DNA from: Oikopleura dioica
Taxonomy: Eukaryota > Animalia > Chordata
Assembly: GCA_907165135.1 (NCBI GenBank)
Contig: OU015568.1
Coordinates: forward strand, 8,122,001-8,186,000
Length of the DNA stretch: 64,000 bases
Direction of reading: 5' to 3'
Shown here: positions 1 to 64,000 of the stretch, in pieces
Layout: the number at the start of each line of letters is the position of its first letter
How positions within the stretch are numbered: position 1 is the first letter of the stretch
Position numbers and translations under genes: made by a program
The notes under the pieces: model-generated
The model's input: only the letters and a program-made list of their open reading frames with translations
Databases searched by the model: none
Told to the model about the DNA's origin: nothing

Positions 1-46
1 TGGTAAAATTCACAATTCACAAGCGGAAAATACACTCGAATTTCAG

Positions 47-326
47 CTCCTCCTCAAAATCAACCGCCAGCAGCGCAAATGCGGCATGATCCTCGACAAC
101 AACAAGCTCGCCAACAACAACACATTAAGACCGAGCCGCGCTCTGGAAATGACGATGACGAAAAAGCAAAGGTTCCCGTTCTTATCCTAATTCTGCCCTC
201 TACCTATTTGTTCAGCTCATTATGCAAGTCTTGCAACTGACGCCAGAGCAGATTAATTTACTGCCGGAAGACCAGAGAACTTCGATTTTGCGACTGAAGG
301 AACAACTAAAGAGCCAAAGTCGATAA
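47..326 (+). CDS. CSTF2: Cleavage stimulation factor 64 kDa subunit, last two exons (gene starts upstream of window)
   Basis: Splicing 47-171 to 216-326 (GT..AG) gives DDDEKAK-LIMQVLQLTPEQINLLPEDQRTSILRLKEQLKSQSR*, matching the CstF-64 C-terminal domain (EKAALIMQVLQLTADQIAMLPPEQRQSILILKEQ). Confidence 0.9.
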
Positions 327-485
327 GGAAAAATCACCGTTACTGTAACTTCGACCCAAACAGGCCATTTACTGATAGAAAGCTATCAAAACTGTCCTCC
401 AATTTTAGACAAATTCTTTGACTCAAATAAAATGTCTTGTTCAGAAATCAGTTGTTTCTCTGTAGAAATCAAACCCTTTTCAGAA

Positions 486-1610
486 ATGGGACGAGTCAAA
501 TTGACAAAGGAAGAGCGGTTTGTTCAGAAATATCTGAAAAAGCATGGAAGACTTCACGTGCTACAGATTTTTAACAAAGAATTGGAAGAAAGGGCAGAAA
601 AAGGTATCTTATAAAAACTATTTGACTGTTAATATCTAGTTCCTCGACTTTAGCTGGAAGGAAATCTGAAGAAAAAGGATCGAAGAAGAATCAGAATTCA
701 TCTGCAGAAGAAGCTCATTGTTCAAAATCATATTCAAATGCGAATGGTTTGTAATCAAAACCATGTATTGGGTATTTCAATTACCAAATCAATTGTAGCC
801 GAATGTAAGCCTGTCAAACTCAGTTTTGCAATAAAGAAGCCACCTGAAAGAAAGAAAATTACTATCGAGCCGGTTAGCAAAAAGAAAAGGCCTCAGAAAA
901 GGGAAGAAAACGAAAGGGAGAGTAAGACTGTCGACATTCCAAAAGACTTCAAGAAACTTGCCAAAACATTCGGGTTGCCAGAAGAGCATCTAGACTTTTT
1001 CTACGAAAACAGAACATCTTTCAACTGGGAATTTAAAGATTGGACGAATATTCAATGTACCGAAACTACCTGTAAATTGACAACTAAACTTGGTCCGAAG
1101 TGCCTTTTTGATCACATGATTACTGTTCACAGCTACCGGGAGATTCCATGTGACCACGTTGACTGCTCTTTTATCGCATACTCGTCGGTAAGTCTTAAGC
1201 ATCACAAATCGAAGTTTCACGGTCATGGTAAAAGACCAACAAATCATGGTCATTTTCCCTGTCCGTTTCAATCATGCAAAAGTTCTTTCGCTAGTACTAC
1301 CAATTTGCGCGATCATTTGAATGTTCACGAAAATCATCTTCTTTCGTGCAATTATTGTCCCTATAAATGTGCACTTAGTGCTCCTTTGCAAAACCATTTA
1401 AGTGCTCATTTCAATATCAAAAATTTTAAATGTGAGTTTTGCTCTCAAGGTTTCTCATCGCGTGGAAACTTGAATAACCATATTCGTGCACTTCACTCCT
1501 CAGACGATTTTGAGTGCATTGATTGCGGTTTTCAAGCGCAAAGTTTTCGAGGGTTGAGCTCACATAGACGGACATGTGAAAAGCGCCTTCAGTACTCAAG
1601 AATTCTATAA
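486..1610 (+). CDS. Multi-C2H2 zinc-finger protein
   Basis: ATG at 486 after tttcag. The last exon encodes about six C2H2-type fingers (e.g. CPFQSCKSSFASTTNLRDHLNVH, CEFCSQGFSSRGNLNNHIRALH). 5' exon joins are approximate. Confidence 0.8.
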
Positions 1611-1700
1611 TTATCTTTGTATTGGTTCAATTTTTGAAGAAATTCCAACGGTTTGAAGAAAGCTTTCGACAGTAGTTTACGTTTTTATCGTTCAGACAAT

Positions 1701-3884
1701 ATGAATGTGACTCGTAAAAACTTCCTGGAACTGCTTCCAAAGATATTGAAGCAGATACAGAAATGCGAATTCGTATCAGTCGATCTTGAGTTCTGTGGTT
1801 TGCCCCATCCAAAAGCGTACAACAAATTGGATACAAGAGAAGACAGATATCGAAAAATCTCAAAGGAACCAGGACATAATTTTTTTAAGCTCTTCAATTC
1901 TCTAATAATGAGCAATGCACATCCTTCTCAAAAGTCGATCGAAAAATTCTTCATCCCTCAATATGGCCTTTCAATTTTCAGCAAAACCGCGAACGGGTAC
2001 ACATCTTACACTTACAACTTCTTCCTATCCCCCGTCGGTCCTCATCACGAGGACAGATCTTCAAGAAGATACGAAATTCTCGGTTCGACTATAAACTTTC
2101 TTTGCGAGCATAATTTCGACTTCAATACTGCTTTTGGAAAGGGAGTGAGATTCATGTCTGTTCCAGAAGAAGCACAGGATAGGGCCGAAAGAATTTTCAT
2201 CATCAAAATCTCGATGGAGACATTTTTCAGCCCTCGAAAAGTTCAAACAAAAGCTGGACGAAAAAAGAAAGCGGATTCGGGAGCAATGTGCTCGGCGATC
2301 AAATAATGACGGTTAGGCTTCTCATATTTGACGTTTTTCTTCATTTTTTGCATAGACAATACGAAGCTTGATCGAGAACGATTGATGGCCGAGCATCCTG
2401 CTGAAACAATCGGTAAAAGGAACCTTTACTCGTCTTCTCTAGCTCTTTCTAGCGCTGCTGGACGAATACAAAAAGCAAATCGAACAGTTCCTTGCTCAAG
2501 AAGAGAAGAATTCCTTCAATCTTCCGCCTTGCAACTCTTTCATTCGAAGATTAGTTCACATGGTCGTCAAGCCAGAATTTGCGGGCAAGGCACAGTTCAT
2601 TTCTGGTCGAAATGAGAATAACGAACCAGTTGTAACGATTTTGAAAACGATGAAGACGGAAGAAGAGGTCAAGCTTGCCGAAGTTGACGCTGAGGAAGAG
2701 GTTTGTCGTCCGAAGAAACCGTTTTTATAGCGCATCTTTTTAGGCGATGAAGGAAAAACTCGGATTTCTTCACATTCTTCGCGTCATTTCAGTTTCAAAG
2801 ACGCCGCTGGTCTTCCACGCTGGCGAGCTGGATCTTTATCTGACAATGAAGCACTTTTTCCTCGACGATTTACCGGAAACCCTAGAAGAGTTCAAATCAA
2901 TTACCACTGCCACTTTTCCACAGATCTTTGATACACTTTTGATGTCGAGAAACGAACCGCTAAAGTCGAACTTTCCAGAGGGCAACTCGCTCGGCGAGAT
3001 TTTCAAGAAGGTCCAAGATCAGGTAGATTTACCAAAGAAAATTTTCTTATTGTCCTTTTTTTCTCTAAATTTCCGGTTCCCTTATTCAAGTTATTCAGCC
3101 TTTCGCCTTGAATGCCGCACAAATCCACATTGCTGACGGATACCGCGACTACAAAGCCTTCGGTGGTCAAGTTCACGAAGCTGGCTACGATGCCTGGATG
3201 ACTGGAGTCGCCTTTATCCACATGATGGGCTATCTGAACCTTGTTTCCAAGTAAGACCCGCTTCCAAGAGCTATAATCTCAAAGAAAACGTTCAGAACAA
3301 AGCCCGGTTCAAAACTGACGGAGTCGGCGATTTCAAAAATCTTCAAGAACCGATACTCAATTAGCGGAATGTACGACATTCATCATATTTCGTTGGATAG
3401 AGCCGATGCTGTTCCAAAAAGAAATCATTGTTTTCACCTCTCTTTTCCAACAAGCTGGGTAAAAGCGCTCAATTTTGCTTGATTCTGATCCTGATTTTTA
3501 GAGACAACACGATATTTACGAGCTTTTCCGAGTTTGTGGACGCATACGAGTAATGTGGATTGACGATGGAAGCGCTTTTGTGGCGATTGAGGATCATTCT
3601 GCTGTTAATCTTGTCAATTCGATCAAGAAAGACCCTGATTACTGTATCTTACCGTATCAGGAATGGAAAGCGACGCAAGGTAATTCTGCTTATGAAGTCA
3701 TATCTTCATAACTCTCCTAGAAAACGGTGCTCCCCCAACACCAAAGAAGAGAAAAGTATCAGAGCCGGAGAAGAACGGAACTAGCCCAAAGACCACTGCC
3801 ATGAACGACCTGTCACTTCAGGCGAAACCGACAGCTAGGAAAGAAAAAGAAGCTGTTTTTGAGAATGAATCTGTTTGGGAATAG
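1701..3884 (+). CDS. PARN: Poly(A)-specific ribonuclease (DEDD deadenylase), multi-exon
   Basis: MNVTRKNF start; VDLEFCG, FFIPQYGLSIF, INFLCEHNFDFN, FPQIFDTLLM and HEAGYDAWMTG motifs; C-terminus AVFENESVWE* resembles the PARN LFEVPDTW end. Confidence 0.93.
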
Positions 3885-4317
3885 AAGAGCAGAAACTTCT
3901 GAGTCGGAAGTTTTGACACACAAACACTAATCTCGTTGAAAAATTAACATGTAATCCTGTTTTAGAATGTGAACTACGAGTGATGATGGGACTGGTTAGG
4001 CCTTTCCCGCTGTAGTCATCAAAAAAGAAGAGGATTGAGATTTCCTAAAATTCTTGAATCGTCAAAAATACCAGCTGCGAAAGAAGAGCGTGCGTGCTCA
4101 ACTCTTGTATTTCCTCTAGTGAGGACAAGATCGCGAAGAACCTGAAGATGAATATAGAGACTCTGTGCAAAATGTTTAAAGTGATGGCGAATCAGCGCTA
4201 GAAAACCACGGAAATGTCACTGAAAAACTTTGAGTTGAAATATAATATGCGTTTTGTCGCTTTTCATTTTTCTATTTTTAAAACATCGCCTCGTCAGCCT
4301 CTTGATTTCAGAAAGAA

Positions 4318-4719
4318 ATGTCTGATGATCGAAAACAGCAAGACAGATCGAAAAAGAAGGAGTCGATTCTTGAACTGAATAAATATCTCGACAAGGCAAT
4401 CAGGGTCAAGTTTCAAGGAGGAAGAGAAGCTAGCGGGATTCTCAAAGGGTAAGAAAACATGATTGAGAGCTGGTGATTTACCTTGATTGTAGTTATGATC
4501 AGCTTCTAAATTTGGTCATCGACTCAACAACCGAACAGCTTCGAGATTTAGATGATCCTTACCGCCCGTCTACTGAATCAAGAAATCTAGGTTCGATCGC
4601 ATTTCAGAGCATATTCTTAACTATTTTCAGGACTTGTTGTTTGCCGAGGAACTTCTGTCGTTCTCATTTCTCCTCAAGACGGCATGGAAGAAATCCCCAA
4701 TCCATTCATCCCCCAGTGA
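4318..4719 (+). CDS. LSM7: U6 snRNA-associated Sm-like protein LSm7, 3 exons
   Basis: KKKESILELNKYLDKAIRVKFQGGREASGILKG-YDQLLNLV...RNLG-LVVCRG...GMEEIPNPF; two GT..AG introns. Confidence 0.96.
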
Positions 4720-6324
4720 GCACATAATTACAATTTAGACTTTTGTTTCTCACGACTGCCTAATAAATTATCCTGCGAAAAGTTTAAAACGGTTATTTTT
4801 GCAATGAAATCAACAAAGACTCCCGCAAAAATATCCGAAACAAAGAATCGCTTCTTATTTTTTCTATAAAAAACATTTTTATTTACAGGTAGAAGCTCAT
4901 TTTGTCAAAAAAAAAGTCAAAAAAGCAAGCTCCATTCTTCCCTAAACGACTCACGCTGGGAAACATAATCACCCCTTTTGAAAAATATTCTTCGCCAAAG
5001 TGCCACCTTGGCGATTTTTTAAAGAAGCAAAATACGAAATTTGAAGTTTTACTGGAAAGAAGAGTATTTACCAAGAGAGGCGCTATCTAGGATTTATAAG
5101 GGGCGGCGGGTTATTAAACCAGAACTTTTGCTGATAGGACTGTTTGATCAGTGGTTTTTGAACTACTGAAAATTTGAAGATGAAGTTTTACACAAAAACC
5201 TTTAGTAAGAATCGAAGATGAATATTGTTTCACAAAATATTGATAAAAGACAATGATAAAGCTAGAGTTTTGGGGTTCTATAATTGAAATTTACTGTAGT
5301 TTTAGTCTTTCCGTTTCATCAAATCTGTCAATACAAATTCCGCCAATAAGTTTGAAAAGTCCTTCGGGTTTCTGTCAAATGCCCATCCAGCGGGAGAGTG
5401 ATAGAAAAAGAGTATCACTCCGATTTCTCCCTTATCCGCTGAAGTTCTATTTGAGTAGCGTCAAGAGCAGCCAGTCAGACCAAATACGCAAGAATTATTA
5501 CGCGAGCTCACCACTCACCAACGGATTTACTAAGTCACTTGCGGATTTATAGCGCGTGAAAAAAACGAAAAAAAAATTGTAAGAAAACATAAAACTGCAG
5601 AAGAAATAAAGAGATTGAAAATTCAAAAAACGAAAATGGACTTTGATGAGGTAAGTTCGACTTTAAAAAATCATGCAACATAGAACTTTCGTACCGTGAA
5701 TCATTTTTCATTACAGAATATGAGATAAAATAAGAGCGGAATACACGTGGGGAATTGATTGAGTACGCTAGTAAGAGGTGGTTCCAGAGATATTATCAGA
5801 GGTTTTAAAATCTCAGCTTTGAAGGAACCGTATTCCATGTACTAACGAACAAATAACTAATAATCAGTTGTATGAATATCTTTGAACCGTGGACAGTGTC
5901 TTCTCACGCTTCTGAAATCTCTTCTTTTATGCCCCTTGTAAAGGCGTTAGTAGTGGATTTCCTGGTTTTAGCTTCCGGCTTATTGACGAAGTATTATTCT
6001 AGGAAATAATCTCTTTTGAACAACTGTTTTTTCTCGATCAAAATGAAGGAAAAATAAATAAAATAATTATTCAAAATTTATTATTTTTGGGTCGCTATTT
6101 CTTAGAATTTCTTGGGTTTATATTTTAAAGGAAGACTTTTTTAAATAATTAAAACGTTTAAAAGATAATTTTATTTTCAAAGAATCGACAAGTGTGAGAA
6201 AAAAGCGTTATCAATTTGAAAAATTTATCTCCCTGCGCGTGTCCCCTATTTCGCGGCTATAAAATTTATTGCTCGCGTTTTGAATAGTCAAAGAACTGGC
6301 CCGCTGAAACTGTGTTCTATTGAA

Positions 6325-6612
6325 TCAGTTCAATTTAAACAGAGACCGCCCTTCTCGACGGTGTAATTGTTCCTTTGATTTAAAAAATTTGGCAGTCTTT
6401 TTGAGAAATCGATTCTGACTTTTTAACTCGATATTCTTTACACGATAGATGGGTAAAAACAAGAGATTCAGACTTACTTCGGTCAGGGCTTTTGTAGAAC
6501 AGGTAATTTTGCTGAATAATATCCTCCTTAAAAATTCATCACGTGAGTCAAAGCCACCTTGACCATGGGATGAAACATTAATGCCCCTCGCTCTTTGTAA
6601 CTTCCGACGCAT
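6325..6612 (-). CDS. Possible small unknown gene or exon pair
   Basis: 95-codon ORF containing an in-frame 42-nt intron-like segment with a gtaagt donor and aaag acceptor; no recognisable domain. Confidence 0.25.
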   Translation of the reverse strand: MRRKLQRARGINVSSHGQGGFDSRDEFLRRILFSKITCSTKALTEVSLNLLFLPIYRVKNIELKSQNRFLKKTAKFFKSKEQLHRREGRSLFKLN

Positions 6613-6728
6613 TTTCTTCTTTTAAATTTTATCCACCGAGAAAATGTCTTTTCGTCAAAATTATTGAGGCCAATTTACGGAGAAGTCCTCATCCACTTTT
6701 TCATATCAAAATAAACGAAATTTTTAAG

Positions 6729-8606
6729 AGCTGTCGCCCTGGAATACCATCCGCTCCAAGAGCACTCAGATTTGAGCTGAAAGATGGATACGATTTCAAA
6801 CATAAAAGTGCTCTTCTTAGATGGTAAGATAGAATTCGATTGTGCTACCAAATGAAGTCTTTTTTGTTGGCAATTACTAGGATAAATAAAATGCTGGTCG
6901 TATAAATAGCAAACAAGGGTACTTTACGAATAAATCTGCCATCGCAAGTCCTCCAGCTTGTCATGAAAATGCAAACAAGGCATGATAGCTCGATTACAGG
7001 ATTTGAAAGCTACCAGTTTATTTTCCAATAACAACACTGGATTAAGGTGGCCCAGTCAAGTGTTCGACGAAAATGGAAATACCAGTCAAGAGCACTCCAT
7101 CATTGGTTACAGGATTTACGTCAATGGCCTTCCCAAAGGCATGGTCAAGGTAAAGCTTAAAAAATTAATAAAAGATCTAAAATGTTCTAGGCTCATAAAA
7201 ATCGCGCTCTTGTGGAAGGCATGAGGATTCAGAACGAGTACAAAATTACCGTCGTTGCGATCGGAAGTCTCGGAGACTCAAATCACTCGAACGCTGGTAA
7301 GTTCATTTTCTTACCCGAATCAAGAGGAGGATGATCCCCTCACTATTGATTAATTATTTTATAATCTTCGAAACAAGAAAGACTTGTCTTAGAGACTTGT
7401 CAGCTAGCCGGTCACGTTTTCAAGGAATTTCTTCACCTCGTGAAATTTCATGCCCAAATGCATTATCCTGAATGCATAGGATCATCTCGAAAACAACTCG
7501 TGACTATTTCCCAATTTTTTCAACAAAGCAAAGCCGGCTTGTTCACTAGATAGGTCCTAATGCTACTTCCTCTTCAATAAGCCGAGCTCGACTGTTGCAA
7601 TTATTAAAAGGTTTCTTGCGACAGAAATCTCGAGCTTGGGAAGCAATTGCGTGCTTTTAAGATTTTCTCAGTTTATTATAAAGGGAATATAGTTACGATT
7701 GATAACCGATAGCTAGTTATTGTTGGGAACAAAAATAAGGGCTTCGTATAAAAAAAGCTTTTTAAAAATCGTCGTTATAAACTTTATTCCTGTGAGACCA
7801 AAAATCAACGGAAAAGGGGTTTTTGCTTCATGGGAGGCTACTTTTCAAACGGTTTCTTTTTGTTAAATTTATATAAATTTCTCCAAAAATACATCTCTAA
7901 AGGTTCGATTCAGCAATTATCTACGTCCCCAACACCGAAATCCTGGCTTCAAGCTCTTCAAACAAAACTGAGGGGAAAAAAGAAGCATCCAAATCCGGAA
8001 AGAAGAAAACTAACGATAAGGAAGGAGCTGGAAATCCAGAAAATCCAAAGAATGACACGCTAAATGAAGTGCTTGACAAGGCGCAAGAGGTACTTGAAAA
8101 AGTCGCGCAGTCGCAGGAGGCCGGAAATGCGTCGCGCGAAAGTTCAGAATCAAATAGGAAACGGTTTTTTGATGACCTTAGAGAAGGTCCTAATCGTTCC
8201 ACAGATAGAGCGAGAAGAGAACCGCCTTTGAAAGAGATCCCGATTTTGACTCGAAAGAAAACACATTCCCTGGCGCGAACGAGACAGTTTCGACCACGTG
8301 CCCTGAGAAATACAAGATGAGTACGAAGGTTCAAGTAGAAAGCATCGAAGACATCATCAAAAAAGCAAAGGAAAACTTCAAGGATTCTCGTAGTGAGGAA
8401 ATACTGGTGAGAGCTGGTTTTTGTGGCTCATAGAGAAATGAAACTTTCAGAAAACGTCGACAGAAGATTTGAGACAATCATCAGATCTGGACAAAGAAGA
8501 CAAAAGCGGAGACGAAGAAGATTATTCAAAGCTGCTAAAGGACCTTGACGAGGAAGATGATGACGACATCGTCGCCAAAGTCCTAAAACGCTACGGTCTC
8601 AAGTAA
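6729..8606 (+). CDS. Fibronectin type III-domain protein with charged low-complexity C-terminus (exon connectivity uncertain)
   Basis: Exons read PGIPSAPRALRF...ALLRW and IIGYRIYVNGLPKGMVK...EYKITVVAIGSLGDS (FN3-like, reminiscent of RIM-binding protein FN3s). The last exon ends EEDDDDIVAKVLKRYGLK* at 8606. It could be two genes. Confidence 0.45.
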
Positions 8607-9220
8607 GCCTCTCGGAGATTCTCTTCCATGATTTTACTTTCAGTAAACACGATTTCGACTATGCGCTGCCTTCGAATACTGAGGAAGCGAAAAACGAAGA
8701 ACCTCAAGTTTCAAGTTTTAGAAATTATATGCCAGTACATGAAATATCGCTTGACTGAACGAACAAAAAGACCTTTCCTGATATATTTTAGATTTTTGTA
8801 TGTGAATAAATCAATATTTTTTCAAAATTTTCTTTGATTTTCATGATTTTTTTGTTAAAAATGATCATAAATATATTATTCTAATAATAAGCATGCCCTG
8901 ATTTCATCAAATATTAACAACAATTTGAAATCTGGTAATCGGTTAATGTGCCAATGCGTTTCGCCTTTTTCAATACAGTCAGAGAGTCAGAGCTTCATTT
9001 CCCTTGTGATTTTGATAGAAAACGCAACTGTGGGGGAGAAGCCTTGGGATTGGAAGTATTGATTATGGTTAATTAGAGAGCCCTGCTCACACAATCGCAC
9101 CTCAATCCAATTACGCACGTCGAGCTCGGAAAACTATTGTTTCGTTTTTTTGCTCTTTCACGATAATCTTCTCGTCAGAATAAGAAATAAGAGGGTTGGC
9201 CCTTAAACTAGAGGAAAAAT

Positions 9221-10197
9221 ATGAAGTTGAGCGTTTTGGTAGTAGTTTTGGTCGAGTTCGAAAGAGCCAGAGCTCAGCAGTTTTTCGATGATGTTATTTG
9301 GACTATGCCAGGTAAGAAATCTTTTTGTTCAAAAAAATTCAGCATTAAATATTTTTAGTCATCAAAAATCAAACTCTTGAAGCAAAAATCGAAACTTTAA
9401 AAAAACAACAAGAAAAAGCCGGGTTTTTCGGAAAAGAAAAATACATGGAAGACTACTACAAAGAAATTGCAAGCGGGAAGAAAACGACAATCCATCAGAA
9501 TCTTGACAGTCTTAAGAGCGAAGAAGAAGTGACGAAAAAACTCGATGAACGAAAACATCGATGGCTGGAAGACACGAAATTGATGTGGAAAGATCTTTGT
9601 CATATGAACTTTGAGTTGTTGAATGCAAAGGATCAGCAGGCTATTGTTGATTTTTGCCCGAAAGCTGACAAGGTAACCTTTCTTGTTGATTGAAGCAAGA
9701 AAAAATCGGCGACACTGTATTTAAGTGCTTTATCCCGATGAAAAACAACGTCAAATATCCAAACGGCGAAAAAGATCATATCGGTACTCTTTCAAAAAAA
9801 AACCTCTAACAAAAAAATTACAAGGGCAGCCAAAAACTCCAGCCCGGCCGCGAGAAATCTCCAAGACCGAAGTCATAAACGACTTCGTCGAGTGTATTCA
9901 ATACAGATGCGAATGCCCCGACTATCAGGAAAATGGCTGGCCAGTTGGAAAAGAAGTCAGGGGTGAGAAAAAATACAGTGTAGCTGGCGAATCCCTTGGT
10001 TATTCAAAATGCTGGCTTTTTGCGAGAAGAATTGGTTGGCGTTTTCAGGAAAATGCTTTGAAAAAATGATTGCTTTTGACATTCCGAAAAATAATTTTTC
10101 AAAGCAGAAAAGCCCCCAAGAGCCTGTTGGATCCAATTCAACGACCAATGCATTCCAGAGAATGTTTTCTACACAGTCATCGATGGAAGCGACATAA
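9221..10197 (+). CDS. Putative secreted protein of unknown function
   Basis: First exon MKLSVLVVVLVEFERARAQQFFDDVIWTMP is signal-peptide-like and followed by a gtaag donor; downstream coding-like exons contain Cys. 3' end not resolved. Confidence 0.35.
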
Positions 10198-10798
10198 AGC
10201 CTAATACGACCTGTCCGAATAACAACATCATCAACGCTCTTGATAAACTCGCTCAAAACGAAACTGTCGCTAGTTCATCTGTTTCAAGATCGATAGAAAT
10301 ATTTTCTCTAATATTTATTATTGTTCTGAGTTTATAGAATAAATTTTAGCTATTCTGAGTCAAAATTTTTGGCGAAAAATTCACCGACATTTTTTTTTTG
10401 AAATTAAAAATTTAGACAATACCGTTTATTTCAACTTTTAAAAGTCCATATACTTGAGGCTTCCATCGTCATCAAAATGAATTTATATAAATTCAAATTG
10501 AATGGATTATCCATGAGAGCAAAAAATGAAATATTCAGGTTGAGATTTGGCTCCCACGCCCGCCAATATTATTAAGATAAAGTTCTTTTTACTTAACAAT
10601 TCAATTGGCATCCCTAAGAATATCCTTATGAATATAGAGTACTCATATTTTCTACCTTCTCATACACACATCAGGTGATTTAGAAATAGTTTTGCAAGAC
10701 AAGCGCTCTTTGACATCAACACTTGGTATAAAAATAAGGCTCCTTGCCAAAACGCTCCATAAAAAATCATCTTCTTCTCTCCTGAAGAAACTAAAAAA

Positions 10799-11302
10799 AT
10801 GAAGGTCTTCCTCATCATCAACTTGCTCTGCATCTCCGCTTACGATCTTGACGATCTTTTGGAAATCATGGAATGCGCGAGGACTTTTCCAGGAGTAAAC
10901 GTTGAAACCTCCTGCTTCAAAAACTTCAAAGCGATCAACAAAAAAGTCGCAAGCGTTTCCCGCCCAATTCTGAGCCAGGTGCTCTACGGCTACAAAACCC
11001 CGCCTTCCTGCGAGCTCGGTTGTCACCGAGAGGATCACTTCATCGACCTGGTCGAGTTGGAAAAGCTGACTGGCTGGAGCTACGTTCCCTCAAAAAGGCG
11101 ACCTTTTAAAAAGTTCATGAACATTGGCAGATGTCGTGGATCGTGCGCCATTGGAATCAGGAGACATGCTACTTGCTCTCATATTGGCGGAGAGGCTCTC
11201 TTTCAAAATAGAAATGGCGAACGATTCGTCATCGAAGGTTTCTTTGCTGACTTCTGTGTTTGCGCCTATGCAGCCAAAGACAACTGCTATCAACCTCTTT
11301 AA
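10799..11302 (+). CDS. Intronless secreted cystine-knot protein, TGF-beta-like, no prodomain
   Basis: Signal peptide MKVFLIINLLCISA; CHREDHFIDL..LTGW, CRGSC, TC and CVC pattern; AATAAA about 20 nt after the stop. Confidence 0.7.
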   Translation: MKVFLIINLLCISAYDLDDLLEIMECARTFPGVNVETSCFKNFKAINKKVASVSRPILSQVLYGYKTPPSCELGCHREDHFIDLVELEKLTGWSYVPSKRRPFKKFMNIGRCRGSCAIGIRRHATCSHIGGEALFQNRNGERFVIEGFFADFCVCAYAAKDNCYQPL

Positions 11303-11423
11303 CATTATGTTCTGCTTCCGCTAATAAAAATAAATTCCACACTTTTTTCACTTTTTACGCTATTTCAGGCATTTTTATTGAATAAATGAATAATTCATTT
11401 GCGGTACGAAAGCCATAAGATGA

Positions 11424-14400
11424 TCAGTGAAAGAAAAGACCTTTCTTCCTCATAATTCGATGAGATTGCTTGAAGATCTGATTTGCATCAGAGACATTCT
11501 GCAGTGTGACATTGTCAGGAACAAGTGGAACAAGATGGTAAAGAAGGCCACAGACAGGCATATAAATTTCGTTCGAAAACCCAAAGCGAACGCGAAGCGA
11601 AAGCGAAAAATTTTTCCAGCCAAAAAGCGAAGCGAAAGCGAAGCGAACGCCTATCTTGCACAGCGAAGCGAAAGCGAATTCGCCAAGCGAAAAATTCGCC
11701 AAAAGCGAAAAATTCGCCAAAAGCGAAAATTCGCCAAGACTGAAAATTCGCCGAAAGCGAAAATTCGCCAAAAGCGAAAATTCGCCAAAAGCGAAAACTC
11801 GCCGAAAGCGAAAATTTACCAAAAGCGAAAATTCGCCGAAAGCGAAATTTCGCCGAAATTGAAAGATATTGAAAGAAATTTGAATAAAACGCGATCTAAT
11901 AAGATTTAACTTCGACCCATTTCTCTAATAATAATAATTATGTATAATAATTAATGTATAATAATTATGACACAGTTTTGGAACACCCAGAAACTGAGCT
12001 TTCATTTGAGCCGTTTTCCGCTACTCAAAAATTCGATTGAAGAGATCTAGTTCCGATTTCGGAACTTCCGGTCCCATGAATGCCTTGACCCCTTGATATG
12101 GGATACCCGTCCAAATGAAAGCTCAGCTTCTGGGCTTTCTTAAACCGAGAATTTTTGAAGGCCCAGGCTCTGGCAGTCATTTTGAGCTCTAGAAATGTAG
12201 GGCGGGGGTGGGGTATCTGCGGAGCTAGAGGCTCTTCAAGTCAGGGAACTCGACCAACATTGAGTACTTTTTTCCCAAAAAGTAGACGATTTGAATTCTT
12301 TTAATCGACGTTTATTCATTCATAAGTGTTTAAGATGTCGTTTAGGGTCAACTGAGGTCACTCTTGGTCAAAAATAATTGAAAATTCAGAAAACTCTGAT
12401 AACTGACCCGACCTGACCTCAGATGACCCCAAATGACAACTTCAACATTTTTAAATGAATTAAAATCGACAAAAAGACTTTTTGGAAAAAGTACTCAATT
12501 TTTGCCGATTTCTCCGACTTCAAGAGCCCCTAGCTCCCAAGATACCCCATCTCCTCCCTACTTTTCTAGAGCTCAAAATGACAGCCAGAACCTGGGCTAA
12601 CATCGAGTATAGGTGGCAGACCCTAAAAGTCTTAGTCTTTCAAAAATTCCCATTTACGAAGTTGTCCAGATCTTGGGACTTCGGAGCTGGGGTCGGCAAA
12701 AAATGGTGGAAATGGTGGGTCGGTGGATGAGTGGTGGTGGGCAACCCACCCAACCCACCCTCAAGTCTAAAAAATCTGAAATGGTGGGAAGTGGTGGGAA
12801 AGATTTTTCGGCCAAACTTTTTGGCGAAATCTTTCAAAAAGATCAGTTCTCTATCTGAAATGACTTTACCTCTACTTCGTTTTCCTTCTGTTGGTTAAAA
12901 ATGACCAAAGAATCGGTGTAATCAACTGCTAGTCTATAAATTTTGGGGTCAGAAAAACGCTTACGAAAAAATCCATAACCCACCAAACACCAACCACCCC
13001 CACCAGTGAAAATTTGATTTTCTTGTCAACCCACCCACCTCCACCAACGGTTGGTGACCAACCATCGCTTGGTAGCTTGCCGACCCCAGCTTCGGAGGTA
13101 CCTAAATGCCCTCAGATCACCCCCTCTATCAGTAGCCAAATGATCCCCAGCTTCTAGGTGTCCTAAAACTGTATTAAACCCTACTAAGCTAGAAAAAGAG
13201 CTCAATTATAAGTGATTTCCCCTATTTATACCGCTTTGAAAGACAAAAAAGTAAGATTCGGCCAAATATTGGCGAAAGCGAACTCTTGGCGAAAGCGAGA
13301 ATTTGGCGAAATTTTGGCGAAAGCAAACTCCTGGCGAAAGCGAGGCCTTGGCGAAAGCGAAATTTTGGCGAAGATTTGCTACAAGCGAGAATTTGGCGAA
13401 AGCGAGGCCTCGGCGAAAGCGAATTTTTGGCGAAAATCGGGGACAAAAAGCGAAAGCGAAGCGAAAATCAGGAGTGTCATTTTCGGGGGGCGAAAGCGAA
13501 ATTTTCGATTCGCTTTCGCTTCGCTTTCGCTTTCGGCGAAAATCGCCAAGCGAATTTATATGCCTGGCCACAGATGCCAGGTAAAATGCACAATAAACCG
13601 ATTCGAACGGTTTTTGGCATAAGAGACAAGTACTTTTTTGGAATCAAATATTTACAAAAAGATCCTTTCTTAGAAATGAACGGAGGACTTTTTTGATTTC
13701 TTCATTTTTATCGATAAATGATCCCATTCCGGAACAATCAGCATAAACAGTCGACCAAAGACGGTGCAACATCCAGAAGTTGTTGATCTGCATCGGACAG
13801 GAAATGTTTTTGCAATGTCAAAAACACGTAAAACGTGGAAACACCAGCAGCAATACCTTGAAGAATTGAGTGAGCGGAAAATTGGGAGTAAAATATACCG
13901 ATGAAGCTTGATATTGATAAAACTCTTTCTGAAGGAATTGCCCAAGCAAGACCCATGACAAGACAGATGAGAGAGTAACTGCAGCTTAGAATGGTCCTAG
14001 ATTTTGCAATTTTCAGCAGCGAAACTAAAAAAAAAATTCAAAACTGAAAGCGCAAATTTTTACTTACAGAGACAAATGACTCCAGCAAGCGACATCATTC
14101 CGTTCACTGCTGAATTCCAGTGAAGACTGCCGGATAAATTTCCAGCTCCCCAAAGAAGCCCGTAATAAGTGAAGGCTGTTGTGACGCAGCAAAAAGCAAA
14201 AATGAACATTGTGAAGAAATAATAAACATTTGGGAAGACGTCAAATTTCTTTTGCGACTCATATTTTATCATGTCTTTCTCGTTTTTTCTATCGGCGAGG
14301 AACGCAGGTGTTTCGGGAATATAAGATAGCCTAAAATGATATCGGTCCTTTTAAGTACTCAAATCCTGACTTACATAAAAGAAGAGCAGCGACAGGAACA

Positions 14401-15790
14401 ACTTGATGAGCATTTGTTCCTTCCAATCTGGAAAGAAGTAGAATAGAACAGAAGCAACCAACACCCCACCATATTCCGAGCCTGACCATAGCAGGTAACC
14501 AACAGATCTATAATGAACCCCGGTTTCAGAGCTGTAGAGGCCCCCGATCATCGTAAAAGAACATGCCGCGCTGCAGATGAAAAATCGGCAAATGGCGTAC
14601 ACGTAGAAATTGATGAAGATCAGGTTGACCGCTAAGAATACATCTTTCATCGTACTGTCGTTATAATTGTCGCTGCTTACCAATGGCTGAGAAGAAAATG
14701 ACATTATTCCAAAAAAGTGCAGTTTTTCTGCCGATCGTATCGGCCAACCAGCCAGGGCTGGCAAATTAGGGTCCCGCCAACCGCACTAATTTGAGTTAGA
14801 ACCCTATTGTTAGAACCCTAACTCTCATTTTATAACTTTTTAGTGCGAGTAGGACGAGTTGGAAAAAGCCGCACTAAAATCGTCCTAAAAGAGGCGCGCG
14901 CTTATTTGTCCGCCAATCATGGCGGGTCATTCGTTTTTCTCATCCATTCAGCTCCATTCTTTTTTCAATCTTCCACCAATTTGTCCTCCGCGCCTGGTGG
15001 GAAGCGCGCGCCGATTGGATGATGAAAAAGAGCCTCCGAATTAGTACGGTTAGGGCGGCGATTCAGTCCTAATAGACGAAAAAATATCAAGGAAAAAAAA
15101 TAGGACGGGTAGGACGGGGATGCCGCACTAATTCGCACTAATTTTGAGTTAGAACCCTAACAATTTTTCGGTAGTGCGGCTGTTAGGACCCTAATTTGCC
15201 AGCCCTGCAACCACCCATTGACTTTATTCAATGTTCTTTAAATCAAATTAAGCCCTTTCTATATAAAAAAAAGATTCTAAATCCCTCAGAAAACCTAGAA
15301 AAGAATAATCAAAATAAAAGAACTCGGATAAAATTGAAAAAATCTCGGCGAGAATTCCAATCACGAAAAGCATCTGTACTTTGGAGGACTGATCGCAGAC
15401 CAGAAATAGTTCAGTCACAATTGATTCCCAAGGATGATCAGTTTCGTTCTTATTGGAAAAAAGACCAGTTCTTTTCAAATACTAAAAAAATCAGAAAAAT
15501 CAAAGAACAAAGATTCTTACTTGATGATTATGTGAAATTCCAGTGCTTGAATAATTGAAGAATCTCTCTTTTTCGGCGTCGTTACAGTCATGATCAGGTA
15601 CTACCTAGAATTCACTTGAATTTTCTCCTTTTTCAGTCAAAATTACCATTCCAAAAACAGGCAAAAGAGTGTTAAAAGCAAAAATGACTTGACCAAAGTT
15701 GCAGAAAATTAAATTCAACAATTCTCTACGTTTTTCATTCTTTTCCATTTTGGCAGAGTAAAATTTGCAAACTCGGTGTATCGTATCAGA
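11424..15790 (-). CDS. SLC22-type (MFS) organic ion transporter with two MITE insertions in coding exons; may be a disrupted allele
   Basis: Exons give VVPDHDC, ESIVTELFLVCD, GWLADTIGRK (MFS motif A), TFPVRCRSTTSGCCTVFGRL and a C-terminal LVPDNVTLQNVSDA. Removing each MITE plus one TSD copy restores the frame. Start codon not resolved. Confidence 0.8.
12161..12597. repeat. Long imperfect foldback, arms about 200 bp
   Basis: gcccaggctctggcagtcattttgagctctagaaa...ttgagtactttttcccaaaaag is mirrored by ctttttggaaaaagtactcaa...tttctagagctcaaaatgacagccagaacctgggc. Confidence 0.8.
12687..13089. mobile_element. Second hAT-like MITE (403 bp) with GGTGG/CCACC subterminal repeats
   Basis: 13-bp TIR CTGGGGTCGGCAA; perfect 8-bp TSD CTTCGGAG at 12679-12686 and 13090-13097. 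Confidence 0.88.
14753..15207. mobile_element. hAT-like MITE (455 bp) inserted in the MFS motif-A exon of the SLC22 gene
   Basis: Perfect 22-bp TIR CAGGGCTGGCAAATTAGGGTCC; 8-bp TSD CAACCAGC / CAACCACC (7 of 8 match). Confidence 0.9.
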
Positions 15791-16301
15791 AGACTAGTGG
15801 AGATCCTGCCTGGTGGAGGTCAGACTCATTATCGGCCGTATTTCTTATTACCATTTTTTTTAGACAATGTGCAAAATTAGACATCCCAAAATGACCTTTT
15901 ACGATTTTCGAGTTGATGTCTTTTCCTTACATTCATCAGTGTTCGGGGGTGCAAACGTGTGAAATTCGGTGCTAGAGCTAAAAATATTAATATTACCAAG
16001 ATAGCAAGGGTTTTGATGCTTCGTAATTGAGACTTGAATAAAGACAGCCTTGTTGATACCTGACGATAGATCATTTCTCCAGTTATTTTGGCGCATATTT
16101 TTATGGCCAATTTGTGAATTTAGACAGGTTGGTTTTTTTTATATTTTTTTTGGCCTAGTTTGGTAATTTAACCCTGATTGCCTTCGGTGACCGGAAACGC
16201 CTCTTCGGAATCGTAAAATATCTTTTAAAAATTAAATTTGCAAATGCAAAAACTTACTTGCTCCGCGAAGAATATGGTAGCTTACGATTTACGACATTAT
16301 C

Positions 16302-19300
16302 ATGCTTGTTTCGGGTCTAATCATGTCGACAAGTGTCGCGAACGGTATCTACAATGTTTCCTAAGCACGGGGCTTCTATAAAAGAAACCTTAGACGATTA
16401 TCATCCCTCACTCACGTTTTCGGTGATTGCGAAAAAAAGCAACTCAGAAAAGTGAGCATTTTTAAAAATGAAAGAGATAATTTTAGCCGCGCAAATTGCT
16501 GGAATATCAGGAAAAGATCAATATTAGAAGAATCAAGGAGAATACTTTCTTATGCTAACATACCCCACCCCCAAGTTTTCGCGCATTCCTCGGTACATTT
16601 TCCGTAATTTACTCTTCCTGATTTGTTCAAAAACCCCCAAATTTACGCCGCTTAACTTTTCCGCGCGTTCCCAAATTTCTTCTCCTAACTTTTCTGCATG
16701 CGCCCAAATTTACTCTCGCGGCGCTGATTCGCTTCGTCGATTAATTTTCTGAGTGCGCAAAAGTCTTGTTTAGCTCGCTCCGGGCAAAGAAAGGATCATC
16801 TTTTATAAAAAACCAGATGCCCTTATCTTATGTTATCTTGGATAAAATTATTGTTTATTATTACAGTGAAGATAGATGAAAAGTTTTCATTGAGAATTTT
16901 TCATTTCAGAAGTCGTTACGACTTCTGCGGAGCAAAATCCTGACCTCAATATTTTAAGTTACCCGAATATTATGATTTTTATGTGCCACGAAAAATTTTT
17001 AATTCTAGCGCATCAAGTACCTGAAAACCAACTGTATTCGACTGCTTTTCACATGCTTTTAGTATTTGCCTGTTACTTAAAATTATCTATTCTAATTAGA
17101 GTTAAAATTTTTGTCAATACAACTTTGAAAACATGAACTAATAAATAAGTATTACTTAATTTTTTCGCGCCCGTTAATGAATCATTAGCATTGACGCGCA
17201 TTTCAGCGGGTCGCGAGTAAATTTAGGCGCACGCGGAAAAGTTAGGAGAAGAAATTTGGAAACGCGGGGAAACGCGAGGAAGCGTAAATTTCGGGGTTTC
17301 GGAAAAGTTAGGAAACGTAAACTTGGGCGAAATACCACGAATTGCGCGGAAATTTAGGGGGTATGTTACAAAAATCAGTAGAACTCATATTGATCTTCGA
17401 ATAAGCAACCCCCTTTATTTCATTTTGGCAAGATGTTGATGTCTTTTCCGCTCAGGTTGCACACGAACTGGAAATTCAGCCAGCTGAATCGTTCAAAGAG
17501 AGAATGGAACGCATAAAAGAGCTGGGAATCCCACTTTACATCAGCGGAGGAGAATGCGACTCTTACTTGACTTACCCTACTTTTGAAGAAGTCGATGTTC
17601 CAGAGTACGATATCAAGCGTTCAGTTGCTTCTAACCTCAAGGTTTTGTCGAACACTCTCGACGACTGGGTCTCTTCTTTCGTTTGTCTCGAAGAAGACAC
17701 CTTTGAAGCCAAGAAAAATCTTCACGTCCTGTCCCGAATCATCGACAACCTCGAAGAACTTGCTCAAAAATTGACTGGCGACGATGCTCCCCAGCTTTTC
17801 TACTATTCCATTTCCGATGAAGCCATGGATGGCGAAGCTGCTGCAAACTACTGCTACGAAAAGGACATGTGGCTCGCCGATCCTGCCAATAATATCAAAA
17901 AAGATCTGATTCTCGATGCTTTGGATGGGCAAGAGGGTGAGTTTTGGGTTTATAATTACTACAGCTGTGGAACCATCGATGCGAATGGCGCTGAAACTGT
18001 TAAAGACTGCAGCACTCAGCCAGGGTTTATTGATACTGTAATCATTAGTTTAAAGTCTATACATGTCGATAATTCTTCCTTTTTTGGAAAAATGATAAGC
18101 CCATCTAAAGCTCCGTGTAATTTGCGAAGCTGGTGAATTGTCTGAAACCACCACCACCACAACAACACCAACAACCACTACGACATTGGTGCCACCTGAA
18201 GATTGTTATGCAATCATTACTATGGACGGTCAGGAAAAATACGATGATGCTGCCACGAAATGTCAAGACATTGGCGCCGCTGTTTTTTACGCTAGAACTG
18301 TCGATGAGTACAATCAATTCCTCGAATCGGGAGATAAACGAAAGGAGTGGTATGGTATGTAAAGCAGTTTTGACTTTGTGGATTATTTTTTGTTTTAGGA
18401 ATCAAAAGAACATCCAAGTACTCAACAACTTGGGTTAACAGTAATGGTGGAAGTGAGTTCTACACTAATTGGAACTGGGGAGAGCCAAACAACTCTGGAT
18501 ACAACGAGGGTTGTGGAGAAATCGGCATTACCGGTGGCCTGAACGATATCCCATGCGATACTTATCGAGCTTATAGCTGCGCGAAAGTCCTTCCTTTCGG
18601 CGAAAGTTTCACAAATCCAGATGATGAGATCTGCCAGTGTACTGGAACTGGGCTCATTTGCAAGCCAAAGTACACTTGCGGCGTTTTCGAAAAACAAGAA
18701 GAGAAAGAGTACTACGCTGATGCTAAGGCTAACTGTGAAGCGGCTGGAGGACATCTTGCATTCTTCAAAAATGAGAATGAATTCGATTTGTTCATGGACA
18801 TGGCGAAAGAAGCTGAACAGTGGATCGGTAAGTGATTTTCAATTAACTTGATTTGGAGCACTTTTTGAGGCTACGAGCGAACTGGCCCTGGAGAAGAAGA
18901 TTGGATAACAGCCGATGGTTCAGAGGATTTCTACACCAACTGGAAGAATAATGAGCCTGACAACGAGGACGACAACGAGTATTGCGCTGAAATCGACGTC
19001 GAAGACGACGGAAAGATGAGCGACGTACCCTGTAAATACACCAAGGATCAAAGAGGGAAAGGCGAAGGAGAATCCAAGAGACACTACACTTGCCGAAAAG
19101 AAGTTGGGCCTGGTGAATTCTTTTTCATTAATATCAAGGATGACAAGAAGGGACCCAAGGGCAAAAATAAAGAGCAAATTTGCGAGTGCACAGAAAATGG
19201 TGCCGAGTGCGAGGAGTTGTTGGAATGCCCCCAGTTCATCAGAATGGAAGGTGAAGTGACGTATGCAAATGCATCGGCCATCTGCGCAGAGCACAATGGA

Positions 19301-19648
19301 TACGTCAGCTTCTTCGAAGATGAGGACGAGTTTGAAGAGTTCATGGACGAAGACGTCAAGAGAAAAGAATGGCTCGGTAATAAACATCGTGAAACGCAAA
19401 GAAAACAAGTTGATAAATGTCTTTTAGGAATCGTTCGAACTGGGTATGACTCAGACGATTGGGAAACCGCGGATGGAGAGGACGATTTTTACATCAACTG
19501 GAACTCTGGTGAGCCGAACAATTCTGGCGGGAACGAGTGGTGCGGCGAAATCCTCATGATGAACGGAGGAGTCTTCAACGATGTCCCCTGCGATGCCAAA
19601 CGAGCATTTTCTTGCAGAATTACAAAAATGAAGAGAGGCAAATGCTAA
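16302..19648 (+). CDS. Secreted acidic protein with four C-type lectin domains and a Thr-rich linker
   Basis: Putative signal exon MLVSGLIMSTSVAN joins in phase to the exon at about 17434; CTLD motifs WNWGEPNN..LNDIPC, WKNNEPDN..MSDVPC, WNSGEPNN..FNDVPC; first CTLD is degenerate. The 5' exon is tentative. Confidence 0.8.
16558..17366. mobile_element. Foldback MITE with inverted arms of about 190 bp, in intron 1 of the lectin gene
   Basis: ACATACCCC...GGGGTATGT flanked by TA on both sides; arms share aaatttcttctcctaacttttc and aaatttactc segments. Confidence 0.75.
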
Positions 19649-19970
19649 AAAGCTCCAACACTTTTGTAAACTGTTTTATCATTGATAATCACGATTCTAG
19701 TAAAATTCTGTGATATCAGGTGCATAAACATAAATAAATACCGTTTATATGCGGCATATATCCGTATATATGAATCATTTAATCCAAAGGCAACTAAGAC
19801 ATTAGTAGCAGTCTGGGAAAGCAAGTTTCGCTGAGAAAACGATTCAACAATTTGTTCTGATAGAGAATAGTAAAATTAGATTCTAAGATTGAACACCGAG
19901 GCGATTACACAGCGGGGAAGTCGACTAACAGTTTCACAAAAAATAAGTTTTTCTGTTAGAAATTATCAAA

Positions 19971-21649
19971 ATGAGCGAGAAGGCGGGAAAAGTTCAAAAA
20001 GAAAAGTCATCGAATTGTTGCATCGAAAAGATAGTCATAATTATAATTATCCTCGTGAAGATCCTTTTCTTTTCCTCAATTGGAGTCATATTTTGTTTCT
20101 TGCGGTTTTCAGGACCAACAGACACCAAAGGTGAGTATCATATAATTCATTCACACTGTCCGTTCGAAATCTTCATTTTCAGTTGAAAATCTTCAATTTT
20201 CCGATTTTATCAGATAAGGGAGAAAAATTTTCCGGTAGCGCGGGTCAACTGTTCTCCGCGGGGTTTAATTTTTGTTCAAACAATTCAAAAAGTACTCATC
20301 GAATCACAACCACCTTCTTCTCACACATTGTTCGAACTTTTAAATTTTTTCATATTTTGAAAAAGAAAATGTTGAGAATTCTTCTTTTCATAGGACTTTC
20401 ACATGCACAGAGTCAAAAGAGATTGCCAGATGCGATTATCTTCGGAGTCAGAAAAGGTGGAACAAGAGCACTGCTAGAATTCGTCGAGATCAACTCAAAA
20501 GTAAGTTCATTCAATTTTTCTTTTCTTGGAAAGTTTTATCATTCATACTTCATCTTCCTTTTTGCAGGTTTCTGCTGCTGGGCCGGAAATTCACTTCTTT
20601 GATCGCGATGCTAACTACAACCAAGGATTTTCATGGTATCGGTATCTTTCCCGTATTTTTTTCCTTGACTTTCTGATTGTTTCTTGAAGAGAGCAGATGC
20701 CAGAAGCTACAGAAGATCAACTGGTTATCGAGAAGACACCTCGATACTTTGTCGTGAAGAAAGCAGTTGAAAGAATGCAGGTAAACTCGTACAGACTCGA
20801 TGGAGGCATAGAAGAGTTTAGGAATTGCAAAGAAAGAGACAAGAAGATTGCGATCGAGGATTTGCGAGTAAATGGACATGCAAGCCGCTAAAACTCGTTC
20901 TCATCGTGAGAGAGCCTGTTAGCAGGCTCATCTCTGGATACACACAGATTCAGGACAAAAGGCTCAAGCTCAACAAAGAACCAGGTAACAGGTCTTATTT
21001 TTTTCCTCCTTCAAACTTCCTTTTTGAAAGGCCCAGAATTGGAGCAAGAAGTCTTTAAAAATGGCGATCCAGCTCAAGGAAAGGGTCAAATCACGAGATG
21101 ATCTCAGTTCTCTCATACAAAATGTCTAAGCGAAAATAGAACAGAGACAACTCGTTATTTGACCTCTGAAAGGTCTCAACTTTCAAGATCAGAAAATCAA
21201 AACTTCTTGGTACATGAAATTTATCAAAAAATGGAAGGAAGTTTTCGGCAACGATCTTCTGGTGCTCGACGCAGACGTGCTCAAAAGACACCATGGGAAT
21301 CAGTTATCAAAGTTGAAAAGCACTTGAGTTTGCCGAGCCAGGTTACCAAGGAAAGTTTTGCCGTCGGTCCAAGGGTAATTACATTCGTTTGTTGGTGTGA
21401 TAAAATGCATATTTTTGAAGGGATTTTATTGCATAAAAGTTGATGCAAGTCCCGAACACCCGGATGGAATGCGATGCCTGAACAAATCTAAGGGCAGATA
21501 TCATGTAAAAATCAGCGAAGAAACTCAATCAAGGCTGAGAGGTAAAACATTTTGCTTTGACTTTTCGTGACTTTGAGATAGAATTATTCGTACCGTTGAA
21601 CAGGGACTTCTTTAAATTCATGGGTCACGACTATGGATGGAATCAGTAA
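19971..21649 (+). CDS. Heparan sulfate glucosamine 3-O-sulfotransferase family (type II membrane protein)
   Basis: N-terminal TM segment; LPDAIIFGVRKGGTRALLEF (5'-PSB), EIHFFD, IEKTPRYFV, LIVREPVSRLISGYTQ (3'-PB), CLNKSKGR. Confidence 0.92.
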
Positions 21650-21726
21650 GCAAGCTGCATGAAAGGAGATCGTATTTTTGTTTAATTTTCTGTACATTTA
21701 TTTTGCCTTATCAATAGAATAAACAA

Positions 21727-22909
21727 TTACAATTCAGTTCCTTCTTCTACTTCAGCGTTTTCGATCTTGAGCTAGAAAAGAGGGGTCAAGGTATTTTTGA
21801 GGAGTCTGATAGTACTTTTGCGATTTCCATAGCAGCAAGCATATCAGTATCATCATCTTCAATTTTTCGATAAGTTCCAGTCGTGGAGCAGTGGCTTTTC
21901 AAATACGCGAAATCTGCTTCGATCTAATTCTTTATTTTGCTTCAGATAAAAATTATTCTGTACCTTTGGTGCGAGTTTCTTGAGTTTGCAAGTCCATTCT
22001 GCCTGATTCTTGTTGCTCACTTCTCCTCCCATATCTTCAGGAAGATATTTCGCCGGAACATGCTAAAGTCCGCTTTTCTTTTTCATAATTTTCGATAAAT
22101 TGCTACCTGGAAAAGCTTCTCATCCGGTTCATTTCGTCCAATCAAGACAATTCTATCCTTCATCTTTTGGGACATGAACGTCTGGAAGAGATTGAAAATA
22201 GACATGAACCAACCAGGGAACTTTATCATGACAGCTCCCTTGCTTCGGAAAGGATAGCATCCATCAACAGCTCTGCTCCACATTTTGTTCACTCGCATCG
22301 GAGTGGCACGAATATGCGCGAAGCTCAACGATCCTTGGTCGCCAACAACGCGGACGCCGTGGACTTGAACCGATTCGCTAATAAAATTTTGAGAAGAGCA
22401 AGTGTTAAATGCGGTTACTCAAGAAGCATATACTCCCAAAGGAAAACAGCAGCGCGGTAAACTTCATGAACGCTGTGTCTTGCTGAGTCCCATTTTGATA
22501 AGCGAAAAACAATGGTTGTCAGTCCGTTTTCATCCTTTTCTGGCATCAGTTCTGACACCCCATTTTCTAGGAGACTTTGTATTGATTTGTATGTAAAATC
22601 TCTGAATCAGACTGTCTCTGTGAGTTTCAAGTTCTTTTCCTACCCATACAGCTCTGGCCATTCCTTCTGAAGCTCGAAGTACTTTTCAAGTCTATCAACC
22701 GCCTTATCAAGGTCAAACTTCGAGACTCTCAAAAATCTCAGAAGGAAGCCATCGTCGAGCCTTGGCCAGCAAACACTAGGGATTTTCCGCGATGTTTTGC
22801 ACTTTGTTCGCAGAGATTTTATTGCTTGATCTCTGGTTTTTGGGTCTTCGTTTAGCTCTCTTTGAGCCTTTTCAAGGTCTTTTGCGCTTAGTTTTGACTT
22901 GAAGCCCAT
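21727..22909 (-). CDS. CRAL-TRIO lipid-binding protein (alpha-tocopherol transfer protein / clavesin-like)
   Basis: LEKAQRELNEDP...LDDGFLLRFLRVSKFDLDKAVDRLEKYFELQKEWPELY; later YPFRSKG..FPGWFMSIFNLFQTFMSQKMKDRI. Confidence 0.88.
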
Positions 22910-24078
22910 ATTTTTATTTTTGATTGAAAAGATTGAATCTGCTGATTTTTCTTTGCTAAAATGTGAATGCAAATATTTGAAGAGTCATGACATGGACATG
23001 AGTTCATTTGGTTTTGCGCAACAAAACAAGCTGAAAAGAGTGCGAAATCGTTGTTTTAAAGTTACAGCAATGCTTAAATATTTTTCGGGAATGATGAAGA
23101 AGTCCAGCTTCCTGTCTGTTTCAAAATGCATTAAAAAGAAACCCTTACAAAGCATGTAAATTAATGCTCAGCTGTAGTCGTAAATAGAAATGGATGTTTA
23201 TTTAATTCTGCTTCTAACTTGACAGTAAAGTTTGGTGAGTGTATTAAATAAAATAAATAAACCGGAGAAATGACAGGGAAAAGAATTGGCAACTGTTTTG
23301 TCTTTAACTTAAACTCTAAAACGTTTAATACTGTCGACTATCTAAACTCGGATCAAACTTTCGGACTATTTCTGATATTTTTTGAAAATCGAGTAACATT
23401 TCGAAAATTACCTGAATCGAGATAGTCGACTAACTAGGTCTCCTCACAATAATAAAGAAACGAATAAAAAGTGATTTTAACGATATTCTAAGAGTATTTT
23501 TTCACACCAGTTTTTTCTCACATTGAAAGTCTAGGATCGGTGAACTTCGAAGTCTAATGAAGCTTTGACGGAAAGTAGGCAAGACACCACACTAATACTA
23601 CTGAGTAGTTGAATTAACAATAAAACAAAGAAGGTAGATGTAGGTTTGGTATAGTAAAAATTCAATCATAAGAAACTTCAAGACCATGACATTATTTCTT
23701 TTTTTTTTCAGGAAAATGTTTTTACAGAAATTTTATTTAAATATTTTAAATCATCATAAACAGACGCACGAAAAAAAGGGAGATGCGAAAGAGAGATCAC
23801 CAATAATCAGCGTGAATAAGTTATTATTATTATTTTTGTTTTCTTGACCGTACGAGTTGAAAAATAGAAAAGACACCTGGCGCTTTACCCAATTTAATCA
23901 GATTTGAAAGCGGTAAAGCCTTTACCAGCGTTCAAATCCGAATAAATCGGACATTTTTGAACCTTTTATCACACCACATTGGTAGTCTTTTGTTTCAAAA
24001 AGGGGAACTTAAGAAGGCAGTAAAGGCAAGAAAAAATAAATGAAATTTTGAAACGCAGTTTGTATCGTTTTTTTTGTG

Positions 24079-26292
24079 TCAGCTCGTGCATGAAGTATGA
24101 TACTGTATGTCTTGAGTGGTTTGGGTCGTTAGGTCTTCACAATTTTTGCGGTTCTACGGTGCTGTCGCTGGCTCAGTGAGCTTCACCGGCTTTCAAGCTG
24201 TCCAGCATGATGCTGCAAGCGTGCTCTTCGTGCTTAGGCTTGATCATGTCATAGACAAGGAGAGAGACGGAGAAGATGACGAAGATAAAGCCAGCGATGA
24301 CGACTGCGTAGTTGATTCGCTTCGTTGTGGAGTCCTTTGGCTCTGGGCCGAGCTGAACAAACGATGGAAATCGATGTCATCGTTGGGAGAATCGGTACCT
24401 TGTAGTAAAATCCAGCAGGCATGATGATGACCAGCATTGTAGCGACAGTAGCACCAGCCAAACCAAAGACGACCTTGATTCCAGGGACGAAGATGACCAT
24501 CAATACAACTGCAGTCAAAATAAAAGTCTAAATATCGGTTTATTCAATGAAAAAGCCTATTTCTCTAACCATAGTTCCGAGCCAGATCAACCATTTGAAG
24601 TCTTTTCCGCCGGGCATGTACTCTGGGCCCCAGATTCCGACGATAAGAGCTAGAAAAGATGCTAGAGAGAGGATGAAAGAAGCGTTCTTACCTTTTCTGC
24701 ATGGGTAATGGAGAAGAGGAGCTGAGAAAATAACACAAATGAGGACCATCAAACGACCGAAAAGGATAAGACGATCGTCAGGCATGTATCCTGAGTACAT
24801 GACGAAGAGTTCTGGACCAGTAGCGTTCTAAGAATGCATTAGAAAATAGCTCTTTTGGAAGATAGATACCTTGAATGTCAAATAGCCGAAGAGAGAAGCA
24901 AGCAAGTACATGATGAAAACGAGACCGATTGAAATCGTGGAAACGTACTGCATCTTCTTCTTTGATGGCTGTTTGAGCTCGGCGTAAATTGGCAAGACAG
25001 AGGCGTGGCATTGGAAGGCAAAGACCATGGTGGGGATGGCGTACGCAGATCGAAGAGTGAGAGAAATCCATTCAGAGGTGCAGCTCTGAGTCGGAACCTC
25101 GTGGTAAAATTCAGCGATAGGGTCAGCGAGCGAGCACTAAAAAGGTAATCAGAGACGAAGGACGGTGTCTTTTCTAACCGATTCGTTCTGAAGAACAAAG
25201 TTTTCATTGCTTCGGAAATTGGCAAGCAAATCTTCGTCGTATTTATCCGCAAGATAGGACTCCTAAATGGAAAAAATAAGGTAAGGTCACATGACGATGG
25301 CCTCAAACCTTTGTAAGCTCTCCCCAATCAGCGCCACACTCTTCTTCCGCTTTCTGAAACATGAACTGCCAATAACCGTCTGGCATGCTTGGCTCAAGTG
25401 GGCATGGGATTCCGGAAGACTGGAGGACGATAAGAACCGTGCAGAAAATCATGCAGCCCATGGCAAAACCTAGGAACGGCTTCAAGCTATTGAAGAAAGA
25501 AAAACGCTTACCAGAAGTGTATCCCAAGAAGGAGATATCCTTAGCAGCAGCGAGTGGACCAACAATGAACAAAACAACCATGGCGGTAAGAACATCACCA
25601 TTGGTGTACCAAGTGTCCACACAAGGGTCGATTCCAAGGAACATTTTAACGACTAAACTCGTGCGTTAGTAGCCTTGAACTTTGACTTCGTTGTACCTGG
25701 AGGGAGTTCGTATTTGCAGATGAACAAGAAGCTGACCATAGCACCAAGAGTGTGAACGGAAATGCAAATAACAGCAACTAGCTTTCCGCGCGCACCGTAA
25801 GCTGCTTCGGCGATTTGTTCGTAAGACTAGAAAAAATGATGAAGGATTTGAAAAGCTGAGGATTTCTGACGACTTACTCGGTAACCAGTAATTTGACACA
25901 TGTTAAGAAGAAGAGTAATGGCGTAGAAGGCCATTCCAGCGACTCCCATAAGCATGATAATGTAAAGGAGAATTCCAAGCGATTTGACAGCATAAGCCAA
26001 ACCAAGAATTCCAGAGCCAAGGATCGCATTCATCAAGTTGAAAATCGAGAGCAAGAAGTTCGTCTTGTAAAGGATCATTCTTTGTTTTCTCTATCATTTG
26101 TTTGTTCTCTTGTGAGCTCTATTTTTCAACCCGAGACGAGTCCAAAATGAAAAAGAAAGCGAGATGTTCCCTTTCCTTGTCCCACTCTTGCCATGACCCA
26201 GGCGATTCCTCTTCAAGTCCTGGCTTGTTAAGCGGCTCGGATTCATTGTTGTTATCGTTGAGGCCGATTTTCTCTTCATCTCTGTTCGACAT
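24079..26292 (-). CDS. SLC38 (SNAT) sodium-coupled neutral amino acid transporter
   Basis: FNLMNAILGSGILGLAYA, AFQCHASVLPIYAELK, VFGLAGAT...IMPAGFYYK motifs; multi-exon. Confidence 0.92.
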
Positions 26293-27285
26293 TTTCGACG
26301 AGGAACTGAGCGATCCGAGCAGATCTAACCGTCTAAAATCAGAACATTGATGCTTACTTCAACTCTTGCCAGCGAGGAACAAACAGATAAATCTGTAATT
26401 CAGCTGCTGCCAGACGACCTTACGGCCGGCAAAGTTGAAACATGAAATTTTGAGGCTCTTAAACACCCGTCCAAATAATTTATCCCTTCAAAGTAACGCC
26501 GGTAAAAATTTTAAGAGGCCACAAAAATTTACTACCACCGTACTTATTCTCAGTACGCTTTCTTTGATATTCTCTCGTTCCTTTTTCTCGTCGATTTTTG
26601 TCGCTTATCGCTAAGAATTTACGAAAAAATACCACTTAAATCAGCCGATGATTTTAACAGCGCAATAAAAATAAAATAAAAACGATCGGGGTCACAACTT
26701 TTTAAGGTTCAATCAGAACGCTAATGAGCTGCTCAATCTCAAAAAAGCCTCTCTAGAAAAGCACTAGAACTTCACTAATGACCCGTTGTTGGCACTAAAT
26801 CTCTTTCGTGCTCAAAACGAAAACAAATAATGTTGACACGAAGAGGATTTTACGCCAAAGTGCAAAGCAAAAAAGCGAGGCCAAATAATTGCTCAAACGG
26901 CGCAGCAAACTCTGGCTTATGAAATACTGAAAAAGTGCCAAGCTTCTGCCACTGATGATTTAAAAAAGGCAACACGCCCTCTCTTTATCTACCGAATTAA
27001 AAACTAGTCTGCAAAGCGAGACTCTGTCTAATAATCAAGGACATCTACTAATTAATTTATCATGTCGGAAATTTTAACTGTCGGGATTCCCGACTCGGGA
27101 ATTATAATTGGGAAAGGTGTTAGTTTCGATTGCCCTAATTATGATAGATCATTCCGACCATAGATTCCTCATGATCGTTGATATCCCGGATGTGATGCTT
27201 GAACTATCATATTTTATCGAGCCAGAATATATAAGTCCGTCAAAACATGCCACTTGTATCAGTCGGAAAATAGAAATCAGCACCG

Positions 27286-28128
27286 ATGGATAAAAAGATA
27301 TCCTCGATGGAGACGCCGACAGAGATACCATTCGGGCAGCATAACATCCCCACAGAAGCAGAATTTATGGAAGAGGCAAAAGAGATGCTGAATTTAGCCA
27401 AAAAGATAGATAAAAGCGTAATTTTTGGAGATAAAGAAGTCTTGGAAAGGTTGCTAAAACTGTCCCATTTGCGGGTTTGATTGAATTCTAGCAAAGCGAT
27501 TCGAATTGTCGAAGAAGATTATGAGAAGCCAGAACTGAAGAAAACATTCTCTGAAATTCTTAGATCTGGGCAAAAGTAAGCTAAAAATTACAAAAAAAAA
27601 TATTGACTGGAAATTAGAGATGAGCCTAAAACAGATGATGACGAAAAACCAAGCGAGCCGACCGAGATCGAGAAAAAATTCAGCTGGGAAGATCCCGAAT
27701 GCGTGGAAAGACTCAAAAGCATTTGGGATGATCCGGACTACTGGGAGCCTCAAGATCTAAATGGCGAAATAAAAGTGGACTTTGAAAACTGCGGCGAGTG
27801 GTTTTACTGCTGCTATGGCGAGAAATTTCCAGCTAAGAGCCACTGTAAGTCTTCTACCGTTTGAAAAATGGTTAAAATCATCTTAGATTGGCCAACAAAG
27901 CAGACAGAACGGGCAAAACCCGTTTTGCGCCGGCACAGATGCATGAAAAAACGCTACGAAAAGTGGACAAACAAGATGATCGAATTAGGCAAAATTCGCG
28001 GCAGAAGACTCGCCGCTAAAACTCGACGAAAAGCTCTCGAGAAAAAGGAACTTGAGCGACGAAAACAAGTCGGAGAAAAAACGCCTAAAAAGGTCCCTGG
28101 TGGTCCCAAGAATTCAAAACGAAAATAA
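27286..28128 (+). CDS. Unknown protein, about four exons, basic C-terminus
   Basis: Successive exons with GT..AG joins read open (MDKKISSMETP..., WEDPECVERLKSIWDDPDYWEP..., KKRYEKWTNKM...KRK*); no domain recognised. Confidence 0.5.
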
Positions 28129-28185
28129 AAAAGAAAAAGAGAAATTCAGAAATTGAAAAAGACAGTTTATGCGCAAGTCCAAAAT

Positions 28186-30345
28186 TCATGAAGAAATCAG
28201 TGTCAAATCTCCCGTGCCTTCAAAATAAACAGATACCAATGATTTCTTGAGTTCATTCTGCGCTTCGTTTTCATCATTTTCGAATTCGGAAATGTTAAAT
28301 TTCGGCTGCAATTTACAGACTTCCTTTTCTGAGTTCCAAATTCGCAGGGCTTCGTCATAAATCGACGCGAGAAGGGATCCATCGGCGTTGTAAGAAAGCT
28401 GCGTTGCGACTTGAGTGGTTGCGTATTCTAGCGTTGCTCGAGCTTCTTTGAGGTCGTAGACGCGTATCGTTCCGTCTCTATAGCTGGCCGCCACTTCACG
28501 GCCGTTGGGATTCATTGAAACAGACAGGACTGCTGTTTCGAGGCCTCCTTGTTCGCCTTTTGGATCGATTCCAAAAACGCGCTGGCATTTGGCAGTGTTC
28601 ACGTCCCACAGACGCACGGATCCATCATCAGAGCCTGTCAGAACGTAGTTCGAGTTCGGATGGAAGGCCACCGTGTTGACAGCGTCTGATAAAAAATAAG
28701 ATTTATTGAATAATCCATCAATCAGATATAGAGGTAATTAATCCAAGTCCAGGACAATTGGTTGCTTCCTAAATCAATGATGTCCTGTTAAAATTACTCG
28801 TTATGTAATGATGATCACAAGACAAAGTTTGCAGCTAGTGATAGTTATAACTATGGCATGCTTTTGCTTACAGATTGTTTGAGAAAATTTCGTAAAATTA
28901 TCATGGTAACTTTTCCTCTATAAAAATTCTCATTAAATATCCATGCATTCAATTATGTTGCAAAATCTTAATTGAGCTTTTTTCGCCGACCTACGTCTAT
29001 AATAAAAAGGTGTACAAATGTTTATTGCTTATTATGAGGTGTTATAAAATTTCAAAATGCTTTTTCTGAGTCCTTTTTTCGAAAAAGATATTTAGATATT
29101 TTTGAAGGAAAGAAAAACAAACCTAAATGTCCAACAAACACTCGTAAGTTTTGATCAGATTCGATTCTCCACAATCGAGCAGTAGTATCGTCCGAGGCAG
29201 TAGCAAAGTAAAGATCAAGCGAGGAAGCAGCAATATCAGTGACATGTGACGTGTGGCCGCGGTAGATAAAGTCGAGGGAGACGGCGCCTTCTCTAGAATT
29301 GATGAATTCGGACGTGTTCCACAGCCGAACTGTTCTGTCTCTGCCGCCAGTGAGGAGATAATCGCTGTGGCGGAGAAAGGTGGACGCAAAAACGGGGCCA
29401 GAGTGAGATTTGAGGTCGATCTTGACCTTGCGTTTTACATCGACCAAGGTGGTAATGCTGTCACTCCTACAGCAGGCGAGAAACTTTTTGTTAAACGCAG
29501 TCGAGCAGCAAGTAACTTTATTCGGCAGCGAAAGGGAGTAATGATCAATGTCGGAAATGTACGGGTCGAAGGTGTCCGTCATTTCGCGAAGCTTAGGAGG
29601 AATTTGAAGAGCGGCTCTTCCGCATTTTCTTCGACAGGGTCGTTTTCTGGAGGAGTCAGCGGAGAAATCTCGGAGGTCGATTCGGCTTGACTCTCGACGA
29701 TGCTGGTGTCGAATTTGATCGAGAGGGAAGTTATTGCTACTTTCAGATGGATTCGCAAAGTTTTTTGACAAATAAGTGCTCCTAAATTGTCGATTTGGGA
29801 GAATTTCCGAAAGGAACTTTGTCTTACTAAATATTATTATTGTTTTAATCCGCTCCTAAAATAGGAAACTGCGAAGCAAACGAGCAAAAATCTTCATGTT
29901 CGACCGGATGAACGTTGATCTCTTTCTTCGATTGAATAAAAGCAAGATAATCTCCCGAGTTGACCAGATTTCTTATCCGCGACGAATCTTGTTGATTTTG
30001 GAGCGAGGCGTAAACTTCCTCCAAAACTTGGTTTTTCAACAACTCAAGATTTCGATCTTCTCCGCACTCTGTCTCCAAAATTGCCAACAACGACTCTTTT
30101 TAGGGATAAAAAATAAATAATAAAAACCCACAAGAAACTAAAATTTTCCCATCGCCTAAACAACACGAATCAAGGGCGATTTTATAAGCGACATGAATTT
30201 GCAGAATCTGCTTGACTTCATTGATCCAGGGAAACAAATCCGAATCCGCGAAGGCGAGAAATTCTTCGACAGCTCGGGGCGTGTTAAAAACGCCTTCGGG
30301 CGTGAGCGACGGGCGAAATCGGCGTTTTTGAGCGCGCTCGGACAT
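28186..30345 (-). CDS. TAF5/TAF5L-family WD40 protein
   Basis: HSGPVFASTF..YLLTGGRDRTVRLW, GHTSHVTDI..YFATASDDTTARLW, GHL-DAVNTVAFHPNSNYVLTGSDDGSVRLWDV in TAF5 order; short N-terminal domain. Confidence 0.85.
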
Positions 30346-30909
30346 TTTTTCGAGACTTTCCTCTAGAAATATTTAAAAAGACCGTATTAAATCAATTTTT
30401 TTCAATTAATTGTGCCGAAAAATTAATCATTTTTATTGATTCTTTAAATTACTGAATAATGACAATAATAGTCAATTAAAATTATTAGTAACACAATTAA
30501 TTGTAATTTAAATCATACCTAGCGGAAGATTCTTAATAAAATTCGCATTTTCTTCGCCATTCTCAATAAATCCTCTTTTCTGAAGTTTATCAAAGACCAA
30601 ATCTTCAATTTGTCGATTCCTCTTTATACTCCTCATCTTCCACCAGCTTTTGCGTCAATCTGAGATTATTCAGTCAAAGGAGCGAGATGGAATGAAAGCA
30701 GCGCAGTCTCGATTCTCATTCGACAATTGTTACTACGATGACTCAGCGCCAGAGAATGATGAAAACTTAGCGCGAGGTGCCTTTTTTCGACCGTTTGTTT
30801 CGTTTTCGACTGGAATGGAGAATGTCTGGGAGAATCGATCAACTGTCAACCGAAATGATAAGAAACTGATGACGAAAAAATAAGAAAAAGATTGAAGATT
30901 CCAAAAAAA

Positions 30910-32060
30910 AATTAAAATAAAATGATAGCATTATCATATTAATTGAAAACACCAAAAACTCGTTCATGTAACATTTTATTGAAATGACGTTTTTCTTATA
31001 TTATAAAATTTGATTCTTTTCTTAAAAATAAAATGATTGCAACATCTTATCTTTTAGTGAACAGCACGCTGGAATGCTTCAACTGCTTCGTGTATTGTTC
31101 GAGATAAATTTTTAACAAATGAAAATAAAATGATAGCAATTTCTTTATATAAAACAATATGCATGCCTCGCCCGAAATTACCTATGGTAGGCACTTTTCT
31201 TCATAAAAATAATGATTTTTGATTATTTTAAAAACAAAAAAATGTAAAGCGAAATAACTGTGACTTCTATCTTGTCTCGGACATCTTCGCTAAATGATAG
31301 CTTTATTTGATGAAAAATTATAAAATGAACTCAAAAGCAAAAACTCTCTCACTTATGCTGTTGTCACATAATTATCAAAAGTAAAATGAAAACAATATCA
31401 ATGCTCTTTATAATTGCGAAAGTACGTTCAAAAATTCTTCTCTTCAAGAATAATGTTGATTCCTTTAAAATTGAGCCTCTTTTTGTGATAATAAAATGAT
31501 AGCAAAAGAACTGCAAATTCCATCTTGCCTCAGCGATCTCAAATTTTCCCTTACTTTTTGTGAAACTGACTCCTTGAAATGGACACTGAAACCCTATTTT
31601 CAACGAAATTTATTGTGACAGTTGAATAAATGAATTAAATCAAAACAAACAGCGTTATTTTTGTCTTTAGAATGGACATGTCGATGAGTGGCTTTAAATC
31701 CTATAAAATGGATTCTTGAGAAAAAATACGTTCTACAGGCCGGTTGTCAGCTATTCCTTGTTTTGAATAAATAAAAGAATAAAAATATAAATGAATATAA
31801 CTAAAATGAATGCACCTCTAAACGATCTTTCTGAAATTCTGTTGTCACTGCCCAAAATATTTCAAATTCGTACCTAAGAATTTAATAATCAAAATGAATA
31901 TTTGAAATTTTTAGTTATTTTTATCTTTTTAGAATGAAATCGTCTATGATCGGCTCTACATTTTTTAAAATGAAATCTTGAGAAAAACTACGCTCTGAAA
32001 TTCTGTTATCAGGGGTTGTCTTTTTATCCCGAAACTAAATATAAACTGACTTATAAAATG
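30910..32060. repeat. AT-rich degenerate repeats between divergent genes
   Basis: AAAATAAAATGATAGCA-like motif recurs near 30914, 31026, 31122, 31290 and 31490; a second motif family (tcttgagaaaaa.tacg, tctgaaattctgtt) occurs at 31670-32010. Confidence 0.45.
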
Positions 32061-32136
32061 ACACTGCATAAATTCAATATAAATGAATAAAAAAAAAGAT
32101 GAAGCTCACTCCCTTACAAGCCTGTGTTTTTTTAGA

Positions 32137-34385
32137 ATGGAGTCGGAAGGCGTGTTCACCGATATTTTCCCGGCGGAATGGGCTGCCGACCCGGATTTCT
32201 GCGAATATCTCCAAGAACTCAGCGGCTATCCTCTCGCTACTCTGAAAAAAGAACCAGAACGGCTGGCCGAAGCGCGCGAAGAAAATCAAAATCAAACGCA
32301 AGAACTCGCGTTTAAGAATTACAAGACTTTCATTCAAACGGCAGACTGCACGAGAGACGTTTTCTCAGAATTTTCAACTGTTGAAGGAAGACTCGAAAAT
32401 CTCCTGGAGCATCTTCCTGGCGCAATTGACAACTGGTAATTTTTCCCTTTCATCACTTCCCCCTCTTATTCTTTGATTCTAGCAATGCTTTCCACGAAAA
32501 AGTCTCGACAATTTCCCACGATCGCAAAATGAACAACTTGACGAAATTGCGCTACACCGAGCTTCTAGAGCTTCTGGAAGTACCTCAGCTTGTCGACACA
32601 ACCGTCAGAAATGGCTACTACGAAGAAGCGCTCGAACTTATCGAGTTTATCCGAAAACTTGAACGGGTAACGAACTTGTTTCCTCCTTTTCAAATGATAA
32701 AAATATCCCTAGAAATTTTCTCATATTGAAATCATCGCTAATATCGTTCGCGCTGTCAAGGCATCGTCTCATCTTTTGCTCAATCATCTTCTTTCACAAC
32801 TCAAGGTACCTTCATCAACCCCGAGACCTTCTTCATTATCTTTCCTTCAGACAAATGTTCAACTCCCCGCCTGTCTTCGAATCATCAGCTATCTGCGCCG
32901 AATGAACTGTTTCTCCGAAGCCGAGTTGCGAATCAAGTTCCTCCAAGCGCGCGACTTCTGGCTCCAAACAAATCTGAAAGCGATTCCTGACAACGATCCT
33001 CACACGCACATAACAAAAACTATCGAAGCTTGCAGAGTGCACATGTTCGACATTATTACTCAATACAGGGCAATCTTTTCGGATGATCATAGTGGCGAGG
33101 GAACTCAGGAAAGAGGTTCAAAATTAGAATAAATGGTCAATTTTGTTCTCTAAGCATTTCTCTAAATATCCCAGTAATGAAGTAAGAAAGCAAATTGAAA
33201 ACCTAAAAAAGTCCTTGCTCTTCCACTCCTGGGTCGTTCGAAAAGTCAACGAGTTCCTGGAAGTGCTGAAGACCGACTTGGATCGCGGCTGCGCTTCTCA
33301 CCTAGAAGCAATTCTAGCGCAGTCCATGTACTTTGGGCTCTCTTTCTCGCGCGTCGGCGCTGATTTCCGCCCCCTACTGATGCCAATTTTCATGGACGCA
33401 GCAGAAAAGTACTTTGACGATCAAATTTCAAAAGCAGAACAGGACTTTCTCCATTACATGGCGCATTTTCAACTGGCGGAATCGGTGTCGCTCTTTTCGA
33501 CGCCAATTGCTTCGGGTGGCATCGGAATTTCCTTGCAACCGCCGACCTCGTTGTTAGAGTTCATTCCATTAGCCGTCCTGGCGAACGGATGCCAAACTGC
33601 ATTTTCCAACCTAAGACTGTGCTGCCCGATCGCATTAGCGCCCAAGGTCAAAGGTCGGCTCAAAAGAATGGCGAATGCAGTAATCGAGCGGATTATCCAA
33701 CTCCATCGCGCCGAAGCTGTCTCTTTTACCAGTCGCGAAAAGGAGTCATTTACGAAACTCTGCTCCACCGTCATCAGCGAGTTCTTGCCATTTATCAACA
33801 CTTGCTTGTCAAATCTCTTCCCGGCGGCCACTCTCGCTGCGAGTTTAGGAATTCCCGTCCGAGAATCTGTTGAAATTTACTCTTTGGACGTAGCAACGAT
33901 CTGCAAAAGACTCCAACAGCATGTCCCTACAGAAGAAGACAGTACGACTGAAGTTCAAACAAAACCGAAAGAAGAGAAAATTCCAGAAACCGCGATCACA
34001 GAAAATGGCGATTCGCAGCAGACACCAGAACTAGCTCAAGAAAACCAACTAGACGAATCAAAGCAAGAGGAAAAATCAGAGGAAGCTCAAGGAAAGGATA
34101 ACTAACATCTATTTGTCCACTAATCGCTTGTAAAAATAGCAGTTTGAGCATTTGCATGTAACTAATAAGTACTAATTTAACCTCATAAAAGAACCTGCTC
34201 CTCTTGAAAACGCTGAAACTCCAGCTGAATCTGAAGCTTCTCAAATGCCCCCTGAGCAGTCTCAACCAGAAAACGCTCCAGAAGAATCTGAAAATGTTCC
34301 AGAAGAAAATCAACCCGAGACAGTTCCTCAGCCTGAGCCAGAGCCGGAATCAGAACCACAAGAAAAACAAGACGAAAACGATTAA
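32137..34385 (+). CDS. COG8: Conserved oligomeric Golgi complex subunit 8
   Basis: [71 protein letters not shown]; a final acidic exon 34192-34385 needs a GA..AG intron. Confidence 0.93.
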
Positions 34386-35054
34386 AAACACGCCCTTCAA
34401 AACTCCCTTTTCTTTCTGTATCAATCCTCTTTACTGGTGTGCAATATATTTTCCGCTTTTATATTTATATAAACTAAATATTGAATCAATGGCAAATCAC
34501 CTCTTTATTTTTTAAATTGCGAACTCTATCTTCCTCAGAGAACGATTTATATTTGGGTGATTAGGTTAACCCAATGAGCTATTCTTACTCGCGCGGCGAC
34601 TACGATTTTCTGGGCGTTGACCTAACCCGCGATTTACTACTTTTTTCGCGCTTGAATGAAGTGCTTGAATAACCGACCGAAGGGCAGCTATTATTCATTC
34701 CATACCTCAAATGTTTGCCTTTACCTCGTTCTGACATTTGGCAACATTTCGGCGCCCGGCGTGAAGAGAAAATATTATGCAGAATAAATGATAATTAACT
34801 TCTCATCTACTAACAGAGCACTTATCAGCACATAAACTAAAATGGTAAGCAATGTTAAATTACCAATATTCTGAAGAAAATCTTCGATTCATATTAAATT
34901 ACGCAGGTCGCAAAGGAATTCGATGATGTCAGCAAAGTTTAAAATGCAAACTTACTAGTTATGTAACATTCTAGACCGCAAGCTTCAAAGTTTGTCAGCG
35001 CTAAGGAAATCTTAAATTAAAATTGAACAGTAAATAAGCAGTTTTGTTTTCAGA

Positions 35055-37605
35055 ATGTTCCGAAAAGTGAACCGACTCTCGGCTCGCTCTGCCCACAACT
35101 GGCAGAAGGACATTTACAAGACTGTGACGTACGATCCCAACGAGCCCCAGTTTGACAAGATTCTCGTCGCCAACCGTGGAGAAATCGCATGCCGCGTCTT
35201 CAAGACCGCAAAAGAAATGGGAATCAAGACCGTGTCGGTCTACTCTGAGGCGGACGCGCAGACCGTGCACGCCAACATGGCGGACGAAAGGGTTTGCGTT
35301 GGACCAGCGCCAACTAACGAGTCCTACCTCAGAATGGACAGAATCATTGAGGCAATCAGTAAGTCAGACAAAAAACTTGATTCGAGTGAAAATCTATCGG
35401 TGCCTTTTGTTTAGAAATTTTTATTTGAAAGAGTGATTCAGAATCATCTTTCACGCTCGGCTCAGACGATCGTTAATTTTCTTTTTCCCAACAGTCCTAC
35501 TCGCCCGTATCACTATTTTCAGAGAAGACTGGAGCTCAAGCTGTCCATCCTGGGTATGGCTTTCTCTCCGAAAACGCCGATTTTGCCACCAAGCTCAAGG
35601 AAAACGGAATCACCTTCATCGGACCCCCTAATGAGGCGATTATTGCGATGGGAGACAAGATTGAGTCCAAAGTTGTGGCTGAAAAGGCCGGTGTCAATGT
35701 TATCCCTGGATTTAACGGTGTTGTCAAAGAGTAAGAAAAATATGACTTCATTTTTATGAAATTAATAATTAAGTTTGGACCACGCTCTTGAAATCTCCAA
35801 CGATATCGGTTATCCAGTCATGATCAAAGCCTCTGCTGGTGGCGGAGGAAAGGGCATGCGAGTTGCATGGAACGATGATGAAGCAAAAGAGGGGTATGGA
35901 AAAAGAAGGAATGAAGTTAAATATTAAAAACACTTTTAGATACTATCTCTCGAAGCAAGAAGCTGCTTCTTCCTTCGGTGACGATCGATTGCTTATTGAG
36001 AAATTCGTTGACAATCCTAGACATATCGAACTTCAGGTTAATAAAACAACATCGAAGTAGAGTTGAAAATATTAATCTTCAGATCCTTGCTGACAAACAC
36101 GGCAACGTCGTCTACTTAAACGAGCGAGAATGCTCCGTCCAGCGACGAAACCAAAAAGTCGTCGAAGAAGCTCCTTCCGTCTTCGTTGACCCTGATCTTC
36201 GAGCTCGAATGGGCAAGCAGGTACCTGATTCACTTGAGAATTTATAATTTTAAAAACTTCCAGGCTTGCGATCTTGCCCGAGCTGTCGGATACCACTCGG
36301 CTGGTACTGTCGAGTTCTTGGTCGATTCTCAGAAGAACTTTTACTTTTTGGAAATGAACACTCGTCTTCAGGTATTTTCTTTCCAAATGTAAAGTTTTAA
36401 ATCCTCTTTTAGGTCGAGCATCCAATTACGGAATGCATCACCGGAGTCGATCTTGTGCGAGAAATGTTCCGTGTCGCTTACGGCCATCCCCTTTCCATCA
36501 CGCAGGACGACATCAAGATCCACGGTTGGGCTGTCGAATCGCGAGTTTACGCCGAAGACCCAACCAAGCAATTCGGTCTTCCCTCTGTTGGTCGACTTCA
36601 TCGGTACCAGGAACCAAATGAGTTGCCCGGAACTAGATGCGATTCTGGTAAAAATTTTTTCTGATTGATTCAAGCAAATTCTTTGTTTAGGCATCAAAGA
36701 AGGTTCTGAAATTTCGATCTACTATGATGCCATGATCTCCAAGCTTGTCACTTATGCTGACACGCGTGAAGAAGCTCTCAAGCGAATGGAAAAGGCTTTG
36801 GACTCGTACGTCATCCGAGGCGTCACTCACAACGCATCGCTTCTCCAAGAGATCATCAAGCACCCCAACTTCCTCTCTGGCGACATTACCACTAACTTCT
36901 TGTACGAACACTACCCTGAAGGATTCCACGTAAGAAACTTTTTATAAACTAACAGCTGTTTAACAAAATCTGCTTTAGGGAAAACAGTTAACGCCAGAAG
37001 AAACAACTCGTGTTCTCTCGATCGCTTCTGCTCTTTACTACACCCGACTTGCCTCCCGCCTCAACTACACTTCCTCTGAGCGTCACTTGATCAAGAGAAA
37101 GCCGATTTCCAGCTTTTCTGCGATCGTCAATGATACCGCTGCGAATATCAACGTCACTGAGTCAGGCAACCAACTCCTTATCAGTGTTGATGGCGCTGAC
37201 GCTGTTGCTTATCCCTCGCCCAATGTTTCTGACTCTGTTATTCATTTCAACGACGATATCGTCCAACCAATCAAGCTCACCAACGAATCCATCACGATCC
37301 AATTCGAAGGTTCCGTCTTCACCATTTCTATTCTTCCAAGCAAGGCCCGAGAGCTCGAGAAGTTGATGCCAGAGAAGCCAAAGGAAGATCTCGCTGGAAA
37401 GCTCATCTCTCCCATGCCCGGTACCGTCATTTCCATCGACGTCGCCGTCGGTGATATGGTCGCTGCTGGCCAGACTTGCGCAGTTGTCGAAGCAATGAAA
37501 ATGCAGAACGCACTTTCTGTCTCTCGTGATGGAAAGGTTAAGGCTATCCACGTCGCTAGCGGTGAGAAGGTCGCCGATGGTGATCTTCTTATCGAGTTGG
37601 AGTAA
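35055..37605 (+). CDS. PCCA: Propionyl-CoA carboxylase alpha chain (biotin carboxylase + BCCP)
   Basis: [68 protein letters not shown], biotinylation motif EAMKMQN. Confidence 0.93.
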
Positions 37606-37928
37606 GAACTTTGCTTCTATTTATCTATTACACTCAACTTCTAAAAGCTAAAAGTAGCTAAAAATCGCAACTAAAATCATCTTGCCTAAAATCCCTCGAA
37701 ATCGTTTATTAATTCAACGTTTGTCTGTTTCTTTGATTGGAACTTCTTTTTACCTACGTTTGATCCTGATACAATAACTTATTTATTATCTACTATCCAA
37801 AGTATTACTACCCTGTTCTACACACGTTAAGTTCAAAAGCTATATTTCTGGAATTATGGTGCGAAAACGATATCATAAAATAATTTTTTAGAAAAAACTT
37901 TTTCCATTCAAGCTTCTGTTACTTTAGA

Positions 37929-39468
37929 ATGAGTAGTGTTTACCTAGACTACAACGCGACTACTCCTATCGACCCTGAAGTAGTGGAGGCGATTAGCAAG
38001 AGCCTAAAAGAAGATTGGGGGAATCCAAGCTCTGGTCATGAGCTTGGATTGATAGCAAGGAAGAAAATCGAAATCACCCGTGAGCATTTAGCCAAGGTAA
38101 GATGATTTATGTTTTATCTCGTTGAATGAAGAACGAGCGGAAATCAAATCAATTGAGATTCTTGTTAATATGTGTTTAGGGTATCGGCGCAGCTACATCC
38201 CAAATTATATTTACATCTGGCGGAACTGAAGCGCTGAACTGGGCAATAAACTCATGCTGCTCCCAAGAAAATAATGAGCATGAGGAACAGTGCCATGTTG
38301 TCACAAGTGCCCTGGAGCATTGTGCTGTGCTCAACCCTCTCAAGAAGCTCGCTCCCAAATGCTGTCAAGTGGATTACGTGCGGCCAGCAAACGGGCGCTT
38401 CGCCGTAACTTCTGATCAGATTATCAAACAAATTACCAACAAAACGAGTCTCGTCGCCGTCATGCTCGCAAACAATGAAACAGGTGCCATTCAACCGGCA
38501 GAGAAAATCGGAGACGAAATTTTTAAACTGAAAGAGAACGGACATAAAGTCCAATATCTCGTAGGAAGTAATAATAAATTTAAAAGGAAAAGTATTATTC
38601 ATGAAGAATGTTTTTGTTTAAAAACGATCGAATACATTTATTATTCATGAAAGATGCCTCCCAGTGTTTTGGAAAGATCCCGATCAGCGTTGAAAACATC
38701 AAATGCGACTACCTTGTCCTCGCGGGCCATAAATTTTACGGACCGAGAATCGGCGCCTTGTATGCTCGTGATCCGTCAAAACTGCAGCCCATGCTTTTCG
38801 GTGGAGGGCAGGAGCGTGGTTTACGCCCTGGGACGGAAAATACGCCGATGATTGTCGGTTTAGGTGCGTTTGTCTTTTTGATCAGTAATGTTATTTTCTC
38901 TTTCTTGTTTACGCGCCTAAATCAGATTTTGGCGAAAAGCAAAACAAGTAACTCTCAAATTACATCGGCCTTTACGATAATGGATCTATTTTATAAGATA
39001 TCGTTTTTCAGGGGAAGCGGCACGCTTGGTAAATGAACACTTGGCAACATATGCTGCCCAGATGCGGCGAACAAGAGACCTTCTGAAAGAGAAACTCAGC
39101 GCGCTCATGACTTCTATTACTTGGCTCTCTGGTATGCTTTGTCTTTTTTCGAAGATTGATGATGAGTTTTTTTTTCAGAGGAACCTTGTTTGCCAAATAC
39201 GCTTCTTGTTTCTATCCGCGAAATTTCGAGTGGGAAAGAGTTCATCGAGTCTCTCAACGGGCAAGTTCTAGCATCAACGGGAGCGGCTTGCCATTCTGGA
39301 TCAGTTGGCTCTAGCGTGCTCAACGCGTGTGGAATTGACTTTGAAATTCAAAAACGAACAATTCGCTTCTCGACGGGCCGCACGACCACAGAAGAGCAAA
39401 TTGAACGCGCTGTTAAATTAATCGGCGCTTCGCTCGAACGCTTACGAGTTTCTTCTTCGGCGGAGTAA
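37929..39468 (+). CDS. SCLY: Selenocysteine lyase (class V PLP enzyme)
   Basis: [61 protein letters not shown] and GAACHS match SCLY better than NFS1. Confidence 0.88.
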
Positions 39469-39625
39469 TTTGATAATCACTCAATTCATTCAGTTTTCTG
39501 TAAGCTCATTTTCTCTTTTTTTTTTCTGTAACTAGTTTTACCTTGATTCTTCATCTCTTTGCTGGGTTATTAGATTATTACCTATCTTGAGACCTACGTC
39601 TTTATTTCTGTTTTCAGATGCGAAT

Positions 39626-42600
39626 ATGAATGATCTAGACGCTAGAATAGAAAAATGGAACGAGACGCGGCTGGACATGTTCGCGATCTCGAAGCCAAAC
39701 GACTCGGGCGACTTCTTCGGCGTCATCCGATTCTACTACAAGGATCAGGGCGAGAAAGTGGCGACCAAGTGCATCCGCGTGGCCTCGAATGCCTCTACTT
39801 TTGACGTGATAGAGACGCTTAGGGAGAAATTAAGATCAGACATGCGCATGCTCTCGCCGGTAAGAAATCAACAATTTGATAATCAGGAATTCAAAAAATA
39901 ATTCTTTAGCCAAACTATTCCCTTTACGTCGCTTATCCGAACAAAGACGCGATCAAACTACAGCACAACGAATACCCCTTGCTCGTCCAGCTGAATTGGA
40001 TTAAAGACAATCTCGACGGTCGCTTTGTCGTCAATAACGAATCCGACAACTTCTCAATTCACAAGACAGTGGGCGAAATCTACATCAACGAGCCCGGTTC
40101 TAAGCGTAAATCAACTAAGAAATCGAAGAAAAATGCTCAGAAGCAGGATGGAATCGCTGATGTCATTTTTGACGAAGCAAAGCCGTCTGATTTTACCCGG
40201 ACGATTTCGAACCCTAAATTTGTCGTCGACAAAAATCGAAGTAAAAAGCGTGATAAAGTGGCGCATGAAGCGAAGGAAATACCGATTTACACTGATATCT
40301 GCCCCGGGAAGTATCTTGTAATGACCAAAGCCTATCCTATTGATAATGTTGATGAAGTTGTAGAAAGAGCACTAAAGAAGCTCAACGTCTCAGATGACCC
40401 AGAAAACTACCTCATTGCAAAGGTAAGCTCGGGTGATCGAGAAGGGAAGCCCCGCTCATGACTATTTTTTAGTGTGTCATTCCTGTAAATTCTGTCCTTG
40501 ATCATTGTCCCCCTCGCGAAAGAGGTACCTTCATGGAATACGACGAAAAGCCGCTAGAAATCATGAACAAATGGGATCGCTCTCGCGGTACAATGGTCTT
40601 CGTCATGCAGCCTCCCCACCTGGGTACAAGCCCAAAAAGCAAAGAAAGAAACGTCCAGATGACAAGAACCGACCTTTGAAACCTCACCAAATGCAGGGCC
40701 CACAATCTCCTCAAGTCACCACAAGCAATACAATCACAGTCCTCGAAGGGGTCAAAGCAGGCCGCCATCCTAAAATTCTCGAAATTATTTCTCCAGGTGC
40801 TACGGCAATCGTCCACGAAGTCCTTCCAAACGTGACAGAAGTTGGATACGTTCCCTCAACTTCAAAAAGCTTCAGTCAATACATTCGCCTGCAGCGTGGC
40901 TTGGATATAGAGCAGAGGCACTGTGTACTGGCAAACATGGAGGGAATCGTAACGATAACGCCAAATGACACTGATAAGGGAAAGACGCCTGTCGAAGTAA
41001 ACGGAAGAGAAATTCGCGAAACTTTCATGTTGGAAAATGGCGTCGTTATACGTCTCGGTAGGGATACTCTCCTTGTTTTCCTCGACGCGCATGAAGATGG
41101 CCAACCGTCAGGCATCAGCGGTCAAGATCTCGAGCAGAAGATTTATACACACTTCCACCGAGAATATGGATCTAGTAATGCAATTCAGCCTCTTCGCGTC
41201 CCTCGCCACGGGAGAAGTGCTGATCAAAGTATTCACGCGCTTGATCAAGAACCAAGACCTGGCCTTGGCTTTCGCCATGACGATGAACACAGCGACGATG
41301 CAGGTTATGTTCAGCCAATTCCAGACGAACCAGAGTACGAACAAACGCCGCCGACGAACTATCGAACCCTATTGCCCGCTAAGATTGAATATTCAATGTC
41401 AACAGAAGATGTTCTCCTCGACGAAATTCTCCATGCAGCTCAAGAACGACCCCTTCAATTCCGCCTTTCACCATCTTACACTCTTTATCTCCTCACCCGT
41501 CACCACTTAGTCGCCGGCTTCAACACTCCATTGATCGAAAAAATCACGCACAAGCTCAAGCAATACATAATGTCAAACAACTCTGACCCTGGATTTCTCG
41601 CTTTCTGGATGGCAAATAGCTCTGAATTGTTGAATTTTCTCCGACAGGATCGCGAACTCTCCCACACTACTGAAGATTATCAAGAAGAACTTGCTCAAAC
41701 TGTGCAGCTGGCGTTCAAATTCCTTGTTCACGCGCTAGAAGCTAATTTAATGGATCATATGCAGGCGTTTTTCTCGACCTCGAGCGAAGATCTCCCTGGA
41801 GAAGATGGCATGGACGAAATCCCGATGCCCAGAAGTCAGAATTCAACAATGTACGACATCATTCAAATGCTCAACAATGCAATGAGCCTCCTCCGACGAT
41901 GCAGAGTTAACGCTGCTCTGACGATTCAACTCTTTTCACAGCTTTTCCACTTTGTCAACATGTCCTTGTTCAACGAAGTTATCGATGAGGATAATGCTCA
42001 ACACTACTGTAATCGCTCTTGGGGCAACGTTATCCGCCTCCGATTAGCACGAGTGGAGGCTTGGGCTGAGAAACAAGGCCTTGAACTTGCGGCTGAGTGC
42101 CACTTGGCTCGAGTGAACCAGGCGATGCATCTGCTCGTCATCCCCAAGCAGAGCAACCACGACGTCAATGAAATCAACTCGAGCTGTTTCAAACTCAATT
42201 CAATTCAACTGGCTGCCCTGTTAGAATCCTATCGCCCAGAACCAGGAGAGCAGCCGATTCCACACAATCTTATCACAAACGTCGTTCGTCTCGCTGAATC
42301 GAATGCTGATGAACTTGCCCGCGAAGATGGTCGAGATGTCGTGCTGAAAGAAGATCCTGATCTTCAATTGCCATTCTTGCTGCCAGAAGATGGCTACACT
42401 TCTGACGTGCTAAAAGGCGTCCCAAGTGGCCTCTACGATTTCATGGAGCCACTTCAAGCGAAGGGCCTTTGCTACTTCTACGCAAACGAAGACAACACAA
42501 TTAGCTGGACCATCTACTTTCTCGAGCATGAGCAAGATGGATATGGCACTCAAGATCATCACAATCCACACCAAGCTGGTAGTTCAATCCGTGGCTCTTT

Positions 42601-45600
42601 GAATCAGGAGCCCGAGCCTGTGTACGAAGATATAATTTTGGAGAAGAAAGGTGGTGGTCTTGGACTCAGTATCGTCTCTGCTAAGGGCGCTACGCAGCAT
42701 GACTATGGAATCTACATTAAATCTGTTGTCCCAGGAAGGGTTTTGAAAATTGTTCTGGAGACATAAAAGCGGGCAAATAAGAAACGCAATGAAATTTGCT
42801 AAAAATTTCCTCTTTGAATCTATGAAATTATTATTGAATCTAACCCCGAAAAAGGAGGAGCAGCTTATGATGATCGTCGATTAGCTTCTGGCGACCTTCT
42901 AGTGGCTGTTGATGACCGATCATTGGAAGGTCTATCGCAAGACAGAGCGGCGGACATAATGCGACACACAGGGAATACGGTGAAACTGACCGTCATCAAA
43001 GATGCAGCTTCCCTTTACGGCGTAGATCAGCTGTTGGCTCAGCCCAGTCCGACACGAGCCTCCGTTGAAAGCGGCGTCAAACTAAACGGTAATTATCTAT
43101 TTATCTATCGGGAATATACAGTGCGTGTTTTCGCCCACTAGAAGGTGTCCACTTGTAGTGAAAAGTAGAAGTTGTGTAAGTCTGGCGGGAATAAAGAGCC
43201 TCTTATCGTTAAACACTGCCGCAAGAATCAACAAAAGAAAAAGAGAGCTTTCTAAAACAATCCAAACTACATCCGCTTAAAAGAAGCAGAGATGTCAGCG
43301 CTGGATCGATTTTTGAACTCAGAGTACTTCGTTAAAAAGGATGCGAAGCCAAATACGAAAAAGACTGGCATAAAATCCCTAGTGGGGAAATTTGAAGTCA
43401 AGGAAAATGAACTTAAATTAGATGCAGTAAAAGCTACGACTTCGCAATCATGGCTTTGGGCAATTGGATTTAAATTTCTTAAAATTTCAACATTAGTTTT
43501 GGTCGTTTCAAAAGATCTAAGCTTGGATTTTTTCTTGAATAATTCCATAAAAAGAGACGAAAGTCCGACAAAGATTTTTCATACAAGAGAAAAACCTCTT
43601 GGAATGATAATCTTGGCTCTGAAATATCGTCAAAGGCAGAGTTTTTCAAGTCATTTTGCTACTAGAGTAAACAGGAACTTATCCACAAGCAAATACTCTT
43701 TCCGAGGGCTTGATGCTTGAAAAGCCTGATAAGGAAATATTACAGGATCTCACCAGCCGCCAGCTGAAGCACAATAGATCTCGCCAGCGACAGCGATCTT
43801 TACAAAATTTTCAAAAGCGTACATCCTGAATTTAAAATCACAAAGGGACTTCTTCACTAAACAAGCTTTTTTCAGGAATCCGTCAGAGTCAGAGCTCCTA
43901 CACGACGATAAACAATTACTATCCCGATAAGCCTCAGATTGTGTCAGCTGAAGCTCCAGTTAAGCTAACAGTAAGTTGGAGTTCTTTCGAGAGGAGGGAC
44001 TTACTTTCGACGAAATGCGTATTTACTATTCTGTCATAGACGGAGCTTCCGTTGCCACCAGCACACTTGCTAGAGGCCACTGTCAATTCTGACGGGCACG
44101 AGTATTGCTTGCCGCCCTCCAAGGAGAATACGCCAAATCATCGTCAACAAACACCTTCTGATCATGAAAGGGATCAAATGGTCGAGCTCAAGCCAAAAGT
44201 AATTCTCTTCTGTAATTTTCAGACCTGTAATTTTTTCATTAGGCCAGTCCAAAGTCTCAAAAAAGCGACAGTCAAAGTGAAAACGAGCGAACTCACAAAG
44301 ACAGACGTTCTGGTCGACGACATCGCGATGATCGAGCAAACCGGGAAAGAAAATCATCCCGCCATCGTGAACGAAGCCAAGAGAAGAAGAAATCCGACGC
44401 TAAGAGTGCGAATAAGACTGGAACACTGACGTCACAGTCGGGCACTTTAGGCAGGAAGAACAAAGGCGGAATGTGGGAAGATCCTCAGGTAAGAGTCCTT
44501 TAAACTCGAGCAAAAAGATAATTAGATTTTTCTAGCAACGACTTATTCAAGAGCAACTTGATATGATGAGAGATGAGGAGATAATCGAACTGCAAAACAA
44601 AAAGAACAAAACGGCTTCTGAAAATGAGAGGTAATATATTCTTCGCGTCATTTTTCATGATTTCTTGTAGGCTAAAAGTACTCATGGCCGAGCAAGAGTT
44701 CAGCCAGCGGTTAAAGCGCGACCACATTCCATCGGGGACTTCTGAAATCGATTCATACTCGGAAGAAGATGTTCCAGACCGTCCAGATCGAGATCTTCTC
44801 CTGAAGGTAAGTTCGCTTAGAACAGACTTCTTTACAGCTTTTTCAAAGATTCAAAGCCAGAACTCACTCAATGTCCATAAATCTGCCGAGGAAGAAACTA
44901 ACTCAACGAGCATGGCTGACGAAATCTCCCGAACACTCGAGCTGAAGGAGAAGGAACTTGCTGAGCAAAGGAAAAAAGAGGAAAAACTGGCGGCCCAACT
45001 TGAGCAGCAACAAAGAGAACTTGAGAGGCAGCAACAACTCGAAAGAGAAGAGGAACAGCGTGCTCGAGAGGCGGAAGAAAGACAACGACAACGCAAAATT
45101 GAGGAGGAAAAGCGAATGGAAGATTTGAAGAGGAGCGAAGATAAGCGATTAAAAGAACAAGAAAGGCTACTTCGGGAAGAGCAAGATGCTCAAAAAGCCG
45201 CTTTCTTGGCGGAAAAAGTATGTCATCGCTATTATTTTTCTTGCATTCAAAGCAAATTCTAGGAGGCATTTGAGGCGGAGCGCCGAAAAATGGAGGAAGA
45301 GCGTGCAGAATTCCTCCGACGACAGGAAGAATTCCGCAGAATGAAAGAAGAGCAGGAGCAGTTTGAGCGCGAGCGAGCCGAGTTTGAGCGAGAGCAACAA
45401 GCTCAGAAGCGAGAACTTGAGCAGCGTGCTCAGCAGCGGGAGCAAGAACTCCAGCGAAAACTCAGAGAGGAAGCGAGAAAGAAAGAACTCGCGAAAAAAG
45501 TTGACGCTGACAAGTTTGATCGACAACTTGACCGAGTCAGGAGACGTCGAGCTTCCGGTAAGTGGATTTTTTTGCTAAATGTTCGTGTATCAGTCTTTTT

Positions 45601-47535
45601 TGTTCAAATCGAGAGCGATTTGAAATCAATGTCGCACAGAACAACCCTTTTTATGGTCAATAAAAAGGGCTTCTTTCAGAAGAAGACAAGCTCAGTCAAC
45701 GTCGAAAATGGCTTGACGATCAGGAAAAGCTCAAAGAAGTCGAAGACGACATCGAAAGAGTCGTTCGCGAAGCCAGTCCTCCACGAGCACACCCTTACGC
45801 CGCTCCCGACGCCCCTCTTCCACCTCCACCAGATTCCGTCACTTCTAATTACGTAAGAACTCCATCAACATCTCATGTTGAAAATGGAAATTTTGATTCA
45901 AATTCCAACACGAAATTCCAGCGACGATATCGTCCTAGTATTGAACAGCGCTTAAGGGTAAACCAGTAGATTAGCGAGAAAAACATCGCATTCTGAAATA
46001 CTCAATAATTAATTAAAATAAATGATTGGGTGAAGTTAACGCTTGAACGCATATTGCGCAGATTTCTGCGCAGAGCCCCTTTAAAGCTCGATATCTCATA
46101 CTTTACTTGACCAAAATTTTTAATGGACCCCCACTTTAGGAGCTCTTTTTCGATGAGGAATCAGAATCTAGCATCGAAAAAAAATTTTGACTTCAGGATA
46201 AAATTTTGGCTTCAGAACAAAAATTTCCGATTCTTTCGAATCATGCTTTTTTAGCTTTTCAACAGTTCTGAATTAATTTTTCCGTCGATGAAATTTTTTT
46301 TTCCATGTTTAATCGCATATTTGCATCGAATTTAATATAAATTTTATCATTCGTAGATATATATTTTGTGCATTTGTATTTGCGATCAATGAAATTGAAA
46401 AAAATTGGAAAAAATGGTTCATTTTCGAGTAACTTTAGAAATCATTATTTTTAGCGAGGTTCGGGTAAGGGTTAGGATTTTAAACTATTATAAGCTTGTT
46501 TGCAAGCGTCTGAGCTTCATTCTGGTAGCTTTAATTTTCTCAAATCTCGACCACAGTCGTCGCTAGAGCGCTCTAAAGGTGCTGCGCAGAAATCTGCGCA
46601 ATATGCGTTCAGCAGGAAAACAATTTTGTGCGTTCATGCGTTAATTAACGGTGTGTAAAGTAACAATTGTAAACTTTGCTTGGTGAATTCGACTAATTTT
46701 AAAAATTGACAAGATCTGTATATGATTTTTGTCAATCCGTAGTTTCTATGAAATTGTACCAAATTGAAGTGAAAGCTTTCAATTTCCAAAACTTCATATA
46801 CTCATCTTCTGGGTGCATAACATTTCAAACGAGACCAAAATTTTACCGACCAAATTAGGAACAAAAAGCTGCTGAAGACCGTATGGAACGCGAACGAGAG
46901 CAGCTCGAAGAGTTGCTCTCTCGAAATAAATCACCAGTCCTTGTAAATTTCCTATTTCCAGTTCGAAATAGAGTCACTGACCATTTCTTATAGCCACCTC
47001 AGACAAGAAATGCAAGTATATCTTCGTACACTCCTCTTCTTCCAAATCACCATTTCACCAAAAATAAGCGACCACTATCGAGCTACAATCCTAAAACACA
47101 AGAACCTCCTCAAGAAAAATTCGTAATAATCAACCGTCAATAATTTGACTACTCACTTCCAATTTTACAGACTCCGTTGCCTCAAAAACCAACAGTGCCG
47201 ACGACGAGACCTAAAAGCGCGTACGAGCCCACTTCCAGCCCGAGTCCGGATTTAGACGAGTCTGCCGGGGTCATCGGAACCAACGAAATCTACAATGATC
47301 CACGAGAAAAGCGCCTGGCCAACATCAAGAGGTGAAATCAAGGAAGAGTGCTCTCCTCATCGTAGATTTTAGGGACAACTCCTTCATGCGAAAATCACAG
47401 CCTGAACCTTCAAAACTTAACTTTCGCGATCGAGCAAAGCTTTTTGAGCAATCTGGCGTCAGTCCACAAACAAATACGAAACCTAAAATGAGCAAAAAGC
47501 TTCTCGAACTGGAGCAGCAATTCGGCTCCAGATGA
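39626..47535 (+). CDS. AFDN: Afadin / AF-6 (RA-RA-FHA-DIL-PDZ, coiled-coil and Pro-rich tail)
   Basis: WNETRLDMFAISKP..FFGVIRFYY..ATKCIRVASNASTFDVIETLREKLRSDMRMLS, DIL region CRVNAALTIQLFSQLFHFVN, PDZ GGLGLSIVSAKG; 3' exon joins approximate. Confidence 0.93.
46044..46611. mobile_element. MITE (568 bp) in an afadin intron
   Basis: 30-bp perfect TIR TGAACGCATATTGCGCAGATTTCTGCGCAG, itself containing a palindrome; TSD not clear. Confidence 0.8.
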
Positions 47536-48076
47536 GAAGAGCTAAATTATAAAACAAACAGTAGATTCAATTTCCAGCTACTACTACTTTTATTTGCGTT
47601 CTTTCCCCACCTTGCACATATGGTTTAATTTTTTAATTTATTTTCTCGCTCCAACTTTTGAAATAAAAAATTCATTGACCTTTCCTTCTTTTTTCAATTT
47701 TTATTCTTTCAACTTCTTGTTTCGAAAATAACTAAAGTAACATTCCGTACCTCGCTCGATCCCACACAATTTCCACTGAACTATCTTCTTATCATACTAA
47801 ATAAAAATACAAAAAAACGCCCGATAATGGGTTACTTCATTCCTTCTTATACGAAACAAATGATAATAAAATACGATTTCTATTCACTTCTTTCTTTCTT
47901 TTTAACGAAATCCAGCTTATCCTTAAATTATCTAACCGCAGCAAAAATGAGCTCAGCTAAAAAACCGATCATTCACTCACAGTTACAGTAAAACGTCACT
48001 TCTGTTAATAAAACATTTCTTTTTTGATTTGAAGCTAAAACAGCAGCAACAGCAAGCATGATTTTCTTTGGTTAGA

Positions 48077-51000
48077 ATGTCTGGTCAGTTTTACAATCTG
48101 CCAGGGAACGATTTCAATAACTCGTATTCGCCCTCGAGTTACAACTCGTTTTCCGCTCATTCTGTCGGACAGCAACATCAGGACCACCCGAATATCTATA
48201 ATTACAATCATTCTCATCAGCATACGCCGGACATAAATCAAGGCTGGAATCAACAGGTTACGCCGCCTGGTCCACCAGGTTAGAAAATCGAAAATAAGAG
48301 TCCATCTTTTCAATACGCAAAATTAGCTCCAAGCAACCTCCAACGAAATTATGGCTACGGTCATACCAATTATCCATCTCCGCAACCAAATTTCGGCCCG
48401 ATTGGACAGCCAGTCCCTAGCAGAGGTTCGCCAGTTCGACCAAGAGGAATTCCATTTCGCGGTCGAGGACAGTTCAACAGTTTTGCCAAGCCAAAGCAGC
48501 CAGGTCCGAGGCCGATCAAAGCGACGGAAATTAAAGCTTGGTTGTTCGAGTGGTGCACGCAGAAGAAGCTCAAGCCCGAGTACAATTTCACTGCAAAGGG
48601 AAAATACCCCAAAGTGCGTTATATTTGTACGCTGAAAGTTGCCGGTTTGGCCAAGCCGCTAGAAGCCGTCCAAGAAGCTAAGAACAAGAAAGAAGCGCAA
48701 ACGCTCTGCGCCTGGGAGTTTTGTGAGCAGTTGGTCGAGCACAACATGGTCAACCAGTGCGCGCTGCCAAAGAAAGTCAGCACGGAAGAGTTACAGGCGA
48801 ATCAGGACACTGCCATTGTTTCAAAACATCCGCCCAATTCCAGTTTGCAGACAATCGGCTTAGTTGAAAATGGCGGCTGGAGTGCTGAAAATGCAAGAAG
48901 ACGATTGAACGAATTTTGCATGGAAGAACGTATTAGCTGCGAGTTTGAAACAACTTCTCATGGATCCCAATTCCAACACATCGCCATTTCTAAACTCACC
49001 TTGAACATCAAGAAAATAGGTCAAATCACTCAAACCGCCCAAGCGAGTAACAAGAAGACTGCCAACGCGCAATGTGCGCTCAATATGGTCCGGGAGTTAT
49101 TCAAACGAGGACTGATCGAGAAAGCTGGCGAAAAACGACGCTCGAGTTCGACGCAAATGAGCTGCGATGAAAACATCGAAGAAGTGAACGACGCCGACTG
49201 CGACGAGTTGACGGCTGGGTCGAAGCGAAAAGTCGACGAAGTCAAGGAAGAATTCGACGAAAACGGAAACTGGACATTGGAACTGGCGCGCTCTCGGCTA
49301 TCTGAGTTCTTTCACAAGCAAGGAAAACAGCTCAACTGCGAGGAGAAGGAATCTGGAGGGCCTTTCAACAAGCAATTCGTCTGTTCTACGGAGATTGACA
49401 TGCCTGATGGTCAGCATTTCACAGCTAGTGCGACAGCGCCGAATAAGAAGAGCGCGCAAAAGAAATGCGCGTTGTCGATGGTAATTCAACTTTACAAAGC
49501 GGGCCTTATTCCTGGCAACTCCGGCAAAAGACACAAGGAAGGAGCAAAAAGCAACGAAAGGACGGCCGAGCATATCCAGACTCGAGTGTAGATCTCAAGC
49601 ATCCGATTGTAATGCCCTCTTGGGGAAGCAGACGAACCACGCCCTTTGACGATCGACACTTGCAGTTTAAACTGGAAGAATTGGAATTCACTGAAGAAGA
49701 AAGAGTCGCCATCACAAGCGCTGTTGATTCAGTAACTGGGTATGCCAAGACGATTTCTGAAAAACTCAAAGCCGAAGAAGAAGCGATCAATCCCACTACC
49801 GAGTGGCTCATTACAGCACCACAGGTTTTCGAACCCAATTTTCTTCTCGTTTTTATGCCTTTTCTAGCCAGTGGGAGATTACTGCAACGATTTACTGTTC
49901 AAAGGCGAGTTGACTCCCGAGCTCGTGATTTCCTGCCAAGAAAAACCGACGATCAAGCTGCTGACTCGATTCACCAAAGAATTTGGATTGCTCCACAATC
50001 CAAACATGGTCACTAACGATGCGAAAAACAGTCGAATCATCATCGAAAAAGTCGTCAATTCTCTTCCTGTTCGTATAACTCTTAGTTTTACCTCGCCAAA
50101 GATGCGACCTAGTAACGATACTACCATCATAGAAGGTAAGAACACAGTAATTTCCGAGTAGGATACTAAATAAGAACGATCTTTTTGTGCGCTTCCAATT
50201 TTTCTTTGCCATATTTGAAATTTTCGAGCGCACAGAAAAGATCGCATAAGACTTGATTGAAAGGAGAATGATGGCGCCGGAGGAGTTTTCTCAATCTTGC
50301 CCCATCATAAAGCTCAACTGCTTGATCGAAATATCTTCTTTTTCTTTCTGGCAAGCAGTTGAGCTGTTCTATTGATACAGGTGAAGGTAGAGAAACAGCC
50401 CTCACCTGTGTTATGTAGAGTCCAACGATCCATCGGACGTTCTACCACGAACTAAATGCCTTGAGGCTCTTGCTGCTCTTAGACGTGCAACTTTTTTCCA
50501 GGTAGTTTTTTACGGTTATACTCAAAGCGCATGTTCAATGAAGCCTTTTCGAGTTATGAGTTTACTTTTCGATTTCAGAAACGCGTGGCGCCTAATTTTA
50601 ACGCAATCCCATTGTGCAGAATCCTCAAATTTTTACTCAACGAGTGGTCGAGCGATTTGGCTGGGTTGAAGTACTGGACTCTTCAGTTGATCATCCACAA
50701 GGCATTGGATACCTCTCCATATCCTCTCACAGCTGGTATGGCGTTTTTAGTTGGATCGAGCTTTATTGGTTTTTAGGAGATGGATTCAGACGAGTTTTGG
50801 CTGTAATCTCTTCTGGAATTTTGCTCCCTGAAAATGTTGGCGTTAGAGACTGGTGTGAGATTAATTTCGAAGGCGCTAAGCCGGAGGAAAATCTTGGTGA
50901 TGCTGCTGGTAAGACTTTTTATTAAGCCTCTCAACTGATAATTTTTGAACAAGGCACACTAACAAAGCAACAACGAGAAGACATCACATTCACTTTCCAG

Positions 51001-51112
51001 TCATTCTTGCGACAAGTGTCTTTTATGGTAAAAATTCTGCAACAATCAACCGGTCTTCAAAAATATTCAGAACATCAACAAAATCCTCAAAATCGACAAG
51101 CTAGAAAAATGA
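48077..51112 (+). CDS. Three DHX9-type dsRBDs followed by an ILF3/ZFR-type DZF domain (frame break near 49550)
   Basis: EIKAWLFEWCTQKKLKPEY..KNKKEAQ (DHX9 dsRBD1-like); NGGWSAENARRRLNEF..SNKKTANAQCALNMVRELF and NGNWTLELARSRLSEF..NKKSAQKKCALSMVIQLY (two dsRBD2-like); then DDRHL, ELVISCQEKPTIKLL, CLEALAALRR, QQREDIT (DZF). Confidence 0.8.
50177..50409. other. Tandem array of four inverted repeats filling most of a DZF-gene intron
   Basis: Stems at 50177-50244 (17 bp, 1 bulge), 50268-50308 (7 bp plus extension), 50311-50365 (14 bp perfect) and 50377-50409 (8 bp plus extension). Confidence 0.7.
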
Positions 51113-51341
51113 ATCCTGACTGCCGTTAAAATGAACCTCGGCCCAACTTCCCTTTATGATTTACCTTTATTGATCCTTTATTGTTATCAGCTTCTATTCG
51201 CACTGTCCGAATTTCCAATAAAAATTCCTCAAGTTCAAATGGCGAATGTCTTTTTTTGAAGGGTTGAAAAGTTTATTTTTCTAGAACATCGACTTCGATT
51301 TTCGCAAAAATGACAAACAAATCAGTTTCAAAGGTGCAAAA

Positions 51342-52619
51342 ATGGTGGAAGGCCAAGGTATTGGAAAAATAAAGTCGCTACAATTAATTTTAGGTAGAAT
51401 TTTTTATTTTACTTTTTGATCTAATTTAACATTTTAGCCCCTGTTACAACGTTATTGGCAACAACTAATGGTTCCGATCGAGTGACTCCAAGACTGAGTC
51501 GCAGATCGTTAGCCATTCCGTTAAGAGATACTCAAGTTTCCGCTTCCACACAGGTAAAAATTCCCCTTGACTTTCAAATCGCTAATAATCCGATTTCAGA
51601 CAGAGCCTAAGCATGCAAACTGCCGTCAAGTCATCGCCAAAACCGAAAAGAAATTCGGCGAGACGCCCCCATCCTCAAAACTTCCGCGAGAGATCTGGAA
51701 GTGGCTCCAAAACATGAGTCTCCGAAAGAACATCAAAAACGTCATCAGAGATTTCAGCAATGGCTACGCTTTCGCTGAGATTCTTGGTCATTATTATCCA
51801 GAGGTAAGCTAACGCAAAACAATTCTAGAGACGATCCTCATCCTCAATTTAGGTCGTGTCGATTGAACAGTACCGCGATGGCGATAGTTTTCCGAGCAAA
51901 CAGGCAAACTGGCATCAGCTTGAGCTCTCATTTAAGAAGATATTTGGAAAGAAACAATCTCGAAGTGAGATGGTAAGTCGCCTTTTTTGATTTGTGACAT
52001 TTCTGGGTCAAGAATAAGTCTTATTCAATAAGATAATGAACGCTTCTATCTAATTGGCTGAAATAGCCGATAGATTAGAAGAACTAGCTACTTACATCTT
52101 ATGGCATTTAAAATTGATTTTAGCTGAAACAAATGACTGAAATGACGATTCATGAAAAGCCTGGTGCGCCTCAACAGTTGATCTTTTACCTCTACGAAAT
52201 CCTTACTGCGAAAAAAGTCAACTGGATGCCTGGAGAATATCCCGAAAATTACACCGATGATAAATATCAAGCGTAAGTCCTCATTGATCAAAACTTCCAC
52301 TAATCTCTTGCTGTAGGTTACTGCCGTTTCATGCTCGACACACGGCTTCGACAGCTATAAAAACAAACTTGAAGATAACAGAAGAAAAAACGTGTCCAAA
52401 TATTAATAGTGAACGGGAAAAGACGGAAAGGATCCTTGACCGACACAGAAATTGGAAGTCTGGAGAAAAGAAGTCGCAGCCAATTGTAAGTCAATTAAAA
52501 ACTTTCACTATTTTCATCGAAATTTCTAGCGCTTTGAAAAAAGGCCGACTCTTTGTGAACTCGCCGAGCGCGTAGTTCCGCCTCCTTCTCAAGATCGTCA
52601 AAAAGCCAATACTAAATAG
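51342..52619 (+). CDS. SPATA4: SPATA4 / SPEF1-family calponin-homology protein
   Basis: LPREIWKWLQNMSL..KNVIRDFSNGYAFAEILGHYYP, KQANWHQLE, KPGA, YQA-LLPFHARHTASTAIK, RFEKRPTLCELA; start exon tentative. Confidence 0.78.
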
Positions 52620-52713
52620 ACATGTTTCTGTATAAATATTTATTAAAAAGAAATTTCTCTGTCTGTATATCCTCATCATTCAGTATTACAGCTATTCTGT
52701 ATGTTCAATATAT

Positions 52714-54567
52714 TTAGCTCAACTTGAGATTGTTCTTCACGTATTTCACTTCTTGCGTTTTTTCTTTGAGTGGCTGGCGGGTGCCAGTATTGCTGTCCCA
52801 GATTTTGGGCGCAGAGTGTTGTTGGAAAACGCGGAGCAGAGAGGTTTCTTTCTGTTCGGCGATGAAGGCGCCGGGGAAGTGTTTTTGGAGGTATTTTTCG
52901 ACTCTTCGGTTCACTAGAGAAATTTCAGTTGCTTTGGGTTCCAATTTTTATGTACCTAAAGTGACGATAGTCATAGAAAAAGAAATCCCAAAAATCATCC
53001 AAAAGAAAATCAGCACTCTATAAAGAGTGAAGATCTTCTCGACATGCGGTGGCCAAGTAGTCATATTGCAGGCAATAGGCATGCCAGTTTCTTGGTTTGT
53101 CGGGCCGCTCTGTGGCGATGGATTTGTTAGTGCTAATAGAAAGTTAAGTTCAAAGTGAAAGGCTAAACCAATTGTAATTAATTCATGTTCGAACTTTCTT
53201 TTTTTCTACCTCTGAGGCACCATTGTTGATTGAAGATGTAATCTGCAGCAAAGTCGGGCGGGACCATTCGCGGAATGTAGTCACCAAAACCGATCTTTGT
53301 TATTGTGATGATCGAGAAATATGCCGAATCTGAAACGATGCAATAATCATCAAGCCTTGCCACTTGTGAAAACGAACCTAGATAGGTCCAACCTTCCATG
53401 TATCGAAAGAGAAAGGATGGTAAGACGACGAACAAACATATGCCGCTCGTAAAATATAGTAGCATAATTGTTCGTTTGTGAAAAACGCGCTCGATGAAGT
53501 CCTTTTTCGCATAGTTTGAGCTTCGTTTCTTGATCCATTTCTGCAGTTTAATGATTCCCTTGTCAACTGAGCGCATTTTTGGATACGAGCTATTTGCTCT
53601 TTATACCTTGTTTATTAATTTTGCTGCAGAGAATACCAAAAAGCGGGATGCTGATGCCCGCAACAAACATAGTCAAGATCTTGCCGCGTTGCGTTTTCGG
53701 AGTGACATTTCCGAACCCAATCGTGGTTGCCACTGAGCCGACATAGACGAATGTTTGGTCGAAGGACCACTTTTCTCCCTCGAAGCAATTATAGATCATA
53801 TTTGGGTAGGACTCGAAGCTCAACATAACCACATCACTTAAATTTTATTTTATCAACTTCTTTCTAAATATAAAGAAGCGCATCTTGTTTTTTTATCAGG
53901 TCACGGTGTTTTACTGACTTTGACCCAAGTTTAGCTCGATTCCTCTTTCTCAGTAACAAATTTTTGATGAGAGAGGCTGTTAGCCGACCCATCTCATTTT
54001 CTATTTATAATTACTTTCAGCAGGCTCAAGGCCCTTTATAGCCAATAACAAAATTGTCGATGTTATTAACCTTTGTTACTTACGTAAGAAGGTTTTTAAT
54101 ATAAGTCCCGGAAAGGTTGAATTCTTCATCTCTGAACAAGCTCAAATTCGTCGGCCGAAGCGCTTTTGACCATTCCTTGCCCTGAAAATCGACAATTTTC
54201 CCTTTTTCAAACCCTTTTCTACCCATTGACGATTGAGTTTTCTTTTGCGAGCTTCCATATTGAGCTGGTTAATTGCATCTTCAGTGCAATTTTGCTTCAC
54301 TAGTGCGGTAAAACCTTCCTTCAAAAAGGCCAAAGAGAATTTTTTCCCAGACTGAAGCCGCTTTTCAAGCACGTTGCAAAGTCGCTTGTTGTAGCCGAAT
54401 TCGTAGAAACTGCTGATTGCCAGTTCTCGTTTGTATTTCACCACTTTTTCTCTCGACTCCCTGCATAATTTTTCCTCGGCTTCTCGTTCGGTCAATTGGA
54501 ATATTCGCGTAAGTCCAAGGAGATAAGCTCTTAAACTGTGTTTCAACTTGTCATATTCTTGACTCAC
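52714..54567 (-). CDS. Two-pore-domain (K2P) potassium channel with atypical second filter
   Basis: M1 YLLGLTRIFQLTE; P1 WSFDQTFVYVGSVATTIGFGNVTPKT; P2 EGWTYL-DSAYFSIITITKIGFGDYIP; M4 YRVLIFFWMIFGISF. Confidence 0.88.
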
Positions 54568-54875
54568 ATGTAAATGAGAAAAAGATAGAAGGTTTTCATC
54601 TCTCTTTTGAAAACGAGTAAAAAATAAATAATAAAAGAAGAGAGAGAGAAGCGAGTTCCAAAGCGTATCGTTCTCGTACAGTCGGGATTCTAATTCAAAT
54701 AGCGCCCTATTCGAAGCAAATTAATCGAGATGCTCTTTCTGGTGACAACTGTTAACCGCTCTATATTCTATTACGTGAATATTTCATTCCCATAACCAGA
54801 GAAAAGGAGCGTTAATCAAGTGGTAATAAAGTTCAAGCAACAGTATTTAGAAACGGACACTGTCGACAACAGTAG

Positions 54876-55813
54876 ATGAAATTGTACTGTTCGGATATTC
54901 ATGAGGAGGTGGAGGATGATATAGCAACCTGTGCAAAAGAAGGGGAGTACTCGATTTTCCAACTCAAATTCCTCCAACCTTTTTTGACGAATGAAAAAGA
55001 CGCCGACGACGATTTGATTAAAATTACAAAATATCAACTGCCATTTCTCCCAGGAAAATTAGCAATCGACGATGTCGGATTTCAGATCTGGCGTGCGAGT
55101 TTTTTCCTCAGGTAAGAAGAATCAGAAATCGATTGACAGGTTGATTACTGTCGTGTAGTGAGTATTTGCTGGATCATCCGCAGATGTTGAAGGGGAAATG
55201 TGTCGTTGAGCTGGGGGCGGGATCAGCTTTGCCGAGCATGATCGCTCGTCATTATAGCGAAGAAGTGATGGCCACAGATCTGGATCATGTTCTAAAAGTG
55301 ACGAGAAAATCGATAGAACTTAACCACGAAGCTCTGAATGTGCTGAAGCCTGTCCTCGTGTCAAAATGCTCCTGGGATGATCCGAATGGTAGATTATTAA
55401 GCAGTCGTTTTGACGGTAATAACCTTATTCTACCCACTCAGTCGTGAATAATCCGTTAAGTTTGTATCGCCGCGGATGTGTGCTACAGCCATTTGACAAC
55501 AATGAAATTTTTTCGGATGATAAAAAAGCTCCTGCATTCGGGAACACGAAGAATTTTAGTCTCTCTTGAAGAGCGACCGAACTTCATGACTGACACAATG
55601 TCCGTGGAATCGACCGAGAGAGATCGCTTCCTAAAACATATTGCTCATCTTCAACAAACTTATCCCATTACCTGCCAATTTGTTCCTACATCTTCTGTTA
55701 GTCAATATTTCCTGTATGAGCGGACAGATAGATTAGCTGTCTACGATATTAAAGTAAATATGGGATGCTCTATCACACACAGAGCGAATGAATTATATAA
55801 TTCCGAAGAATAA
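54876..55813 (+). CDS. METTL22: METTL22-like protein lysine methyltransferase
   Basis: DDVGFQIWRASFFL-SEYLL, VVELGAGSAL (motif I), VMATD, SLEERPNF, YFLYERTDRL. Confidence 0.75.
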
Positions 55814-55871
55814 AACTACGTTTAAAACGTTAACGATTTCTTTTTTAAGACTTTATTGTAGAAGTCGTAAG

Positions 55872-57513
55872 ATGGAAGATATCAAGATTCTAAGCCGCAA
55901 TCCATCACACTATAAGCGAGAAACAAAGACAGAGCTTCACCCAGTCCACAGAAATATTTCTAAAAACAGCAATCCGTTGGAGACAGTCAGAGAGTACCAG
56001 AGAGCGTTAAATGCACAGAAGTTGGAGAGAGTCATGGCCAAGCCGTTTGTTGGCGCATTGGAGGGACATACTGGTCAGTTTCGCCATTTCTGATCTTTTT
56101 AAACTGTAAGTGCTTCAGATGGTGTGTCAATTATCGCGCGACACCCAGCAAAATTGAACGTCCTCTGGAGCGGAGCGCAAGACGGCCAAATCAGAAAGTG
56201 GTCACTGACAAGCCGGAAGACAACGAGGAAAATCCAAGCTCACGATGGCTGGGTTCGCGGCCTCGCAGTTTCAAAAACGGACAAGATTGTAACAGTTGGT
56301 GTTGACAAGCAAATCAAACTTTGGAATGGAGATGAATTCTCTGAGGCGCCAGAGATTGCGACAATTATCGGAAAATCGCCATTTACGTCGTGTGATTTTG
56401 CTCTAGGTCCGTTGAAGTCAATAACAACTTTAGTAACTTAAGTAAATTCTAACAGAAATCGATGATTTTCACCGGGTAAAAGACGAAAGTTCGAAATTCC
56501 TCACCAGCTCCTCTGTCGTCGAATATTGGGACTCGACCAGATCCGACCCTATTCGCAGATGGCAATGGGGCCATGACAGTTACAACAGAGTAAAATTCAA
56601 CCCAGTAGAAACTGATCTTGCTTGCACGACAGTGTCAGGTTCGATTCCCGTTTTTATACATATTTAACCTTGATTATCTTGATAGATAAATCTGTCGTTC
56701 TATACGATGTTCGAGCAGACGAACCGATGAAGAAAATGAAATTGGACATGCAAAGTAATGGAATTTCTTGGAACCCGCAGCAAGCCATGCTGTTTACAGT
56801 TGCTAATGAAGATAACAATCTGTATACTTTCGATATTCGTAATGTAAGCCAAAGAATATGAGCCAAGCTCAGTGTCTGGCAGACTCTGACTCACGCCCAT
56901 TATTTTTTACTTGTTTCTAGACTTAACCTTTTTCTTAGCTTTCTGAAGCCTTTTCCATTCACGTGGACCATACCGACGCCGTTTTGGATGTCGATTGGTC
57001 TCCAACTGGCAGAGAGCTTGTATCAGCAAGTTATGATCGAACCGTGAGAATATTCCAACAAGGGAAAAATAGAAGCAGAGAATGTTATCACATCAAGCGG
57101 ATGCAGCGCGTCTTCTCGTGTGCCTTCTCAGGTGATGCGCAGTATCTCATGTGTGGCTCGGATGAAGGAAACATTCGTCTTTGGAAGACGGTGGCTTGGG
57201 CGAAGACTGGAGTTCTTAACTTCAGACAGAGACAATCATTGCAGTACTCAGAAGCGCTCAAGAAGAAATTTGCTCATCACAACGTAAGTTACCGAAAAAG
57301 GGTTCATTTTAAATGCTACTCTTTCTGTAGGATGTGCGCCGAATCGCTCGCCATCGTCACCTGCCAAAGACGATTTACAAGGAGCGAATGAAGATGCAGA
57401 CGATGATCAGCAGCAGAAAGCGAAAAGAACGAAACTTGCAAGCGCACTCGAAGCCAGGAGCTGTCGAGATCAAAGGAATGGCCGAACGAGTTGTGGAAGA
57501 GACTACGGAATAA
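55872..57513 (+). CDS. DCAF13: DDB1- and CUL4-associated factor 13 (Sof1, SSU processome WD40 protein)
   Basis: IKILSRNPSHYKRET..REYQRALNAQKLERVMAKPF, DHTDAVLDVDWSPTGRELVSASYDRTVRIF, YHIKRMQRVF, GSDEGNIRLWK. Confidence 0.95.
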
Positions 57514-57579
57514 ATTCTGCGCTCAACACTCTGACACTCATTATGTGGAATTTGAAGTAAAATTCGTTGATTTTAGAAA

Positions 57580-58563
57580 ATGAGCCAAGCGCAAGAAACT
57601 TCGGAATCGGAAACACCCGGGCCTTCGGAGCCGAGAGAGCATACCTTGAGGGAATGGCGGGAAGAACGCACCACTTTGTACTTTGGCGATGTCGTTCTGG
57701 CGAGAAACGGAAGATCCAGCCAATCCATTTGGTGGATCGCCAGAATCGACTTCGTCAATCCCGAGCTGTGTCCGACAAGGAAGCAGAAACGCACTCCAAA
57801 TCTGGGAAATGCCTTGGGAACACAAGCTTACGACTGGGACTTCAAGTAAGATTTCACTTTCCTTTTCTAAATTTAATCTATCGTTTATCTCAGGTGGCCT
57901 GTGTTCTTCTACGGAACACACGAAACAACGTGGCTTTCAGAGAGAGACCAGTTGCAAAGATTGGTGAGACAAGACCAAATTCCCGAGTTCAATCGTGCTT
58001 GGCAATACTCAAGCAGTCAATACGAAAAAGCCCTCTTCGAGTGGTATACCGACCCATGGATTTGCCAAGAGACATGGGGCGACGTTAAAGGCACCAAATT
58101 CAACACTCCAGTATTGAGAGGATGGTTAGCCGAAGAAAAGCCTCATTGTGACGTTATCCCGAATTACTGGCTCCCCAATATCCGACGTAATAATCTCTTT
58201 TGTAGAATTTTCTTTCTAATGCAATTTTAGGGGTAAAAAAAGAGCAAGTCAACGTCGTTGAGGAGGACAAAGAAAAGGACGCGATTCAGAGGGAATACAA
58301 ACAGGCGCTTTTCAAAGTCAAAGATATGTATTAGTGTCCGGATTTCCACCTGTGTGAAAGTCCTCCACCTATCATTTCCGAGTCCTCCGACTCTCTCACA
58401 CCGAGCCTGCCGCGTGAATCTTCCTTGACCGCGGATTGGCCCCCGCCCGCCTACGCTCTCAAGATACCCACTGCCAGCGACGCCGATTTCTTCACTCATC
58501 CACGCACCTTCGCAAGAAGCGGAGCTCCCTGCTTTTTATCGGCGAAATGCCACTGTACTTAGA
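57580..58563 (+). CDS. HDGF/LEDGF-type PWWP-domain protein
   Basis: GDVVLARNGRSSQSIWWIARID..WPVFFYGTHETTWL resembles GDL.FAKMKGYPHWPARID..IFFFGTHETAFL; last exon joins tentative; AATAAA at 58587. Confidence 0.72.
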
Positions 58564-58620
58564 GACCAAATACAGAAGCTGTGCATAATAAAGAGATTAC
58601 CGCGGGTTAGAACCCTACTA

Positions 58621-58764
58621 TGTTATTATTGAGTAAAAAGAGACCGATTTAAGGGACGGTCATTAATGTTAGTGATGCTAGTTTTATATTCCTCGGCAAA
58701 GGGCGAGTAGCTCTACCCGGTAACGGCACAATATTCTAGCTCCCCGGTTATGCGGACACTAACA
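58621..58764 (+). repeat. Putative 5' LTR (144 bp)
   Basis: Begins TGTTA and ends TAACA (5-bp terminal inverted repeat), followed 2 nt later by a PBS. The partner LTR lies outside the window. Confidence 0.75.
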
Positions 58765-58766
58765 AA

Positions 58767-58776
58767 TGGTGTCAGA
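58767..58776 (+). promoter_or_regulatory. Primer-binding site TGGTGTCAGA
   Basis: Complementary to a tRNA 3' end UCUGACACCA, as in vertebrate tRNA-Leu(CAA); the host tRNA was not checked. Confidence 0.7.
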
Positions 58777-59565
58777 TACCTGGTCATTTTCAAATCTCCG
58801 GATTTGGAAGTTTCCTCGACTGACCCTACCCTTAATCTACTCTTAACTCACAGTAACCTAGTACCGGAAGTTCAGCCCATAGGAAACGCACCACGTGAGC
58901 TCTCCAAAGGTAAGTCCATCCAGAACGAAATTTTTTTCCAAAAAATGAAATTACATCCGCGGCCCCAGTCCAACCAATCAGAACGCCTGAAAGACACTGC
59001 CCCCACGTGCGAGCTAGCTAGTAGTGTTATGCGGTTAGCGAACACTGGCGAAATACTCAGGCGATTAGGACCCCTAGCCGCACGTGAATTTCCCTCTCGT
59101 CCAATCAGCGACCAGTATTTCCAAATTGGCCAATCACGACCCGGTAATCCCCAACTAAGCTAGAAATGCCTATTTTCATGCTGAACAGCCCAGAATCAAG
59201 CCGAAAAGGCGAAATAACCGCGTATAATCGACACGAGCTTAAATTTTTCGAAATTTTTCAAAATTAATTTGAGGAAAGGGATTTTTTCTCAATAAATCTA
59301 AATTTAACAATTCTTTTCTAGTAAACATTGACATAAGCCCTCGGTACACGCAAACACGCCTATTTTCCGCGGATTCGGAATAAAAATATTCCTGCTGAAG
59401 GCAGTGAAAGCTATTCTACGTTACAGTTGCCCGATTATACCTAGATATGCCCAATTTTAAACGAATTTACCCGCTGGGGGACAAAATATTAATACGTTCT
59501 GGGGGACGAAAATTTTTCGGATCAATGGAGACTCACGTGAAAAGCTTCTACTAGAATAGATAAAA

Positions 59566-60852
59566 ATGAGCCCGTACACAGAGTCAAAGTCGACACCTCT
59601 GGTACCCTCTCTGCTGTCTACGTCTACGATGTCTACTACTACTACAACCGCAGAAGAATTTCGAATGAAATTGTGCGAAGTCAAACTTCTCCGGACGCAG
59701 ATTCAGCGCTTCACCGTCGCACCCGAAGAATCCGATCCGCAACACGCGCACTATCAAGCGCTCAAAAACGATCTGAAAGCTGCCGAAGATGCAGTGATCG
59801 AATATAACCTGGCTAACCCCACCGCGGACGTCAAGCCCGAAATAGTCCACGCTCCCATGTCCAACGAAAACGCATTTCGGGAGGCCTCCCTCATGACAAG
59901 CTACATTACAAGCTTGAAGTTCAGCGGACGCTCTGATGAGGACTGCAGCAATCTCCTCACCAAAATCAAGGCTATTAGCCGAGCTTGCCCTTCAATCTCC
60001 TTCATGGAAATTTGGAACGCCGTGCAACCGTGCTTGCCCGCTTCCATCATACGAACACTCGCTGGTAAAACCATCACGACTAGCGACGAGCTAAAAGAAG
60101 CAATAACCGCGACATATGGAAGCCACTCAAATATCTTCCAACGGCTCGAAGAATTTTTCTCCAAGAGAAAGAGCTACAAAACCAGCTTCCCTCAATACCA
60201 ATCTGAGCTTGAAGCATCGCTCGCCTCTATCGCTACTATTCATAAGGAGTGGTTGAGGCGTCGAGCTTCACTTTCACGAAATGGTAGCGAGGAGCAAAAG
60301 GTTTTCGCTCCTTCTTACGATGATTGCCTAGAATTAATAAATTTCCTGAAGATCCTGACTGAAGTGCGCACACAAGACGAGTCCCTCTTCAGAGCGATCT
60401 CAATCGAGCTCACCTCAATTACCTCCCCTGCCCAGTTGGCGACACGTGCGGAGCAAATTCGACAGCAAGTTCATTCCAACAGCGGATTCAATGCAGCTCA
60501 CCGCGGTAGTCCTCGAGATAGTCCTCGAAACAGCCGTCCCGGCAGCAGCGACCGCAGAAAGAAGAACAAAAACGCAGATAAGGGCGACAAAGACGACAAA
60601 AACGCCAACAATTCCAAAAAGCGTGGCGATAAAGACAAAAAATCGAATGGCAGCCGCAGAAGCCACGTCGGCTCCAAGCCATCGAAATCCCAGCAGCAGT
60701 ATGGCGCCCACTACTCAAGCTGCAACCAAGAAATTCCCTCCGACGAAGAGGACGGAAGCTACCAGCTCCGAGACCCTACTCAAGTAGAAGATGAATACTT
60801 CTCTGACGCATCCGAGGCTTCTGCGTACTCCGATGCTACGTCAAAAAACTAA
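59566..60852 (+). CDS. gag: Gag-like ORF (428 aa) with basic C-terminal region and no CCHC knuckle
   Basis: Long ORF between PBS/leader and pol; Lys/Arg/Ser-rich tail. Confidence 0.85.
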   Translation: MSPYTESKSTPLVPSLLSTSTMSTTTTTAEEFRMKLCEVKLLRTQIQRFTVAPEESDPQHAHYQALKNDLKAAEDAVIEYNLANPTADVKPEIVHAPMSNENAFREASLMTSYITSLKFSGRSDEDCSNLLTKIKAISRACPSISFMEIWNAVQPCLPASIIRTLAGKTITTSDELKEAITATYGSHSNIFQRLEEFFSKRKSYKTSFPQYQSELEASLASIATIHKEWLRRRASLSRNGSEEQKVFAPSYDDCLELINFLKILTEVRTQDESLFRAISIELTSITSPAQLATRAEQIRQQVHSNSGFNAAHRGSPRDSPRNSRPGSSDRRKKNKNADKGDKDDKNANNSKKRGDKDKKSNGSRRSHVGSKPSKSQQQYGAHYSSCNQEIPSDEEDGSYQLRDPTQVEDEYFSDASEASAYSDATSKN

Positions 60853-60881
60853 ACTTCACCGGTGAAGGACCACCGTCCGGT
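60843..60881 (+). promoter_or_regulatory. -1 programmed ribosomal frameshift signal
   Basis: Slippery heptamer A-AAA-AAC directly before the gag stop, followed by CTTCACCGGTGAAG (palindrome) and ACCGG...CCGGT / GGAC...GTCC stems. Confidence 0.8.
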
Positions 60882-63800
60882 ATAGAAAACGCAAGTGGTC
60901 CCCTTATCCTGTCAAGGCGAGTCCAGCGCAGCTGCTCCCCTCAATTCATCCCGGTTTTCTTCCCAGAAAGCCCCTACCCCGATACATTTATCAACTCACT
61001 ATTCGACCCTGGCTCTTTCGGAAGCCTGCTACGAGAATCTGTCGTACAACACTTTCAACTTGACGTCAAACCAACTACGCAGACAATCTCTGGCGTCGGC
61101 TCCAATAATAAGCAATGCCTCGGTGAAGTCACCTGCGACATCAAAGTAGGAAAAAACACTCTGTGGCCTCGAGTCAAGTTCTACGTTGTCAACAACGATA
61201 TGATACAACTCGATGCGATCTTCGGTCGAAATCCAATGAATCTGAGATGCTCAGAAATCGCGTACAACACCGTCAACCGTACATTATTCTTCAAAAACAA
61301 AGCCGGATGGGCCCGCGTGCCGTACATTGGTGCGCCCTCCCGAGACGCCTTTAACGAGAAAACGGAACAGCACAAGTTCTACGCGATCAGCAGCTCAGAG
61401 GACCCCTACAAATACATCAAAGGAATAAAATCACGACTCGGCCCAGATATCAACTGTACAAACGACAATGCCCCAGAAGCCGTCAAAATTGGCGGACTTA
61501 TGGAGAAACATAAAAGAGTTTTTGCGATGGAAGACCGCCCAATCGGTCAATTTACATCATACAAGGCCAGAATCCCCACCATCGAAGGCAGAACTGCCAG
61601 TGCACACCAGTATAAAACCGCGACTGCCTACGACGAACCGATGGACAACGAGGTGGAACGGCTAAAGAAAATCACCGTCCTCGCAAAATGCAAAAACAAT
61701 AAGGGATTTAACACCCCGATCCTCCCTGTTGCGAAGCCCGACGGATCTACTAGACTCGTCATGAATTTCAAGGCAACCCTCAACAAGATCTTGTGCGAAG
61801 AAGACTCCTTCTGCGTGCCAGACCTCGGAACAGAGTCGATCATCCCGCCCTATCAGAAGTACCTCCTCACGCTCGACGTTAGAGCTGGATACTGGAACGT
61901 GCCCGTCGAAGAATGCGACCAACACAAGCTTTCCATCATGTGGAAGTCGCAAAACCTGATGTTTACGCGCTTACCGTTCGGTCTTAAGACCAGTGGCTCG
62001 ATTTTCAGTCGTGCCCTGGCCCACTCTCTCGAAAGCGTCACTCACAAGGAAAACTTCAAATGCTACATAGATGATATCCTCATCTTTGCCGAAAATTTCG
62101 ACGTCTTCTACCAAACCGTGGACGAAATATTTGGCTGTCTCAATAAATTCGGCTGGGTTGTCGCTGGAAACAAAGTTCACGCTCTCTACGACCGCGTCAA
62201 GTGGCTCGGCCGGATGATCACCCCGCTTGGATCGATTGCTGATCCTGGAAACGCAAACGCATTCCGGAAAATGGCCCCTCCTAAAACGTACAAAGGGCTC
62301 CAAAGCCTCTTGGGCGCCATGAACTGGCTTAGACAATACGCCGCGGCACGCGAAGATCAAAATGTAGCAAAGATGTCATTCTCTGCCATCATCAAACCCA
62401 TTTCCAATCTGCTGAAAACGAATAAACCCGGAAAGAAGCTTACCTGGACTCGCGAAGCCGACAAAGCCCTCGAAATCATCAAGGAACGACTCTGCTCCCC
62501 GATGATGATTTACCACCCAGACTGGTCGCTTCCATTTACACTTACCACGGATGCTTCAAAATACGCAATGGGTTACTGCCTGACCCAATGTGTAGAGGGA
62601 CAGAAATGGAGAATCATCCGCGTTAATTCAAAAACGCTCAACGACGCTCAGACACGATACTCAGCTACTGAACGAGAAAGTTTAGCAGTTGTATGGGCGA
62701 TTATGGATGCGAAAGTATTCCTCCGCGGCCGAAAATTCGTTGTTCGAGTCGATCACCGAGCACTTACCTTTTTGGACTGCAAACTACCGCGGAATGATAA
62801 ATTAGCGCGATGGCTAAACACCGTCTCCCAGTTCAACTTCATAGTTACTTACCTCCCCGGAAAAGACAATTCCATCGCAGACTTCCTCAGCAGAAATCCT
62901 GAACAACCGGTGAGCCGCACATCGAAGGATATCCCGTCAGAACCGGCCGGTAGATTCGTGAATATCGGCAAATTCGAAGTCTACATCCCGTCCTGGGCCG
63001 ACACAGAAAGTGTCGACAAGATCAAACTCAACGGCGATGATCTAACTTGCCCGGAATCAATCGTCGCTCTGGTGAGCAAAAACGAACCGATCATGGACGA
63101 CAGCGTTAAAACCAGAATCAGCAGCGAGCAATATGCTGATGAAAACATCAAGAAGATTTTGGAATCAGTTGAACACAACTTCGAGTTCCCGCAGTTGTCC
63201 GTCGCTAAGGAAGACGATGAAGTAAGCTGGCTCCGCCGCCACCGAAATAAACTCACCAGGTGCGAAGAAACTGGCGCACTTCTCGTCGACGGTAAAATCT
63301 ACGTTCCCAGAGCCCTCCGCCCTGATGTACTCAGTCGATATCATAACGACAACAACCACATGGGCGCCGCGCGCATGAAAAGTGCGATGATCCATCTAAC
63401 TTGGCCCGAGAAAGCCGACGATATAGTCAACTTCAGCAGGAGTTGCATCAACTGCCAGCATCGAAAAGGTGGACGAGGTCAATCTCGACAACCTGAACCG
63501 CAAAGCATTCCGAAAGGAACGCGCATCTTCGAACACATTCTATGCGATTTCGTCGACATGCCGGTCACCAAACTTGGTTTCAAATACATCCTCACTGTCA
63601 TCGACACATACTCGCGATTTTTGATCGCAGTACCATGCAGAAACCACCGCGCAGTCGACGCAGTTAAAGGCATCAGAGACCACGTGCTTCATCGATTTCC
63701 GCGGGTAGTATCAATTTCTAGCGACAGAGGAAGACATTTTGTCGCGGAGATGAATCAACAATTCGCCAAGCTACATAACATCACCTGGCGATATCACACG

Positions 63801-64000
63801 AGTTACAGACCACAAAGTACTGGCCTCCTCGAGGTTCAACATCGAACCATAAAAGACGCACTTTTTGTGATGGTCCACGAAACTCAAGCTGAGTGGACTG
63901 ATTGTCTCCAGCACGTCGTCTCTACCATCAACCGACTTCCGAACTGCTCCACCAAGATCTCACCTTTCGAGGTCGTATACTTGGAAAAACCGCGATTGTG
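60843..64000 (+). CDS. pol: Pol polyprotein in the -1 frame relative to gag
   Basis: LFDPGS protease, YIDD at 62064, LTTDAS / YSATERE / DNSIADFLSR RNase H, HNDNNH..CINC, and D (63546), D (63723), E (63831) integrase residues all fall in one frame. The ORF track shows no stop-terminated sub-ORF in this frame. Confidence 0.93.

What the first reader, a model, noticed from the sequence alone, without database searches (positions are those of the whole stretch)
48077..51112. Chimeric RNA-binding protein: three RNA-helicase-A (DHX9) type dsRBDs on an NF90/ZFR-type DZF domain
Seen: three dsRBDs follow the DHX9/MLE signatures (one dsRBD1-like, two dsRBD2-like with GNWTLE-type starts), there is no helicase core, and a complete DZF domain ends the protein. 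Established: in ILF3/STRBP the DZF is N-terminal with C-terminal dsRBDs of another type; ZFR has zinc fingers before the DZF; DZF domains dimerise with ILF2/NF45; and DHX9 associates with NF90 complexes. Inference: this is a lineage-specific fusion that puts helicase-A dsRNA sensing on the NF45-binding module, an architecture I do not recognise from known proteins.
Basis: partly seen in the sequence, partly recalled or inferred. Interest (0 to 1): 0.85.

Follow-up and report, generated by a model that had tools for sequence, protein, structure and literature searches.

The report
Tunicate dsRBD-DZF RNA-binding fusion gene
This is a real gene of a tunicate-only family that joins three RNA-helicase-A-type double-stranded-RNA-binding domains to a ZFR/NF90-type dimerisation (DZF) domain; this copy carries a one-base frame break that is probably an assembly error.

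Summary
They are a low-complexity/RG N-terminus, then one DHX9/MLE dsRBD1-type and two dsRBD2-type domains. There is no helicase core and no zinc finger. A complete DZF domain in seven short exons ends at TGA 51110-51112.

As assembled, this is not one ORF. The dsRBD part stops at TAG 49589-91, and the DZF part lies in another frame. The cause is one missing base at a five-A run (49546-49550). Four contigs of three sister lineages have 192 nt where the window has 191. One of them is a spliced transcript contig, and all four read straight through. The 22 codons between the break and the next ATG still evolve as coding sequence. The break is therefore very recent or, more likely, a homopolymer assembly error.

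The architecture is not private to this lineage. Ascidians (Ciona, Phallusia, Styela, Clavelina) have it as "uncharacterized protein" or auto-named "RNA helicase". Each of the three dsRBD positions is orthologous across tunicates. The scan's first-stage readers also noted this architecture at three or more other loci of this genome. I found no paper describing it.

The likely function is a dsRNA-binding partner of NF45, analogous to vertebrate NF90/SPNR. I rate it a new variant of a known kind, of moderate interest.

The parts
48077..48278 (+). Exon 1: start codon and a Y/N/Q/S-rich low-complexity N-terminus
   Evidence: Gene model. The N-terminus is nearly identical to P0001. The donor at 48278 is used in RNA reads of a sister lineage, as the joint 48278->48338.
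48279..48326 (+). Intron 1 (48 nt, GT..AG)
48327..49591 (+). Exon 2 as assembled: RG-rich stretch, dsRBD1-3 and linker. It ends at an in-frame TAG (49589-49591) only because of the frame break upstream.
48518..48778 (+). dsRBD 1, DHX9/MLE dsRBD1 type
   Evidence: PDB phmmer: 1WHQ/3VYY at 37 bits against 16 bits for dsRBD2. Domain tree: the split placing this domain with DHX9 dsRBD1 has support 100/97. Fold.
48866..49138 (+). dsRBD 2, DHX9/MLE dsRBD2 type (starts NGGWSAEN)
   Evidence: PDB phmmer: 1UIL/3VYX at 56 bits, with no other family below E=1. Sister of DHX9 dsRBD2 with support 95/94.
49256..49528 (+). dsRBD 3, DHX9 dsRBD2 type (starts NGNWTLEL)
   Evidence: PDB phmmer: 3VYX at 49 bits. 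The next best are Staufen at 19 bits and ILF3 at 16 bits. It lies in the dsRBD2-type half of the tree.
49544..49551 (+). Frame break: one base missing at GC-AAAAA-G (A-run 49546-49550) relative to four contigs of three sister lineages
   Evidence: The window has 191 nt where the others have 192 nt between two conserved motifs.
49546..49611 (+). 22 linker codons, readable only in the DZF frame, upstream of the first ATG of that frame
   Evidence: Against three sister lineages pN is 0.14-0.18 and pS 0.95-1.0, the same as in the flanking coding parts.
49612..49824 (+). DZF exon 1 (from the internal Met; holds RTTPFDDRH, the start of homology to ZFR/NF90 DZF)
49868..50135 (+). DZF exon 2 (the pseudo-nucleotidyltransferase core strand region, PVGDYCNDLLFKGE...)
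   Evidence: (a weak DZF_N hit)
50136..50418 (+). Long intron (283 nt) with four short inverted repeats
   Evidence: The acceptor at 50418/50419 is used in RNA reads of a sister lineage, where the loose ends carry the end of the upstream exon.
50419..50501 (+). DZF exon 3 (83 nt)
   Evidence: RNA reads cover it at depth 10-27. The transcript contig L008 skips it.
50579..50735 (+). DZF exon 4
   Evidence: Intron 50502-50578 (77 nt) is spliced out in reads beginning at 52, 30 and 28 places in three RNA runs.
50777..50908 (+). DZF exon 5
   Evidence: Pfam DZF_C at 27.1 bits, against a cut-off of 24.3
50954..51027 (+). DZF exon 6: helix 9 (KQQREDITFTFQSFLRQVSF), the NF45-contact helix
   Evidence: Alignment to ZFR. 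Interface residues are named in PMC3467086.
51071..51112 (+). DZF exon 7 and stop codon TGA 51110-51112
   Evidence: The C-terminal end matches P0173 and L008.

Best explanation
48077-51112 is one gene of a tunicate-specific family. Its product of about 818 residues has, in order: a low-complexity/RG N-terminus; three dsRBDs derived from the N-terminal dsRBD1-dsRBD2 pair of RNA helicase A (DHX9/MLE), with a second dsRBD2-type copy; a basic linker; and a C-terminal ZFR/NF90-type DZF pseudo-nucleotidyltransferase domain.

Shown here: the domains and their typing; orthology of each domain position between ascidians and appendicularians; continuity of the ORF in three sister lineages and in transcripts; and expression and splicing of the orthologue.

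The window's copy lacks one base in an A-run (49546-49550), which puts the DZF part out of frame. The codons just after the break still show coding-type conservation, so the break is either a homopolymer error of the assembly (my estimate about 0.65) or a very recent or heterozygous lesion (about 0.3).

Inferred mechanism: the DZF domain heterodimerises with NF45/ILF2 through helix 9. The interface residues Glu, Gln, Arg and Phe are kept. The three dsRBDs, each with an intact NKK motif, bind A-form dsRNA. The protein would then be the tunicate counterpart of the vertebrate NF90/SPNR-NF45 and ZFR-NF45 complexes, acting on structured nuclear RNAs.
For: Gene model and splice sites. dsRBD typing. 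Complete DZF: (E 6e-49). Exon 5 alone passes the Pfam DZF_C cut-off.

Nearest DZF relatives are ZFR at 270-345 bits, ahead of ILF3 at 236 bits and ILF2 at 77 bits. Helix-9 residues are conserved (with PMC3467086).

The same architecture occurs in Ciona, Phallusia, Styela and Clavelina and in several unlabelled transcript contigs. All 12 family members examined have exactly three dsRBDs.

ORFs are continuous across the junction in L001, L002, L003 and L008, with 192 nt against 191 nt in the window. L008 is spliced. L014 is a full-length mRNA with a 758-aa ORF.

pN is 0.14-0.18 against pS of about 0.95 in the 22 codons after the break. RNA reads confirm intron 1 and intron 50502-50578 in the orthologue. 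Two unchecked scan notes report 1-nt homopolymer frameshifts elsewhere in this assembly.
Against: The assembled sequence itself has the frame break, and no read or contig of the same lineage could be found. An error is therefore not proven.

An ATG (49612) lies 20 nt after the stop, so two products are formally possible.

The appendicularian DZF domains are very diverged, with end branches of 1.6-3.9 substitutions per site. Single exons score below Pfam cut-offs.

NF45 was not shown to exist in this genome. NF45 binding and dsRNA binding are inferred, not tested.
Confidence: 0.75

Rival explanations
1. The one-base deletion is real and fixed in this lineage, and the ancestral fusion has just split into two cistrons. 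One is a 488-aa dsRBD-only protein ending at TAG 49589-91. The other is a 322-aa DZF-only protein starting at ATG 49612, produced by spliced-leader trans-splicing or re-initiation.
For: The stop and the next in-frame ATG are only 20 nt apart, and an AG lies at 49590-91. Tunicates use SL trans-splicing and operons (established knowledge; PMC1488885, listed, reports it for Ciona). All DZF exons and splice sites are intact.
Against: The Met is an internal, conserved residue in all sister lineages, not a new start. There is no pyrimidine-rich acceptor before 49591. The 22 codons between the break and the ATG keep coding-type constraint in the DZF frame, so any split must be extremely recent. The missing base lies in a homopolymer, the typical place for long-read assembly errors.
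Confidence: 0.15
2. This copy is a freshly inactivated pseudogene or null allele, tolerated because the genome carries several paralogous dsRBD-DZF genes.
For: The frame break. First-stage readers' notes on three or more other loci of the same genome describe the same architecture.
Against: This is the only lesion. All seven DZF exons, the splice sites and the interface residues are intact. The orthologue is expressed and conserved in three sister lineages.
Confidence: 0.07
3. The frame is restored in the mRNA by a lineage-specific small GT-AG intron (49588-49628 or 49588-49631, 41 or 44 nt) that removes the stop codon.
For: Both candidates give an open joined frame, and their size fits the local intron lengths of 41-77 nt.
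Against: The acceptor has no pyrimidine tract. The intron would delete residues conserved in all sister lineages and would keep 15 out-of-frame residues. Relatives, including a spliced transcript contig, have no intron here. The removed codons show coding constraint.
Confidence: 0.03

Closest known systems
ZFR / Zn72D (zinc finger RNA-binding protein)
   Same: Low-complexity N-terminus, three dsRNA-binding modules, then a C-terminal DZF domain. The DZF is the closest by sequence: the Ciona family member scores 270-345 bits against ZFR, and P0020's only outside hits are ZFR. The helix-9 interface is kept.
   Different: The three RNA-binding modules are dsRBDs, not U1-type C2H2 zinc fingers. No zinc-finger Pfam hit appears in any family member. 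Ciona is reported to have a separate Zfr-like protein (PMC3467086), so this is probably an extra paralogue rather than the ZFR orthologue.
ILF3/NF90 and STRBP/SPNR
   Same: They combine a DZF domain with dsRBDs and pair with NF45. The Ciona DZF scores 236 bits against mouse NF90 DZF.
   Different: The domain order is reversed: NF90 has the DZF first and two dsRBDs after it. The dsRBDs are of another type (ILF3 dsRBD 16 bits against DHX9 dsRBD2 49 bits). NF90 and SPNR are reported only from vertebrates (PMC3467086).
DHX9 / RNA helicase A / Drosophila MLE
   Same: An N-terminal dsRBD1-dsRBD2 pair is recognisably of this type by sequence, tree and fold.
   Different: There is no DEAH helicase core, HA2 or OB fold. 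There is a third dsRBD, and the protein ends in a DZF domain.
Ascidian predicted proteins: Ciona LOC100181347 (UniProt F7AFE0, auto-named 'RNA helicase'), Styela XP_039252997.2, Phallusia CAB3262648.1 and a Clavelina model
   Same: The same architecture, with three dsRBDs in the same order, each orthologous to the window's, plus DZF_N and DZF_C.
   Different: Identity is 32-36% over the dsRBD region. The ascidian proteins are longer (834-1004 aa) and their DZF is much less diverged (354-367 bits against 173 bits on the ZFR profile).

Membership tests
DZF-domain proteins (Pfam DZF_N PF07528 / DZF_C PF20965) | Full-length match to the DZF domain | tested here: met
   The spliced 322-aa product against a profile of 14 non-tunicate ZFR DZF domains: E 6e-49, 172.7 bits, profile positions 17-339 of 381. 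Exon 5 alone scores 27.1 bits on DZF_C, above the 24.3 cut-off.
DZF-domain proteins (NF90/ZFR/SPNR subgroup, partners of NF45) | Helix-9 interface residues equivalent to NF90 Glu312, Gln319, Arg323 and Phe327 | tested here: met
   The window reads KQQREDITFTFQSFLRQVSF, with E, Q, R and F at the aligned positions, as in mouse ZFR. The residues are taken from PMC3467086.
DZF-domain proteins (NF90/ZFR/SPNR subgroup, partners of NF45) | Physical heterodimer with NF45/ILF2, and presence of NF45 in the genome | not testable with these tools
   Only the window is readable. No scan note mentions ILF2 or NF45. NF45 is reported for Ciona in PMC3467086.
ZFR | C2H2 (U1/zf-met type) zinc fingers N-terminal to the DZF | tested here: not met
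   No zinc-finger family appears at E<=1 in the window's dsRBD exon or in six full-length family members. True ZFR hits carry PF12874/PF12171.
ILF3/NF90-STRBP | N-terminal DZF followed by two C-terminal dsRBDs of the NF90 type | tested here: not met
   The order is dsRBD x3 and then DZF. ILF3 dsRBDs score 16 bits against 49 bits for DHX9 dsRBD2.
DHX9/MLE | N-terminal dsRBD1 + dsRBD2 pair | tested here: met
   (split 100/97; domain 2 is sister of DHX9 dsRBD2 at 95/94).
DHX9/MLE | DEAH helicase core, HA2 and OB fold | tested here: not met
   No such Pfam hit appears in the window product or in family members, whereas a true DHX9-like hit (P0044) shows DEAD and OB_NTP_bind.
Tunicate dsRBD x3-DZF family (uncharacterised) | Three dsRBDs, each orthologous by position, plus a C-terminal DZF in a single ORF | tested here: inconclusive
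   Domain content and orthology are met. A single ORF is met in sister lineages but broken by one base in the window as assembled.

The most novel reading that the evidence does not exclude
The one-base deletion is genuine. This lineage would then show a fusion protein caught in the act of splitting: a dsRBD-only and a DZF-only polypeptide made from adjacent cistrons 20 nt apart, in an animal whose trans-splicing and operon biology could let such a fission survive.
Probability: 0.15. Interest if true: 0.7.

Novelty: new variant of a known kind. Interest (0 to 1): 0.5.

Why it matters
NF45 is known to pair with ZFR throughout animals and with NF90/SPNR only in vertebrates (PMC3467086). [quoted passage not shown] The domain order is the opposite, and the dsRBDs were taken from RNA helicase A. 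It looks like an independent solution to the same design. I found no paper on the family, and in databases it sits as "uncharacterized" or mis-named "RNA helicase". It offers a natural test of how modular the RNA-binding arm of NF45 complexes is. It also flags a likely annotation trap: UniProt's automatic name, and a frame break in this assembly.

Tried and rejected
1. My first reading gave about 65% odds to two cistrons of a trans-spliced operon, because a stop is followed by an ATG 20 nt later. I dropped it after relatives showed continuous ORFs and coding constraint across the gap.

2. RNA reads. They come from a diverged lineage (reads 88-95% alike, none 99% or more) and left 48596-50239 almost uncovered, so the junction was not tested in this lineage.

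3. Same-lineage DNA. An exact pattern allowing five or six A found nothing in metagenome contigs. The protein-guided scan found only diverged lineages. Exact look-ups of the two downstream ORF products found nothing.

4. DZF phylogeny. The tree is unresolved at the base, and no ILF3, STRBP or ILF2 sequences could be brought in by reference. Whether the family is sister to ZFR or to NF90/SPNR is therefore open. Only bit-score comparisons are available.

5. Intron rescue of the frame. I enumerated the candidates. Only two canonical GT-AG candidates exist, and both are poor.

6. Programmed frameshifting. The five-A run is not a canonical slippery heptamer and is too short for transcriptional slippage (inference only).

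7. Literature. No paper was found with DZF plus tunicate terms, or with the ascidian accessions.
Full report
**What is in the sequence**

The region has the look of an appendicularian (Oikopleura-type) genome, with introns of 41-77 nt and one of 283 nt. The organism is my inference.

The gene model on the + strand runs as follows:
- ATG at 48077.
- Exon 1, 48077-48278.
- A 48-nt intron.
- A long exon, 48327-49591.
- Seven short exons: 49612-49824, 49868-50135, 50419-50501, 50579-50735, 50777-50908, 50954-51027 and 51071-51112. All have GT..AG borders, and the gene ends at TGA 51110-51112.

RNA reads from runs labelled as the same species come from a diverged lineage (88-95% alike). They still confirm the donor at 48278 and the acceptor near 50418. 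They also confirm removal of intron 50502-50578, with reads beginning at 52, 30 and 28 different places in three runs. They do not cover the critical junction.

**The dsRBDs**

Pfam finds three dsrm stretches in the long exon. AlphaFold, run on a 16-row family alignment, gives three alpha-beta-beta-beta-alpha modules at residues 64-150, 180-270 and 310-400 of that exon. Their pLDDT is 80-93, and the linkers between them are disordered.

Against all PDB sequences, the only hits at E<=0.01 are DHX9 and its fly orthologue MLE. Taken one by one:

| Domain | Best PDB match | Bits | Next best |
|---|---|---|---|
| 1 | DHX9 dsRBD1 | 37 | DHX9 dsRBD2, 16 |
| 2 | DHX9 dsRBD2 | 56 | no other family below E=1 |
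| 3 | DHX9 dsRBD2 | 49 | Staufen 19, ILF3 16 |

Foldseek ranks the MLE dsRBD pair first. It superposes single domains on 3VYX (rmsd 1.3 A) and 3VYY (rmsd 1.1-1.6 A).

I built a tree of 56 dsRBDs from 12 family members and 10 DHX9-type helicases. It splits {family domain 1 + DHX9 dsRBD1} from {family domains 2 and 3 + DHX9 dsRBD2} with support 100/97. Family domain 2 is sister to DHX9 dsRBD2 (95/94). No other dsRBD family was in that tree; the PDB searches cover that gap.

All three domains keep the NKK motif at the start of helix 2. No helicase and no zinc-finger domain is present.

**The DZF domain**

Single exons score weakly on Pfam; only exon 5 passes the DZF_C cut-off. The spliced 322-aa product, however, matches a profile built from 14 non-tunicate ZFR DZF domains over nearly its whole length (E 6e-49).

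For the better-preserved Ciona family member, bit scores against the known DZF proteins are:
- vertebrate ZFR: 270-345 bits
- mouse NF90 DZF: 236 bits
- NF45: 77 bits

For scale, mouse ZFR scores 383 bits against NF90, and Tribolium ZFR scores 270-283 bits. The domain therefore belongs to the ZFR/NF90 branch, not the NF45 branch, and is nearest to ZFR.

A DZF tree gives two fully supported clades. The ascidian-type clade has 8 rows. The appendicularian-type clade has 5 rows and includes the window. The base of the tree is unresolved, and the appendicularian branches are very long.

Wolkowicz and Cook (PMC3467086) name NF90 Glu312, Gln319, Arg323 and Phe327 on helix 9 as the core of the NF45 interface. 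The window reads KQQREDITFTFQSFLRQVSF, with all four residues in place, as do most family members.

**The frame break**

As assembled, the dsRBD frame ends at TAG 49589-91. The DZF frame is shifted by one base, and its first ATG is at 49612. I first took this for an operon.

Relatives say otherwise. In L001, L002, L003 and L008 the motifs NKKSAQKKCAL and RTTPFDDRH are 192 nt apart in one frame. In the window they are 191 nt apart in two frames. These four contigs come from four different samples and represent three lineages; their nucleotide identity to the window over this junction is 73-75%. The alignment puts the missing base at GC-AAAAA-G, the A-run 49546-49550. Read with X at the break, the window gives the same linker as its relatives.

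L008 is a spliced transcript contig. Its ORF runs from dsRBD3 through DZF exons 1-2 with the DZF introns removed, although it skips the 83-nt exon 3. L014 is a 2383-nt mRNA-like contig with a complete 758-aa ORF of a more distant homologue.

Synonymous sites between the window and its relatives are saturated (pS 0.8-1.0). In the 22 codons between the break and the ATG, read in the DZF frame, pN is 0.14-0.18. That equals the flanking linker (0.14-0.19) and DZF exon 1 (0.13-0.17). This stretch has therefore been translated in the DZF frame for essentially all of the lineage's history.

The break is thus either an assembly error at a homopolymer or a very recent lesion. Two unchecked scan notes report one-base homopolymer frameshifts elsewhere in this assembly. 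I could find no same-lineage data to decide between the two. Canonical intron rescue is possible only with two poor candidates.

**How widespread the architecture is**

An exhaustive profile-free search found only 152 proteins at E<=0.001. The long ones fall into two groups: DHX9-type helicases, named for nematodes, a horsehair worm, a planthopper and a tapeworm (others unlabelled), and proteins with dsrm x3 + DZF_N + DZF_C.

The latter include:
- Phallusia CAB3262648.1
- Styela XP_039252997.2
- Ciona LOC100181347 / F7AFE0 (auto-named "RNA helicase")
- a Clavelina model
- several unlabelled marine transcript contigs

Every member examined has exactly three dsRBDs. Family domains 1 and 2 each form one well-supported clade across ascidians and appendicularians; domain 3 is less well resolved. 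The fusion therefore predates that split.

In this genome, first-stage readers noted the same architecture at three or more other loci (not checked by me). Full-text searches found no paper on it. PMC3467086 states that NF90 and SPNR are vertebrate-only, and that Ciona has NF45 and a Zfr-like protein.

**Mechanism**

Shown: the domain set, its typing, its conservation, and expression of the orthologue.

Inferred:
- The DZF domain pairs with NF45 through helix 9.
- The three dsRBDs and the RG stretch bind structured or double-stranded RNA.
- The protein does in tunicates what NF90/SPNR-NF45 and ZFR-NF45 do elsewhere.

**Verdict**

This is a new variant of a known kind, of moderate interest.

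Noticed in passing
window 50136-50418: The only long intron of the gene (283 nt against 41-77 nt for the others) holds four short inverted repeats with arms of 10-21 nt. It may be an inserted element.
   Followed up: partly
L001 (SRR28362898) versus window 49825-49867: Sister lineage L001 has no intron between DZF exons 1 and 2; its ORF reads ...SAPQPVGDYCNDL straight through. The window, L002 and L003 do have one, so this intron is present in some closely related lineages and absent in another.
   Followed up: no
L008 (Ga0314673_10119450) versus window 50419-50501: A spliced transcript contig of the sister lineage joins DZF exon 2 directly to exon 4. It skips the 83-nt exon 3 and so shifts the frame. 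RNA reads of the same lineage do include exon 3. The contig is either an exon-skipped isoform or an assembly artefact.
   Followed up: partly
L014 1-31: The 5' end of the full-length mRNA contig (TTTTTTGAGTGGCTGATTTTGTGTTGACCTA, directly before the ATG) resembles, from my memory only, the Oikopleura spliced leader. If that is right, the homologue is SL trans-spliced. The window's own start also sits right after an AG (ggttag|aATG, 48070-48079).
   Followed up: no
window 51455-52300 (+) and 53178-53832 (-): Downstream neighbours are a gene with a calponin-homology-like motif (DFSNGYAFAEILGHYYPE) on the same strand, and a two-pore-domain potassium-channel-like gene (TIGFGN / IGFGDY) on the opposite strand. 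Upstream (44624-47535, +) lies a Glu/Arg/Lys-rich coiled-coil-like gene.
   Followed up: no
UniProt F7AFE0 (Ciona) and the Clavelina entry: Public records name these helicase-less proteins 'RNA helicase'. The name was probably transferred automatically from the DHX9-type dsRBDs and is misleading.
   Followed up: partly
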